A model generated the notes under the pieces. It made no database searches. It saw only the letters and a list, made by a program, of their open reading frames with translations, and had not been told where the DNA came from. From assembly GCA_977017575.1 (NCBI GenBank), contig CDRNVI010000012.1:310001-374000 (forward strand): a DNA stretch of 64,000 bases, read 5' to 3'. Below, piece after piece: positions 1-64,000 of the stretch (positions are counted from its first letter, which is position 1; each line of letters starts with the position of its first letter). Both the position numbers and the translations under genes were made by a program. This stretch comes from Paramoeba atlantica (lineage: Eukaryota; Protista; Discosea).

Positions 1-414
1 GTTTAAGTTCACCGGCCAGTGGACCAGGTAAAGATCCAGGTAGTCGAGTTGGAGCTGGGCAAGGGTGTGGTCGAGTTGGGTGGGGATCGCCTCAGGGGGG
101 TGGGTGTGGGTGACCCAGAGTTTGGAGGTAATGAAGAGGTCGTGTCGGGCGATGGCCCCGGAGCGGAGGAGTTGGGAGAGGGCGCGACCGACGGCGGGTT
201 GGTTGTGGTAGATGGAGGCGCAGTCCAGGTGGCGGTAACCCGCGGCGATGGCGCAGCACACGGCGTCGTGGACCTCGGACTCGGTGGCTTTCCAGGTCCC
301 GAGGCCGAGCGCCGGGATGGTGGCGCCGGTGTTCAGACGAAAGGAGGGAAGGGGTGGTGGCGCACGGTGTGGATGCGTTGCACGCAGTCGGTGACAAGGA
401 GAGATGCGCAACAT
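1..414 (-). CDS. Aldo-keto reductase, N-terminal part (runs off the window edge; absent from the ORF track)
   Basis: Manual minus-strand translation from ATG at 414 gives MLRISPCHRLRA...RLNTGATIPALGLGTWK...GYRHLDCASIY...LFITSKLW...LDYLDLYLVHWP, with the AKR catalytic D, Y, K and H motifs. Confidence 0.9.
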   Translation of the reverse strand, partial: MLRISPCHRLRATHPHRAPPPLPSFRLNTGATIPALGLGTWKATESEVHDAVCCAIAAGYRHLDCASIYHNQPAVGRALSQLLRSGAIARHDLFITSKLWVTHTHPPEAIPTQLDHTLAQLQLDYLDLYLVHWPVNLN

Positions 415-1046
415 TCCGAACGGAAGAGGGATAGAGGGATAAACGGCTAGTAAAAAAGAAGATCAATCTTATTCAGCTAATAAATATAAATATAAATTTT
501 ATAACCTAAACGAATGTGAATAATAGAAATTGTTCATTGGTTGCAGAAGACAATACACTTGCATGAATTTTAGGTGAGGATGAAAGAAGGAAGTTAGATA
601 ACACAGGTAGATCTTCGGATGAGTGCAATACCAGCATGTTATTACCCTAGCAAGGGCATTTAGTGTTTTTTGTCAGCACCTTTGTTCACACAGTACGTAT
701 CTCAACACCTACACCAATAGAGAGGTACACCAAGAACATCTCATCTCAAGCTTTCTGACATTTTCTACCAGCATTCTATCGAAAACTTGAACGAAGAACC
801 TTTTAACTAGAAAATGTACGTGTAGTTGAAAACTTTTTCGTGTTTTCTTGGCATTCCCATTGGCAAGCTCCTGGCCTTCTTTTTCATCAATTCGTAATGA
901 ACCCTCAGAGTCCCATCGCATGAGTCTCCTCAGATGTAGCCTCCTCAGATGAATGGATTAAATTTTACGCTATACACAAGATATACACTACAAACATACT
1001 GTGTAGTCTCCGTACAAAAATTTGTGCTTCGCTTGTTTGTGTACGA

Positions 1047-3701
1047 TTAATGTGACGAAAATTTGGGAAGCTCCTGTTCAAAAGAAATGGTCTTGAGAGA
1101 GCTTCGAATTGTACATTTATCAGAATCTGAGAGTTGGCCTCGACGCTCCTTCAGCACAGCACAAATTGAGCGAAGGGGACTGCACCAGGTATCATAATCT
1201 GAAAGAGCGGAGTAAGATGCAATGCGCGAAAGCAACAAAACGAGTTCGGAATTGCTCAGGTGTTTCGCTTTACGACTGGCAGATTGCAGCAAAATGAACA
1301 AAATACTCGGTTTTAAAGGAGTGTCAAGATTCAACAAGTCAAGCTGAGAGGTGAATGGCACGGAATCAATAGGAAATTCCGTTGCGGATGATTCTTTACT
1401 GCCCGGCACCTTACTTCCAAGTGTATGAAGAATAATATTCTGATGAGTGGTGCCCCAAGAAGAGCTATCAATACAGGCCAGGTTAGTAAAGAAAACGACC
1501 AATGCCGAACCGGTCGCACGTGCATAGAGATTACGAGCCTGTTTATAGAGCTTCTCAAAAAGTTGGATATCCTTGCTATGGAATTGTCGAAGAGCTTTTA
1601 TGAGGTTAGCTAATTCGCGGGCTCGCATTGAAAAACTTAGCAACAGCATTCGTTTCTCAACTGCGACAAGAATTTTAGCTGGAGCCCGAATACTTAAATG
1701 CTCAAAGCCATGTGCGACAGCATTGAGGTCGTGCGCGCTTGCGTTAGCGATATTACCTACTGTTAAATGTCGTGTTATAACTGCGCGCATTTCTGGAGGA
1801 GTCGTGTCATACTTTACGAAAACGCTCAACACTACCCCAGCGACGCGAACACTGGTATCGTTAACCGGCCTGGTTGCGAGACTACGAAGTAGGTGTGCAA
1901 TCACAGGATGCTTCAAGAAGCCGAACTCAACTGCCGCGCTCAACAAGCAGCAACCCTCTCTAGAACTAAAAAGGGTGAATTCCATAGCTCTGTCAAATGC
2001 GCGCTGCAAAACAGCGCTCTCCGTGCTCTCCGAACATCGGAGGGCACTGAGATACAAAGATAATTCTCGTACATTGAATTGCTTTACGTGCGGGTCAAGG
2101 GTGTAAAATGCAACTTCTAGGGATTCCGAAGCAAAATTCAGTGTGTTCATACAGCTTAGTATATCACACCATTGCCTAATATTTTTCATGTCCGTTCGTT
2201 CCACGGAAGATGCGTGTCGTAACGCTTTCATTATTTCTGATTGCACGGTAGGGGAAAGAGTAAATTTATGTATGACTGCAATTTTTAGCAATGTATGCAA
2301 TTGACCGCGCGTGAGCGCTCGACTTACACAGCTTTCCAATCCCCTCTTAACAGTATCCACCACCTTGTTAGAAAATGAACCGTGGTTCCATGTCAAACTT
2401 GCTCCTGCAATTTTCATAATGTGTTCTGTTGTAGCGAATCCTTCAATCGCCAACTTTTCAAAATGGGACAAAACGTCATCAAAGTTTTTGGGAGCAAAGT
2501 CACCCATCAAGATTAAAGTAATAAAATTGACGCATTGTTCTGCCTGAAATTCGTTCGACAATTTCTTATTAACTGGAGATGCCGCTAGATAAAGTTTGTT
2601 ATAGGCGATTTTGTTATGTGTCACAGTTTTGTGAAGGAGCTTTAAACCTCGAAGAGCTGAAGTAGGATCCAGCTGATCAGCATTCCGAACGCACCATTGC
2701 AAAAGTTTTGGGGCAAGAGCGGAAACTTGTTCTTTATCAGTGTGCATTTCACAAACACCCAAAAGAACCTCAATTCCTGACGATGACATTTCATTTATGG
2801 AGTCAGTATGTTCCAAAAACGTTTCTATGATCGGTTGTACTAAGAAGCGTTTATGCGCAAATTCAAAGTACAGCGCAATCTCCAAGACTTGCATACCCTC
2901 GATTTCGTCTAGTTGTTTCAAAGGTAGATTGTTCATGGACCTGAAACAGAGAATTCGCGACGACTGATGATACTGTAGATTCCATTTTCGGAGAGTTGAA
3001 AGTAACTGAAGAAGTTTTTGGCGACCTACCTTCCAAAAAGGCGTTTTCCAACACTCTTTTTCGACGAGTTCTACAATGCTTTTAATTGGTGGATAAAATC
3101 TTTCGTACTCAACATTTAATTGCAAAGCGAGTTTTGAGGACAGATACAGGGCGTATATCAGTTGATCTACAGTAAAGGAACTAGCTCCCGCTGCAATTGT
3201 ATCCAATACCCTGCGAAAACTTTCTGGTCTCCATTTTATTTCCAAGCGTTCCAAAAGTACAAGACTGAAATAACAATCCCTGTTGTTGAGCATTCCAATA
3301 TGCTCCTCCAGGAAGTCAAGAGCGCTATGAAACAATTTATGTGACCTTGAACCTAGTTTATATAGTTCAAACAACGATAATCGAACCGACGTCGGACTTA
3401 ATTGAGTATAACGTTCTCTAAACGTTGCTTCAAGAATTGACAAAAGTTCTGAGTCGTATATATTTAAACGAAAACAACTATTAATGATGCCAACCAACTG
3501 ATTGCAGTTGCATTCGGGAACAGCACGCGTTAAGCGTGGAACCATAAGCACCGTTGTCTTATCCAGTTCATCCTTTACTTGTAGGTCAACTTTTTGCTTT
3601 AAATCAGCAAGACTAACAATCAATGTCACACAAGAAATTGCGTTAAACTCAATTTCTGCACGTCGACACCTGCGCAGCAAATTGTATAGCGGATGCACCA
3701 T
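1047..3701 (-). CDS. 884-aa alpha-helical repeat protein (FASTK/HPR/OPR-like), probably mitochondrial RNA-binding
   Basis: Long ORF with degenerate helix-pair repeats (e.g. MRARELANLIKALRQFHSKDIQLFEKL) and an Arg-rich N-terminus (LLRRCRRA). Confidence 0.7.
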   Translation of the reverse strand: MVHPLYNLLRRCRRAEIEFNAISCVTLIVSLADLKQKVDLQVKDELDKTTVLMVPRLTRAVPECNCNQLVGIINSCFRLNIYDSELLSILEATFRERYTQLSPTSVRLSLFELYKLGSRSHKLFHSALDFLEEHIGMLNNRDCYFSLVLLERLEIKWRPESFRRVLDTIAAGASSFTVDQLIYALYLSSKLALQLNVEYERFYPPIKSIVELVEKECWKTPFWKVGRQKLLQLLSTLRKWNLQYHQSSRILCFRSMNNLPLKQLDEIEGMQVLEIALYFEFAHKRFLVQPIIETFLEHTDSINEMSSSGIEVLLGVCEMHTDKEQVSALAPKLLQWCVRNADQLDPTSALRGLKLLHKTVTHNKIAYNKLYLAASPVNKKLSNEFQAEQCVNFITLILMGDFAPKNFDDVLSHFEKLAIEGFATTEHIMKIAGASLTWNHGSFSNKVVDTVKRGLESCVSRALTRGQLHTLLKIAVIHKFTLSPTVQSEIMKALRHASSVERTDMKNIRQWCDILSCMNTLNFASESLEVAFYTLDPHVKQFNVRELSLYLSALRCSESTESAVLQRAFDRAMEFTLFSSREGCCLLSAAVEFGFLKHPVIAHLLRSLATRPVNDTSVRVAGVVLSVFVKYDTTPPEMRAVITRHLTVGNIANASAHDLNAVAHGFEHLSIRAPAKILVAVEKRMLLLSFSMRARELANLIKALRQFHSKDIQLFEKLYKQARNLYARATGSALVVFFTNLACIDSSSWGTTHQNIILHTLGSKVPGSKESSATEFPIDSVPFTSQLDLLNLDTPLKPSILFILLQSASRKAKHLSNSELVLLLSRIASYSALSDYDTWCSPLRSICAVLKERRGQLSDSDKCTIRSSLKTISFEQELPKFSSH

Positions 3702-4164
3702 TTAAAGTTTAAGAGCCGAATTTCAGTGACGGAAGCAGAATGCCTGATAGCATATCTTACTAAAGTCTAATAGCTTATCGTACTAAAGCTTAAAGTTTTG
3801 GTTCGTTTTACCACAGAACAATATTTAATAGTATTGGATCTGGAATGTGCTTTCAAATTTATACAACAAAAGTTACGTAACGTACGCTTTGCTAATTTGT
3901 CGATGTAAATTGTAGGTGCCTATTAAAGTTTAGGTGCTCCTTAAATATTGCTATATGTCCAGTTTCTGAGATGACTGTCCATTTCACTGTAACTTTGCCT
4001 CGTCAGTCACCCAACTTTATTATTCGTCTCGTTTGCGTTGTAAAATGGAAACAGAATACAGGATCATTTTGTATCTGTTAATCAACTTAAAAGCAAAAAT
4101 ATTTCGCATTGGAACTTACATGTATGTTATAAAAAAAGAACAATAAGGAATAGAGATCGCTACG

Positions 4165-4407
4165 TCAAGTCGAGTACAAACTAGAAAAGGCCACAATAGG
4201 AACAGCAAATCCGGCTGAATACAAAAAATATGAGTTCTCCTTCCAGATACACATGTGTAGCTTTTCCCTGCTCAGCAAGCAATTAGAATGCGCGTAAAAT
4301 TTTGTTCCCGGCTCAAGGGAAATTCTTTCAATTTTATTCACTACATTCGTATATGGTTTATATCCGGAAAGAGACTTGTGGCTTAAAAGGCGTCGAGTTA
4401 AATTCAT
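4165..4407 (-). CDS. Small (80 aa) putative mitochondrial single-pass membrane protein
   Basis: ATG at 4407 gives MNLTRRLLSHK (presequence-like) and a hydrophobic C-terminus (YFLYSAGFAVPIVAFSSLYST). On the cluster strand. Confidence 0.5.
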   Translation of the reverse strand: MNLTRRLLSHKSLSGYKPYTNVVNKIERISLEPGTKFYAHSNCLLSREKLHMCIWKENSYFLYSAGFAVPIVAFSSLYST

Positions 4408-4832
4408 TTTGCAAGTGAATAATGGCTGGTCAAAGCAAAATACATCCAAAAAAAGATGCAACGTATATTAGGGTGCAGGTAAAGAGGTACTTACGGTAGA
4501 ATTATTCTAGCTTTTTCTATTCGAAAGTCTAGGTCTCTTTAAAACGATATTGACGACGAATGTGCTATATTATATACAAGTTGTATTCAATAAACTTATG
4601 TGCAGCCAGATTTATGCATAATTATCCAATACACGTGGCGAGAAGCAACATGTACACCCTTTACAAGTCTTGTATTTCGTACGATTTTGGAAATTAACCA
4701 AAACAATATTTAACGTCGTTTAATAATCGTATAAAATCGTGTGATACACGGATGCGATGTACATTTATCGTGAGTTCCACACGATCGACGCGAACGTACA
4801 GGAGGCGTGCGGAACAAACTGCTAAAAAAATA

Positions 4833-7568
4833 TTACGCCGTGTACATAGTTTGCGCATTCCCAGTAATGGCTAACTTGCTTATCTCCGCTTTTGCGTGTA
4901 CTAACTCTGCCAATTCATCATCAGATGTTTTTAGGTTGTGTTTCACTTGTGGACGGTTCTGCATATAGGAATCTATGACACTTAAGCATGCCTCACGTAC
5001 CTTTTCCTCAGAATCAGGTTGATCTCTTATGTAAGAAATTCCATTAGCAATTACCTGCTTAATCCCTGACACGGTAAGGTCTCTGACTTTTCCCAATTGT
5101 CGTACAGACCTCAAGAATATTGCTTCTAGAAAAGAGGAAAAATTTTCTTTGTATAGAGTGAGGCTGTGTTGTGCTACGTATCGTATAAGAAACAATAGCT
5201 CACGTTGGCTTTTCAAACTCTCGCAATTCATTTCCAGGCTACGCCAAATTATTTTTTGAAGATTTGAGCACACCATATTTAGCTCCATTGTATCCCCAAG
5301 GAGACTTACGCACTCCTCGGCATTTAAGCTTCGGGCAATTTTTTTCATAAGTTCTTTGGCAATAACATTGTTTAATTCCGAATCATAACCCTTCGCGTAG
5401 CTCAGAGTGTTACACAATGTGTGTAGCGCTCTCACAAGTTCAACCACAGTAAAACTATGCAAATACGCCTTTAAGAACTTGATAATTAGCTGCGAAATAT
5501 TGAGTGAGAGTTTACATTCTAGTGTATCTCCCAGCAAAGTTATGAAGCGAGCAATGTGGGGTAGCCCAATTCGATTGATAGCGGTCTTCCGACAGGTCAA
5601 AAGCTCCTCTAAAAAACATTCCAAACCAGAATTAGATTTCAAAGTAAGGTTGCCCTCCTTAAAAGCATTAAGCGCATACATGACGCATTCTACATCTTGT
5701 CTAGAGAAGCTGTTCGATTTAGCCAATAGTGTCATTTCCGAAAGTAACTGTTCCCACAACGCATTAAATATTTTGGAGTGGTACAAATGAAGTCTATTCG
5801 CTGCTCGAAAGACGCAAGCAATCTTTCGCGGACTTTTCCACGGTTCTTTTGATTTCACTAAATCCTTTAAAACACTGTAGCACAACTCTATATGTTCCAC
5901 ATCGTCAACTGCAGCCAGGGAGTTGAAAAGACGAACTAACGTTTTACGACGTTTCGGTACTCGTGTGTATACGTTGGCTAATTTGTAAATTAAACGCTTC
6001 GTTACATCATCCGTTGGCGCTATTTGGCTGTATGAGGAGATGAGGTCCACCAGAGTCACAGCAGAGAATTGAGCCAACATAGAATACACCTCGTCTCGGA
6101 CCAAATGAAAAACGCCTTGATCGCTAACTTCCATTGTAGCATAAAAACACATGATGTTGCGAAGAAGGTTCTGCTTTAACGCATACTGTAATTCATTGTC
6201 CTTCCGAAGAAACGAAGTCGCGTGTCTCACCAGAACGGGACCCATCTTCCTTATTTCCGAAACGGAAGGATAGGGGAGCAAAGAAAACAGAAGATGAACG
6301 GTGTGCTCTACTGGTAAAAGATCGACTTTAGTTTCCAACAAGGTTGCAAAGCGGCCGACAAGTTTGTTGTCCAAACACTGAACACTGCTAAGAATGTCAA
6401 TAACTTGGCATATTTTTTCAGGTTTGTACGATTCGCTATGCTGAGATAAACGAGATCGTAGAGATAAGTAAAACTCGGCTGAGAAACGGGATGCGGCATT
6501 CCGAGCTTTTGACAAAGTTGATACGATTTGTAAAGCATCTTGAGGAGATCCACTAGACTCATGTGTAGCTATTCGATCTGCTAGTGCAAGAGCATCTGGA
6601 GTTACACCGTTTGAACAGTTAAATGTCATCTCAAGAAAAAACAGTTGCGAGGTTTCTCGGAACGTTCTTGTAATGTTTCGTTCAATTATTCTGCGTAGTA
6701 GATCGTGAAGCAAAACAAACACATCTGCGTCAGACCACACTGATATGGGAACCCACAACAGACATGCTAGGATTTCGGAATCCTTGATAATGCTCTGTTG
6801 TCGTTGCATTTGTTGTAGCCAAGACGCCCAATGCTCTGTAAACACTGAGGTTTGATAAGTGTGTAGAATGAAACCCATTTGAATACATTCTTTCACGTTA
6901 ACATTTTCCCAAAGCATACCCCCGTGGAGAAAATAACCTAGAATATGCCTCACTTTGGGGTTCTCGTCGCCGTGACCAAGCTTCGCGAAGGAGTATAACA
7001 ACGTCAACTTAGCTTGATTGTCCATTTCGTCATGAAATTCTACAAAAATAGAATTGCTGAAATTCTGAAGCTTCGCTTGGTTAATTGGAGGCTCGATGGA
7101 GCATAAAAAACGAAGTATCTCTGCGTACCGCCTACCATCAGGCGAATCAAGGCTTTCAATTTCAGAGAGAGTAAGTTTCCGTTCGTGAAGGAGCTCATTC
7201 GCACGTCGGGCAAGCTGCATGACTATTTCCCGCGTGCCTTCATAGTGTCGGAAGTGATGAATAGTACTGAGAACATTATGAACCTCTGTCACCTGAAATT
7301 TTTCTAGAGCAGAAGGCACGCATGACAAGAGAAGGTTCAACAGCTCTGGAGTGTACTGGTTCGTAAGGCGCACTGATTGAAAGAGCGAGAGCGCATGCGA
7401 AGGCCGAGGCGGATTCTGCAAATAGCTGTCACATGCAGCCCGCTCAATCTCTCTGTTCATCTCGTGCAGGGATAGAGCTGCGTGAAGAATGTCGTTCATG
7501 TCATCGCCTTTCGCAAATGGTGCCCTTGCGGCACGTTTGAAAAGGTGCGACAAGCATGCCGCTACCAT
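4833..7568 (-). CDS. 911-aa alpha-helical repeat protein (FASTK/HPR/OPR-like)
   Basis: Repeats such as FQVTEVHNVLSTIHHF, FSAVTLVDLISSYSQI and FSRQDVECVMYALNAF. Presequence-like N-terminus (LFKRAARA). Confidence 0.7.
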   Translation of the reverse strand: MVAACLSHLFKRAARAPFAKGDDMNDILHAALSLHEMNREIERAACDSYLQNPPRPSHALSLFQSVRLTNQYTPELLNLLLSCVPSALEKFQVTEVHNVLSTIHHFRHYEGTREIVMQLARRANELLHERKLTLSEIESLDSPDGRRYAEILRFLCSIEPPINQAKLQNFSNSIFVEFHDEMDNQAKLTLLYSFAKLGHGDENPKVRHILGYFLHGGMLWENVNVKECIQMGFILHTYQTSVFTEHWASWLQQMQRQQSIIKDSEILACLLWVPISVWSDADVFVLLHDLLRRIIERNITRTFRETSQLFFLEMTFNCSNGVTPDALALADRIATHESSGSPQDALQIVSTLSKARNAASRFSAEFYLSLRSRLSQHSESYKPEKICQVIDILSSVQCLDNKLVGRFATLLETKVDLLPVEHTVHLLFSLLPYPSVSEIRKMGPVLVRHATSFLRKDNELQYALKQNLLRNIMCFYATMEVSDQGVFHLVRDEVYSMLAQFSAVTLVDLISSYSQIAPTDDVTKRLIYKLANVYTRVPKRRKTLVRLFNSLAAVDDVEHIELCYSVLKDLVKSKEPWKSPRKIACVFRAANRLHLYHSKIFNALWEQLLSEMTLLAKSNSFSRQDVECVMYALNAFKEGNLTLKSNSGLECFLEELLTCRKTAINRIGLPHIARFITLLGDTLECKLSLNISQLIIKFLKAYLHSFTVVELVRALHTLCNTLSYAKGYDSELNNVIAKELMKKIARSLNAEECVSLLGDTMELNMVCSNLQKIIWRSLEMNCESLKSQRELLFLIRYVAQHSLTLYKENFSSFLEAIFLRSVRQLGKVRDLTVSGIKQVIANGISYIRDQPDSEEKVREACLSVIDSYMQNRPQVKHNLKTSDDELAELVHAKAEISKLAITGNAQTMYTA

Positions 7569-7662
7569 TTACTAAACGATAAAAGGTCGCAAAAATATGA
7601 CAAAATGGAATTTAAAAAAGTGTCGACGCTATAACCCTACGGATGTACTTGAAGCACCATAC

Positions 7663-7762
7663 ACCCCCCAGTAACAGGCCCCCTCAGCAACATTTTATTA
7701 AATTTAATATTTAATATTAAATAATAATTAATATTTAATATTAATTTACATTACTGGGGGGT
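7663..7762. mobile_element. 100-bp AT-rich MITE-like element with ACCC termini
   Basis: Perfect 12-bp TIR ACCCCCCAGTAA / TTACTGGGGGGT, flanks ATAC / ATAG, and a mostly AT-rich interior. Confidence 0.5.
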
Positions 7763-7886
7763 ATAGGGTAGTATGAGAAGCAACAATAAAGTCCAATAAA
7801 GTTGAGAGTTAACAGCTAAACCCCACTTCGAGACTTTAACAGTAGATCCAGCGATCCGCTTGTTTTGAAATTTGTACGCTCTTCAA

Positions 7887-10541
7887 TTAAATCTTACCTG
7901 CTTTGCGAAGTTGTGAAACTAAGGCTTTTGCACTTTCCTTCTCTGGGGGTAATAAGCAGTGACGTCGCATGTGAAGCTCATTGATAAGCTCTTGTAAAAC
8001 GATTCCTGGTACATCACCTAAGTTAATATTGTAACAGTCATGTAAAATTTGTAAAATATCGGACACGTGCACGGTGCTCACAGGAAACATGTGAAGCTTT
8101 CGCACAATGCTGTGGAACACTCGATGGGGGTCGTTGAGTACCCTCCACTCTAATAATGTAGAGTAGGAAGCTAGCATAAAAAACGTCATGCGTCCCGTAG
8201 ATTCGTTTTGCTCAAGTCTATGGCACACCACCTCAACAAGTTTTGCAATGAGAGACCCCTGCGGCATGTTGGCAAGTGTCATTGAATATAAAAAAGTAGA
8301 ACCACACAGCGTGTTAAGTGAATCAGCAGACAGCGCAACATTTCTAAAAATGGCGCGCAGTTCTGCGGAAAAGCCTCCCAGTTTTGCCATTGTTAAGGAA
8401 ATTAGAGCTAAATCTTGTGCGTCACGTTCCTTGTACGCACAATTCTTTAGAAGTATGCGTGTCGCTTCACGAAGGTACTGAATGGAAAGCTCTGTTTCGT
8501 AGTTTGCCGTAGGCTTGGAGGAAAATTTGGGAGAGTCTCTTCCATGAGCTTCGGAGAGCGACGTGTGGGTGTAGCGCACTAAATTGGCTATTGCAATCAC
8601 AGCTCGCGCATTCTGTGATGCAGTTAGCATGCCTGAGCATTGTACTACCCGTTCCACTAGATTCCGTACGATTTCGGCAGGTACTAAAGCAAATGGGTAT
8701 CGAGCTACAGAAAGCAAAACGCTTGCTACTGTGCGGTGCTCCGTGGGTCCCACAAGATAGGTATCTGCGAGGGAGAGAAAAGCCTCTCGATAGTTGATAT
8801 GAAGCCGTAGCATTGCGTTGAGCGCTGCAGCGCAATCCATAGGCCCCGGTCGCTTCTCGCTAAGTTCTTTTACCAGTTTACTTGCGAGCTCGTGATTGAC
8901 AATATCCGCGCGGGCTGCGGATACCAGTGCCGTGAGAACTCGACCTGTGTCCGCTGCGGAGAGTCTCTCTTTTTGCATGTCGAGCGCGGAGAATAAAACT
9001 TGCCATGCGGCTTCTCTAGGCGGGAGACCGATTTCCGTAAAGGCCAAAAAGATACCCGTAAGAGCGGGAGCCGACAGCTGGAAAGGGTTGTTCTCGAATA
9101 CGGGACACAGTGCGACCAACAGATGACGTGCGGTATTATCAAAAATTTTAATAAACCTGACGAAAGTGAAGAAGTCTTGAACGTTGACTGTGCGCAGAAG
9201 AGAAAATGATTTTTCCGCGTCTGCAAGGAGCTCTTGCATGCGAGCTATGGCGATTTTAGCCAAAGCTGGAGTTTTTGGGTGTGACATGTACTTAATAAGG
9301 GCCAAACAATATCGGGCAAGATCGGAAAACGAAGAAAGAGAGATTACGTCTCCTAAGTTGTCAGATAATATTCCAAATGTCGCTTCATCCTTAACACCTA
9401 CGGCAGTAACTGCTTCAAGGGTGCTCTCAATATCTTGCGAAGTAATCACTTCTTCCGTTCCGCGACGTATTTTTTGCCACATATCTCTTGTGAGAGTACG
9501 ATTCCCCACATAATTTCGCGTAAAAGGGTTTAAAATAAAAATAACTTTCGGAAGCGAAAGGTCAGGATCGGAACGAATACGACTCAAGAGCATGCGGTCG
9601 ACAGCTTCGTCGCTCACGCCCAAAGCAATAGCGGAGGCAAGGGTTGTGATACAATCTGAGACTTCCCAAACTTCGCTCTCCATCTCTAGCAACTTGAGGT
9701 ACAAATTATTCATTACCGCAACGTCAATGCGTAGTCGAGCCCCGCAAAACATCGCCTCCACTATACAAACGAAAGGAAGTTTCTTGTACTTACGAATGAC
9801 CTCAACGGACATCAAGTAAAACTTATGCTGCAATTCAGGTTCGGAGCTTGCAAATGGGATGGCGCGCAACACGATGAGTAAACCTTTGCTTCGGAGTTTA
9901 CTAAACATGGCGCTGGCAGAAGCAAGTTCTTGAAACGCTTGGACGAAATGATCACTTGTTGTGCAGCGTGTTTCGGTCAAGGCCCGAATCTGACGTAGCA
10001 TGAGACCGAAATCGTTCGGTACGGGGCGCAAAGGCCATAATGCGTCGACGACCTGCGCAGCCCATGGTGTCGCTCTTATAGGCTTAATTTTCCCCAAATA
10101 TGTAAGAATTTTCTCTATATCAGAGGGCGAAAACAGTGCGACACTGGTGATCACATGTCGCAGAGTTTGTTCATATACGGTGCTAGAAACAAAACCAGGA
10201 AGGTGGACAAACGCGTACAGGAGATTGAGAAGTTCCTTCGTATCGATACAAGGGAACAATGCGAGCTCTGATTCAACCCTGTGTTGAATATTTTGAAGCA
10301 GGACACTATGAGTGGCATACATGTTAGCACATGCAACGAGAACATTAACACAATCGGAGCATGTAAAAGGCGGATGTTTCAGCAGAGCACTTTCCACCCT
10401 CCGGGATTCTGCAATGGATATTTCTTCCATTTGAGCCAAGTCACAGAAGGCAGAGCGCAGGTGTTGCAGCGTTAAAACGTTAGGTTGTAGTGCCTGACGG
10501 CGCAGCATTAGAAAAACCGCGGCGCCGCACCGCTGTGACAT
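7887..10541 (-). CDS. 884-aa alpha-helical repeat protein (FASTK/HPR/OPR-like)
   Basis: Repeats such as IDTKELLNLLYAFVHLP, FSPSDIEKILTYLGKIK and LSAADTGRVLTALVSAA. Presequence-like N-terminus (LMLRRQAL). Confidence 0.7.
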   Translation of the reverse strand: MSQRCGAAVFLMLRRQALQPNVLTLQHLRSAFCDLAQMEEISIAESRRVESALLKHPPFTCSDCVNVLVACANMYATHSVLLQNIQHRVESELALFPCIDTKELLNLLYAFVHLPGFVSSTVYEQTLRHVITSVALFSPSDIEKILTYLGKIKPIRATPWAAQVVDALWPLRPVPNDFGLMLRQIRALTETRCTTSDHFVQAFQELASASAMFSKLRSKGLLIVLRAIPFASSEPELQHKFYLMSVEVIRKYKKLPFVCIVEAMFCGARLRIDVAVMNNLYLKLLEMESEVWEVSDCITTLASAIALGVSDEAVDRMLLSRIRSDPDLSLPKVIFILNPFTRNYVGNRTLTRDMWQKIRRGTEEVITSQDIESTLEAVTAVGVKDEATFGILSDNLGDVISLSSFSDLARYCLALIKYMSHPKTPALAKIAIARMQELLADAEKSFSLLRTVNVQDFFTFVRFIKIFDNTARHLLVALCPVFENNPFQLSAPALTGIFLAFTEIGLPPREAAWQVLFSALDMQKERLSAADTGRVLTALVSAARADIVNHELASKLVKELSEKRPGPMDCAAALNAMLRLHINYREAFLSLADTYLVGPTEHRTVASVLLSVARYPFALVPAEIVRNLVERVVQCSGMLTASQNARAVIAIANLVRYTHTSLSEAHGRDSPKFSSKPTANYETELSIQYLREATRILLKNCAYKERDAQDLALISLTMAKLGGFSAELRAIFRNVALSADSLNTLCGSTFLYSMTLANMPQGSLIAKLVEVVCHRLEQNESTGRMTFFMLASYSTLLEWRVLNDPHRVFHSIVRKLHMFPVSTVHVSDILQILHDCYNINLGDVPGIVLQELINELHMRRHCLLPPEKESAKALVSQLRKAGKI

Positions 10542-10824
10542 GAAAAAGACACTTAACTAATATCTATAATATAAAAGAAGAGTATTCTGCGTGATGTACA
10601 ATGTATAGGTGTATTTTAAAGGTATTTGCTCTTGTCATAGGAATCTTTTGATATTACGTTGTACCATGTTTTAGCATAGTTACGTACAGTTCATCGCAAA
10701 AACATTGTACTGCTTACTTAACCATTTCACTTTGATCGCACAAAACTGTGTGAATAGACGACAGTACCAAATTTTACACGTTTTTCGCTTTCTTTCGCAC
10801 TTCCGCTTGCCTCCTTGCTTCTTT

Positions 10825-11262
10825 CTATGCCCGTAATACCACCGCACCTCCAATCTCCTTTAATTTCTTCTCGGCAATACGGCTGCAATATCTAGCCTTG
10901 ACAATCACGGGACGAGTAATACGACCGTTTCCAAGCACTTTGGCGTATCCGTGGCGGAGCAAGTCTACCACTGGGAGCTTAGAGGTTCCCTCACACGCCT
11001 TCCAGTCCTCGGCGGGCACAAGAGACTCCACACGATCAAGGTTCACCGCGGGCTTCCAGTGTACGTTCTTTTTCATGTGAAGGTGGCGCTGTCCAACCTT
11101 GCCAAAGTACCCCGGGTGGTATTTGTCAAAGTTGATTTTGTGATGGTGCATTCCACCAGCATTTCCTCGACCGCTAGGGTGCTTGCGGTGTTTGCCAATG
11201 CGCCCGTGTCCGGCCGAAACGGAACCACGCGCCTTTCGGTTCTTCTTAAAGCGAGACGGCAT
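10825..11262 (-). CDS. RPL27A: 60S ribosomal protein uL15 (L27a/L28)
   Basis: [55 protein letters not shown]. True ATG at 11262. Confidence 0.97.
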
Positions 11263-11622
11263 GTAGTAGAAAAATATGCAAGAAAGAAAAGGCTTTCCAA
11301 AAAGGTGTAACAAGAATAACAATAAACACAAGAGAAATATTGAGGAGAAGGGGACCGCGTAACTATTTTCCAAACGTACCGTCACAGCAATTACATCGCA
11401 GTGTAGTGATTATTTCTCAGAATTTTACCATTGCATGAAACGTTTCATTCGCACCCTTCAAATTTTATTGTAAAATATCCAACGTGGTTCATGGTAAACC
11501 CAATAAAATCGCCCAGCACGCCCAAAAACGTACCCGCGTGACAATAATAACCCAACGTAATAGCGAATACCAATGGAGAAAGTTTGTCCACATCAGGAGA
11601 ACTCTCCGCTTTACGAACTTAC

Positions 11623-12408
11623 CTACCCTAGATACTGCTTACACCGCCGTATCTCCTGCGACACATTCGCCGAGGGCTGGACGGCATTCACCGCCGTGAA
11701 ATCCGCCATCGCCGCCTTCCACCGCTCCAACCCCTTATACGCATACGCCCGACGCAACGTCGCCTTCACATTCCCCGGATCCAACTCCAACACCGCACTC
11801 GTATCCGCAATCACCTGCGGGTAGTTATGCGTCTGCGTGTGACACGCCGCGCGGTTATTATACCCCGCCACCTTCTTCCCCACCTCCCCCTCCCCGGCCA
11901 ACTCAATCGCCCGGGTGTAATACCCCATCGCCTGTTCATACCGCCCCCTCCGGAACCACTGATTCCCCACCTCCCGGGCCTCCTCCCCACTCCCCACCCT
12001 CCCCGGGGTCATCCGCTCCAGCCGCTCCCGTGCCCCGCTGCGGCACGTGTTCAGCCTCTCCTGGACCTCCCCGTTGTGGGGGTCGAGCCCTAGCGCCCGC
12101 TCCAGTGCCCGCTCCGCCCCGGGGTAGTCCCCGAGCGCCATACGGGCGACCCCCTCGCGGTAGGGCCCCTTCACCCACCCGGGCTGGGCTGCGGTACACG
12201 CCAGCGCGTCCTGTAACGCCTTCGTGTGCTCGGAGAGGGCCGAGTGGGCTGCGGCCCGGTTGGAGTAGAGGGGGGCGGCCTCGGGGTTGGGGGTAGAGGT
12301 GGTCGAGGGGTTGAGGGCATGGAGGGCTGCGGTGTAGTGGGTGATGGCGTCACGGTGGAGACCGGCACGGAAGGCGGTGTTGCCGAGGGTTTTGTGGTCG
12401 GGGGACAT
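11623..12408 (-). CDS. Two-TPR-domain co-chaperone, kinetoplastid STI1-like (Hop-like, no DP domains)
   Basis: TPR motifs LGNTAF, LYSNRAAA, WVKGPYR, VGNQWFRRGRYEQAMGYYTRAIEL, YNNRAACH and NVKATLRRA. Confidence 0.88.
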   Translation of the reverse strand: MSPDHKTLGNTAFRAGLHRDAITHYTAALHALNPSTTSTPNPEAAPLYSNRAAAHSALSEHTKALQDALACTAAQPGWVKGPYREGVARMALGDYPGAERALERALGLDPHNGEVQERLNTCRSGARERLERMTPGRVGSGEEAREVGNQWFRRGRYEQAMGYYTRAIELAGEGEVGKKVAGYNNRAACHTQTHNYPQVIADTSAVLELDPGNVKATLRRAYAYKGLERWKAAMADFTAVNAVQPSANVSQEIRRCKQYLG

Positions 12409-12817
12409 GGGGGGGGGGTAGAGGGGTTAAGAGGGGGGTGGAAAAAAAAGAGAAAGGGGATAGAGGAGAGGAAAGGAGAGGGGAGGATGGAATGGAGAGG
12501 GGGGGGTGGAAAGAGAGGGTGGGGGTGTGGGTTTTTTAAAGATGTAAGGTTTAAAAGTGATTTTCAGTTTTTGGAGCGTTGAGGGGATGTATTATTAGAA
12601 TGGTTTTTAAAACAAAACGGGACAGCATGTTATGCTGTATACGGCGCTATGTACGATAATGCGTGGTTGATATAATTGTTGAAATATAGATAGAAGAGAT
12701 TGTGTTCAGGCTTTCTGAATTTCATTTAATATACGGGATAAATTTATATACAATATTATGGCATTTCGTTTTAATAAAAATATGGGGAACTAATGTACAT
12801 CACATCAGAATTTCATC

Positions 12818-13351
12818 CTATTCGTCGTCTTCTGCTGCAGCTGTTTCCTCTTCGTCTTCCGCGTTTTCATAAATTGGCTTCTTTCCCTTTACCAGAATGT
12901 CATGGAGAATGGGGGCGTGCTCTCTCCAGTCAGCGGCGTCCTCAGCGAACAAAGGCTCGTGGTCACGCGAGAGCCAGAACTCATAGGCCCCAGGTCGATT
13001 CTTCTTTACGGGCTGGTAATACGGAACGAATTCGGGCCACGGTTTGGCGCCGTACAAAAGTGTGTAGTCATAGTGTCCCAACTTACGGCGTTCTTCAAAA
13101 CGCTCAAAAATATGATCAAAGAGCATTTTTCGGGCGTACCAGTATGCCTTTTTGCACATACTGTGTTCCTCTCCCCAGTTCCCTACGCAGTGCAAGTACT
13201 GGTAGTACGCAATGTAGCCATGCTTGTGGACGCTACCTGAGGTCGCCATTCCATGGCTCTGAGCGAATCGAGGATCAGTGAAATCGGTAAAGTGCGGCAT
13301 GTGGTACTTACGGCGTGGAATCTTATACTTGTGGCTGTCAGGGTGTACCAT
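12818..13351 (-). CDS. COX6: Kinetoplastid-type cytochrome c oxidase subunit VI
   Basis: MPHFTDFTDPRF...YQYLHCVGNWGEEHSMCKK...YQPVKKNRPGAYEFWL...APILHDI matches the remembered trypanosomatid COX VI. ATG at 13351. Confidence 0.85.
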   Translation of the reverse strand: MVHPDSHKYKIPRRKYHMPHFTDFTDPRFAQSHGMATSGSVHKHGYIAYYQYLHCVGNWGEEHSMCKKAYWYARKMLFDHIFERFEERRKLGHYDYTLLYGAKPWPEFVPYYQPVKKNRPGAYEFWLSRDHEPLFAEDAADWREHAPILHDILVKGKKPIYENAEDEEETAAAEDDE

Positions 13352-13815
13352 TGTTAGAGACTTATAGAAAATGGATGAAGACCTACAGAATATGAAAAAC
13401 GCATGCAGTGTAGTTCCCACAAAAAGTATCTAAAAGATTGCGTTTTTAACAATATGAAACTATGATTACATTTCGCTTTCACAAATTTTTAACATGACAG
13501 TTGTATATTAACTGCTTTCATCCAAGCTCATAGAGTTGCAAATAGGGGTACAAAACTATGAAGATTGGATATTTACAAAGCAATTTAGGATAGCGCCCAA
13601 GTTTCATTCCTCTAATACTTTTAAAGAATTCATCCGTAAATATATGGAACGCTGGGGTAGAAAAGTTGGTGTAGAAAAGTTTATGAGTGTGGTAAATAAA
13701 TGTGAAACACTACGAGATACAAAAATTAAATCGAAAATTTAATCACATGAAATTTCTGTGCCTAAAGTCGGCTTCAGGACGCTTCTCGAGGCCTATCTCA
13801 TAGGTGGCTTTTCTA

Positions 13816-15096
13816 TTACTTGAAAATTTTGTAATCCAACACTGGCTTAGTAGCAAACGTCGGTCCCTCGCACGAAAGGTAATCCGTAATTCGTTCCCGC
13901 ATGCTTAAGAGATCCTGGACCTCTTCCCACTCATGGTGCTCTACGTCATCTACAATTTTCATAAGTTCGGGCATGCCTTTTCCTCGAACCACCCAGAAGC
14001 CCACAATCTCTTGCTGAGCTTCCTCACCGATAATCAAGACAGTACCGAAAACGTATTTGTGCAACGCATCCATACGCTGGAACATACCTCCAACGAGATT
14101 TGAGGTCATAAAAACCATTTTGCTAAGTTCGTCATTGTATTTGTACTTCGACCAGAGGCAGGTATAGCCACTTGGGTCGTATTTCTCAAAGAAGAATGGA
14201 GCCGCAATTGTTCGGGTATCATTGTTGGAGTAGCAACGCTTGAATTCATCCATAATAAACGTAGGACTTGGGGGCAATGTGTCCAGCGCTGCTTTCATCG
14301 CCTTCATCTTTAATTTCTCCTCATTGTTGTCATCCTCAAAACCAGGTGGTGCATCCTCATCGTCGGCTTCTTTGGATTTCTTCGCCTTTTCAGCCTTTTT
14401 AGCCTCTGGTTTCTTCTCCGCCTTCTTTTCTACCTTTGCTTCCTTTTTCGCTACTGTGACCTTGGGGGATTCTTGAAGTACCGAGGCGAAGTGGAGTTGG
14501 TTAATGACCGTATCTACGTATCGTAACAAGTGCACGTGACCCTCCTTCAGTGGCTTGCTCTTACAGATACGAAAGAATTCCTCCAGAGCACCTCCGAGAA
14601 CGAGATCGGCAATTGTCACACGCTCGCCCACTAGAAAGGTGCGTGTCTCCAATTGCTGATTGAGCGACGAAAAAACAGTCTTTAGAGTTTTCATTGCGGT
14701 CTCGGTTTGTGTGCTGTTTGTTCCCTTAGCAAGATACCCGAGTTCGGCTCCAATCAACAACTTAACTGCAGGAGTCATTTCGGTACTCACAAGATCTAAC
14801 CAGGCGTCTACTTGGGATTGCTCATAGGCCCCAGTTCCTCCGTAGAGCGCTAAATTGGCGTCCTGTCGCGCGAGATAACGAGCAATCGCGTGGGTTTCGA
14901 AAAGGTAGCCCTCGTCGACTTTCGCCACGGGGACGCGTCCTAAGGGATCGCAGTTCAGGGCATAGGCAACGGTGGCGCTGTCTTTTTCCACTTCAAAGGA
15001 AGGGAGACGGACTTCCACATCAGCATACTTGGCTGCAACCTTTAAAGGCACGAGTCTAGCATCTTCCGGAAACGAGTAAAGCTCGATATGAGGCAT
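13816..15096 (-). CDS. EEF1G: Elongation factor 1B gamma
   Basis: GST-like N-domain (GRVPV, LFETHAIARYLA, QVDAWLD), Lys/Glu linker, and EF1G C-domain (MDEFKRCYSNNDT, FFEKYDPSGY, FMTSNLVGGMFQR). Confidence 0.96.
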   Translation of the reverse strand: MPHIELYSFPEDARLVPLKVAAKYADVEVRLPSFEVEKDSATVAYALNCDPLGRVPVAKVDEGYLFETHAIARYLARQDANLALYGGTGAYEQSQVDAWLDLVSTEMTPAVKLLIGAELGYLAKGTNSTQTETAMKTLKTVFSSLNQQLETRTFLVGERVTIADLVLGGALEEFFRICKSKPLKEGHVHLLRYVDTVINQLHFASVLQESPKVTVAKKEAKVEKKAEKKPEAKKAEKAKKSKEADDEDAPPGFEDDNNEEKLKMKAMKAALDTLPPSPTFIMDEFKRCYSNNDTRTIAAPFFFEKYDPSGYTCLWSKYKYNDELSKMVFMTSNLVGGMFQRMDALHKYVFGTVLIIGEEAQQEIVGFWVVRGKGMPELMKIVDDVEHHEWEEVQDLLSMRERITDYLSCEGPTFATKPVLDYKIFK

Positions 15097-15496
15097 TGAA
15101 TGGGGTATAGGGTTAAAGCTAAAATGGTTCTTGATATTATTATGGTCCTTTGGTTGTTGTTACATTTCAGTCATTTGTCTCATACATAATAGATAACGGA
15201 ATAAAGATTTATTCGCGTTTTCCGTATACGCTTTCCGCTTTTGGAATTGCATATCAGTCCTCGCACGTAAATGAAGCATGACTAGGAATGAAGCATGACG
15301 AATTGATCGCAAAGGTCTTTTGTAACCGACCACTCCTCCATCCCTCTTTCCTCCACCAATTCCTTTTTTTAATTTAAAAGAGCGGTGAGGGAACTTTAAA
15401 TTAAAATGTACAAATGAGGTGTACACATATGAGAATACACATGTTTCGCGGGTGGGTCGATCGTATTGCAGTGGGCTTCTCAGTGACCTTTTTGCA

Positions 15497-16759
15497 TCAT
15501 TCTTCCGTTTCCCCTTCTTTACAAAATTCGGTTTCTCCTTCTTCGCAGTGCTCTTCCGGATAGGGATCCTCAAGAGAAGTGGTTCGGCCCCACAATTCAG
15601 TTTCCCCCCCTTCACAGTCCTGTTCATTGCCTTGAAAATTTGCAGTTGCATTGCCTTCAAAATTTAAATTCGGCTCGATCCAAGGTTGATATTCGGGAGT
15701 CATTTTCACCACTAGAGCCTTTTCAACCGGAACATCCCCTGAAACCTTGTTCCCAGTCAAGTCGAGCAGTTCTAGTCGAGAAGGTAGCGAATCTAAAAAT
15801 AGTTCGCCACTGAACGAATTGTGTGACAGGTTAAGAATTTTAAGTGCTTTTGGTAGTAAATAAAATTGTGGCGTACCAGATAAAAAATTCCCCTCGATGT
15901 GCAATTCTATCAACCCTTTGGGTAGATTCGATATGTCAATAGGAGAGGAAAATAGGTTATTGCTAAGAGTTAAGATAAGAAGCGAAGGACTCAGGTTAGA
16001 AAGGTCAAGTTGACCACTCAGGCGATTCGTATCCAGATTAAGCGTCTCAAGTAACTCAGGTAAATGGCGAAGCGATATATTTCCTGCAAAATGATTGCTA
16101 CCTAGTTGCAGCGTACGAAGTGAGGAGGGAAGTGCTTTGAGGAACAATTGTCCCTCAATACGATTATGACTAATATCTAGCATTTCCAGAGTATCTGGTA
16201 CATGCGTGAAGTCGAGCTGACCGCAGAACAAATTATGAGATACGCTTAGCCTCCTTATATGATGAGGCAACGAATGCAGTTCAAGGGTAGAATCAAACAT
16301 ATTATTGTCTACAATGAAGTATTCCAAATCTCGGGGAAGGTGGTGAAGATTGATAGCCCCTCCCAGTTTATTGTCACCTGCCGAAAAACTTATCAAGCCA
16401 TCACACAGCTCTGAAGTGTGTATTTGGCCCGTGATTTTGTTTTTACTTAGAGTCAGGGCAGTGGTGGTCGCAGGAATATGTGTCCACGACAATTCGCCAA
16501 ATAGACATTCTCCTAACCTCATGAAAGACGACCAGATAATTTGTGAAACAAAACCTTCCTTGCAATGAATCCCCGACCATTGACAGGCGGGCGTATTTAC
16601 CGACCAAGTAGGATGCACACCGTGGGTTAGATGCTCAATAAAGCGCGACAAATGTACCTCCTGAGGAAGCAGTATACGACTGGGTTTTCCAATTCTTTGC
16701 CTTTTCCGAGGCGGAGGAGAGTCACATCCCCACGCTAAGGACACACACCCGTAATTCAT
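15497..16759 (-). CDS. Leucine-rich repeat protein (LPxxLxxL type, CxWxGxxC cap)
   Basis: Cap ACQWSGIHC, about 10 repeats of LPxxLxxLxLxxNxxxGxLxL, basic N-terminal RKRQR and an acidic tail. Confidence 0.9.
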   Translation of the reverse strand: MNYGCVSLAWGCDSPPPRKRQRIGKPSRILLPQEVHLSRFIEHLTHGVHPTWSVNTPACQWSGIHCKEGFVSQIIWSSFMRLGECLFGELSWTHIPATTTALTLSKNKITGQIHTSELCDGLISFSAGDNKLGGAINLHHLPRDLEYFIVDNNMFDSTLELHSLPHHIRRLSVSHNLFCGQLDFTHVPDTLEMLDISHNRIEGQLFLKALPSSLRTLQLGSNHFAGNISLRHLPELLETLNLDTNRLSGQLDLSNLSPSLLILTLSNNLFSSPIDISNLPKGLIELHIEGNFLSGTPQFYLLPKALKILNLSHNSFSGELFLDSLPSRLELLDLTGNKVSGDVPVEKALVVKMTPEYQPWIEPNLNFEGNATANFQGNEQDCEGGETELWGRTTSLEDPYPEEHCEEGETEFCKEGETEE

Positions 16760-17095
16760 GAACGGCTACGTAAATAAACTACATAAAAATCACTCTTGTT
16801 GTAAATAGAGGAGTAAACTTCTACAGGAAGGACTTTAATTTTAATAAACACTCTAAGTAACATAAAATTGAGACATGATAGATTAAGGCAAAGAAATATT
16901 CTGTCTAAACAAACCAAGAAGAAAGAAGAAACAATACGGAAGAAAGAAAAAAGGAAAGCTGCAAAAGCAACTCAGAAAATAAGTGAAAACCTACATCAGG
17001 AGTGATTGTGTATGCTCCTGGGCAAATAAAGCTATATCAAGGCTATGTAAAATAAAGTCTAGAGGACGATGAGGTGTTGCTGAACGTCTAGAAAC

Positions 17096-18316
17096 TCAAG
17101 CAGCATCCGCAGGTGGCTTTGTGACAGGCACGCTCCGGTACCGCAACCGTCGTTGACAGCGTGAAATCAAAACGGTGATATTTCTTCGCATTGTGGGAAC
17201 TCGGTCATATTCATATTCCATCGCACGATATTGCTCGGACTTTGGCACCTCCCTTCGAGATACGCGTGGGATGCGGCACTTCACATTTCTGTGCGTCTTC
17301 ATCCGCTCATAATGAATCTGGTACAAGTCCTCAGTGGCAATTCGCTCCTTGGGATCCAGTCGCAACATCATCCGAAGCAGCTCGCACTCGTATCGTGTGG
17401 CCGTTTTCTCCAACTGTTGGACTCTCTCCGCAACTCGTTTGCGGTCCCGTTCCAGGTGACACTCCTTTCGGTTGAACAACGTGCGGCCGGATATCATCCT
17501 CGCCAGGACACACCCGAGTGCCCAAATATCAGAGGCCCCACTGAAGTATCCCTGCTCCGTCTCTGGGGCACGATATGGGTACGTACTGACATACTTTCCC
17601 ACCGTATGCCGGGAGTTCTCCTCCCACATACGGGAGGTGCCAAAATCTACCAGTTTCACCTGCGAGAGGTCACGCTGCAGCACAATGTTCTCCGGCTTAA
17701 TATCCCGATGAAGCACCCCATGGTGGTGCATGTGACGTAACCCACACAACAATTGACCAAACAGCACCAGTCGCGTCTCCTCCGGCAACGCCTCACCCCC
17801 ACATTTCGTCGCACTCTGCGCCCGTACCCTCTCATTCAAAAACAAATGCAACGAGCACTCCATCCGTGGCAGCACCAGGTACACCCCGTTATCCCCCTCC
17901 CAGGCCTGAATCAGCTCCATCACATTGGGGTGCCGCCTATCCGGGGCGGTGAAGTAATACAGCACGCTGAGCTCCCGCATCGAGGCCTCACAATCCGCGG
18001 CCTCGTTGAGGAGCTCCTGTTTCACGACCACCTCGGTGCCGTCACGACGACGGGTCGCGGTGAAGACGACACCAAAGGCCCCGTCGTCTCCGAGGTGGGT
18101 GAAATGGTCGTAGGCGTTCGAGGGGTAGACCACACGACGGGTGCCGTGGGGGACGGGGATGTGGGTGACGGAGAAGGGGGCGTGTTGAGGATCTGCGGCA
18201 CGCCCGGTGAGACTCTCGCAGGCCGCAGAGTGGGGGGTGGAGTACGTGCTGGAGGGGGCACCCCCGCGACTGGAGGTGGCGGGGGTGGAGCAGAGACTAC
18301 GGGGTCGTTTGCGCAT
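17096..18316 (-). CDS. Ser/Thr protein kinase (CMGC/MAPK-like, divergent)
   Basis: LGDDGAFGVV, VVVKQE, HRDIKPEN, DFG, STYPYRAPE and SDIWALGC. Confidence 0.92.
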   Translation of the reverse strand: MRKRPRSLCSTPATSSRGGAPSSTYSTPHSAACESLTGRAADPQHAPFSVTHIPVPHGTRRVVYPSNAYDHFTHLGDDGAFGVVFTATRRRDGTEVVVKQELLNEAADCEASMRELSVLYYFTAPDRRHPNVMELIQAWEGDNGVYLVLPRMECSLHLFLNERVRAQSATKCGGEALPEETRLVLFGQLLCGLRHMHHHGVLHRDIKPENIVLQRDLSQVKLVDFGTSRMWEENSRHTVGKYVSTYPYRAPETEQGYFSGASDIWALGCVLARMISGRTLFNRKECHLERDRKRVAERVQQLEKTATRYECELLRMMLRLDPKERIATEDLYQIHYERMKTHRNVKCRIPRVSRREVPKSEQYRAMEYEYDRVPTMRRNITVLISRCQRRLRYRSVPVTKPPADAA

Positions 18317-18526
18317 GGCAGCAGGAGGAGGGGGAGGACAAGGAAAATGAGGTTTTTAGTGTGGGTGGGGTTGTGTGAGATAAAGGGAGGGAAAGAGAAG
18401 GAAAAATATAGAGGAGGTTGAGGAAAGATAGGTTATGAAAGGATTGGGATTACGCGTGGGGGAGATGATAAAGATGAGATAAGAAGCATAATCTAAGGAG
18501 TTTTTTTCAAAGGAAAATACTACTCC

Positions 18527-18600
18527 TCTCATTAATTTCTATAAATATAAATTATAACAAAAAATAAAATTTATATTAACATTTATAGAAATTAATGAGA
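18527..18600. repeat. AT-rich hairpin with perfect 20-bp arms
   Basis: TCTCATTAATTTCTATAAAT (18527-18546) / ATTTATAGAAATTAATGAGA (18581-18600). Confidence 0.8.
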
Positions 18601-18914
18601 ATGGTTAGGCAAAAAGTCTTGATAAATGATCCTGCCTGATGGAAAAACGCTATTTTTCTGCGATAAGCTTTCGCGGAACGTGAGATCCAAGGCCCTTGTC
18701 GGAAGTGAGGGCCAAAATTTTCTGCGGTGTTCTCCCCTCTATACTAGCTTTTCCTGTTTGTTTTCTTCAAAAAATATTCTTTTGAAAAACTATAATTTTT
18801 CTCGGAAAAATTAGGAATGGCGTTTATAGAAATTAGAGAGAAGCGGAGTATCCCCCTCCGTTTTAGCCCACCTCGTTTTCCGTTAAAAGCAGGGGTCTGA
18901 AAATATATTATATA

Positions 18915-20060
18915 CAGGGGGGTGCACGAAAATATGGGGGGGGTCAAAATTCTTATAACTTGGCCAATTTTGGAAAATCATAGCGTATTCGAGAGCTCTC
19001 GCAGAGTTACGTGTCATGTGCTAATGCGTTTCCCGCACTTTTTAATTTTGTAGAAAAATTAAAAAAATCATGCACTTTTTCAAAGTGCAGAATTCTGCAG
19101 TTTTTTGAATAAAATACTTTTTTTTTGTGAATTTATCGACTTTTTTGATCCTAATACACTACTATGCCCCAGAAAAGGTCATATTCGAATAATAAAAAGG
19201 TGCAGAAACGGAGTAGATTTTGCTATTCGCTTCGTGGGCAACTTAAAGCATCTCATAGGATACATTTGGTTAAAAAAATTGAGGAAACTTATTCTTTTTC
19301 AGCTGTCGCCAAGATGTTTAGGTGTCACGAGGACACTGTCAAGCGTTGGATGCAGCGTTACGAAGAGACTGGTGAGGTCGATAGGTCTCCCTATAAAACT
19401 CGCCAATCTCCTGTAATATCTGACCCTCTGTTGAAGCGAGCACTCAATCCTATTGATCAAGCAACAAGGAATGAAACCTATGATATCGCTTCTTGGGATC
19501 ACCTTCTGAACCTTCTTGTAGGAGAGGGTTTCAGATGCTCCCGTCGCGCTCTGATACGTTCCCTCAAGAAGGAGGGTATCATATCCCGCACAGTCCCCCG
19601 AAACCCTGCACTCACAAAGGAGCACAAAAGGAAACGAGTAGAGCTATGCCAGGAGTTGGCAACATGGACCCCTGCTCAGCTTGAGGCTATCGTCTGGACA
19701 GAGGAGAAAAAATTTACTTGCGGGGGCAGCCGCAAGATTACCTACCTTTGCCGTCGTTCAGACCTCCCAAAGGAGCACGCCGGTAAGCGGGAGAACTTTA
19801 AAGAGTGTTCCAAAGCGCGTGAAAATTGTGTTGGAGAAAAAAGGTGGAAATTGTGGATACTAACATTTTTTTACCAGAAAAAAGACTTGCAGTTGCCATA
19901 TTTACGGTATTCAGGAGAATGCATATACCTGGAAACTACGTAAAACGTAATATCACATGACACGTAACTCTGCGAGAGCTCTCGAATGCGCTATTATTTT
20001 CCAAAATTGGCCGAGTTATAAGAATTTTGACCCCCCCCCATAATTTCGTGCGCCCCCCAG
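18915..20060 (+). mobile_element. Tc1/mariner element, internally deleted
   Basis: About 107-bp TIRs (18915-19020 / 19954-20060), TA flanks, and an enclosed transposase ORF. Confidence 0.9.
19164..19943 (+). pseudogene. Truncated Tc1-family transposase (HTH domains, DDE domain lost)
   Basis: HTH (FSAVAKMFRCHEDTVKRWMQRYEETG), CSRRALIRSLKKEG, NPALTKEHKRKR and IVWTEEKKF (Tc1 WTDEKKF with D-to-E). The ORF ends at the right TIR. Confidence 0.85.
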
Positions 20061-20064
20061 TATA

Positions 20065-20823
20065 CAGGGGGGATCACCAATATCGGGACACCCGACATTT
20101 TTGTGTCATGTGTCCGTTTCACCTCATTTTTGTTGCAAAAGAGAGATCTCGACGCGAATATAATCGGAACGACATTTTGCGCCTATTTAAACACACCTAA
20201 AAAGTAGGGTGTGCACGACAAAAACGATTTTTTTCAAAATTTGCACATTTGAAAATGTGGATTAAAATGTCTTAAAAAGCATTGAAAAAGTTATTTAGTA
20301 TGAAATAACCCCTCCGTTACACTTTCGTAACTCTTCTAACCGTTTTGGGAGGCTCTTCAGAGTCTTCTCTAGGATATCCCGCTTTTCGGTTAGGAGATAT
20401 TCAATAGCCTTGGGTATATAACACTGCTCTTTCCGCAATTCATCATACATGCTGTTTCCCTCATAGACTTGCCTTGATGCACTTCGTGCGCGCTCACAAT
20501 CCGTGTGCCGTAGGATGCATGCTCGGGGGATACATGACGGAAGTTTAATCTATGTCGTTTTCTCATTTGGAACTTAATAAAAGAGAATTGTATCCTTTAA
20601 TAGACAATTTTAACGGGATTTGCACAATTTTTACATAAATTTGCATATTTTTTGGAGATTTGTTTTATTTTTTTTATACCATTTTTTACAAGTGCGTTTA
20701 AATAGGCGCAAAATGTCGTTCCGATCATATTCGCGTCGAGATCTCTCTTTTGCAACAAAAATCAGGTGAAACAGACCCACGGCCCAAAAATGGGAGGTGT
20801 CCCGATATTGGTGATCCCCCCTG
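20065..20823. mobile_element. Tc1/mariner-type MITE, 759 bp
   Basis: 132-bp imperfect TIRs starting CAGGGGGGATCACCAATATCGGGACACC, TA flanks on both sides, no ORF. Confidence 0.9.
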
Positions 20824-20987
20824 TATATTTATAGTATTTGAAAAAAAATATAGTACTATTATAGTACTATTTATAGTACTATATTATAGTACTATTTATA
20901 GTATTATAAATCTATAAAAAACTATAACAGGAAAAAGTGATCAAAAACGTTTTGATGCTCTTTTTTAGCACGAATGGCACCAAGTAC

Positions 20988-21073
20988 AAAATCAATTATG
21001 ACAGGCTTAATCAAGTTTCTTATGTTTCGCAAAATCAATTATGACAGGCTTAATCAAGTTTCTTATGTTTCGC
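20988..21073. repeat. Perfect 2 x 43-bp tandem duplication inside the hAT-like element
   Basis: AAAATCAATTATGACAGGCTTAATCAAGTTTCTTATGTTTCGC occurs twice in tandem. Confidence 0.9.
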
Positions 21074-21695
21074 GGCAGAAAACATAGTTTTCAGTTTTGT
21101 GATTGTGCTTCTTCCACCAAAGGAGAAAAAAGAAGCTACAAGGACTCTCTTTTGAGGGAAAAACTCATCCAAACCCGCCAAAAATCCTTCAAAAAATTAT
21201 AGATTTTTATATATAGTATTTGAAAAATTATAATACTATGTAGTACTATAATTATCGATTTTGTAAATTTTCAGACCCCTGGTTAAAAGTGTGCTTCAAC
21301 GGGGGGGGTCTGAATCACGACACAATAAAAAAAATCTGCGCCTCAACTCCATGTGCGCTTTAACGGGGGTCTGATCAGGTGCGCTTAAGGGGAGGGGGAC
21401 AAAAATTTACATAAATTGTGCATTCAGACTGAATCACTGCTTGTTTGTTAAGTTAATGTATAAGGTCTTACACCGGAAGTAGATTTACCAAATCATTATC
21501 ATTTTTCCTTGGATTAAATTTCTGCTTCGAAGTCTGTGTGTTCTACAAAGTTTGTACAAAGTTGGGCTGACATTGAGAACAGCAACAACCGACACCGTGA
21601 CCCGTAGCCCCCCAATTTAAAATTACTAGTAGTAAGTAAATTAAAAGTAATTAATAATGTTTACTACTAATTAGTAATAATACTAGCGAAACGAA

Positions 21696-22661
21696 CTAAT
21701 ACCTTTGGTCTGCAAGTGCGCGACTCTCCGCATCAATACGAGTCTCTTGAATATAACCTGACGCTTGGGCGTCATGACCCAATACTTTAATTTGTGTATT
21801 CCTGACAAACATTCCTCGAGGAAGAATTTCAATCTCACCCTGCATAGCCACATTATCAGATAAATTGTAGTAATTTATTTCAGGCAGTCGTGTCAGATCG
21901 GGGCTGCCACTGAATGCATTGCCGCTAATGTCCAATGATTCAAGCGTTCTTGGAAGTTTGCTGAAGCATAAGTCACCTGAAAACTTATTCATGCTTAAAC
22001 TCAGTGCTTTTATACTCGTAGGAAGCTGCGTTAAATCTATGGACCCCGAAAGGCTATTCGAGTCAAGGGACAGCCGTTCAAGATGTGTAGGAAGCATTGC
22101 CAGACATACTTCTCCCGTAAATTGATTGCTCGACAAATTTGTCGATAATAGAGCTCTGGGAAGTGATGCCAAGTCTAGTGCCCCGAAAAACTTGTTCTGG
22201 TTAAGATTAAAGTATTCCAATGTAATTGGTAAAACATGGAGCAACGCAGGACCTGAAAACTTATTTACTTCTACACAAAAACTGGAAAGCGTGTGCGGCA
22301 AATGTCTGAGGTTTAACTCCCCGTGAAGACCTTGAGCCCACCATCTAATCTCTTTTACAACGCCTTGCGCGTCACATTTTACACCAAACCAGTTACAGAT
22401 TCCCGTTTTTGAATTCCAAGATTTGTGGGGATTTACTACCTTTGCGACAAGTCGTAAAAGTACGTGTTCCGGTGGGAGTACCATACTATTGACTTTTGCA
22501 CCAACTGTTCTGGTACTGTAGTTTTGCTGTGAGGCACGGTTGCCAAACATACCCACTTTGAAAGCAGCGCTCAGACTTGATTTCTTTCCTTGTTTCTTCG
22601 GAATGTCGGCCAGGCGAATACCGGTGCTTGAAGAAAAGCATTGAACCGCAAAAAAACTCAT
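21696..22661 (-). CDS. Leucine-rich repeat protein (LPxxLxxL type)
   Basis: Cap ICNWFGVKC, with repeats such as LPTHLERLSLDSNSLSGSIDL. Confidence 0.9.
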   Translation of the reverse strand: MSFFAVQCFSSSTGIRLADIPKKQGKKSSLSAAFKVGMFGNRASQQNYSTRTVGAKVNSMVLPPEHVLLRLVAKVVNPHKSWNSKTGICNWFGVKCDAQGVVKEIRWWAQGLHGELNLRHLPHTLSSFCVEVNKFSGPALLHVLPITLEYFNLNQNKFFGALDLASLPRALLSTNLSSNQFTGEVCLAMLPTHLERLSLDSNSLSGSIDLTQLPTSIKALSLSMNKFSGDLCFSKLPRTLESLDISGNAFSGSPDLTRLPEINYYNLSDNVAMQGEIEILPRGMFVRNTQIKVLGHDAQASGYIQETRIDAESRALADQRY

Positions 22662-22869
22662 TCCACTTGTATCGTTGTAAAGAAAAGTCGTTGTTTAGAA
22701 AAAGTGTTCACATGTGCACTACCATATGCATAGCGCTTTACCAAGGTTCAACTGATTCCAAAGTATTCACTGTACAATTTCCCAAAGTATTCACTGTAAT
22801 GTAATTTCTTTTCATTCTTCATCATTTACAAATAGGGATCTTTGCCCTTCCACGTTTAACTTTGATCAT

Positions 22870-23688
22870 TCACATAAATAGAAATCTTTGTCCCTCCACG
22901 TGTATTTTTTCGGGAATTGGTGTGGGAGTAAAACTTTCGAGACAATTATGAGCCAAATTTACTGTAACATGTTCCGGAACTACTGAAAAATCAGCCCGTC
23001 CTGTTAAACTGTTCCATTGGAGCTCAATGTTTTGCACGGACATAGGAATATCTTGTAAAATGAGATCTCCGTTCATTCGGTTGTGGTTTAGCACGATAAA
23101 CCGAAGTAATGGCGGAAGTGAGCATAAATTCAGGTCGCCAGTAAATAGGTTGTATGAGGCCCGAAGATTGGTGAGTGTTTGGGGGAGATTATTTAACTTG
23201 ATATTTCCCGCAAAACTGTTCAATGAAATGTCAAGTTTTTTTAATGTTGGCGGCAAGACGCTGAAATTGAAAGGTCCGTGGAAGCCATTTTCCGCAAGTT
23301 CCATGATTCGTAGATCCTTCGGAAGCTCTTCACAAGGAAATAGGCCCGTAAATTTATTGTGTGCGAGGGCAAGTACTTCCAATTGACGAGGGAGCTGTCC
23401 GACGGAAACTTCGCCATGCAAGCGGTTGTTCATAATCGAGAACTGTACTAGACTAGTGGGGAGGTACTGCCACTGTATTGTTCCAGAAATATGAAAATGA
23501 TTCCAAGTGATACTTTCTACATTTTGTTGTGAATTGCACCTTACTCCGGGCCACTTGGATATAGGGTTCTGGGATTCCCACTCTTTTCTTCTCATGTTTA
23601 GTTGTGCAACCACTCTTTCCATGTCATATTCCGCGGGTAATTGTGATCCGCGTAAGCGCAGTCGTCGCGAAACATCTGCGCATTTCAT
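22870..23688 (-). CDS. Leucine-rich repeat protein (LPxxLxxL type)
   Basis: Cap ISKWPGVRC, with repeats such as LPRQLEVLALAHNKFTG. First ATG at 23688. Confidence 0.9.
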   Translation of the reverse strand: MKCADVSRRLRLRGSQLPAEYDMERVVAQLNMRRKEWESQNPISKWPGVRCNSQQNVESITWNHFHISGTIQWQYLPTSLVQFSIMNNRLHGEVSVGQLPRQLEVLALAHNKFTGLFPCEELPKDLRIMELAENGFHGPFNFSVLPPTLKKLDISLNSFAGNIKLNNLPQTLTNLRASYNLFTGDLNLCSLPPLLRFIVLNHNRMNGDLILQDIPMSVQNIELQWNSLTGRADFSVVPEHVTVNLAHNCLESFTPTPIPEKIHVEGQRFLFM

Positions 23689-24069
23689 ATTGATCAATTA
23701 TGTGATGGAAACCAATATAATAATAGGGATAACATAACTGTAGAATAATGACGCCATGTTTCTTAAGCAAATGAAACACTTTCTTATGTCGTCAATTACG
23801 TTCGAATTCTTTTATGTGTGTCAAGTAATAAATGAAACAAAGGTTTAGTACTTTCATGCTTTGAAGCTAAAATTTTTATCATACAATAGTTTTATAGTAA
23901 GACCTCTTAGTTCCTTAAAAAACATTGATCATAACATACGAATATTTATAGCGAATGCTAACAAAAGGGTGCTCAGTGCTGAGAACAGACTAGTACTAAA
24001 ATACAAAGATATTTATTCATTAAGATAAAGATAATAAAAGCGCGCACGAGTTTTACAAGTAGCTTTTTT

Positions 24070-24696
24070 GAGGTTCACCGGCACTATAAATGTAGGTTGA
24101 AAACAAGTAAAATTTGTTTGAACAATCATGCCCAAAAGGACTCAAGAAAAAGTTTTTGATCTTTCGTTGATCTCTTTTCTTATTTATTTTTTTAGCTTAC
24201 TTACCAGACCACACGTTTTTTCGATCAGATGTGCCTCCTAACTCTAATGGTAAGACCCCAAAAAACGTCCGAAATATGGGGAGAATACGAAATGTGGGGA
24301 GAATCGGGTATTTGTACCAAAAGTTGGATTATTCTGGATCGCTTCGCAATTTTTTCCTTTTTAGTCTCTTCATTAAATGCGGAAGCAGTTCTCAACGCGA
24401 AGGGGGCAGCCGTGGTGGCTTCCAAGAGGGTTCAAACTGGATGGGAGTGTCTGGGAGCGCCTGGGAGCGCACCTTATCCTTTTTACAGGTCACCAATACC
24501 AAGTAGACCAATGTAATAGACCAATGTAGTATATCCTGGGCGGTCCATTGAGTATTCCAAGCATTGAAATATAAGTTGGAACGTCATGAGTATGAGTGGA
24601 AACGTTTTAAAAAGTCACGTAAAAGTTTTTTCGAGCGGAAAAAAATCATCAGAAAAAAATGGATTTTAACCTACATTTATAGTGCCGGTTACCCTC
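24070..24696. mobile_element. 627-bp MITE with GAG...CTC termini (Sola-like)
   Basis: Perfect 22-bp TIR core ACCGGCACTATAAATGTAGGTT (24077-24098 / 24668-24689), extending with two mismatches to GAGG / CCTC, with T-runs on both flanks. Confidence 0.7.
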
Positions 24697-24843
24697 TTTT
24701 TTTATTTCAAAACAATTGACGGTAATAAATCTCCGTCATAGTTTCTCCGTTAGTACGAGGTTTGCGTTTCACCTTTGAGACACATGTGTAAACACACGTG
24801 GTGATGCTTACGAATTATGTGGACAGGCATTAATTCATATTAA

Positions 24844-25813
24844 ACCCCGTTCCGGGTTAATGTACCTCTAGCTCGCTATTGTACCGGGGGGGGGTGCAAT
24901 AAGTGGGAACGCTTGGTTTTATTGTACCCCCCTGCGTAAAAGAGGGCCCTTTTTTGCCTTTCTACCGATTTCTTTTCAAAATTGGTTACAAATTTACCAT
25001 TTTTACCAACGAAGGCATGCTTTTTTTGCCAACCTTTTTTTTGCACTAGTTTCGTTATTTTTCGGAATTTTTATTGTGCCTGTAGCTAGGTATTGTAGCT
25101 AGTTATAGAGAGAGATACTACTCCCTCGCTACCATAGGTTAATTCGTCGTGCCCGATTTGTGGCCCGATTTCGTGCCCGATATCGTTTGAGGTGTGTTTT
25201 CGAAAAAAATGTTTACAAAAAAATGTTGCCTCCCCACCAGGGTGATCGTAGTAAATTTTGAAACTTTGAAAAAAGAACTGAAAAAGTATGGGTGAAATAA
25301 AAAAAAATATATTTTTCCCAAATCAACTCCTAGACCGTTTTTTGAGAGTTTGGGGCCTGATATACGCTTTGGTTTCATTCGATATTTCTCCACCTTGTGC
25401 TGGTAATACACCTACAAAGGTCAAGCGTTACCTGGAAGTGTGTGACACGCAAGGCCGTAGAGGAATGAGGAGGCGCAAGGCAAAAAGGGAGAAGGCGGAG
25501 CCTTCTGTCTTTTTGCCGCGGCGACGACGACTTCCTCACGTGGGAAGCTGTAAAGCGCCCTACGCAGCATGTTCCCATGGTTATGTAACCCAGGCTAAAG
25601 TGGACGAGGGAGATACTAAAGGTACCTTTTGAAATCCACCACAAAACTGGAACGGTATCTCCCGGTTTGTAGAGCATTCTGATGTGACAAAAGGGTCCGT
25701 AACGGGAGATACCGTTCCAGTTTTGTGGTGGATTTCAAAAGGTACCTTTAGTATCTCCCTCGTCCACTTTAGCCTGGGTTGTACCGGGGGAGTACATTAA
25801 CCCGGACGGGGGT
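24844..25813. mobile_element. 970-bp TIR element with ACCC termini and TTAA flanks
   Basis: TIR ACCCCGTTCCGGGTTAATGTAC / GTACATTAACCCGGACGGGGGT, with TTAA at 24840-24843 and 25814-25817. Confidence 0.75.
25588..25779. mobile_element. 192-bp foldback MITE with perfect 77-bp arms, nested in the previous element
   Basis: Arms 25588-25664 and 25703-25779 are exact reverse complements around a 38-nt loop, with TGTA directly repeated on both sides. Confidence 0.85.
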
Positions 25814-25972
25814 TTAATGCATGGTGAGAGTGACAGGTGCATGTCAGAGCCTGCTCTTTCGAATTTCAGCATACTTGCTAAAATCTTAAAAAGTCTACGA
25901 AAATATTGTGCATTAGGACGCGGGGGGATCAGGGTCCATATTAAAGGGGGTCACAGTGTGTATCACTGCGCT

Positions 25973-26881
25973 TTATATACACTTTAAATAGTAATATCCA
26001 CCCCTCTCACGTAAAAGGGGGGAATTCCGAAGGTACTCGGCGACTGATCTCCTCTGTTGAAACAGACCAGACAGAAGTTCCATTAAAACGAGAATACTGC
26101 TGTCGTATTGCCCACCTCTGTAGTCGGGAACCATTACACAACGCTTTCGGTCTTTAGATAGGACGCTGTGCTCATTGTTTTCTATTAAAAGCACGTGCTG
26201 GAGATCTCGACCTAGCCGAGTCAGTGGTTTTCGCCCAGCATCTGTGTACCACCTTCGGTCTCGGTAAATAACATGATCTATGACCGGCCTGGAAGACGCC
26301 TCCAGAGATTTTATTCCATGCACAAAACCAGACGCGTAGCAACGCATGCCACACGTCCATATTACATTTTCTGATACTCCATGGAGCAAGCGAAGAAGCG
26401 GATCAAGATGGGGCCGAGCCTCGAAACAGATTCCGTCCGGGTCACGCGCGAACGCGAGTGTCTCATCTAAATCAAACACGACGGTGTATGGAGTCTGGGG
26501 CCACGCGTGTGTTTGTAGTAAGGTAGTGGTTTCTTTGGCCACTATTTTTCGTCCTTGGCGCTTCCCTCTTACAGCATCATCAACGAACAAGACGGGTGAG
26601 CTCAAATATTTCCTTCTCTTTCGAGGAAGCAGAGGGCGTAGCGCATGAGATATTGATGCCTTTGATCGGCTCCGTACGAGGTCGAAATTATGTTTTACAT
26701 TCAAAATTTCACTGCTTTTAGATGAATCCCTCTTCGTAACATGCAGTGCCGTAAAGGAAGGAACAAGACGTCCTGAGTTGTTCAATACTGTACTGTTCGG
26801 AGAATCAATAGTACCTTTGCCGAAATGTGGACTTGTGTTTTGTTCCGAATCACTATTCGGAGAAGCGCATACCACGCTCAT
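25973..26881 (-). CDS. HAD-family NIF/FCP1-SCP-like phosphatase
   Basis: VVFDLDETL, RPHLDPLL, VIWTCG, KPLTRLGRDL and LLIENN. First ATG at 26881. Confidence 0.9.
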   Translation of the reverse strand: MSVVCASPNSDSEQNTSPHFGKGTIDSPNSTVLNNSGRLVPSFTALHVTKRDSSKSSEILNVKHNFDLVRSRSKASISHALRPLLPRKRRKYLSSPVLFVDDAVRGKRQGRKIVAKETTTLLQTHAWPQTPYTVVFDLDETLAFARDPDGICFEARPHLDPLLRLLHGVSENVIWTCGMRCYASGFVHGIKSLEASSRPVIDHVIYRDRRWYTDAGRKPLTRLGRDLQHVLLIENNEHSVLSKDRKRCVMVPDYRGGQYDSSILVLMELLSGLFQQRRSVAEYLRNSPLLRERGGYYYLKCI

Positions 26882-27063
26882 AATTCTCAATAATCTTATG
26901 ATTACGTAATCATATCAATTAAAGTACGAAATTTACGCAAGCGTGCACGAACATACGAAAGCATATACGGCACATGACATGAACTGCAGTAATAACTACT
27001 GTAAGAACGAATAACCAAATAAGACGTATCCTTAATAGAGCTTTTTGTGTACCTTTATGCATA

Positions 27064-27798
27064 TCAACAAATTAATATTTGATCGTTCTCAATATTGTTA
27101 TAGTTGGCGCTTGCAGAGTCTTCGTTATCATCGTCCTTGTGTTGCGTATGAGTGTTCTGCATGGGACTGTTTACCGCAATGCCCGAATTCCGAAGTGCAG
27201 GCCACAATGGAGCGTTAGACAACGCATGCAATCGGGAGCTCTTGGTTTCACCAATGCCAGGAATCAATGCTAATTCTTCGCGAGAGGATGTGAGCACAGA
27301 CGCAAGATTTCCACCGGACTGTACAAGAGCCTTGGAATCTTTAACTGTGATCAGGCCTCGTATGCGGGGGATCAGGGTAGAGGCCTGTGTGTTGGCGTTA
27401 CCCTTTAGAATATCGGGATCAACACTTTGAGCTCTCACGAGTGAAGTAAGATATTTTGCTGCTTCTCGGACGGAGTAACAACACAGAAGAGTAAAACCGG
27501 ACTGTAAGCACAACAGATTCACCTCCTGCATTAACTTTTCATTTTCGGGAATATCTGCATAGCAAAGACAGACACAGCAACGAAAAGTGGATTTAGAACC
27601 GAACGGACGCATCCGACTCAGCAAATACGTATCGTGAGAGAGAAGATAGCGCAATTGAATATATAGAACAACTATCTCGTTTCCATATTGGTAATCTGCA
27701 ATCGTATTCCCAAAACTCCACGGAAAACGGGAGGGCAGATGCTTGAGTAAACTGTTACCCCGTTGGCACGAATTTACTACCATAGAGAGACTGGTCAT
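27064..27798 (-). CDS. ERCC1: DNA excision repair protein ERCC1/Rad10
   Basis: NSCQRGNSLLKHL, ADYQYG, VLYIQLRY, FTLLCCYSVREAAKYL, and a C-terminal HhH (LALIPGIGETK). Confidence 0.9.
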   Translation of the reverse strand: MTSLSMVVNSCQRGNSLLKHLPSRFPWSFGNTIADYQYGNEIVVLYIQLRYLLSHDTYLLSRMRPFGSKSTFRCCVCLCYADIPENEKLMQEVNLLCLQSGFTLLCCYSVREAAKYLTSLVRAQSVDPDILKGNANTQASTLIPRIRGLITVKDSKALVQSGGNLASVLTSSREELALIPGIGETKSSRLHALSNAPLWPALRNSGIAVNSPMQNTHTQHKDDDNEDSASANYNNIENDQILIC

Positions 27799-28375
27799 TC
27801 AATGTGAATGCTATCAGGCGCAGTAGCAGAGAATCTAGTTGTCGGTAAAAAAAAAAGATGGTTGCGCAAGTTGTCTGACTCATTTCCCAGATTTAAGTCG
27901 ACGTAATCAACGAGATACTAGCATGCCAGTTCATAAAGTGAGTGAAGACATTCTAGCGACGATATTGTAGGAAGATAGGAAGTGGTATTTAAAAAATGTT
28001 CAAAAATAGTGTTAACTCGTAAGTCCGCTCCATTGAAGCTTGCATTATTAAAGATAAATGCAAGTAACTGTTTCGAAAGTTTAGGAAACATTCAGAAGAG
28101 TGGAAAACTTTAGAGCAGGGTAACAGTTAAGTACATAAAGATCAGAAAGTCGTATTTCCCAGGTACCAGAGGCCTTTTACATGTTACGCGGTTCGGTATT
28201 TTCTAACGATAATTTTGATTGATCGTTTCAAAATGTGTTCAGTCCGGATAGTGCCGTCTTTCTCGTACAAATCCATTGTAACTTTTAGACTTTGAAACTA
28301 CGTTCTCGACTAAGTTTTTATACTATATGTGGACCCCTCAGCATGACAATACCACGATTGAGCAATTACAAATCA

Positions 28376-29650
28376 TTAAAAATATCCGAATGGAAATCCT
28401 GAACGGTATACTTGTCGGGGCGGAAACCATTCGTCCTGATACCCTTCACTCGCGTACGGACTTTGGGGACCTTCTTCTGCTATTCCGTAGGGTAGTGCCG
28501 ATTGATCTGGAGCATAATAGGGTGCCGAAGTGTATTCATCATGGTCATATGATGGCATTCTACGATTTCTAGACCCATCAAACGTCTCTCGAGGGACATA
28601 ACTACGAGAATGGTTGTGATGGTGCCCGGAATAAAAATTTGGCCGACCGCGAGACCAATACTGTCGTCTGCGGGATACAGGCGGCGCGTGAGTCTTTACA
28701 TGTCGATCAGATTCCTGCTTAGATGAATCATTGCGCGCCGCATAGTGAGCACGTTGTGCATGCTGTGGTGCTCCGTGTGCGCCTTGTCGCTGCACAGCTT
28801 GTATATATCGTGCTGAGGGATAACCTGAAGGCGCTCCAGTTAATGGGATCTTTTGCGCTCTATCACTTTGTAGATCTTGAAGAACTGAAACAGAATCTGG
28901 CTCCTCATCGTCCGGGGATGTTGATGCAACAGATGAAGATCGTTTGCTTGAGGTATTCTCTTGCGTGCTCTGATTAGAAGATTCGTCACTTGATAAAATA
29001 GTCAAGCACCCTTCGTTATCAACCATATTTAGAAGCTGCTGCAAGAGCTTTTCCGTATTGACTGTCTTCGAAACAGGAATTATGTCACTTTCCATAAAAT
29101 CTTGGGCATACTCTCCGAATTCCTTTAACATGGGAAGTACGGTACGCTTCCATAGTTTAATTCTGAGGAATGCGAATGGAATGCGCTGCAATATTTCGCT
29201 TATCTCCTCAGACATGTTGTGCACTGTAGATACGATGTCACCACCGTCAAGCAACGTGTGACGCGCTCGAGCACATGCCTCATACACCGTACTTTCAAGT
29301 TGTTTGTCTGACAGTAGTACGGTTCCATCTTCCATGCTTTCAATAAAGCGATGAATATCTTTGTTCATTTCACGCCTTCGCTCTCGATTAGTGCTCTTGT
29401 CGACATATTCACACTGTACAGGCCCAAGTAAAGCTGTTTCAATAAGAGAACGTACCTTGGGAAGCTCCGTCGATATTTTACTTGTTGGAATTCTGTCCAA
29501 TGCGATAGTTAAATGTTCTGCAAAATATTCAAGCACATGAACAGCAAGATCCAACGGTTCGGTGTTCTCACCTACGTTCTCTCGGTTGACAGATGATTTG
29601 AAAGCGAGTGTGTCTTGCAGTAATTTACGAACTGAGATTTCTAGAGACAT
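28376..29650 (-). CDS. Hypothetical 424-aa protein with a helical N-terminus and a low-complexity S/R/Y/P C-terminus
   Basis: Long ATG-initiated ORF on the cluster strand. No family recognised. Confidence 0.75.
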   Translation of the reverse strand: MSLEISVRKLLQDTLAFKSSVNRENVGENTEPLDLAVHVLEYFAEHLTIALDRIPTSKISTELPKVRSLIETALLGPVQCEYVDKSTNRERRREMNKDIHRFIESMEDGTVLLSDKQLESTVYEACARARHTLLDGGDIVSTVHNMSEEISEILQRIPFAFLRIKLWKRTVLPMLKEFGEYAQDFMESDIIPVSKTVNTEKLLQQLLNMVDNEGCLTILSSDESSNQSTQENTSSKRSSSVASTSPDDEEPDSVSVLQDLQSDRAQKIPLTGAPSGYPSARYIQAVQRQGAHGAPQHAQRAHYAARNDSSKQESDRHVKTHAPPVSRRRQYWSRGRPNFYSGHHHNHSRSYVPRETFDGSRNRRMPSYDHDEYTSAPYYAPDQSALPYGIAEEGPQSPYASEGYQDEWFPPRQVYRSGFPFGYF

Positions 29651-30013
29651 CGTCCAATAAAAATACTAGAGAAACTATGAACTGAGGCGTAATATGGAAG
29701 CTAAAATAACGAACACCAAAAAAGAACACAGAAATACAAAAGATATCCGTTAAAAGTGACTGCAATCACTCTGATGACTTTTTCGAGGCGTCTCGTCGCA
29801 GACAGGTACAAATGCATTGTCATAAGATTGAAGTTCAAACTCCTAGGCAAAATTTGCGTTTTAAGCGACTCCAAACTCTATGCAATGAATTTTCAGTTCA
29901 AAGCGCATTAGAAGAAGTATTCATGTACATCATACAAGGCTGAAACAAGGGTATCATCATGTGAGAAGAAGTAGATAAAGACCCCTCTAGTAGGGCCAAG
30001 TATTTACGATATA

Positions 30014-31058
30014 CAGGGGCGGGCACGAAAATGTGGGGGGGGTCAAAAGTAAGGTTTTTGGATAGTCAAAATTCTGCAGTTAGGTCATTTTTTCACTATT
30101 TTCTTCTTCTTTCCGTCTTTACTTTTGTTCTCAGAAAGGAGAATTTTCGAAAGTACGATACAGAAACGTCGTAGCCGTTGCCAGAGTCCTTGTACACAAA
30201 AAATGAATGCCTCTCACATGATCCTCTTAGTAAGAAATTCGTCAACGATCCATGAATGGCGGAGATGTTGAAGGCAACTTCCTATAATGAGAGCTATGAT
30301 TGGCTCCTGTCCAACCCAAGCTACATGTAGATACCACCGCACTTATTTGAGATAGCCGTCAAGCCCTACCTTGGGGTGCATCATCCAAGGATTTCTGAAG
30401 CTCTGATGTGTCCTGGAAGCCGAGCTTCAATTGATTCAAACACTGCGTTAACTCACATCCCCGGATGCGCAAGGCACATGTTTCAATGCCGCAGCGAAAC
30501 GTGGTACGGGTGTGCGGGTCTAAGGCTGAAATGTGTGTCTTTCACAACGTTTCTTGAAACTCCTCACCGTTTTCTGGACCGTTGCAGAGTGAGTTTGTTT
30601 AAATTTAAGGAAAGACTCCTCGATAGCGGCTTCTAATTGTTATCGTTTTAGGGTCGAAGAAGATATTTGTCTGTATCGATCAGGTTGCGCTGTGGCAGAG
30701 TGCGATCCCGTGCGCTCGTACTCCGCCATAAAAATGTTTTATTAAAAAGCATGCGGTGACTCTCTTTCACGGGGGGATCTTTCACGGGAGGGGGATGACT
30801 AAGTTCTATGGTTCCGTACACCGCGGGAAGTCCACGAACGAGCGCGCTTTTGGTACATTTTCTGGTAAAAAATGAAATTTTTGCAGGTGGAAAAAGCGAA
30901 ATATGGTATCAAAAGATATATCAGGCTAAAATTTTGAAGTAAAACATGGCGACTAAAACATACAACTGTGTGAGAGCTATCCAAAGCTGTATTACTTTCC
31001 AAAATTGGATAAGTTTCACGAATTTAAGACCCCTCTCACCTTTAGACCCGCACCCCTG
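30014..31058. mobile_element. Degenerate relative of the Tc1-type element
   Basis: Left end TA-CAGGGGCGGGCACGAAAATGTGGGGGGGGTCAAAA closely resembles the 18915 TIR. A diverged right end ...GACCCGCACCCCTG-TA lies at 31058. Confidence 0.55.
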
Positions 31059-31336
31059 TATGTTGACTAAGTTTCTGTATGATCTTAGCATGAGGGCAGA
31101 CATCCCGTGCAAAAGAGAATCTCGTTCCCTCAGTGCATGGACATGTCTCACATTCGGAAATCTAATCGACTATAACTATCAGCGTTGTAGAAACTTTCTT
31201 GTACCTGAAGGACCCCCCCTAATACTATCTTCTCTGATACTGAGTGCAATGCAATGAGAACAGAAGGATCCACTTCATGATTTCAGACTTTGAGCACGCC
31301 TAAAAAACGTACCAACGAATGCGCGTAAATTTAGAA

Positions 31337-31588
31337 TTATCCATCCAGTTTAGCTAGAGCTCCTCCACGTAACGCGAGAACGAGGTGTAGTGTGGAGCCT
31401 TGTTGTATACCAAGAGAATCTAAAGTCTTATCATTCTGCATTTGCCTTCCATTGTAAATTAGTCGCTGTTGCTCGACAGGAATGCCTTCAATTTCCTGTA
31501 ATTTTTCTTTTATATACACGACTTGATAGTCTGCTTGAACATTCATATCGACTTCACGACCTGAAAGAGTCTTCACTTTAATTAACAT
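31337..31588 (-). CDS. NEDD8: Ubiquitin-like modifier NEDD8/Rub1 precursor
   Basis: MLIKVKTL...[17 protein letters not shown]...[10 protein letters not shown] plus a 7-aa extension. LALRGG is NEDD8-type. Confidence 0.9.
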
Positions 31589-31703
31589 TTTTCCAGTATA
31601 ATAAAGAAGAGTTAGATAAAATTGGGGCTAGGAACATATTTTTTCTCTTGGCCGTGCATTCTTTATTGCTTTACACCTTCATATCTTATACATGTACCTG
31701 TAA

Positions 31704-31773
31704 ACCGTGTTCCGGGTTATTGTGCCTATAGCTACTTATTGTGCCCGGGGGGCACAGTAACCCGGAACACGGC
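31704..31773. mobile_element. 70-bp mini-MITE related to the 24844-25813 element
   Basis: 22-bp TIR CCGTGTTCCGGGTTATTGTGCC / GGCACAGTAACCCGGAACACGG (21/22 match). Aligns without gaps to the joined ends of the 970-bp element. Confidence 0.75.
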
Positions 31774-31979
31774 TAATATCTAATTCTTATGTCTTGTATA
31801 AACATTTACTAGAAGTAATCTAAGAACTAAAGAAGACGAGCGACAGACAATTACAAATGTGTAGTAAAACTGTTTCTAAAGGATGCTCTACTAAAAATAA
31901 TTCTTATCGAAACACACCAATAAATTACATTATACTGTAAGCGGAGCTGTTAAGCTTCACCGTTGGAATGCGTTCCTGG

Positions 31980-33101
31980 TCACGCTACTCCAAAGTAGCC
32001 CCCCACGACTGACATAAATGTGGTTCTTACTGGAGTAGGCTCTATTGGCGGTAAAGTCTCTTGGTTTGTTGTAATCGGCGAGCTGGGTTCTGGTTTGGAA
32101 TTAGACTGGGAACTACCTTCTGTGACATCTTTCTTCCCCTCCTCTGCCTGACTCTCTAGGTTACTTTCGCCGACGGACGCATCAATCGGGATTCTGGGAC
32201 TCGGAGAGGGCGACGGAGCAAGCTCATCCATCGTTTTTTCAGAAGGCATAATGTTTTCTACTTCTGGAGACTTCCCACTGTATTCCTCCGAAGGAAACGC
32301 CTCCCCGGATTGTACCCGTCTGCTTCCGGCTGCTGAGATCTCCATACTTTGGGAACGCTGAAATAGCACCGGTGATAGTGTCCCCTCCGTCAAACGGGTC
32401 AGACGACCAGGTTCCTCATCTACATTCCTACTTTCATCTTCGGAAATCTCACTTTTGGAAAACGTCCTTGCTCCTATGTTCGCAGTGCTATCAGATTTGG
32501 AGTTCTGTTGTAGCGATTTTTTATAAAATAGTGAAGTGAACTGGGCAGTCAGTCGGCTTATGTGATGTGCCACAGATATGCGAGGAACAGTTGGTGTGAA
32601 AGAGAGTTCGAGTTCCTCGCTTTCACCACTCGAAGAGCTGACTTCAACGACATCTATCATTTCATTTTCATCGCGCGCTGCACCGAGAGCTTCGCTGTTT
32701 AAACTTTTAGTAAGATCAGCAGCATCAGTCGAAATATTGCTTCGTATGACTGGTGTGGCCGAAAACTTTCCCGGAGTCGAAAACTTCTGCAAAGTATCCG
32801 AGCTTTGTGCATAAGCCTGTTTGATCCATTTTTCATAAAGATATGTAGATCCGTGACGCATCCATAGCCAAAGACAAAAAGCAGTTTTTACATAGGGATA
32901 AAATCCCAAGAATGGAATCACGGGAGACGCTACGATCTCCCATGATAAAAGAACGGACAGCACAAGCCAATATGTTAACCAAGATCGCTCAACATCTTTC
33001 TTTTTGTTGCATAGCATACGTATCGTAAAGAGAGTGGGTAGAAACACGCTGACTATGAAGCACAGGGGACCTATTCCTATCGTAGCTGCCACGAGCTTCA
33101 T
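31980..33101 (-). CDS. REEP/DP1/HVA22-family ER-shaping protein with a long disordered tail
   Basis: DVERSWLTYWLVLSVL...PFLGFYPYVKTAFCLWLW..HGSTYLYEKWIK. Confidence 0.85.
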   Translation of the reverse strand: MKLVAATIGIGPLCFIVSVFLPTLFTIRMLCNKKKDVERSWLTYWLVLSVLLSWEIVASPVIPFLGFYPYVKTAFCLWLWMRHGSTYLYEKWIKQAYAQSSDTLQKFSTPGKFSATPVIRSNISTDAADLTKSLNSEALGAARDENEMIDVVEVSSSSGESEELELSFTPTVPRISVAHHISRLTAQFTSLFYKKSLQQNSKSDSTANIGARTFSKSEISEDESRNVDEEPGRLTRLTEGTLSPVLFQRSQSMEISAAGSRRVQSGEAFPSEEYSGKSPEVENIMPSEKTMDELAPSPSPSPRIPIDASVGESNLESQAEEGKKDVTEGSSQSNSKPEPSSPITTNQETLPPIEPTPVRTTFMSVVGGYFGVA

Positions 33102-33329
33102 AGTTCTTTATGTTGGAAAGATATATTAAAAAGTATGTAAGATGAAATACTATTGGAGAAACACGGCAAAGTACAACACAAAATCAAAATGATGTGGTTT
33201 GTATGACGTACTGTATGTGCATGGGATACCTCATACACAATGTATCATCAAGGTTGCGCTGTTTGTAATTCATTCAATGATGAAGTGCATAAATTTGGTA
33301 CGCAACATCTCTCCTGTATTCTCAGGTCA

Positions 33330-34724
33330 TTATCTATTTGCGCTACGCATTTCCCTGGCACGGGATATGCGAGCTGGGTGTGGGCTGCCGGATCTTCGAC
33401 GAGGCTTTGCTTCGGCTTCCGATGCGACTTGACGAAACGAAGAGGATAGAACGTATCTCCTCGGATCTCTCTGAAATCGATCGTTAATCTGTGAGGAATG
33501 TTCACGGTCTACCGTGGACGAAGGAAGGGCATTATCTGTGAGAGTCCCCAACTGAGAATATGATGTCGGGTCAATAGGTACATGTAATTTACTGCATTTT
33601 GAGATTGAGCTATTGCGGTGTGCAGGTCTATAGCCAAGAGCGCTCAAACACTTCGATGAATTACGTTCCATTCTTTCTGGTTGTGGCGCATGCAGTGGAT
33701 GTGCTTCGAAGGATACCAAATTTGTATCCCTGGCGTACTCAATGTAAATTCTTGTAGAGTCTTTCACCGCATGCGTGTACTGATCAGATGCGGTTGCTAG
33801 CTTGACTTTTGGGGAATTCTGCTTTTCGAAATCAGATTTCGAATCATCTATAGATTTCGAAGTGGGTGGCTTTCTCGGCAAATCATGTTTAATATCAAGC
33901 ATCTGATCGAAAGATGCTTTGCGCACAAGAGTGGATTGCCGTGATCCAGATTTCTGAGCTTCTTGTACCGTAGAACCTCTTGGGGATTCGGACAAGCTTC
34001 GCATCTGAGCGTAACTCGGAGAACGAAAACTCAGTCGTCGTGGATTGACATACAGAGGATTTTGACTAGGTCGAGAATTTACTTTCCTAGAAGAATTTTC
34101 TACGGACAACTCCCGAATTTTGGTAAATACTGATTCAAGGTCGTTCACACATTGTTTTGAGCCGACAGAAAGATGAAAAGAATTTTTCGTATTCGCATTG
34201 CAGTACGTATTGCGTATCGTGACATTCTCCTCTAAAGAGCTCACCTTTTCTGGCGTTGCACTCAGATTTCCGATAAGAGCCATTTCAAGTCCTTGCAACT
34301 GGACCAGTAACTCGTTATTCAAATCCATCTCTGGATGCAAGCCTTGCACGAGATCAAGCGCTTCCGCGAGTGTCCAATGAAATTTCCACATTGCATAAGC
34401 AACTGCTAGTGCCCCCGCACGTCCTGTTCCGTGCAACGAATGAAGAAGTACACAATTCCCTTCGTCGAGACCTTCATCTATAAAACGGAAGATGGATGTA
34501 CCTGGCTGCAGCCCAACGAAAGCTTTGTTCCTTCTCCACTTCAGAGAGAGATATTTGATATGCAGCGCCTCGAAGAGATTCGGCGCCTCTAGTGCGCAGC
34601 AGTTTACGATATATCGAATCTTGTTTAGTGTCAAAAACTCGTCATCTTGCGCCGCTGTTCCGTTGCCCACGAATAGACCATCTGTAATTCGGACTGCCGT
34701 AAGAGGAGAAAGTTCAGAATCCAT
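33330..34724 (-). CDS. Dual-specificity phosphatase-like pseudophosphatase
   Basis: ITDGLFVGNGTAAQD, IRYIVNC and FRFIDEGL. The P-loop reads HSLHGTGR (C-to-S). Confidence 0.85.
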   Translation of the reverse strand: MDSELSPLTAVRITDGLFVGNGTAAQDDEFLTLNKIRYIVNCCALEAPNLFEALHIKYLSLKWRRNKAFVGLQPGTSIFRFIDEGLDEGNCVLLHSLHGTGRAGALAVAYAMWKFHWTLAEALDLVQGLHPEMDLNNELLVQLQGLEMALIGNLSATPEKVSSLEENVTIRNTYCNANTKNSFHLSVGSKQCVNDLESVFTKIRELSVENSSRKVNSRPSQNPLYVNPRRLSFRSPSYAQMRSLSESPRGSTVQEAQKSGSRQSTLVRKASFDQMLDIKHDLPRKPPTSKSIDDSKSDFEKQNSPKVKLATASDQYTHAVKDSTRIYIEYARDTNLVSFEAHPLHAPQPERMERNSSKCLSALGYRPAHRNSSISKCSKLHVPIDPTSYSQLGTLTDNALPSSTVDREHSSQINDRFQRDPRRYVLSSSFRQVASEAEAKPRRRSGSPHPARISRAREMRSANR

Positions 34725-35282
34725 TGCTTCAGCGCCGAACAGAAGAAAAGAGAATAAGCATCAAAATAAAAGAAGAAGTGTAAAATTAGCAGTCTAAACA
34801 GGCTCAAGAATTAAAGAGTCTCAACGAGCATAATGAAAAAAGAATTTACATGAAAAGGTGCGATGTGTTTCAATCTTATTGCAAAAAGATCAAATGGGAA
34901 ACTAGGTTCTCAACAGGAGGCATCTCATGGGAACTTTTTAAAAAAACACATTATCTATAGATACAGAAACGGAGTGTTATCCATCGAACTTGACTCAATT
35001 ATACACATCCTTAGGATCAAAAGGGCGAATTAGGGCGAATCAAAATACTGTAGAATACTTGATTTCTAACTATTTTTAGACAGGATAATTCGGTTCAAAA
35101 CATACGTTAGGCGATGTATATTCCTCTGACCAAAAGGCCACATTTCCGGCTGTTAGATTTAAATTAGATTCATGACAATAATTCTTTCGAACTACACGAT
35201 TTTTAATGTACTGCACGGGAAGTTTCATTTCGCTATAAATAGAGATTTTGGCAAAGATGCTTCACAGCGAATTACCGCTCTT

Positions 35283-36770
35283 TCAAATCACAATTTCTGT
35301 CAATTGTGCGGACAAATCACACCCTGTGGTCCTGTCTTCCCACCCACCACCTTCACTTCCTACCGTACCAAGCCTCCTCGACGGACGCATGGAGAGCCAA
35401 TTTCTCACCCTCCCCAAACCCTCCCGCACCCACGTTCGCATCTCTAACGTGTAGTAGTTATGCCAGTTCACCACCTGCGCCGCCACAACCACCACCGGCA
35501 GCACCACAACCATCGACCGCGGACTTTCCAAAGCACTACCCCAGGACCCCACCCCACCCCCAAGTGCGGACCCGAGATTACTCCAAGAGCTCCTAAACGC
35601 CGCACTTAACGGCGCAGCACCCTGCCCCACCCCCGGACTCTCCCACCCAAACACACTCCCGGGGCTCTCCCCCGTACCCGCACCACCCTGACCCCTCCCA
35701 CCCCCACTACCCGAATACGACACCAACGGCGTACTCACCCCTGCTCCCACCCGTTGTTGTGCTCGCATCATCGTAGCGTTACTCCCTCCAATGGTAGTAC
35801 CACTCCCACTCCCCTCGGCCAGCACATCCCGCCATAGGGAGACACACACCCCTTGCAGTACCCTCACCCCCTCCCCCTCCCCCTCACTCCCTTCCCCCTC
35901 CCCCTCATGGGCCACATGGGTATGTGGGTTCCCTTTCACGTTTACTCCTTTTTCCCTCTTACTGTTGTAAGAGCCGTCGTAAGGGGTAACCCGTGAGGGG
36001 GAGAGGGGGGCGTGGGTGGAGGTCGGGGTGGTACGGGGGAGACTCATGGCTTGGGTTTGGCCCTCACGGCTGTGGCAGGGGCTAAGGCTACTGTAAGGAC
36101 TACTGCCGTTGCCATGGCTACCCGCAGCACAACGACTACCCGTAGTACAGGTACTCCCTGTAGTGCGACGACGGCTCGTAGTACCGGTACTACGGGGCGT
36201 AGCGTTACTCTGGGACTCGGAGCCTGGGATACGGTTGTGTTCGTTTCCGATAAGAGAGGGGGGAATGGTTGAGGGGAGTGACGGGTTGAGGACTGGGGTA
36301 TCAAGGGCGTCATGAGAGGCGGCAAAGAGTTGTCCAAGACGTTGTCGGGCGAGAACCGCGTGGTGAGCGGCAACCACCCGGGTTCCGGTTTGGTGGAGTT
36401 GCAGGAGACGGGTGTGGAGGGAGCGCTCGTCGTCGCAGTCGATCAGGAGACCGGAGAGACGACCCCAGCGGGTGCGAAGCTGACTGGGGGCGCGGTGGTG
36501 GGCAAAGTAGTTTTCGGAGATTTTGCCCCAGGAGTGACCGTGGAGTGCGATGGCGCGGAGCAGGGTCCAGTCCTCGTCGAAGGTGAAGGCGGTGTAGCGC
36601 GCGCTGAGACTGACACGGTGGTGGGCGAGGGTTTGGTAGTGGGATTGAATTTGTTTGGTGGAGCGGTCGCCAAAGTGTTGGCTGATTTCTTGGAGTGATT
36701 TACCTTCGTGCGTGAGGGTGAGGAGTGTGGAACTATCTTCTGCACTCCAGTGAAGCTTTCGTATCTTCAT
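35283..36770 (-). CDS. Myb/SANT-domain protein with a low-complexity C-terminus
   Basis: WSAEDSSTLL...RSTKQIQSHY and FTFDEDWTLLRAIALHGHSWGKIS...RAPSQLRTRW. Confidence 0.8.
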   Translation of the reverse strand: MKIRKLHWSAEDSSTLLTLTHEGKSLQEISQHFGDRSTKQIQSHYQTLAHHRVSLSARYTAFTFDEDWTLLRAIALHGHSWGKISENYFAHHRAPSQLRTRWGRLSGLLIDCDDERSLHTRLLQLHQTGTRVVAAHHAVLARQRLGQLFAASHDALDTPVLNPSLPSTIPPSLIGNEHNRIPGSESQSNATPRSTGTTSRRRTTGSTCTTGSRCAAGSHGNGSSPYSSLSPCHSREGQTQAMSLPRTTPTSTHAPLSPSRVTPYDGSYNSKREKGVNVKGNPHTHVAHEGEGEGSEGEGEGVRVLQGVCVSLWRDVLAEGSGSGTTIGGSNATMMRAQQRVGAGVSTPLVSYSGSGGGRGQGGAGTGESPGSVFGWESPGVGQGAAPLSAAFRSSWSNLGSALGGGVGSWGSALESPRSMVVVLPVVVVAAQVVNWHNYYTLEMRTWVREGLGRVRNWLSMRPSRRLGTVGSEGGGWEDRTTGCDLSAQLTEIVI

Positions 36771-36959
36771 TTCATGGATTTAGGCAAACAAGAAATTCTC
36801 AAATAAAAATAGGAGTTGCGTAAATTATGAGGATTTCTAATGTCAATAACCTAAACAGATGATTTATGCAAATAAATTTTGAAACACAGTACGTAAATTT
36901 ATAAGAACGATACTCAGGTTTCTGATAAACGAAAGCAACAAGTGAATGCACATCGATCA

Positions 36960-38153
36960 CTACATCTCATCTAAAAAATCTTTGATTTTTCGACCTACTA
37001 CTTCGTGTTGTTTTACAGCAAACTTTTTCATCTTTGAAAACGTTTCTCCAAGCTGCCACGCAACGTCCGAAAGGTATTCTGCCTCACTGCTTCGAGCTGT
37101 ACTACGAGAACTGCCCATGCCGCTGTAGTCTGGTCCTGTGGCTGTCCTGCGCTCTATTCTATTCCTGGGAACCCCAAGCGTGTCCTGTGGTAGTGGAGCG
37201 GATCCCATTCCGCCGTATCGATTCTTCTTTGGAGCAATCTCCGGTTGTGGTTGCGCGTTTCTCTGAGGAACACTTTCTATGGTATGACCCAGGAAACCAG
37301 AGGAGCAGGAATCCTTTGGCTTCGGCTGACTTGAGTCGTATGTCTCATGGGTCGCAACACCGGATGTGTGTGCGGTAGTTGGTGAGTGGGATGACAAAGG
37401 CGAGGCCACTAGAGGTGGTTGTGCAAGGTGCTGCATCCTCTCTTTTTGTTTTTGAGTACTCTCTTCGGGGGCATAAATTTCTTCCTCGATAGGTGTGTCC
37501 AAACTTTCAACCTTAATAGCTCCCAAACCTTTCTTTTTGCGAAGTACAGGACGGGATATTGGTGCCACAGGTTGTGCAGCAGACAGGGGTGGAGGTTTAG
37601 AGGTAGTGAATGTAGTGGGATTGTGCACAATTTGTGACACGTTAAGCTCTCTAGAGCTCTGATGCATCTCAAGAGCGTCTTCAGAATCCACTAAATAAAT
37701 TGCTTCAGATTTTTTTGTTTGTGTGATAACCTCCTCTACCTTGTTGTCCAAATACCGTTTGTAGGACGATGCAGCCGCTGAGGTGTACTTTGCAAGGCCA
37801 TGAAGCCTTCCGGATGGATCGAGATGTTGTTGAGCTATTCGATTCCCGCCACATCTCATTCGTTCGACATCGTCAGGCCTCCATTCGTCTAACTCAAGAG
37901 AGCGAACAAATGACACGTGTACACCGTATCCTCGGTGTTTCGCGGAACACTCCATGCACAAATAAATGCCATATGTTATTGAACACCAGGAAGGGTTCGG
38001 GGCGCCACAATCAAAGCATTGTGTATTCGGTTTCTGACGTCGTAAGGCGCAGAGCTGTTTTTCTGTGTCTAGCTCCGGAATGGAGCGCGTAAACGCATCT
38101 GAGACATTTGTTTCATCGTGGAAGACCGTTTTTGAGGCCAATCCTGTCATCAT
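36960..38153 (-). CDS. ArfGAP (Gcs1/Glo3 type)
   Basis: CFDCGAPNPSWCSITYGIYLCMECSAKHRGYGVHVSFVRSLELDEW...MRCGGN. Likely ATG at 38153. Confidence 0.93.
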   Translation of the reverse strand: MMTGLASKTVFHDETNVSDAFTRSIPELDTEKQLCALRRQKPNTQCFDCGAPNPSWCSITYGIYLCMECSAKHRGYGVHVSFVRSLELDEWRPDDVERMRCGGNRIAQQHLDPSGRLHGLAKYTSAAASSYKRYLDNKVEEVITQTKKSEAIYLVDSEDALEMHQSSRELNVSQIVHNPTTFTTSKPPPLSAAQPVAPISRPVLRKKKGLGAIKVESLDTPIEEEIYAPEESTQKQKERMQHLAQPPLVASPLSSHSPTTAHTSGVATHETYDSSQPKPKDSCSSGFLGHTIESVPQRNAQPQPEIAPKKNRYGGMGSAPLPQDTLGVPRNRIERRTATGPDYSGMGSSRSTARSSEAEYLSDVAWQLGETFSKMKKFAVKQHEVVGRKIKDFLDEM

Positions 38154-38483
38154 GAAGTAAAGAAGCAAGGTTCTTTCGGTATAAAGCGAAATAAAAAGTA
38201 ACGAGAGTGAAAGAAAACGACAGAAAATTATATTCTCCGTTCGAATATTTCTCAGATAAAAACGGAGCGGGTACCACGTACTACACCTGCAATGTTCCAG
38301 CAATCAAAAACCCTACTTTTAGAAAAGAACTGAACAAATGTTGAACATCATAAAAAATGAATAGTTTTCTAAACATCCTCATTTTCCTCTTTAGAAAGTA
38401 TTAATAAATCCGAATCTTGTAAGAATGCACAACAGCAAGTCAAAAAATTATGGGACGTCGACGTGTGAGAAGAATAAGCTTCT

Positions 38484-38759
38484 CTATATGATATCCTCAG
38501 TAATACCCTCTCTAGCATTCACCTTGCTCGACGATTCTTGCAGCTTCTGAACGTAATCATTGTATGCTGTTTTCGCCCTAAAATCGATTTCCAAGTTCGG
38601 CTGCCATTGTTGGGCCCTGTCGCTCAGTGTTGAATTAATCAGCAGCTCTTCATACGTGTCAATCGCTTGTACTAATTTATCAATTACGTGCATCTTATCG
38701 GTCCCAGGTAAAGAGCTCGTGCTAACCCATCTAAAAATACTCTCATCAAGTGTTGTCAT
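38484..38759 (-). CDS. Hypothetical 91-aa protein
   Basis: ATG-initiated ORF on the cluster strand filling an intergenic gap, with protein-like composition. Confidence 0.55.
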   Translation of the reverse strand: MTTLDESIFRWVSTSSLPGTDKMHVIDKLVQAIDTYEELLINSTLSDRAQQWQPNLEIDFRAKTAYNDYVQKLQESSSKVNAREGITEDII

Positions 38760-39027
38760 TTAGTGTACAAAGTAAATAAAAAAATGAAACCGACTTAGGA
38801 AGTAGAAAAAAGCTTTAACTGCAGGACAGCGTCAAAATCATAGGCTGAAAAATGTTTACCTACCCCAACCTTTGGAATTGCATTGTATTTTATGAATGTA
38901 TTCAACAACTCCTTTTTCAAAATTCAGACAAGAAGCATGACGATTTGTTTTCACATACGCTTCATCACTCAAAGTATTTCGGTACCTTTTTCTTTCTTAG
39001 CTTCACACTCTTCCCTTTTCCTCGTGC

Positions 39028-39939
39028 TTACGCCACTTGGGCCATGCGATTCTTCAAGCTTTGGATCTTTTGACGCACCGTGTTCTTGCGATCCTTGAGC
39101 GTGCGCGGGCGCTTGCGGTAGGACTTGGGCTTGTAGTCCGGTGCCTTCGCCTTCGCCCCCTCCTTCTGCTTCTTCTTCATCGGGTCCGCACGAATCTCGG
39201 CATGGGCCTCACGATACATTCCCTCCAGCTTATCCGCCGTGATCCCTTTCGCCACGTACCGACTAAAATGCGCCTGGTACCGCGCCGGGTCCTCCTGCTG
39301 CAACTTCTCCATGTACTTTGCCACATGGAGGCCAAAAATCCGCTCCCGGTGCACCTCCCCGTTCAACGTCTCACTCTCCTTGTCATACCCCGGGAACCGG
39401 GTCTCACTGTGCGGGACGTTCACCCCCCCATCCACCACCCCTTTCATTACGCCAAACACGCGGGCGCCGGTGGTGGTCCGGGTCAGCCCGGTGTCCAGGA
39501 TCGCCTTGAACGGGCGCCGCTCCTCCGCGCGGGTCTCCTCCTCGGGGTTGTAATACCCCCCATCGGGGCCGGTCACCCCGAGGTAGTCCTTATCGAGGCC
39601 GAAGTGCGCCAACGTGCGGCGGGCCAGCAGCAGCCCGGTGCAGTAGCACGCGGCGTAGTTCGTGAGCCCGAGCTCGACGCCGTAGGCCGGGAGCTCGTGG
39701 GCGTAGGCGGCCGCGACCACGCGGTCCCCGGTGAGCGTCGCGGCACAGATCTGCGCCACCACGTCGGTGTTGGTGATGCGGGCGACGAGACGGTACTTCG
39801 GGGTGTTGTACTTGGTGCGGTCCTGGAGGACGAGCTTGCGGCGGGCCTGGTAGTCGGTCTTGCCCTCGCGACGGCGGCGGTACTTGACTTGGTAGCGCTT
39901 GAAGTAGGTGGAGTTTTTGACGACTTTGACGAAGACCAT
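39028..39939 (-). CDS. RPL5: 60S ribosomal protein uL18 (L5)
   Basis: [34 protein letters not shown]...YRLVARITN...[18 protein letters not shown]. Confidence 0.98.
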
Positions 39940-40249
39940 GGGGAGGGAGGGAGGGAGGGGGTGGAGGTGAGAGAAAGAGAAGAGAAAAAAAGGGTGAAGA
40001 GGAGGGAGAAAAAAAGGTGAGGAAGGGATGGAGGGTGGGTAAGGGTGTAGGGGAAATGTTGTGTGGAGGGAAAGGAATACGAATACAGGGTTTTTGATTT
40101 GAAATGTTTTTTTTCTATTTTTGAAGAAAGGTACATATTAAGCTTGTATACAAAGGTTTTGAGTTCAAAAGCATACAAACGTTTTGTGGATGGCCACGTT
40201 AGCGTGTGCGTTGGTTGGCGGATCCATCTGACCCACAACATGAAAATCC

Positions 40250-41116
40250 TTAGGTTTGATTCTCATCCTGCTTGTGATCCTCCGTAGAATCGTGCGCGTG
40301 GACGGATTTTTTATCGTTTTCAAGTGGGTTGTCTTCCTCCTCATGTGACAACTCTACTGAAAAATAGGAGGACACAAAGTGAGTTAGGAAAAGAATTGCT
40401 CCACATCCTAAAATGCGTAGTTCATTTCCGCTGTATGGGGTTCGGCTGGTATTTGTTGTGGAGTAGGGTACGTAGTGAGCCTCTAACCTCCATTCATGAG
40501 ACTTAGAGAGCTGAGATTGTATCTGCGGAAACTCTTGGACAGTAAAATTGCGGTAGGATTCTGGAAGCATGGAAATAAACTCCAACACAGATGATGTCGC
40601 ACTTAGACACAATACTGATGATCCACAACGAAAAAGTGCATTGCTCCACGCACGAAACTCGCTTTTGAATTTCAAAAAGAGATATTCATCAGGCTCAATA
40701 TCTGGAGGTGCCCTCCGAGTTTCCTGACTCCGTATCGGGTGTAGCCAGCGTTGCCACAATGTCAATTTGTCACGTCGTATGGTTTCTATTTCCTCGGGAT
40801 GGTGGTACAAATAGATGCTCCAAAGGAGAGGACACAAAACGTTCTCGAGGTATGATAAATAAATAATGGCGATACCTGTTGCACCGAAGAGGCGTCGCGC
40901 AATTTCTTCGATGCCTACCAGCGATGCAGAACGAGATGCAATGGAGATAGAGGGATCGTTATGCGGAGAACAGTGAATCGTGTAACAAAGATTTTGCACA
41001 AGAGAGAACCAACTCGCAGCTATTGTTGCTTGCGGGGACAAATATCGTATGGTGCCGTATTTCGAAGAGCTATCTTTAACACTGACACGCGGTGGTAAAT
41101 GTAAACCACAGTTCAT
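40250..41116 (-). CDS. Hypothetical membrane protein
   Basis: ORF with several hydrophobic segments and an acidic tail. First ATG at 41116. Confidence 0.65.
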   Translation of the reverse strand: MNCGLHLPPRVSVKDSSSKYGTIRYLSPQATIAASWFSLVQNLCYTIHCSPHNDPSISIASRSASLVGIEEIARRLFGATGIAIIYLSYLENVLCPLLWSIYLYHHPEEIETIRRDKLTLWQRWLHPIRSQETRRAPPDIEPDEYLFLKFKSEFRAWSNALFRCGSSVLCLSATSSVLEFISMLPESYRNFTVQEFPQIQSQLSKSHEWRLEAHYVPYSTTNTSRTPYSGNELRILGCGAILFLTHFVSSYFSVELSHEEEDNPLENDKKSVHAHDSTEDHKQDENQT

Positions 41117-41661
41117 ATCGTATTGTAAGGATGATGAAAAAGCAGTCACTAAAGCCGTTAGGGATGAGTAATATACGTACTAGAGGAGACTATAGTGCAA
41201 ATACGTTAGTTGTCTCTAATTTCAAATATTGACCGTTACATGAGAATATTATTAGATTCGTGGTGAATTGCATTGCATGTGAATTTGGCTTGGTTTCAAC
41301 GTGAACAGCTATGATTTAAAACTTAAAGGCAAACCTCGTTAAGATTCATATTTACGATACTTGTGAATGGTAAGAAAAGACGACAACCCACGAATATTAT
41401 TTTGCAAATGGGTAAACAACTTCTGCACATTATGCAAAGACTAAATCAGGTTAAATTCCGTCCTATAGTTTGAGATAAAAAACATAAGTACATACTACAT
41501 ATCTCGTTGCACCTTTGTCCTACATGAATGAAATCAAAATGACCATAGATTCTTGTTTGTATACCTTGACGTAGAAATATGATGAGAGCACATAATTCCA
41601 GATAAATAATCAAACCCTAAAAAGATTTCGTGCTCCATTTTACCCCTTGTCATTTCCTGTC

Positions 41662-42012
41662 TTACTGCTCCTCACGCGCGGCAAGACGTGCGGCGCGTTT
41701 CTCCTTGTCCACTTCGTAGAGCTCCTTAAACTCAGGGGTTTTCACAACCCACACCTGCAGACGGCCTACATCCCGGCGCGCATCCTCATCCTGCTCATCA
41801 ACACGAGAGGTGCGAAGTTTGGTAACTTTGCAGTAGCCCGAGGTGCAGAGAATGTCAGCAACAGAGGCAACGCGATCGACACTGTAGCCAAGACCGCTGA
41901 TAACAATTTCCTTCTCGCCCTCGTCAAGGAGTCGCTTGATGACAGCCATGTAGGTAAACAGAGGGCGTCGGGAAGACACGTTGACCACGTTGTTCGGCTT
42001 GGTAGCAGACAT
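41662..42012 (-). CDS. ALBA: Alba-domain nucleic-acid-binding protein (kinetoplastid Alba1/2-like)
   Basis: VVNVSSRR...LLDEGEKEIVISGLG...VADIL...VTKLRTSR. ATG at 42012. Confidence 0.88.
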   Translation of the reverse strand: MSATKPNNVVNVSSRRPLFTYMAVIKRLLDEGEKEIVISGLGYSVDRVASVADILCTSGYCKVTKLRTSRVDEQDEDARRDVGRLQVWVVKTPEFKELYEVDKEKRAARLAAREEQ

Positions 42013-42542
42013 AGAATAAGAGTTAGGTGAAAGGTTGGTAGAGGTATAGAAGGGAGATTTAGTAAAAGAATTCTGATCCAAAGTAAAGGCTATGCTAACT
42101 GTGGAAAGCAAAAGGGGCTAAGAATAGTTCTTTCAGTCAAACTTAGAGGGTCAAAGTAGGTAGTATGAGCAAAAACCAAAAATAAGAGTATGCACGGATA
42201 ACAATGTACGTTAGAGTTTATCTTTTTCTAACCGTACTCTAAAATTGTTCATTTATGGAAACAAATGTGGTAGTAAACTAACGGCAATGGTGAATTTTTT
42301 TTAAAGTCTTTTTTTTAAAACGCGGCATTGCCTCTATATTTTTACCCAGTAGACGAACCAAGTAGGTCCATTGGGGGGGGGTACATATATGGTAGGATAT
42401 GGTATATACCTATGGTATTTATATATGGTGAAAATAAGGGTAAAAAGACAGATAAAACAGAAACAAAATTCTATGAGGCTCAAAAAGAGTAAAACACAGT
42501 TGTGAAAAACTAAAAATTATTGTGCAAGATCGATTTCATATT

Positions 42543-45500
42543 TTATAACCCCAACAAAGTTGGCAGTGTTTTCCATCCTTCGGCAAGTGAATATCGGATA
42601 CTTGTGCGTACATGTTCCGCCAACTTTTTATCTTTAGTATTAAGCCAAATTGAACACTCGTTCGTGATATATGAAACATTCTCATCAAATTCAGTAGAAA
42701 GCAAGAAATGGCGCCATAAATATCCGACCAACACGGAAACAACTTCATGAACTAATGCTGAAAATAGAACGTCGCATCGAAATCCGGACGGCTCTGATTT
42801 CATTTCTTGATTCGCAGAGCTACGTTTTTGTTCTATGCAGTCAAGCCGTGATTCAGAATCGTTCGTTTTCACAGGGTATACATTCCTTGTGTGACATTCC
42901 CGCAACCCACGCATGGAAAAACAACCTCCGGAAGGAAGATACAGAAATAAAGGTTCATCAGGATCAGAGTTGGTGTCTGTAGCACACGTAAGAGATGGCC
43001 AGCAATACGGGTTAGTAGTGCTATTCCGCGAAAATGATGAAATAAGACTTTTTAACACAGCAGGCTTCAATTTTGAGAAGTAAAGTGCCAGAAGAGATCT
43101 TCGAAGCCAGATTTCAAAAGATTCATATTTTCTAACTTGTCCTGAGACATCCAAAGCAGAAAAAGTTTCAAACAAAATATCGAGTTCAACCCAATTTCGT
43201 TCATCAGGGATCGAAACGTCACAGCGTTCGATACACGAATCCTTTCTACCGTAACTCACAGTACTCATTTTCTCAGGGGTGGGTGCAAACTCGAGTCCTT
43301 GAAGTAGACCTACATTTTGTGACATGAAGGGTACAAAATATATCGATTTCACGGAATTTTGGAAAGTACACTTACCCACCGGAATTATGGATGGAGAAAT
43401 AGAGGTGCTAAAGCGGGTTGATGTCTGAGAATTACAAGCGTCATTGTATGCGACTAGAAGATTGGGAACTTCGAACAATTTACTTTTCTCCCCCACCTGC
43501 TTCAGTCTTGGGCCGGGATATGCATCCCTTTTAGTCTCAGCGCTTGTACTCTGTAGAAAGTGACGACGTAGTACGGTATCGTAAAAACAAATAAGATCAG
43601 CGCTCAAGGAACAGCCTTTTAGCGCACGCTGCAGAAGAACTCTCAGAAAACAGTTGGGTGTAGAAGTGCGCACTTGATGAGCTGATTCTTTAAAGCGTTC
43701 ATCTGTGTGAGTGGTATCTTTTCTTCCGTGTCCTATTGTACCAGGTAAAGTAATATAAAAATCAGAAGAAATACATCTTCTCGCGTTGTCATCTCTAGAA
43801 AGATATCTCCCTATGTAACGCAATATTGCAGTAGCCAAGTCTAGTCCCTGATCACTCGCATTCCTAGTAGACATCATTCCTTCTCGTATAGTGCTCTTGA
43901 CAGGACACGTCATTCGCCGACCACCAGCTGCGTTTTGAGGCACCGAAAGAGGAGAAAACTCTTTAATGGAATTAGTAGAAAGATCAATCATGTCCAAAAT
44001 ATCACACGGCATACAAAGTAGAACTACGCATCCCGTAGCCGCCGAAAAAGTAGAACGAAGACATGATTTTTGAGAATAATCTGAAGTTTTTCGAGCAACA
44101 TCCCTCTCAACTCCTTCCAGTTCACTGGAACGCATTGACACATTCGAATTAGTTGGTGCACAAGTGGAATTGCACGGATAAATCTCTGGAAGAAAATCAA
44201 GAAGTTTTTCGTAGGCACTGTTCGAAAAACAGCTACGGACGAGGTCTTTACTCGTGTCGTACGGCTCATATACAATAATGAATCGCATCGCTCTGGAATT
44301 ACACGTAATCTGTTGAAATATATTAAAAAGATAATCAGAAAAACCCTTGCGCTCGTAGACAAGAAAGCGATCATTCTTATTATTGGACTCCCGAGTGAAA
44401 GGACAATCGCTTAGTTTGATATTTTGAGACCGGTTGCTGCGGGCACAGCGAAAATTCGCAAAGTTCGATGGTTCGCCGATAAGATTTTTAGAAAGTGCGC
44501 ATCCTGGACGACAGAGAAGTACTTCATACTGCTCCATCCTTTCCGTCGAACCTGCGCCGTCAAACTTCTTGGCAGCGTAGAGATGAAGAGATCTCTCATT
44601 CCACCTTGAAGATGTGAATGAATCAAGTCCCAAAGCAACTTTGAAAAAGGGAATGGCTACGTGATTGAAAAACTCGGTAGACCAAATTCCTCCCGAGCAG
44701 AGAGTAAGCTGAAGCACTGCAGAATATTTGCAGAACGAAGTAAGATTTCGGTGTTGAATCGGCAGCGATGCCGGGAGCCGAGAACTAGGCTGATTAGTCT
44801 GCAAAGCCTCCACACGCAAGGTAGGGTTACCCCTCGCGCGGTATTCGCCACCCGAAAAGATCTTTGAAACAAAGTCGAGATCAAATAAGAGTGCAGAAGG
44901 CGATATTTCTTTTGCCTTTCTTAACTTCCTTTCCATCTTTGACAAGAATTCACAATCGTCCTTGCTTTTTTTCTTCGAACGTTCAAACGCTTTTTTCAAT
45001 ATTTTCGTAGTCATAGTTTCTATGTCACATTCTCCTGAAGGGGCACAGCTTTGGCTTTTATGCAATCGATATGCTAATACGCAATCCATACGCGAGGAGA
45101 GAACACGAAGTTGATGAGAAGCATGAGCGAAATGAATTTGTGCGTAAACCATTTTCTTCAACTGCTCAAGATGACGAACCAATGCGTCTGAAATACATTC
45201 TTTGGCAGTCGAATACGTTTCGCCAGTAGAAAGTTCATGCCCCCCTAAGACATATGAGGCGAAATTCACGTCCCAGACCCTACCTCCATGCAGGAAAAAA
45301 TAATCTAGTCTAAGTGGGGTCCAAAGAAAATGCAATAAACTACGTAGGTTCGTGCCTGCTATAACCGTGCATGGTGTCAACAGAGATTGTAACTGTTCAC
45401 TATCCTTCGATGCAATCGCCATTTCGCTAATCTTAATTTGCAAAACAGTGTTCTCATTACTCAGAACGACCAGCGTAAACTCAGGATTAATTTTCTGCTT

Positions 45501-47246
45501 CCCTTCCTTGTCCGTGCAATCATGCTTCTTTTGTAGATATACAACTAGTAAGTTACTATAGGCGAGCAATTCCTTGTCTTGCAGTCTGCCTCGATCAGAC
45601 TGCATCCAACTCAAGCGAATGTATTCCATAAATGCAGAAGCATATTGATCTCGATACGGTCGAAGCTTTCGTGTGGATGGAAACATGGAACTGGAACGCA
45701 AAAGCTTACGGGGATTCCCCGTGGCTTTCGTAAGTTCCTTTTCCGGAACTTCCGAACACTGTTCAGAAATCGTTTCTTGATTTGCTAGCGTTTCCTCCAA
45801 TGCAGGCTCTGAATAAACAGCTGCAGCGGCTTGCCTTTGAACGCATTCATATTGGGCATGTAGAATACGGTTGGGCGATACAGCGCAAGACAATTTTTTC
45901 CACACGATCTGAGCGTGCATAAGGGGATTGGGATCCAATTGAGCTTTCCGGGCCCTCTTCCCAGGCAAGACATTAGCACAATCGGTTGTGATTACATTGT
46001 TTGTGCTTGACACACCTTCAAAATCGCATTGCTTAGTGTGCTTCAAGGGTTCGGCCTTCGCCTCTTCTACATTTCTTTGATGTTCAAGTTTAGCATCAGA
46101 TGAACACAAAGAGAATTTCATCCCTGTAGATGGTGACCACTGCCGATGTTTGTGTCCCGCTTTTAGATACTGTGAGGCAGCCAGAAAGCGCTCTACTGGA
46201 AGTACATGTAACACTCGAAAGATTGTGTGTTCGTTCAACTTCTGCACGATGCCGCCAATTTCCCGTACGTCAACGTCTTCGCAAAAGATGGGCAATTTTA
46301 AAGGATGAAACTTAGACTTCTCGTCCTCTTTTGGAATAAAACCTCCACAATCTGCGGAATCATGTTTCGTATCATTTTGGGGGAACGCGCCTTCAGCTGT
46401 ATCCACTGCCGCAATTGGAATCAAGACTATATTACACGGCACTGTATATTTAAGGCGCAAACATTCGTAGACTTGTGCAACGGCACCGCTGAAATTCGAT
46501 TTCTTTTCTACTATATCGGCCTTTTGTGGAGAGGAGCCGTGAACTAGAGTGCCTTCAGTACTGCCTTCTGACAAGCGGCGGTACCGGAATAGACATACGT
46601 GTAGTGGCCACCAAATATGACTGTAAAATTCTCGATCAGTGAATTTCAAAGCGCGTACTAAGCGGGCAATTATTTCAGCTTTTTCGCGTGCTGTGGTGTC
46701 CAGGATAAAGTCCTGAGAAAAGTTCGATTTTTGCAACGGTTGTTTTTCTTGTTGTGCACTTGATGGAATGTTATTGCATTTGACTGTTTCGGTCGAGTTT
46801 TCTGCACTACTTTCTCCTATATTGTAACCGATACCCGGGGTTGGTTCGACTCTTTGATCTTTCAAATTCTCCAGCGGACGATTGCCCTCCATGATTTCCA
46901 CCAGAAGTTTCACTTTGCTTGGTAGTTCAGACTTTTGCTGTACCATTGTGAAAATATCTACTAGAAATGGTGTTTCGAGAAGAGAAGCTGCCGTAATAAC
47001 TGGACTCCAAATTTTATACGGCAATATCATGGCTGTTGCACCTCTCGCATTCATTGCTTGACGATGTATCCATTGTTGAACAGCACAAACTGTAAGCTTC
47101 TGAGAAACATTAAAAACAAAGCTTTCTTGAGATCTAACGTGGTGTACAGCCATTTCACTCGGGTTTTTGCCATTCCACCCCAAAGTAAATATCGTTGCCG
47201 TGGGTAGCATTCCTACTCGGAACCTCTGCTTTTGCCCTCCGAACAT
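42543..47246 (-). CDS. About 1570-aa degenerate mitochondrial family-A DNA polymerase-like protein (POLIB/C/D-related)
   Basis: NLRSLLHFLW...FFLHGGRVWDVNFASYVLGG resembles the exonuclease-like segment of kinetoplastid PolI proteins. C-terminal PolA motifs are not recognisably intact. First ATG at 47246. Confidence 0.55.
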   Translation of the reverse strand: MFGGQKQRFRVGMLPTATIFTLGWNGKNPSEMAVHHVRSQESFVFNVSQKLTVCAVQQWIHRQAMNARGATAMILPYKIWSPVITAASLLETPFLVDIFTMVQQKSELPSKVKLLVEIMEGNRPLENLKDQRVEPTPGIGYNIGESSAENSTETVKCNNIPSSAQQEKQPLQKSNFSQDFILDTTAREKAEIIARLVRALKFTDREFYSHIWWPLHVCLFRYRRLSEGSTEGTLVHGSSPQKADIVEKKSNFSGAVAQVYECLRLKYTVPCNIVLIPIAAVDTAEGAFPQNDTKHDSADCGGFIPKEDEKSKFHPLKLPIFCEDVDVREIGGIVQKLNEHTIFRVLHVLPVERFLAASQYLKAGHKHRQWSPSTGMKFSLCSSDAKLEHQRNVEEAKAEPLKHTKQCDFEGVSSTNNVITTDCANVLPGKRARKAQLDPNPLMHAQIVWKKLSCAVSPNRILHAQYECVQRQAAAAVYSEPALEETLANQETISEQCSEVPEKELTKATGNPRKLLRSSSMFPSTRKLRPYRDQYASAFMEYIRLSWMQSDRGRLQDKELLAYSNLLVVYLQKKHDCTDKEGKQKINPEFTLVVLSNENTVLQIKISEMAIASKDSEQLQSLLTPCTVIAGTNLRSLLHFLWTPLRLDYFFLHGGRVWDVNFASYVLGGHELSTGETYSTAKECISDALVRHLEQLKKMVYAQIHFAHASHQLRVLSSRMDCVLAYRLHKSQSCAPSGECDIETMTTKILKKAFERSKKKSKDDCEFLSKMERKLRKAKEISPSALLFDLDFVSKIFSGGEYRARGNPTLRVEALQTNQPSSRLPASLPIQHRNLTSFCKYSAVLQLTLCSGGIWSTEFFNHVAIPFFKVALGLDSFTSSRWNERSLHLYAAKKFDGAGSTERMEQYEVLLCRPGCALSKNLIGEPSNFANFRCARSNRSQNIKLSDCPFTRESNNKNDRFLVYERKGFSDYLFNIFQQITCNSRAMRFIIVYEPYDTSKDLVRSCFSNSAYEKLLDFLPEIYPCNSTCAPTNSNVSMRSSELEGVERDVARKTSDYSQKSCLRSTFSAATGCVVLLCMPCDILDMIDLSTNSIKEFSPLSVPQNAAGGRRMTCPVKSTIREGMMSTRNASDQGLDLATAILRYIGRYLSRDDNARRCISSDFYITLPGTIGHGRKDTTHTDERFKESAHQVRTSTPNCFLRVLLQRALKGCSLSADLICFYDTVLRRHFLQSTSAETKRDAYPGPRLKQVGEKSKLFEVPNLLVAYNDACNSQTSTRFSTSISPSIIPVGKCTFQNSVKSIYFVPFMSQNVGLLQGLEFAPTPEKMSTVSYGRKDSCIERCDVSIPDERNWVELDILFETFSALDVSGQVRKYESFEIWLRRSLLALYFSKLKPAVLKSLISSFSRNSTTNPYCWPSLTCATDTNSDPDEPLFLYLPSGGCFSMRGLRECHTRNVYPVKTNDSESRLDCIEQKRSSANQEMKSEPSGFRCDVLFSALVHEVVSVLVGYLWRHFLLSTEFDENVSYITNECSIWLNTKDKKLAEHVRTSIRYSLAEGWKTLPTLLGL

Positions 47247-47629
47247 ACGTGTATGAACTTCCGATAGAAAACCGTAGGAAGGCAAAAGGCACTTGTTGTA
47301 TCGAATTTTTACCTCTTATGTGAAAGATTTAAGCATAATTATTGCAATTCTTCTTATTATCTTCTTCTTCTTATCTGACAGTCATAAATATACAAACACG
47401 CATAAAGATTCCTTTACAAGCCTTGTCGAAATGAGTTTTGCAAGTGAGATTTCATTGATGTTCGAATACATGATATGTACTGATGACGCCCCTCTAACAC
47501 TGTCAAAATATTCAAAAGTAAAATGCATCAAGGGAGTAAAGTATTCTCAGATACTTAGAAGAGCATGTGGCTAAACACCACGAAGGCATAAAACACAATG
47601 CATATCACAGAGTATGATTGCCCGAAATT

Positions 47630-49183
47630 TTATTGAGCTTCCGTCTTGAATGACGAAAACCAGGCACGCGCCGTTGTAAGAAGTTCCTGACATCTGCAAA
47701 CCTCCGAAAAATTAGGACGATGTGTCCGAACAGGAATTGTGTGAACTCGGGGATCGCTTAGTTCAATCGGACAACCTGAATAGCGCAAAATATTACGGTT
47801 TGCCGGACCAGGAACGCCTAACAGAAGCAAAGAACACTTTTGAATGTGTTCCCCCCATTCCTCCAATGTTGTACGGATATCTTCAATCCAACGTGTCTCT
47901 TGGCTTCGTCGTATTTGAGTCCCCGCACTACGGCCACAGTGACCTGCACTGGACTCATGAGTGCTCTGCCTACCGCCTTGCCCTTTTCTAACAACGTAGC
48001 GCTCAAAAGTTCGATGAACATGACAGGTCTTTCCATGAAATATCCCTCCGGAAAAATAACCCCCGTGAAATAAAACAATACACCAGGGAGAGGTACTTAG
48101 CTCAGAGAGAGTTGAAAACAAATCAGGCAACTTGGGGTTCTTATCGGCGTGTAATTGAGCATTTACTTGGCGTAGATACTCTGTCTGAGTCAAACACTTA
48201 ACGTCCTCGTGCGCTGCTGCATTGTACAAGCTGCTGCCTTCTTCTATTGGTGTGTAAGGGTCGGTACTATTGTCGATCGATCTAGATTTATCATTTTGAG
48301 AAATGCCTTCTAAGTTCGTGTCGCTTTCTCCAGGACTCGAGTAAGAACTCTGAAAACACCTCTGCAATGCGATACGCAACAAAAAAGTGTGGAGCTCTAG
48401 AACAAGAATATATTCTCTAGCCTCGTCTGCATTGGGAGATGCCAGATCACTCAATACACATACAATTTGCTCTGAAATCTCAGATGAAGCGCTAATATCA
48501 ATTCTGGAATTAAGTGTAAAATAGCAACGAATTAGAGCAGAATCTGTCACTGCCTCTACGTGACTCAAAGCCTTTATAGAGTGTACTGTACCTGCAGAAT
48601 CGCGTATATAAATTTGATTATCATGATCAGGTAACGTCTGTTTACATCTAATGTGACTCGGGCTCCATAATCCCCACAAGGGAAAAACTTTTCTTGCACA
48701 ATCGTTTTTCTGCGCTAAAATGTCGAGAAAAGATTTATGCATGTGTGGTCTAAGGTCCGCTTTTCCTTTAAACGGAGATTCAAACTCATAGAGAGGATGT
48801 CCCCTATCGAGTTTGTTCGTCGAATTGTCTGTTTGTAAAAAATTGTGAGCAGTGGTTCTTTTCTGGTTTAAAGCGTGTTGATTTTTAAGACTTTGATTTT
48901 GGAGCAGCAGCTCCGTGGTGTCCGTTCTCTCTCTTAAACCGGCACGTTGACCTTTTTTTAGATTCCTGGCTTGCCCTGCCTTTTTTCGCGACAATTTTTC
49001 TTCGGTCTGTAGGCGTTGAATAACCTCCCGGTCTTCTTCGGTCATAATGTTTTCCGTATGTGTTTGAGCCACACTTTTATCGAAATCAATTGCGGAAGAA
49101 AGAGAGGTACGTGACGCTTGCTTTGCTGCTTCATACTTTTCTGCCAAAAGTTGGCGCACTTTTTGAAGCTCAGTCCAAACCAT
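47630..49183 (-). CDS. ANKZF1: Vms1/ANKZF1-like protein (VLRF1 domain)
   Basis: IVLFHGGYFSGGIF...HRTFERYVVRKGQGGRQS...SAGTQIRRSQE...DPRVHTIPVRTHRPNFSEV. First ATG at 49183. Confidence 0.88.
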   Translation of the reverse strand: MVWTELQKVRQLLAEKYEAAKQASRTSLSSAIDFDKSVAQTHTENIMTEEDREVIQRLQTEEKLSRKKAGQARNLKKGQRAGLRERTDTTELLLQNQSLKNQHALNQKRTTAHNFLQTDNSTNKLDRGHPLYEFESPFKGKADLRPHMHKSFLDILAQKNDCARKVFPLWGLWSPSHIRCKQTLPDHDNQIYIRDSAGTVHSIKALSHVEAVTDSALIRCYFTLNSRIDISASSEISEQIVCVLSDLASPNADEAREYILVLELHTFLLRIALQRCFQSSYSSPGESDTNLEGISQNDKSRSIDNSTDPYTPIEEGSSLYNAAAHEDVKCLTQTEYLRQVNAQLHADKNPKLPDLFSTLSELSTSPWCIVLFHGGYFSGGIFHGKTCHVHRTFERYVVRKGQGGRQSTHESSAGHCGRSAGTQIRRSQETRWIEDIRTTLEEWGEHIQKCSLLLLGVPGPANRNILRYSGCPIELSDPRVHTIPVRTHRPNFSEVCRCQELLTTARAWFSSFKTEAQ

Positions 49184-50486
49184 AAGGAAGTAAATCTGCT
49201 GGATGCTAATGAAGACACTATTGTTTGTAAATATGGGATATACCAAGACAGGAGCGCACGCTATTCATGACAAATCAAACTTTGCGCACAAATACTATAA
49301 TTTTGGGTACAGATGGTTCAAAAAAAGAGTTTAGAATTTGATATCGGAGCTCTCAAGCCTCAAAATCACATTTTTGATGTACTTCAACAATTGCGTATAA
49401 TCTATACGTAATGGTTTCATAATAAAAAATTTAAATGGTTCTTAATATGGTTCACAATGGAGGTTCCGGGGTCGAGGGAAATTACAATCACCTCTCTAAA
49501 AAACTCTAAAAACACCTTGATTTACTCTAAGCATGTCACTTCAACTTCTTGACTTACTTGCTTCTTGAGAAATCAAGTTAGTGTTGTTCTTCTGTTGCAT
49601 AGGATGAAAAATGATCAGAAATGTCATCAAATCTTCAGCGACACCTTCCTCACCAGGCGATGACCCAGATTGGACATTGATTCCTCCATTGACTCCAGCG
49701 AAAATTCTCTAATCAGTGAGCATAAATGGAGTGGAGACGGGCTTGTGGCGCACGAGCAGTCATCTGGTAACATATAGGCTCGTAGAGGCACTAAATAGAG
49801 GCACTACGTTCGTAGAGGCACTAAGATCTCGGAGAGGATGGAGCGTCTATGAGGACACTGCAAAAATAAAGGCAAACGTGTAATTTCGGTCGAAGTGAAA
49901 CTAGTATGAACCCCTCTCTTCTCAGGAAAACTATGATCTTGTGGAGGATGAGTTCATAGGCAAAGGTACCACACAAGAAACGGAAACCGCCCGTAAGAAA
50001 GACGACCAGAGGACTCCACCTTGGCGTTCCGGCCTACAGAACCTCCGTACTAACCCCCCCACAGACTCATTAATTCATGAAAATACTGAAAATAATACGC
50101 TGGCCATCCCCGAACTCACATCTAATGAAGTGCGGAGAAATGAAACAATGGAACGCACTCTTCGTAGGCGAATCGAACGCCTGCAAGAGAAACTACGTTT
50201 ACGTATCCAATAACTAAACCTTGTTAGCCGCAGCGGCAAGCAAGAGGCACGGTATGAAGAGCTGACCTACTTCTTCAAAATCAAAGCATCAATTTATTAG
50301 TATTCCAATAAACCGTAAAGACGCTGCTTCTGCAAAATCTACACTCTTCAACGCTAGTAGTTTAAAAAAGACCAAAGGAGCCACTAAAACTAAAATTTCT
50401 TGGAAAAAATAAAAGAAGCTTTTGGTCGATATTTACTACTTACTTACTACAATAGCAACGGACAATTCATCAATTGGATTGAGACA

Positions 50487-51933
50487 CTACTTAGCCATTT
50501 GGGCGCGCTTGTGAATTACGAAGGGTGGAACGCCACGTACCATTGGCTTTTTCCCAGAAACAATATCCAAAGCATGTAAATCAATATAGGGAATCGGATG
50601 TTTCGGCAAGAATGCAAACAATGATTTCGCGTTCCAAGTGCTGCTACAAACTGATTGAATCCCATCTGCAGACGCTTTAGTGATACCCGTCCGGGCCCTT
50701 TCAGCAGGACGTGCAGGAATGCGCACTTCTTCATTCTTCATTTCCTCCTCGGCTCGCATGTCTTCTGGTGGTCGCGATGAAAAAGAGAAAAATTCACTCG
50801 AGCTCCCCAAAGCATCACACTTTCGACGATCACGATCTTTTACTTCGCTCTTCCCCGCGTTTGCAGACCTAATCGTTTCCCCCTCAACCCTATCCACCTC
50901 ATCCCCCGAAACGTCACACAAATCCACCGTTCGGGTAACCCCCACCCCCTCCACCTGTCCCACCCTCCCCTCCACCCACTTCGCCGCCTCCAACGCCGCC
51001 CAATCCACCGCAGACCCTTTATCCACCGCACACAACCTCTCCCATCTCACCGCCTCAACCACCGCTCCCCCACCCCCCCTTCCCCCAATCCCCCCGATCG
51101 CTCCCCCACCCCTTCCCACCCCCTCCCCTCTCTCCTCCCCCCTCTCTCCCCCCGAACCTCTTCTTGTCCCGGTTCCACGTCCCCCTTCCTCCCTCCCCCC
51201 TCTCCCTCTCCCTCTCCCTCCCCCCACCCCCACCCCCACCCTCAAATACCCCCACCCCCCCTCCCCCCCTCCCACGCCCCTGCACCGCTGCATCGTGCGC
51301 TGCACCGCACACACCCCCGGGTGGGTACTCCACCACCACCACGAGCCCCCCGGACACCCGCACGGCCCCCAGCGGGGTCGTCGGGTCGTCCACCACCACC
51401 AGCAGGTCGCGGCAGCCCAGGTGGGGGTAGGCCGTGAGGAGGGCCTCGAGCGCGGGGTCCGGGGACCCACCGGGGAGAGGGGAACGGGGACGGCTGTTGT
51501 CGTTGTGGTTACGGGTGTAGTTCTGAGGAACCGTACTGGCCAGTACCGCCGCACAGGATCCCAGGAAGGGACAGAAGTAGCCGTGAAAGGGGTAGGGGGG
51601 TTGTTGGGGGTAGGGGTGTTGGAGTTGTTGTTGTTGTGGTCCGGGGGAGAGGGGGGGAGGGAAGGGGTATTGGAGTTTGCGTAAGGGGCTGTCGAGGGGG
51701 AGGGGTTTGAGGGCACGGGGTTGGGGGTGGGTTGGGGGATTTGTTGTGGGAAGTAAGGGGTTGGGGAGGGTGGGGTTGTGAAGGAGATCCCAGGGGTGGG
51801 TGTTGGCGTGGTGAAGGAGACGGAGGGCGGTGAGGGCGCCGAGGGAACGGGTGGGGTAGTGGTGGGGAGGGGAGGTTGTGGGGGAGGAGGTGCCAATACC
51901 GTAGACGAGTTTGGTGAAACGGGGTTCGGTCAT
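50487..51933 (-). CDS. Peptidyl-tRNA-hydrolase (Pth/CRS2)-fold protein interrupted by a 1-nt frameshift at 51346-51351
   Basis: Frame A gives KLVYGIGT..HYPTRSLG and DLLVVVDDPTTPLGAVRV. Frame B gives GS....THPGVCAV and YLRVGVG. Removing one G from a G6 run joins them into 481 aa. Confidence 0.6.
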
Positions 51934-54900
51934 GGGGAGAGAGGATGAGGGAGGGGAAAGAGGACGGGGGAAGGCGCCATGGGGGGTTGAATGTAAAGGA
52001 AGGAGATTTACTTTTCCATCTGTTTACAAAAGTTTTTGATAAAACAATCTCTTACATTGCTTTTTTACGATATTCTTATGGAATGGTGGTTTATTAGAAA
52101 TTGCATCGGATGCCCAGCAAACCTGTTGGCAGGCTATCTCTCTATTGCCAGAGTGGAACACGTGCGTATCAATTTGCGACGAATATGAATTGAACACTGG
52201 GAATATCCTACCGAAGGAGAACAACACAGGTTGTTGATCAGAATATGAGCGTACACTGGTTTCGCTGAAGGCGAGTACTCACTGCGCCGAGCCTAGAAGA
52301 CCCTCAACCACCATCCCCACCGTGCGACAACAGTTTCATACGATGGACCAACTCTGCCAGGAATTTCCCCCGGACTCAGCCCGCTCGGTCTTCAGCAGTG
52401 AAGGGGGGAGCCGAAGCTACCGCACCCTCCTTCCGGCTTGCGCACTTCAATAGGAACTCTCGTCCTTGTCGGAGCGCGAGGCCTTAATGAGGCGCCTGCT
52501 TACCATGGAGGCGGTGTGGGGAGCATACGTCGTCCAGAAAATCTGCAAGGCGTGCATAGCCCTCCTCAATGGGCCCACCTTCGCGGGGGAGCCCAAGGTA
52601 TGTGGGGCGGCCCTGGAGGCTTTAGGATAGTTAAAATACCTAAGGTTGCGGCTCAACGCGACCAAATGTACGCTGGCCACGCGCCAACGCAGCCTCCTCT
52701 CTGAGTTCTCACAAACCAGAATGGCGCACTCCCCCGGAGGGGTTAAGCTACTAGGGGCTGTGAGACAACCATGGGGAAGGCCCCGTCAGCAAGAAAACTA
52801 GTCTGCATGAGGCAGATACAAAACGTTAATTACACCAAGCGGATGAACCCGTAGCCCAACAGGCGGGAGCACTATACGTGATCCTATATGGGAGACACCT
52901 GCGGTACCGGGTTGCCCTGACATCCAAGCCTGAGCTCCAATACGTGCGCGGCACAACCCTTTGAAACGAGAAGTTCTGTGTTCATGCACTGGATTGCAAA
53001 AAGGTGAGAGGGAAGACCCACCTTCTAAATTAGAAGGTGCCATTAGACTAATGGCAATAGGGGTGGTCATTCAGAAGGGTAATGCCCAGATCGTACAGGC
53101 GGCGGTTTCAGGACTGGTACCGCCGCGGGGTACTATAACTGGGCGAGGGGTTTGGGGGAGTGACGAAGAATTCCTAATGAATTCGAAGGCTCCTCTTCCT
53201 TCTACGGGCCATTCTTCAACTCACATCCTTTTTTTCGCCGCGTATTGCAGATCAGGAGCAAGCATGACGAACCAATTATCGGCGCGAAACAATCGGCAGA
53301 GGCATGTCAATGTTCATGCGAGGAGTAAGGTCGGAATTTCATCAGAAAGTGTAAATAAGCAAGAAAATATCCTTGAAGCGATTCGCTGTGCGAGCGAACT
53401 GTTTACAATGGTACCGGTTCTTGATGCAGCAGAACAAAATGACGAGGGCATACTTTCCCCTGAAAGTGGTGATCAGCCCTTTGTTTTGTAAAAGACTTCG
53501 TATTAACCACCAGTAGATAAGTTTGTGAAGGAGATCTCAGGGGTGGGTGTTGGCATGGAGGAGGAGACGGAGGGCGGTGAGGGCGCCGAGGGAACGGGTG
53601 GGGTAGTGGTGGGGAGGGGAGGTTGTGGGGGAGGAGGTGCCAATACCGTAGACGAGTTTGGTGAAACGGGGTTCGGTCATGGGGAGAGAGGATGAGGGAG
53701 GGGAAAGAGGACGGGGGAAGGCGCCATGGGGGGTTGAATGTAAAGGAAGGAGATTTACTTTTCCATCTGTTTACAAAAGTTTTTGATAAAACAATCTCTT
53801 ACATTGCTTTTTTACGATATTCTTATGGAATGGTGGTTTATTAGAAATTGCATCGGATGCCCAGCAAACCTGTTGGCAGGCTATCTCTCTATTGCCAGAG
53901 TGGAACACGTGCGTATCAATTTGCGACGAATATGAATTGAACACTGGGAATATCCTACCGAAGGAGAACAACACAGGTTGTTGATCAGAATATGAGCGTA
54001 CACTGGTTTCGCTGAAGGCGAGTACTCACTGCGCCGAGCCTAGAAGACCCTCAACCACCATCCCCACCGTGCGACAACAGTTTCATACGATGGACCAACT
54101 CTGCCAGGAATTTCCCCCGGACTCAGCCCGCTCGGTCTTCAGCAGTGAAGGGGGGAGCCGAAGCTACCGCACCCTCCTTCCGGCTTGCGCACTTCAATAG
54201 GAACTCTCGTCCTTGTCGGAGCGCGAGGCCTTAATGAGGCGCCTGCTTACCATGGAGGCGGTGTGGGGAGCATACGTCGTCCAGAAAATCTGCAAGGCGT
54301 GCATAGCCCTCCTCAATGGGCCCACCTTCGCGGGGGAGCCCAAGGTATGTGGGGCGGCCCTGGAGGCTTTAGGATAGTTAAAATACCTAAGGTTGCGGCT
54401 CAACGCGACCAAATGTACGCTGGCCACGCGCCAACGCAGCCTCCTCTCTGAGTTCTCACAAACCAGAATGGCGCACTCCCCCGGAGGGGTTAAGCTACTA
54501 GGGGCTGTGAGACAACCATGGGGAAGGCCCCGTCAGCAAGAAAACTAGTCTGCATGAGGCAGATACAAAACGTTAATTACACCAAGCGGATGAACCCGTA
54601 GCCCAACAGGCGGGAGCACTATACGTGATCCTATATGGGAGACACCTGCGGTACCGGGTTGCCCTGACATCCAAGCCTGAGCTCCAATACGTGCGCGGCA
54701 CAACCCTTTGAAACGAGAAGTTCTGTGTTCATGCACTGGATTGCAAAAAGGTGAGAGGGAAGACCCACCTTCTAAATTAGAAGGTGCCATTAGACTAATG
54801 GCAATAGGGGTGGTCATTCAGAAGGGTAATGCCCAGATCGTACAGGCGGCGGTTTCAGGACTGGTACCGCCGCGGGGTACTATAACTGGGCGAGGGGTTT

Positions 54901-57310
54901 GGGGGAGTGACGAAGAATTCCTAATGAATTCGAAGGCTCCTCTTCCTTCTACGGGCCATTCTTCAACTCACATCCTTTTTTTCGCCGCGTATTGCAGATC
55001 AGGAGCAAGCATGACGAACCAATTATCGGCGCGAAACAATCGGCAGAGGCATGTCAATGTTCATGCGAGGAGTAAGGTCGGAATTTCATCAGAAAGTGTA
55101 AATAAGCAAGAAAATATCCTTGAAGCGATTCGCTGTGCGAGCGAACTGTTTACAATGGTACCGGTTCTTGATGCAGCAGAACAAAATGACGAGGGCATAC
55201 TTTCCCCTGAAAGTGGTGATCAGCCCTTTGTTTTGTAAAAGACTTCGTATTAACCACCAGTAGATAAGTTTGTGAAGGAGATCTCAGGGGTGGGTGTTGG
55301 CATGGAGGAGGAGACGGAGGGCGGTGAGGGCGCCGAGGGAACGGGTGGGGTAGTGGTGGGGAGGGGAGGTTGTGGGGGAGGAGGTGCCAATACCGTAGAC
55401 GAGTTTGGTGAAACGGGGTTCGGTCATGGGGAGAGAGGATGAGGGAGGGGAAAGAGGACGGGGGAAGGCGCCATGGGGGGTTGAATGTAAAGGAAGGAGA
55501 TTTACTTTTCCATCTGTTTACAAAAGTTTTTGATAAAACAATCTCTTACATTGCTTTTTTACGATATTCTTATGGAATGGTGGTTTATTAGAAATTGCAT
55601 CGGATGCCCAGCAAACCTGTTGGCAGGCTATCTCTCTATTGCCAGAGTGGAACACGTGCGTATCAATTTGCGACGAATATGAATTGAACACTGGGAATAT
55701 CCTACCGAAGGAGAACAACACAGGTTGTTGATCAGAATATGAGCGTACACTGGTTTCGCTGAAGGCGAGTACTCACTGCGCCGAGCCTAGAAGACCCTCA
55801 ACCACCATCCCCACCGTGCGACAACAGTTTCATACGATGGACCAACTCTGCCAGGAATTTCCCCCGGACTCAGCCCGCTCGGTCTTCAGCAGTGAAGGGG
55901 GGAGCCGAAGCTACCGCACCCTCCTTCCGGCTTGCGCACTTCAATAGGAACTCTCGTCCTTGTCGGAGCGCGAGGCCTTAATGAGGCGCCTGCTTACCAT
56001 GGAGGCGGTGTGGGGAGCATACGTCGTCCAGAAAATCTGCAAGGCGTGCATAGCCCTCCTCAATGGGCCCACCTTCGCGGGGGAGCCCAAGGTATGTGGG
56101 GCGGCCCTGGAGGCTTTAGGATAGTTAAAATACCTAAGGTTGCGGCTCAACGCGACCAAATGTACGCTGGCCACGCGCCAACGCAGCCTCCTCTCTGAGT
56201 TCTCACAAACCAGAATGGCGCACTCCCCCGGAGGGGTTAAGCTACTAGGGGCTGTGAGACAACCATGGGGAAGGCCCCGTCAGCAAGAAAACTAGTCTGC
56301 ATGAGGCAGATACAAAACGTTAATTACACCAAGCGGATGAACCCGTAGCCCAACAGGCGGGAGCACTATACGTGATCCTATATGGGAGACACCTGCGGTA
56401 CCGGGTTGCCCTGACATCCAAGCCTGAGCTCCAATACGTGCGCGGCACAACCCTTTGAAACGAGAAGTTCTGTGTTCATGCACTGGATTGCAAAAAGGTG
56501 AGAGGGAAGACCCACCTTCTAAATTAGAAGGTGCCATTAGACTAATGGCAATAGGGGTGGTCATTCAGAAGGGTAATGCCCAGATCGTACAGGCGGCGGT
56601 TTCAGGACTGGTACCGCCGCGGGGTACTATAACTGGGCGAGGGGTTTGGGGGAGTGACGAAGAATTCCTAATGAATTCGAAGGCTCCTCTTCCTTCTACG
56701 GGCCATTCTTCAACTCACATCCTTTTTTTCGCCGCGTATTGCAGATCAGGAGCAAGCATGACGAACCAATTATCGGCGCGAAACAATCGGCAGAGGCATG
56801 TCAATGTTCATGCGAGGAGTAAGGTCGGAATTTCATCAGAAAGTGTAAATAAGCAAGAAAATATCCTTGAAGCGATTCGCTGTGCGAGCGAACTGTTTAC
56901 AATGGTACCGGTTCTTGATGCAGCAGAACAAAATGACGAGGGCATACTTTCCCCTGAAAGTGGTGATCAGCCCTTTGTTTTGTAAAAGACTTCGTATTAA
57001 CCACCAGTAGATAAGTTTGTGAAGGAGATCTCAGGGGTGGGTGTTGGCATGGAGGAGGAGACGGAGGGCGGTGAGGGCGCCGAGGGAACGGGTGGGGTAG
57101 TGGTGGAGAGGGGAGGTTGTGGGGGAGGTGCCAATACCGTGGACGAGTTTGGTGAAACAGGGCTTGGTCATGGAGGGAGAGGACGGGGGAGGGGAAAGAG
57201 CGGGAAGGCGCCATGTGAAGTTGAGTGAAAGGGGGCTTTACTTTACCTTTCATTGAGTTTTTGTAAAAAGAATCTCCTATTGTTTCTTAAAGAGGCTTTC
57301 ATTTACGAAT
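51776..57310. repeat. Tandem array of three 1747-bp units plus a diverged terminal partial unit
   Basis: Units start at 51776, 53523, 55270 and 57017. Identical ORFs recur at +1747 and +3494. Each unit carries the 5-prime ~50 codons of the Pth-like gene (W-to-TGA in the copies) plus ~1.5 kb of other sequence. Confidence 0.95.
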
Positions 57311-57477
57311 TGTTTATGTTGCAGGGAAGAGACCATTATTACGGAAATAATAGAAATCCATTCGATTTCGTTCGATAAGAATCATAGAGGGTAATCAAAG
57401 TACAACCAGGGTATTTTCCAACAACCCCGTTTCAGCATAAATTACGCATCAGAACTACAGGCGAAAAGAGATGTCAT

Positions 57478-60400
57478 CTAGTCACTATCTTGGTCTTTAT
57501 ACTTTTTGTCAAGTGCTGCCGATGCGATCGAACCAAGCGAACTTGTTGATGCTACAGGTGTCTTTTTGATTACAGGCTGCGAAACAGCTTTTCGTTTTCT
57601 CATTACAGTGGTAGGTCTTTTTGGTGCATATTTTTCAACTATTGGCACGGTGGATGCCGTTGAAACATCTGCTACCTGAGTATCCGAGCTTGGTACAATC
57701 GACGTAAGCAGAGACTGTAATTGATTGGGCGCGTCATTCCTCGAATTAGGATGAATTTTTTCAAAATCATCCATTCCGAATACACGTGTTTTCTTGAAGT
57801 CAGCTTTCTCTGGAGCATGCGTAGCTGAGGATGAACTAGCGGAATGAGATACTTTATCCTTTTCAAGAACAGCATCAGGTTGATGATCAGCATCAGGTTC
57901 TTCTATTTCAACGTTGTTCATCATCTTTGTTGCAGATGATTGTTCGACGGGCGATTCGCTGCTTTTTTCGAGTATATTTCTTGTTTGATTGTGAACTGGA
58001 CGTACAGATTGTGGATTTGGAATAGCGGAAGGAGGCAAAGAGGGCTTGACGGGGGATAATAATTTTTCTGTTAGTCGAGGCGAAGTAACTTGTTTTTGCC
58101 TTTCTTTTTCCCACTGAATTACTTTTCTAAATAAAGTATCCTTTTCTTTGTCGGATATTTCGTGTCCAGGATCGGGCAAGTCACTTACGCGTTTCCTCTT
58201 GTGCTTCATCTTCCGAAGTGTAACTAATTTTTCCATCAATAACGTAAGCCGCTTCGTGTGACAGTGTCGAATCGCATTGTCTAACGTACCCTGAAGTTCG
58301 AACAAACAGCTGATGTCCAAGGCACGAGCCGTTTGCTCTTCTTCGACAAAGGCGCAGAATAGTTCAAACAAAACTGAATCCATTTGAATATCTTTTTGAG
58401 CAATATCCTCATTGTAACTCTTCGCTCGATTCTTTAGTTCGAGTAATTTACACCCTTGACGTAGCACCCACTCTCGTTGAACCTGCTGTCTCTCCGTTCC
58501 GATAAGTGCTATAGGAACGCGAAACTTTACGCGCTCCGCGGATTGTACAGTTCCGTACGAAGGATAGTACTTCTCGCTTACTTGCAGCGGCTGAGCCAGT
58601 ATTGCATCTTCGGCAACACCCCATATCCAATACCTGGATGATCCTTCAATTGTGTTGTCTGGGTCGTACACAGGAAGCCACGAGTTGCCCCACGCGGCTC
58701 GCAGCATACACAGTAAGCCTTCTCGACTGGAGACGTAAAAAAAACCGTCCTCTCCCCAACCCATCCAACTAAGATATTTTACAGGTAACGAGCATTCTAG
58801 GATTTGTTGTTGTACGCTGGCGTTGTAAACGTGAAGGTGCAAATCAGAAAAGCTTTTCTCGTAGCACACAGCAACCAGATCACGATCAACCTTTTTAGAC
58901 GAAAGAGATGACATCGAAATGCATATGACGCGATGTGGGGACCGCATAACAGAATATTCGACTCCTGCATGAGTAAAAAACCTTATGTGCTTCGTTGTTG
59001 AGATAGCAGCACACCGGGTACCAACTGCAACAAGTTCGATTTCTTCATCTGGCGAAAGTTGAACCCTCCAATCTGCGTTCGTACCGAGAGAAACGAAAGA
59101 CTTATAGAATACGGACGTTGCTGTGGCAAGCATAGCTCCATTTTCACCCAAAGAAGCGGTATGAATTCCACTCTGTTCGTTAATTCGTATTGCCAGTCGT
59201 CCGAGGTCATGAAAATGAATTGTAACTTGCTCCCCAACCTTGCATATCATACCGATAGTGTTGTAGCAAAGATAACACCCAGCATCGCTGGGGGGAGTGG
59301 AACCGATGGGAACTAGCTCATGCAGGTGAACTGATACTGTTTCTGTAGGTTTTAAAATTGTAGGCCCTGGAGCCGAGCAAGAACTGGCTCCCGTATTTCC
59401 ATGGTATGAGAAGTCACTGTTTTTGTCCATTTCATCGAGATCTCCCTTTCTTTTGCCGGTCCGTGTTTCCACATCGGATAACGAATTCCCGGAGCCTTCG
59501 TCAAGGAGACTTGCATACGTCGATTTCCTAAGTGGGAGAACGTTGGAGGAAGGGATCTCCATCTCTCCTTCATCTTCCTCTTCTTCACTACCTTCCTCTG
59601 CTTCGTCATCAAGATAGCGGTTACGCACGCCCATAGACCGTAACTCCGTTTTTAAATCCGTCACAACCTCTTCTAAAGATTCAGATACTGGCGTTTTAGA
59701 ATGTAAATGAGAGTCAATTTGAACGTTCGAAAATCCTAACTGATGATCAGAAAGACAAACTATCGCATCAGCAGAGATTCTTATTTGAAAAGGCTCGTGT
59801 TCCAAAGAGAGAGTAGGTGCAATACTGTAAGTTTGTCTTCGAAGATTTAGTTTATACGGAGTGAGCTCCTTGGTCTTAATTCTACCGGCAATACACGTCC
59901 TAGGTGAAACCAGAAATGCCGAAAACACGGAGTGTGAGTCCTGACTACGCATTTCAAGAACGAAATTTAAGCCATCCTTAGGAGAAAAAGCGTAAAGCGC
60001 TACGTTTGTTCCGGTAGGCACTGCGATGTAATCAATTCCATCAAAAGAGCAGCAACTTACCGCAATGCTCTGTGCCGATGCACGACGCAGCGCCCCAGAA
60101 ATTACAAGTTGTGAGTAATGTGAGACGTTCCCGGCTGAGGAGTCAAAAATTCGTAGCACTCCGTCATCTCCGAGCGATGCAATATGCTGAGTTGCCAACC
60201 TTAACCAGCAGCAAGCCAAGTGGTTGTAGCTTCGAGTGACCACCTCGTCTTCATGATGAGCTTGCATAAGTCGAATGTCACCATCTGAAAGCAGCACTCT
60301 CAAACCCTCCCCGCCGAGAGCTATAGGACACTCCAGTGCCTTATCCTGATCCGAGCTAACTACTAAATTTCCTAAAGCCAAACATCGAACTGCAGAACTG

Positions 60401-60681
60401 GTTTGAAGCAACAACTTCCCATCCGGCTTCGCTATACTGTAACCGCGTACAGATCCATCGCGAGAAGCACTCACCATTATATCGGACTTCTCTGGGTGCA
60501 ATTCCAGACAAGCGATCTCATCCTCGTGAGGTGAGGATCGGAGACCCGCGATTTCAGTGTCCAAGCACGACGTGTCGAGGCGTGCGATTTCACACCCCGA
60601 GTGGACAACCGTCAAGATGGTTCCTTCATCCGATAGGGCAACCTTGGAAATGCGAACGTCACAAAAATCGTACCACTGCAT
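57478..60681 (-). CDS. WDHD1: Ctf4/AND-1/WDHD1 replisome hub protein
   Basis: N-terminal WD40 (VSASRDGSVR, ASLGDDGVLRIFD), acidic linker, SepB domain (PIGSTP...YLCYNTIG, VTIHFHD) and a helical bundle with TARALDISCL. Confidence 0.85.
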   Translation of the reverse strand: MQWYDFCDVRISKVALSDEGTILTVVHSGCEIARLDTSCLDTEIAGLRSSPHEDEIACLELHPEKSDIMVSASRDGSVRGYSIAKPDGKLLLQTSSAVRCLALGNLVVSSDQDKALECPIALGGEGLRVLLSDGDIRLMQAHHEDEVVTRSYNHLACCWLRLATQHIASLGDDGVLRIFDSSAGNVSHYSQLVISGALRRASAQSIAVSCCSFDGIDYIAVPTGTNVALYAFSPKDGLNFVLEMRSQDSHSVFSAFLVSPRTCIAGRIKTKELTPYKLNLRRQTYSIAPTLSLEHEPFQIRISADAIVCLSDHQLGFSNVQIDSHLHSKTPVSESLEEVVTDLKTELRSMGVRNRYLDDEAEEGSEEEEDEGEMEIPSSNVLPLRKSTYASLLDEGSGNSLSDVETRTGKRKGDLDEMDKNSDFSYHGNTGASSCSAPGPTILKPTETVSVHLHELVPIGSTPPSDAGCYLCYNTIGMICKVGEQVTIHFHDLGRLAIRINEQSGIHTASLGENGAMLATATSVFYKSFVSLGTNADWRVQLSPDEEIELVAVGTRCAAISTTKHIRFFTHAGVEYSVMRSPHRVICISMSSLSSKKVDRDLVAVCYEKSFSDLHLHVYNASVQQQILECSLPVKYLSWMGWGEDGFFYVSSREGLLCMLRAAWGNSWLPVYDPDNTIEGSSRYWIWGVAEDAILAQPLQVSEKYYPSYGTVQSAERVKFRVPIALIGTERQQVQREWVLRQGCKLLELKNRAKSYNEDIAQKDIQMDSVLFELFCAFVEEEQTARALDISCLFELQGTLDNAIRHCHTKRLTLLMEKLVTLRKMKHKRKRVSDLPDPGHEISDKEKDTLFRKVIQWEKERQKQVTSPRLTEKLLSPVKPSLPPSAIPNPQSVRPVHNQTRNILEKSSESPVEQSSATKMMNNVEIEEPDADHQPDAVLEKDKVSHSASSSSATHAPEKADFKKTRVFGMDDFEKIHPNSRNDAPNQLQSLLTSIVPSSDTQVADVSTASTVPIVEKYAPKRPTTVMRKRKAVSQPVIKKTPVASTSSLGSIASAALDKKYKDQDSD

Positions 60682-60831
60682 GAAGGTTCATTGGAAATTA
60701 TAAAGCTGACCTAGGTGCGAATTTAAGTAAACTTACTACAGTACATTCGAACTTACTAGAGCACAAAAAGGCATAAGAGAGTGTTGTTTTCTAGTCAAAG
60801 AGGAATAAAAAAAATCACCACCCGGTGCATG

Positions 60832-61410
60832 TCAAGTGTGCTTCTGCAGAAGAGCTTCGTATGCATCGTGAACAACATGGAAGTAGGTTGGGGAACCTCC
60901 TTGATTTTCAATCTTGTCCGGATGCGTCTTTAGCATTAGCCTTTTGTACGCTTGGCGTATATCGGCATTGCTTGCGGTTTCCGGAATATTCAGTATTTCA
61001 TACGGAGAGAACGATGAATAAAATTCGTTCGACAGGCTGGGCACGTTACCATCTTTAGAAATGCGTTCTCTCATGCTTGTTCGGGATTTTGTGTGACTGG
61101 AAGCTCTGGCCAAATTAGAGGAATATTCGAAGCATTCCACGTTGTGCTTCGCAAGATGCCTCCGGGGATTCGTAAGATCAGTAATATTCAACATTGGGGC
61201 GTCTGCATCAAGGGACGCATCCCCTACGTCCTTCGACTGAAAAAGCGGGTCTAATGATGAATCATTCAGCGTTGCAAAAAGCATTGAATTTTGTATATTA
61301 TTTACCGTTTCATTCGTAGCAGCCGTAAGTTTATGAGTTTCCCTACATGTGCCGGATCCTACGAGTCCTGAAGTTTTTTTTTCGGCTTCATCAGGAAAAA
61401 GCTCGTTCAT
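60832..61410 (-). CDS. J-domain (DnaJ) protein with a C-terminal J domain
   Basis: PYEILNIPETASNADIRQAYKRLMLKTHPDK...FHVVHDAYEAL. First ATG at 61410. Confidence 0.9.
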   Translation of the reverse strand: MNELFPDEAEKKTSGLVGSGTCRETHKLTAATNETVNNIQNSMLFATLNDSSLDPLFQSKDVGDASLDADAPMLNITDLTNPRRHLAKHNVECFEYSSNLARASSHTKSRTSMRERISKDGNVPSLSNEFYSSFSPYEILNIPETASNADIRQAYKRLMLKTHPDKIENQGGSPTYFHVVHDAYEALLQKHT

Positions 61411-61726
61411 CAAATAAAGTAAAGCAAGTGACACAAAATCAATAGCTTAGCAAAATATTTTCCAGAGCGTCACGCTTACTTCCACCTCTCGTAAAATACT
61501 ATCCTTTCTACATATGGGGGAGCACGATATTCCTGTATGTCTGACATGTCGAGTCTGGCATGTGCGTGCTCTGACAAATTCCTGCATATCCTTTTATATA
61601 GGGCGATGTTTCTGACAAAAAAAAACTTTTCCAAATGACTTACCCGAAATGAACCTATCAACCAAATGATACATCATTGTGATGGGTGCATTTTTACCAT
61701 ACACAGGAGGGTTTACCATGTACACC

Positions 61727-62218
61727 TTAACGTGACCACGACGTAAACTTCGGAGGAGGAACAATAGGACCAGATGGGGGGTGACCCCGCCAAATGCCTC
61801 GAAACGCGACTTCATCACCAAATGCGCTCGGCCTCTTTGCACTAAACTCCGGCCATGTCATACCAAATTGTAATAAATCTTTCAGCCTGCGCTCTGATTC
61901 AAGTCGCATCATCGCCTCGTATGTCCCGATACATTTTTGCTTCACAAATACCAATGGAAAACTAAGCACTTTATTTTCGACCATATCCAATGCCTCTTTG
62001 TTCCATTTCGTTTGCCACATCCTCCTTAAGAGGTCTTCCACTTCGAGACCCTGTGGGTGTTTGTCGATATAGTACTGCCGAGGTTTGGCGTGGTACCAAG
62101 CTGCAATGCTGGAGAGTCGTGGCGCTCGTATTCCATCGTAAGAGAAACAAAACCAAGCTGTGTGATTCTCACAGATTGCACGCTCGATGAACGAACAAGC
62201 GCTGGACGCAGCTAACAT
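61727..62218 (-). CDS. Glutaredoxin-fold-like protein lacking CxxC, probably mitochondrial
   Basis: SFPLVFVKQKCIGTYEAMMRLESERRLKDLL resembles the Grx segment TVPQIFIxGxxIGG..L. Confidence 0.55.
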   Translation of the reverse strand: MLAASSACSFIERAICENHTAWFCFSYDGIRAPRLSSIAAWYHAKPRQYYIDKHPQGLEVEDLLRRMWQTKWNKEALDMVENKVLSFPLVFVKQKCIGTYEAMMRLESERRLKDLLQFGMTWPEFSAKRPSAFGDEVAFRGIWRGHPPSGPIVPPPKFTSWSR

Positions 62219-62478
62219 TTATAGAAACACATGAAACTAAGAATACGCATTTAAAACAAGTATTGTGACAATCGTCAGAACAAGTCTTTGAGAGCTACTG
62301 CTAAATAACTGAAAGATAGTGGATATCACCCTCGTACCATGTTTTCTTCTGTTTAGATAGACCTCACACCTTACACTTGTATTGTAATACAATAGCATAC
62401 CTTTAACATACCTTAGATAGACCTTACACTTTTTTGTATTACAGTAGCATACCATTATAGCGAGTGCATCTCTTTGTT

Positions 62479-63840
62479 TCAGCTTCTTGAGGAGACGTGA
62501 CCAAGCGCGATGGATTCAATAACATTGGTATAAGCGGGCCCAACTCTTTCCCATGTATATTTCATTGCGAATTGTTTGGCTTCGTACCCTAATGTTTCAC
62601 ATTTGGAAGTGTTCAGTAACGCCGCTCTTAGCATTTCTTTCAGCCGTTTCTCCGTTTTGTAAAAGAAATCCCCTTGTCGAGCTAAGGGAATGTGCTCAGG
62701 GTATACCAGACGTTTAGGAAGGATTGGCATCACACCATGAGACATGGCTTCCAAGACACTGAGTCCGAAGAAATCTTGGTTTGAAGTAACTGGAAGTATG
62801 TGGCATTTCTTGACAAGCTCGACGTACTGATCTCTTTCTGCGAATCCCCAGTGCTTGATACAATCCGAAAAGTCTTTCCGTGCGGTGCTAAAGACAGAAA
62901 CAGGCCCAGATGAGGAGCTCTCGCCCAATACCACAAGATAAAAGCGATATCCCTCATTTTTCAATTCCTTGAGCACCCTGAAGAATCCCTCTGGATTCTT
63001 GTCGTATTCCCAGCGATGGTTCCATAGTACGATTGGCGCGAATGAATCAGGTGGAGATGGAGCTATACGCTTACCCTTCACCCTGCGATTCAGTAATGGT
63101 TTCCGAAACGCTGCAAGCTGGGAACATCTTTGCCGCAGCGTTCTCCAGTATTTCACCAATAGGAATTTGAAACTCAAAGAAGAATCTACGCAAGTAAATT
63201 CAAGGTTTTCGATTGCTGGTACGCATGGGTTATTTATACCAATGTAGGCTACGGTACATTTCGCTTCCAAGCCCTCGATATATTTTAGGTTAGTTTCCCC
63301 GTCTGGTTGAGAGCGCAAGTACTTTTGCGCTGCGTCCAAGAACGACTTTTTGTGATAATTGGAGTTGAATAGACAGAGAGAGGCCGCGAGCGCTGATCGA
63401 ATCTGTATCATGGAAAAGCGATTTGATGTTCCTGCCAAAACGTCTCGATCGTTCGGTTCCCATGGATATGTCAACTGGTTTTCATGACAATAAAGTACGA
63501 TGCGATCAAATTTCGTTAGAGCCATAAAGGTGGGTACGTCAATCATGTTTGAGATAAGCACGACGTCGGGCGCGCTGTCATTGTGTCTTGAGTCAACGCG
63601 ATTGAACCTCGCGTTGAACTCCTGTGCAAGTCGGACGGCGCCAAATTCCATGCGCCATTTCCAATGCTGTCCAGGAAGAGTCAGCATTGAAACGAAATAT
63701 GACGGTTTCGCAATATCCTCTGCACCACAGACCAGCGACTCCAAATATTGGCGTAAAGCTTTCGCCCATGTCGCATGACTCCCACAAAAATAAGGCTCAA
63801 TGATTACTACATGTACAGCGTTTTTCAGCTCTTGTGTCAT
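62479..63840 (-). CDS. GTDC1: DUF3524/GT-B glycosyltransferase (GTDC1/QTMAN-like)
   Basis: IEPYFCGSH, LPGQHWKWRM, LYCHENQLTYP, LFNSNYH, VLWNHRWEYDKNPEGFF and QDFFGLSVLEAM...LPKRLVYPE. Confidence 0.88.
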   Translation of the reverse strand: MTQELKNAVHVVIIEPYFCGSHATWAKALRQYLESLVCGAEDIAKPSYFVSMLTLPGQHWKWRMEFGAVRLAQEFNARFNRVDSRHNDSAPDVVLISNMIDVPTFMALTKFDRIVLYCHENQLTYPWEPNDRDVLAGTSNRFSMIQIRSALAASLCLFNSNYHKKSFLDAAQKYLRSQPDGETNLKYIEGLEAKCTVAYIGINNPCVPAIENLEFTCVDSSLSFKFLLVKYWRTLRQRCSQLAAFRKPLLNRRVKGKRIAPSPPDSFAPIVLWNHRWEYDKNPEGFFRVLKELKNEGYRFYLVVLGESSSSGPVSVFSTARKDFSDCIKHWGFAERDQYVELVKKCHILPVTSNQDFFGLSVLEAMSHGVMPILPKRLVYPEHIPLARQGDFFYKTEKRLKEMLRAALLNTSKCETLGYEAKQFAMKYTWERVGPAYTNVIESIALGHVSSRS

Positions 63841-64000
63841 TAAAAATAATGGAAGCTAAATCTTGAGTCACATACTTTGTGCCAGCGATGGAGCATACGG
63901 TTCTGGATTAAGAGAATTCAACACTTACATGTGAAAAAATAAAAGGCTATGGTGCTTATGGCTTTTGGTAGCACAGCATATACCTCGCCTTTTGCTGCCC

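Follow-up and report, generated by a model that had tools for sequence, protein, structure and literature searches.

Gene-registered GC-rich islands with mirrored strand bias in a 64-kb window of an apparently kinetoplastid genome

Genes and islands in the window

The stretch of DNA analysed here (64 kb, referred to as the window, 45% GC overall) was found, in a 300-nt scan, to carry five complete islands and one half island of high GC content (58-75%), which are 0.9-1.45 kb long and are located by the scan at positions 1-450, 11600-12500, 17700-18400, 35300-36700, 39000-40000 and 50800-52000. In all of these islands the + strand is C-rich at first and then turns G-rich. They are spaced 4-18 kb apart, roughly one per 10 kb, in a gene cluster without a strand switch, in agreement with the spacing of a few kb to about 18 kb given in an earlier note on this DNA. 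The island genes, coding for a TPR protein, a protein kinase, a Myb-domain protein, RPL5 and an unassigned ORF, all lie on the minus strand, and their sense strands have a C-rich 5' end and a G-rich 3' end. About one gene in six is a 1-kb GC-rich block with oppositely biased halves.

The type example, the second island, overlies an intact minus-strand gene (11623-12408) that encodes a TPR protein of 261 aa (STI1/SGT-like; Pfam TPR_1, 4.6e-26) with full-length homology to its syntenic orthologues. Its left arm (11600-12150), C-rich on the + strand and G-rich on the sense strand, covers the 3' two-thirds of this gene and ends at the stop codon (11623); 79% of its four-fold sites are G on the sense strand, and between 11600 and 12100 the GC content is 0.59-0.70 with a GC skew of -0.37 to -0.46. 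The right arm (12180-12590), G-rich on the + strand and C-rich on the sense strand (66% C at four-fold sites), comprises the 5' third of the TPR coding sequence (ATG at 12408) together with its leader, and has a skew of +0.45 to +0.94 from 12200 to 12600. The flip zone in between (12156-12243) holds the minimum of the cumulative skew at 12180 (codon 76) and a GC maximum of 0.75, the skew passing from -0.46 (11700-12000) through 0 (12100-12300) to +0.94 (12400-12600). These values bear out the C-runs at 11650-12080 and the G-runs at 12170-12590 described in the earlier note, as well as its observation that the G-rich arm runs past the TPR start codon, since the arm continues for about 180 nt beyond the ATG as a purine (G/A) tract on the + strand. 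The TPR leader itself is 180 nt long, C/T-rich and free of AG on the sense strand.

The half island (1-450) is the arm that is G-rich on the + strand and forms the sense-C-rich 5' half of an aldo-keto reductase gene on the minus strand (AKR-like translation; GC 0.65-0.67, skew +0.36). Its remainder lies beyond the left end of the window and was recovered in an allelic contig (locus L004, 13250-14400), where the complete island, C-rich and then G-rich on the sense strand, spans the aldo-keto reductase coding sequence (~13287-14331) end to end; the half island noticed earlier has thereby found its other half. The recurrence of the C-then-G order in the kinase, Myb and RPL5 genes, also described before, was recovered by the window scan, each of these islands lying over a minus-strand gene. 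The third island (17600-18490) covers the 5' 60% of the protein kinase gene (CDS 17096-18316) with a leader of ~170 nt, flips at ~18091 (codon 75) and stops 500 nt before the stop codon. The fourth (35300-36730) takes in the entire Myb-domain ORF (35283-36770), with its flip at 35962 (codon 269). This ORF exceeds its orthologues in length by ~175 aa, an extension situated in the G-rich arm, and its end coincides with the island edge; probably the reading frame was extended by the island and the ancestral stop passed. The fifth island (39030-40080) covers the entire RPL5 gene (39028-39939) and ~140 nt of leader, and flips at ~39579 (codon 120). The sixth (50840-52010, minus strand), which overlaps ORF 50487-51896, flips at 51400 and abuts a 1747-bp tandem array with its right edge, is the most strongly skewed of all (about +/-0.8), as sequence free of constraint should be. 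The ORF has no stable codon periodicity and is possibly a largely non-coding or disordered region. The earlier note named a Pth-like gene among those with the pattern; Pfam, however, gives no match for the ORF under the sixth island, and the one domain of peptidyl-tRNA-hydrolase type in the vicinity, bVLRF1, is in 47630-49246, outside the island.

As a step statistic we used the G-C excess of the right 400 nt minus that of the left 400 nt. It gave five true C-to-G sign changes (step values 0.37-0.88) and no G-to-C sign change in the window, all large negative steps being island edges. In 200 shuffles of 50-nt blocks the maximum step was 0.26 on average and 0.40 at most, and four of the five flips exceeded every block shuffle. 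With all five complete islands showing it and no opposite switch present, the mirror symmetry that had been proposed, with G-rich strands pointing outward, holds. The flips are 60-250 nt wide and are positioned at 42-54% of the island, and the arms are box-like, 400-770 nt each, with a G/C skew of +/-0.4 to 0.9 per arm; on the outward strand G makes up 43-48% over ~400 nt and has returned to the background level by ~700 nt. Since the pattern is its own reverse complement, a gene-oriented and a symmetric arrangement are inseparable within this window. No motif common to the five flip points was visible, and an Rfam scan of the window gave no match.

The islands are moreover registered on start and stop codons, which is new relative to the first reading of this DNA. 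All six start within a C/T-rich leader, between 0 and 180 nt ahead of an initiation codon. At least three, those of the TPR, RPL5 and aldo-keto reductase genes, have the stop codon as their other boundary, and the Myb ORF also ends at its island edge. The TPR and RPL5 islands end within ~70 nt of their stop codons, both of which are genuine according to the orthologue alignments. On a rough estimate, random placement would bring all six 5' edges into leader zones with a probability of about 1e-6. The islands had been described as gene-embedded, and they do overlie genes; they are not placed freely inside them, however, given that all six begin in leaders.

Codon-level and structural controls

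Island genes have a GC3 of 63-87% compared to 35-59% in other genes, and along them the third-position skew moves from -50 to -87% to +50 to +100%. Codon positions 1 and 2 shift in the same direction, less so in RPL5 than in the least constrained ORFs, where the effect is strong; GC is raised at both positions, and the translations of the aldo-keto reductase gene and of ORF469 are Pro/Thr/His-rich at first and Gly/Arg/Glu-rich afterwards. At four-fold sites the sense 5' halves contain 59% C, 16% G, 9% A and 16% T, and the sense 3' halves 64% G, 17% C, 9.5% A and 10% T, against a background of 28% A, 19% C, 20% G and 33% T. Four-fold G+C thus amounts to 75-81% in the islands compared to 39% in the background, one base being gained per strand while A and T are both lost. 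An A/T flip was not found (on the outward strand four-fold A is 0.10-0.16 and T 0.09-0.10). The matching keto (A/T) skew flip brought up in the earlier note is therefore absent from the A and T profiles, and its comparison with the GT-rich Pol II starts of T. brucei fails for want of T enrichment or keto skew.

In synonymous-codon shuffles that kept the amino-acid order (n=500), the C3-to-G3 flip of five window genes was larger than in all 500 shuffles (z = 5.1-10.9), with z values of -1.4 to +1.8 for ten background genes, RPL27A and EF1-gamma included. The flips are thus not a matter of codon or amino-acid bias. Two claims made beforehand survive these controls, namely that RPL27A and EF1-gamma lack the pattern and that expression-driven codon bias does not explain it (C3 switches to G3 within genes). 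The flips also go beyond what GC content and amino-acid composition would give (four of five by block shuffles, five of five by synonymous shuffles).

The distribution of G4 motifs follows the arms: within the islands all + strand motifs lie in right arms and all - strand motifs in left arms, and the only ones outside, four in number, are + strand motifs within or next to the 1747-bp array. G-runs and G4 motifs in the islands are not in excess over composition-matched shuffles; selection for either as a cause was rejected on the basis of these counts, the motifs being a consequence. CpG enrichment is absent (observed/expected 0.53-1.05 in islands and 1.00 in the background), and a methylation or CpG-island logic was rejected because CpG is not depleted anywhere. 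An inverted repeat or cruciform was rejected as well, the TPR island holding only one 17-nt, 82% pair, and so was the idea that the C-rich 5' half and the G-rich 3' half of the RNA are selected to fold back on each other, as the minimum free energy (MFE) of -423 kcal/mol corresponds to z scores of -0.4 against global and +0.1 against local shuffles. With no excess of G-runs or G4 motifs, inverted repeats or RNA stability, selection for structure is not indicated. RNA contigs, which are undirected and shallow, showed the ordinary mRNAs of the neighbouring genes; no contig has its start within the TPR island, and of the TPR gene itself only the final 150 nt are covered. An assembly artefact was rejected, since three DNA read sets and a second assembly show the islands as well, with their genes intact.

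Each island is accordingly a ~1-kb compositional domain that results from a substitution bias at the DNA level, and not from selection on codons, protein, RNA structure or G4. In each half the outward 5'-to-3' strand is driven towards G, from A and T alike. Every codon position and the untranslated leader are subject to this drive, which drags the protein sequence along.

Relatives and allelic variation

The TPR protein finds its best matches in orthologues on megabase metagenome contigs (P0001, 51%, and P0002, 49% identity), the best named match being a Novymonas STI1-like protein (42%). RPL27A is 86% identical to its counterpart in the same metagenome lineage, 78% to that of the free-living prokinetoplastid strain PhM-4 and 60-62% to those of trypanosomatids. 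Judged by these similarities, the genome carrying the islands appears to be that of an early-branching (prokinetoplastid-like) kinetoplastid. In two relatives the genes for RPL5, ArfGAP, Myb, Rad10, kinase, EF1-gamma, a small ORF, TPR and RPL27A are syntenic, and 41.6 kb of these syntenic loci contained no island, the maximum GC being 53%. The orthologues of the TPR, kinase, Myb and RPL5 genes have a GC3 of 0.39-0.46 there; for RPL5 it is 0.43-0.45 compared to 0.87 in the window. One of the checks proposed in the earlier note, whether orthologues keep the islands, thus ended in a clear no for these two relatives; the islands are lineage-specific. Protein divergence is inflated in island genes: RPL5, an island gene, shares 60% identity with orthologues whose mutual identity is 90%, and for the non-island RPL27A the two values are 86% and 94%. 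In the TPR and kinase genes, the first two codon positions have on balance gained the base, C or G, that prevails in the arm concerned.

An allelic contig, 99.5% identical to the window, comes from a second assembly (ERZ24900291, loci L003 and L004), and the islands are carried both by it and by read-set contigs from further runs of the same organism. Compared with the window, 63 SNPs were counted over 19.6 kb, at a density of 11.8/kb in the two islands covered compared to 2.3/kb outside (Fisher 3e-8). Within the heterozygous stretch, 2.2% of third positions differ in island CDS and 0.15% in other CDS (15-fold, p = 2e-5), 0.60% versus 0.07% of positions 1 and 2, and 0.71% of non-island non-coding DNA. 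The variants recur in independent read sets. As the islands are hypervariable between alleles, the process that forms them is still active. The first 10.5 kb of the window, which adjoin stretches with about 3 SNPs/kb, contain no SNP at all and look like a loss-of-heterozygosity tract; mitotic recombination or conversion therefore probably takes place here.

Possible sources of the strand bias

We consider it likely, at a probability of about 80%, that the islands are the footprint of a neutral, strand-asymmetric mutation or repair process. As the source of this footprint we tentatively put forward, at somewhat short of even odds, recombinational repair at hotspots of repeated breakage or gene conversion, as a variant of GC-biased gene conversion (gBGC), because this is the sole process class known to bring about a GC rise at all sites on a 1-kb scale, a rise in diversity and forced amino-acid change (PMC7403616, PMC2997560, PMC2817419). 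A GC rise at four-fold degenerate sites on this scale, the involvement of all codon positions and a raised local diversity were all observed here. GC peaks attributed to biased gene conversion at stable hotspots have been described in yeast (GC3, PMC2997560) and gerbil (PMC7403616, PMC6573468; the 'GC skew' of these two papers denotes GC bias and not G-against-C strand skew). Like the islands, these peaks are local, patchy and lineage-specific, affect all codon positions, force amino-acid changes and go together with faster protein divergence; unlike the islands, they are strand-symmetric, without a mid-island inversion. In human CpG islands a gBGC signature is found side by side with bidirectional asymmetry (PMC2817419).

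Such a process would consist of repeated break repair or gene conversion at hotspots that are fixed and bound to particular gene units, with repair synthesis running outward from a narrow central zone and with heteroduplex mismatches or lesions being resolved towards G:C with a strand preference. For instance, if base-excision repair of G.T and G.A mispairs protected G, the new strand would retain its G while other mismatches would be restored by nick-directed (nascent-strand-directed) repair, and this combined scheme would lead to GC enrichment as well as to mirrored skew of the observed sign. G-rich DNA that is prone to R-loops or G4 may in turn attract further breaks, so that the process would be self-reinforcing and genes would either be islands or not.

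Several observations sit uneasily with conversion. The mirrored skew needs an extra repair assumption; with another one the sign would be reversed. The midpoint step is sharp and the arms are box-like, where a distribution of conversion-tract lengths would predict decay, and the hotspot model leaves the registration on gene units unexplained. The two alleles, compared without polarisation, show equal numbers of weak-to-strong and strong-to-weak differences (10 versus 10). Finally, if the genome belongs to a Perkinsela-like endosymbiont, meiosis may be absent.

The islands could instead be fixed and efficient bidirectional replication origins, where the asymmetry between leading and lagging strand mutation would be written into the first few hundred bases on each side. 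This reading draws on the early-S origin (AcH3-base J-KKT1) loci of L. major, also a kinetoplastid, at which a localised switch of G skew and G4 polarity was described (Damasceno et al. 2020, PMC7511235). The polarity of the islands is exactly that of these early-S MFA-seq/KKT1 loci, with G skew turning from negative to positive on the forward strand, in unidirectional clusters too, and with G4s on the reverse strand upstream and on the forward strand downstream; the strict G4 strand polarity of each arm and the sharp midpoint step fit as well, and the same polarity is seen around human CpG islands (PMC2817419). The L. major loci nevertheless differ in that they occur once per chromosome at transcription-unit boundaries, were measured over kilobases and invert in T skew as well as in G skew, and a block of 75% GC was not reported for them, whereas the islands occur once per ~10 kb, inside coding sequences and in register with genes, without a T flip and at extreme amplitude. 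Replication asymmetry alone, moreover, does not lift the GC of neutral sites from 39% to ~78%, and the midpoint of the islands is their GC-richest spot, without an AT-rich unwinding element. The SNS-seq origins of T. brucei resemble the islands in having strand-specific G4-prone sequence about a centre, but they are intergenic, lie within poly(dA) and carry plus-strand G4 upstream (PMC13179062). For the origin option in the earlier note, the polarity agrees with L. major (PMC7511235) and the G4 geometry is opposite to that of T. brucei (PMC13179062). On balance, we regard origins as the source as unlikely.

A further proposal sees in the islands CpG-island-like zones of divergent Pol II initiation, where R-loops would form on G-rich non-template strands and damage to the displaced strand would push it further to G. 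The promoter geometry of mammalian bidirectional CpG islands, as reportedly described by Ginno and colleagues in 2012, would match the islands. Human CpG islands show bidirectional strand asymmetry together with a signature of biased gene conversion, the excess of weak-to-strong substitutions inside them being attributed to recombination (Polak and Arndt 2009, PMC2817419); like the islands they are ~1-kb GC-rich blocks that emit a mirrored substitution asymmetry. A change of any base to G on the exposed strand would be what abasic-site bypass by a dC-inserting polymerase produces, and the 4-18 kb spacing would suit short transcription units. Human CpG islands are, however, promoter sites defined against a methylated, CpG-depleted genome, whereas here coding sequence is covered, CpG is not depleted and the CpG ratio in the islands is not raised above that of bulk DNA (1.0). 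Flips in the middle of the coding sequence of essential genes such as RPL5 would yield 5'-truncated sense RNA and antisense RNA; the lack of an RNA contig start in the TPR island also speaks against this proposal, though weakly given the nature of the contigs. T enrichment as in the GT-rich promoters of T. brucei is missing, and the islands begin at gene leaders instead of being centred upstream of genes. We thus hold divergent initiation to be quite unlikely. A broader version, with the islands as sequence-encoded, self-reinforcing and gene-registered initiation zones (origins and/or divergent Pol II starts) whose machinery writes the mirrored G bias, likewise strikes us as unlikely.

The registration on genes would be explained by mutagenesis linked to the processed mRNA unit, either through repair or conversion templated by transcripts or cDNA or through R-loops bounded by trans-splicing and polyadenylation cleavage. 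The TPR island (11600-12590) sits between the end of one RNA contig at 11595 and that of the upstream gene's contig at 12632, each of the six 5' edges falls in a leader, and in three cases (TPR, RPL5, aldo-keto reductase) the island ends at most ~70 nt from the stop codon. Yet there is no known reason why the two halves should be skewed in opposite directions, the kinase island stops 500 nt short of the stop codon and the Myb island seems to run past the ancestral one, making this account rather improbable. Far less credit is due to selection on mRNA or protein, in the form of codon optimisation, 5'-3' pairing, G4 or i-motif elements or low-complexity tails. RPL5 is an island gene, and in trypanosomatids a high GC3 is linked to expression; RPL27A and EF1-gamma nonetheless lack the pattern, codon choice can produce neither a C3-to-G3 switch nor changes at positions 1 and 2, diversity is up 15-fold instead of down, and neither an excess of RNA-fold stability or G-runs nor conservation in orthologues was found. 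Grasses do have a subset of genes with very high GC3 in which the C3/G3 preference changes along the gene (PMC2895627), but with a skew of ~0.05-0.1 in a gradient compared to 0.5-0.9 and a sharp inversion in the islands. Selection as an explanation is therefore close to refuted.

The literature searched holds no description of islands of this strength and shape, and the Perkinsela genome paper makes no mention of skew. The islands can be seen as a variant of known compositional-island phenomena with an unusually high amplitude, gene registration and mirrored halves. They bear on the forces that shape the composition of kinetoplastid genomes, which are poorly understood: a local process pushes neutral sites to ~60% of one base, overrides the amino-acid sequence of housekeeping genes and creates, with strict strand polarity, all G4-prone DNA of the region except for the tandem-array stretch. 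Whichever source is right, be it break repair or the starts of replication or transcription, the islands map where the process acts, and they offer a natural experiment on how far a mutation or repair bias can drive protein evolution. We know of no sequence-defined promoters or origins in kinetoplastids; should the islands be initiation zones, origins or promoters would become readable directly from the sequence.

Gene calls within and beside the islands

The islands, GC-rich blocks of about 1 kb that are C-rich and then G-rich on the + strand, give rise to long spurious open reading frames, both antisense to the genes and in alternative frames; those on the + strand lie at 17231-18421, 39037-40020 and 50680-51684 of the window. 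In the public assembly ERZ24900291, whose loci L003 and L004 belong to the contig allelic to the window, the automatic gene caller split the TPR gene and the aldo-keto reductase gene (island half at 1-450, completed in L004) into fragments because of these islands. About 4.8 kb to the left of the window start (L004 18450-18560), the called genes pass from the + to the - strand, so that this stretch is, judged from gene orientation, a convergent strand-switch region; no island was found at this switch, nor in the recovered 4 kb of the opposite cluster.

A "Pth-like" gene had been listed in the earlier note as an island carrier. Its probable counterpart (47630-49246, - strand) encodes a 538-aa protein with a bVLRF1 domain (3.8e-40), the domain of Vms1-type peptidyl-tRNA hydrolases or release factors, and lies outside every island. 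The tandem array of 1747-bp units at 51776-57310 is not a typical island, though it adjoins island 6 (50840-52010). Every unit carries a short peak that is G-rich on the + strand and bears a G4 motif (for example 53500-53700, with 61-65% GC and a G-C of +40%), as well as a mildly C-rich patch close to its start.

The TPR leader

Because the roughly 226 nt that precede the TPR start codon (12409-12634) contain no AG on the sense strand, the trans-splice acceptor of this gene would have to be located at or beyond 12634. The RNA contig of the upstream gene ends at 12632, adjoining this nearest possible position.

Differences between the alleles

Inside the TPR island, the alleles differ by a whole codon at 12289-12291, a three-base multinucleotide variant (GGG versus AAA on the + strand, CCC versus TTT on the sense strand). 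At about 20418, within a transposon-rich stretch (18.9-21.3 kb) that also has a high SNP density, the allelic contig contains some 756 additional bases (L003 reverse complement 19622-20377), an insertion polymorphism. Compared with the allelic contig (L004), 1-10500 holds 0 SNPs over 10.5 kb, versus about 3 SNPs/kb in the adjoining stretches, and looks like a loss-of-heterozygosity tract; three tandem paralogous genes (884, 911 and 884 aa) lie within it.

Follow-up and report, generated by a model that had tools for sequence, protein, structure and literature searches.

The locus described here raises the question of which DNA transposons it holds, in what order they arrived, and which enzyme moved the outermost of them. 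Among kinetoplastids, only retrotransposons and degenerate Merlin elements are known, Merlin being the first and only DNA transposon described from the group (PMC8101967), and this agrees with an earlier note on this DNA, which had given Merlin as the only type reported from Bodo and Perkinsela. Trypanosomatid genomes are described as carrying retroelements only. In our literature search, no paper connected Bodo saltans with mariner or hAT elements, the sole Tc1-type report being that of a Tc1-like gene in Bodo saltans virus (PMC11544213). Throughout, "the window" is the whole 64-kb stretch of DNA (64,000 nucleotides) that was analysed, and positions are those of the window unless a contig is named. 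We are reasonably confident that the locus is a nest of three dead class II (cut-and-paste) transposons located in a kinetoplastid polycistronic spacer, in which a short outer MITE houses two smaller elements, here termed A and B.

Anatomy of the nest

The features on which the analysis is based are as follows.

17096-18316, minus strand: protein kinase gene, on one side of the nest
18882-18889, no strand: left copy of the 8-bp TSD GTTAAAAG, identical to 21282-21289, read directly
18890-18914, plus strand: left piece of the outer hAT-like MITE, with the TA at 18913-18914, the target of element A, as its 3′ end
18915-20060, plus strand: element A, non-autonomous and Tc1-like, with TA at 18913-18914 and 20061-20062
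19164-19943, plus strand: 259-aa open frame of element A, limited to the N-terminal, DNA-binding (HTH) half of the transposase
20063-20064, no strand: TA targeted by element B, duplicated at 20824-20825
20065-20823, minus strand: element B, a 759-bp Tc1-type MITE with TA on both sides
20417-20418, no strand: empty TA site inside element B, at which contig C2 has a TA-flanked MITE of ~755 bp with ends CAGGGGTGTAAATTT
20826-21281, plus strand: right body of the outer MITE, including the right TIR at 21267-21281
21282-21289, no strand: right copy of the 8-bp TSD GTTAAAAG, read directly
21696-22661, minus strand: LRR gene, on the other side of the nest

According to the earlier note, 15-bp TIRs and a perfect 8-bp TSD enclose two TA elements that are split by TATA, and direct reading confirms this arrangement. 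The left TIR of the outer MITE is CAGGGGTCTGAAAAT (18890-18904), and its exact reverse complement stands at 21267-21281, with 15 of 15 positions matched. The outer element spans 18890-21281 and, after removal of the inserts, comprises 483 bp of non-coding DNA. Its subterminal regions are marked by the palindrome TAGTACTA, which occurs four times in 20851-20894 and once at 21241-21248; only one further copy is found elsewhere in the 64-kb window, such that five of the six lie within these regions. The right body also contains a 43-bp tandem duplication (20987-21072), and a search of the window against Rfam gave no match. Elements A and B stand back to back, and the intervening TATA is composed of one TA from each element.

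Genomic setting and lineage of the contig

The nest is located in the spacer between the LRR and protein kinase genes. Ahead of the kinase gene, the coding strand has a pyrimidine-rich tract (18317-18480); the nest is upstream of this tract, and element A is antisense to the transcription unit. The window has 31 ORFs that reach 200 aa or more, 27 of which lie on the minus strand; the genes are unspliced and of a eukaryotic housekeeping kind (RPL5, EF1-gamma, ERCC1, ArfGAP, Ctf4/Mcl1, and others). A full-length KMP-11 (PF03037; C12:196730-196999, E 8e-43) is encoded on this contig 113 kb further upstream, and its profile matched in none of 14 control genomes. A 21-mer resembling the kinetoplastid spliced leader at its 3′ end gave three matches as opposed to none for the control. 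The best solved-structure matches of RPL5 are to trypanosomatid ribosomes, albeit by a small margin. The presence of KMP-11 on the same contig, together with the one-strand cluster of intron-less genes, evidently marks the contig as kinetoplastid, as the earlier note had supposed.

The outer element belongs to a multi-copy family

Allowing at most one mismatch, the outer 15-mer TIR occurs 48 times in the 45.7-Mb assembly, as compared with zero occurrences of the reversed control, and the body of the element has 51 matches genome-wide. An uninterrupted copy of 402 bp is located at L067:1001-1402, which excludes the idea that the outer ends never occur without A and B. At a length of 402-483 bp, with TIRs and a TSD, many copies and no ORF of transposase length, the outer element has the makeup of a MITE.

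Every copy with both ends readable has its own 8-bp duplication. Two of the copies, L064 and L065, show the same insertion twice, once on each of two haplotigs, and the number of independent events is therefore six, with the TSDs GTTAAAAG, ATAGAAAG, TTAAAAAT, CTTACATT, GTTAATTT, and ATTTCTAT. In this set of six AT-rich targets, GTTAAAAG stands for both the window copy and its C2 allele, which count as one event; five of the six duplications are perfect, and ATTTCTAT has a 1-nt indel. The expectation in the earlier note of multi-copy TIRs with consistent TSDs was thus borne out by the 48 matches and the six duplications. The flanks of the L067 copy yielded no clean empty allele. Independent copies are 85-95% identical to one another (median 89%), and the family is therefore not very young. 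A scan of metagenomes with a 21-nt terminal pattern of the outer MITE returned a single chance match, in coding-looking DNA.

Several long TIR pairs were considered as autonomous copies, but those that were opened hold unrelated nested elements. L061 and L069 (3.6 and 4.5 kb), which are alike in their flanks on both sides and are therefore one locus on two contigs, consist of the MITE with a nested TA-flanked MITE and a nested hAT; the latter has CATACC termini, a 6-bp TSD (TAATTA), and Asp at the position of the catalytic Glu. L062 has Tc1-like inserts inside, and L063, from a contig of 30 kb, is an inverted duplication. In L080, a solo outer end adjoins an ORF that belongs to the host and encodes a JmjC protein.

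Elements A and B and their full-length relatives

Element A has TIRs of ~127 nt that are 91% matched. Relative to copies of 1.57 kb found elsewhere, with which it is 94-96% identical, it lacks ~420 bp (gap at query 883/879), and it reads clearly as an internal-deletion derivative of this 1.57-kb Tc1-like family. Its open frame retains residues 1-205 of the transposase, with matches to HTH_23 and HTH_28 and a sub-threshold match to the Tc3 HTH. As for the catalytic core, Glu stands in place of the first Asp, and the other two residues of the triad are deleted.

Family A has at least one intact copy elsewhere in the genome (L026:1751-2860), with an open transposase frame of 369 aa. This protein aligns to the catalytic domain of Sleeping Beauty (SB100X; 5cr4) with an E-value of 3.8e-7, and all three of its catalytic residues, D175, D272, and E305, are matched. 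Its profile matches are to HTH_23/28 and to DDE_3, the latter below the cut-off (25.4 vs. 28.6 bits). The best 10 Atlas rows are all Tc1-like, each with DDE_3 and/or the Tc3 HTH. The spacing between D272 and E305 is 32 residues, which departs from the strict DD34E of Tc1, and our literature search found no paper naming a DD32E family. The hunt for autonomous transposases of the hAT and DD34E types that was outlined in the earlier note thus had a divided outcome: an intact Tc1-like enzyme of 369 aa exists, albeit with a spacing of 32 rather than 34, and none was found for the outer MITE. A scan of viral contigs with the A transposase found no relative, and thus no link to the Tc1-like gene of Bodo saltans virus.

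Element B has TIRs of 150 nt (20065-20210 and 20678-20823; 89% matched) and 110 matches genome-wide. It has no ORF of transposase length and is, like the outer element, built as a MITE; all that is left of a transposase is 51 aa of its C-terminus, on the minus strand (20295-20450). Longer relatives of B encode a transposase that is 32% identical to that of A (E 2e-39), which makes B a descendant of a second Tc1-like family. Both families display the features of the IS630-Tc1-mariner group, namely a TA TSD and, in full-length relatives, a transposase with paired-like HTH domains and a DDE/D core. None of the three elements in the window is able to move by itself.

Order of insertion and comparison of haplotypes

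When A is removed together with one TA, and B together with one TA, an intact outer element of 483 bp results, which over its first 45 nt shows a gap-free alignment with copies of the family that have no insert. The outer MITE therefore came first and the TA elements later, and the restored element upholds the order that had been proposed in the earlier note. A and B are simple TA-duplicating insertions into a pre-existing outer MITE.

The same TATATA stretch, at approximately positions 21-27 of the element, is also the site of interruption in several further copies of the outer MITE. Tc1 elements prefer TA in AT-rich runs, and these interruptions fit such a preference.

The same nest is found on contig C2, whose flanks are 97.5-98.7% identical to the window, and which we read as the other haplotype of this locus. 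The insertion of the outer MITE is common to both haplotypes. In C2 only, there is a third-level insertion within element B, for which the window has the exact empty site; the movement of TA-targeting elements thus postdates the split between the haplotypes. Recent activity, which the earlier note had attributed to the whole set of transposons, accordingly holds for the TA-targeting elements, given the haplotype-specific insertion, but not for the outer family, whose copies are only 85-95% alike and which occupies both haplotypes.

The history of the locus may be reconstructed as follows. A non-coding MITE of ~0.48 kb inserted first, duplicating 8 bp of its target. Two non-autonomous Tc1-like elements then integrated independently at neighboring TAs in the TA-rich left subterminal region of this MITE, each duplicating a TA. 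Subsequent to the divergence of the haplotypes, a third TA-targeting MITE inserted into element B, and did so only on the haplotype that is not the one in the window.

Which transposase moved the outer element

We favor, with moderate confidence, the assignment of the outer MITE to the hAT superfamily, in which case its transposase would have been supplied in trans. This membership is inferred from structure, i.e., the length of the TSD, the CAGGG termini, and an apparent target bias. The hAT terminal motif is 5′-YARNG, and hAT TIRs are short (about 10-25 bp); the outer MITE has a perfect 15-bp TIR that starts with CAGGG and, as hAT elements do, an 8-bp TSD, the latter seen in six independent insertions. 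When compared with the hAT target consensus nTnnnnAn, the six TSDs have T at position 2 in every case and A at position 7 in four, which amounts to 10 of 12 positions (~4e-4 by a binomial estimate at a base frequency of 32%, for six AT-rich targets and a test chosen post hoc). The earlier note had also regarded the CAG end as a hallmark of hAT. This carries little weight here, since the TIRs of Tc1-like families in the same genome likewise begin with CAGGGG, and a CAG end has no diagnostic value; it is by its 8-bp TSD alone that the outer element can be told apart from the local Tc1-like families. As to the hAT identity itself, the structural part of the earlier proposal (8-bp TSD and short TIR) stands, whereas the genome yielded no transposase gene bounded by such ends. 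A hAT transposase combines a BED finger, an RNase-H-like core, and a hAT dimerization domain. The genome has 35 matches to the dimerization domain (PF05699), none of them within 10 kb of any outer TIR match, and no coding element with CAGGGGTCTG termini was found, and hence no source of transposase for the outer MITE. None of these 35 matches, and none of the 150 Merlin matches listed, is inside an outer TIR pair.

The abundance of Merlin nevertheless means that it has to be considered as the driver. At least 150 matches to its transposase (DDE_Tnp_IS1595) are present in the genome, many of them in open frames of 320-450 aa, which makes Merlin far commoner than hAT, and one outer TIR match (C45:138194, + strand) is followed 3.95 kb downstream by a Merlin match. 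Merlin is also the sole DNA transposon published for kinetoplastids, and its TSDs of 8-9 bp fit the length seen here; all described families, however, begin with 5′-GG (PMC8101967). In the outer MITE all copies have CAG...CTG ends, and in six of them the TSD directly abuts these ends. Moreover, the C45 case aside, no listed Merlin match falls inside an outer TIR pair. We consequently regard mobilization by a Merlin (IS1595-type) transposase as unlikely. We are still less inclined to ascribe the outer MITE to a different superfamily that makes 8-bp duplications (P, MULE, Zisupton, or Novosib), to an unrecognized transposase, or to cross-mobilization by the local Asp-type hAT. The P-type terminus is CANRG, with which CAGGG is compatible, and the MITE is an orphan; on the other hand, the P-element transposase domain (PF12017) has zero matches in the genome, a weak negative that is not proof of absence. 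One other copy of the outer MITE does harbor a hAT in which Asp replaces the catalytic Glu, but the CATACC ends and 6-bp TSD of this hAT differ from the CAGGGG and 8 bp of the outer element.

Virtually no weight can be given to the idea that the outer element is a chance combination of inverted and direct repeats, or that the contig is a non-kinetoplastid contaminant. The former is contradicted by the 48 TIR matches against none in the control, the six independent duplications, and the uninterrupted 402-bp copy, and the latter by KMP-11 on the same contig and by an allelic contig with the same nest. Our preferred reading thus remains that of a hAT-derived MITE. It is improbable that its driver was a Merlin with CAG...CTG ends, an Asp-type hAT making 8-bp instead of 6-bp TSDs, or an unrecognized class of transposase; if the driver were non-canonical in one of these ways, the outer family would be an orphan, moved by a variant enzyme not described before.

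Discussion

The element types found at this locus, a hAT-like MITE, a Tc1-like deletion derivative, and a Tc1-derived MITE, are ordinary, and it is the lineage that is unusual. The outer MITE resembles hAT-derived MITEs and the Ac/Ds system in its 8-bp TSD, its short TIR with CAGGG (YARNG), its short subterminal repeats, its possibly nTnnnnAn-like target, its lack of coding capacity, and its multiple copies. It differs from hAT-derived MITEs in that no matched hAT transposase was found and in that its host belongs to the Kinetoplastea, from which no hAT has been published. Elements A and B share with Tc1/Sleeping Beauty and Stowaway-like MITEs the duplication of TA, TIRs that start with CAG, and, in full-length relatives, the bipartite arrangement of HTH and DDE; preferential integration at TA within TATATA runs is a further point of likeness with Tc1/Sleeping Beauty. 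They differ in the spacing of the second Asp and the Glu, which is 32 rather than 34, and in that the copies in the window are deletion derivatives.

The closest comparison by host group is with the Merlin elements of Bodo saltans and Perkinsela, which likewise move by cut-and-paste, make TSDs of 8-9 bp, and reside in intergenic polycistronic spacers (PMC8101967). Those elements have GG...CC ends, as opposed to the CAG...CTG of the outer MITE, and were described only as degenerate copies without TIRs, whereas the present genome has at least 150 Merlin matches in addition to Tc1-like and hAT-like families.

These 2.4 kb show that, in addition to Merlin, at least two cut-and-paste systems have resided in the genome of a kinetoplastid of the free-living type: a system with 8-bp TSDs and the looks of hAT, and Tc1-like systems, whose TA-targeting elements moved recently enough for the haplotypes to differ. 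The nesting order and the allelic presence or absence of insertions are datable markers for the history of transposons at the base of the parasite lineage, and the locus poses a concrete question, namely which enzyme moves the orphan MITE with its 8-bp TSD.

Transposases of the nested elements and their relatives

An intact 369-aa Tc1-like transposase is encoded at L026:1751-2860 (C7:28084-29641), a locus that holds a full-length relative of element A, one of the two Tc1-type elements inside the hAT-like outer MITE. The spacing from the second Asp to the Glu in this protein is 32 residues, and our literature search found no family under the name "DD32E".

We also observed that a second copy of the outer MITE, at a locus present on two contigs, C30 and C56 (L061:2140-4533 and L069), carries a nested element of 2.4-3.3 kb with termini CATACCTTCCG and a 6-bp TSD (TAATTA). 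Its 488-aa frame includes the hAT C-x-x-H motif, and in a downstream frame the position of the catalytic Glu of hAT enzymes is occupied by Asp. The nested element had no Pfam match at E<0.01.

At a third locus, L063 (C104:15316-18936, on a contig of 30 kb), two identical outer-MITE ends face each other and their flanks are reverse-complementary (T8 / A8). Rather than a single element, this locus represents either a duplication in inverted orientation or a foldback of the assembly.

Other structures in the window

Repeats and open reading frames around the nest
1047-10541, minus strand: three ORFs in tandem, 884, 911, and 884 aa long
18517-18851: 335-bp structure, inverted ends of 29 nt and an inner foldback of 26 nt, adjoining the nest on its left
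24070-24696: 627-bp element, TIRs of 33 nt (GAGGTTCACCGG...), T-rich flanks
25587-25780: 194-bp foldback, perfect inverted repeat of 78 nt, loop of 38 nt
30505-31060: 556-bp TA-flanked MITE, imperfect TIRs of ~32 nt (78% matched, CAGGGGTGCGGGTCTAAAGG type)

The 556-bp MITE is a further Tc1-type family within the same window as the nest. The 627-bp element is MITE-like, with a TSD that may be concealed in the flanking T runs, and the 335-bp structure is possibly an older MITE near which the outer element landed. The ORFs look like a tandem gene array; the two that were scanned (1047-3701 and 4833-7568) had no Pfam match.

Abundance of Merlin elements

Genome-wide, we found at least 150 matches to the Merlin transposase domain (DDE_Tnp_IS1595), many of which lie in open frames of 320-450 aa. 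Among these matches is a tandem array with a period of 1692 bp on contig C21 (C21:145145-164000). In contrast, the published Merlin copies of Bodo saltans are degenerate (PMC8101967), and the matches found here are far more numerous.
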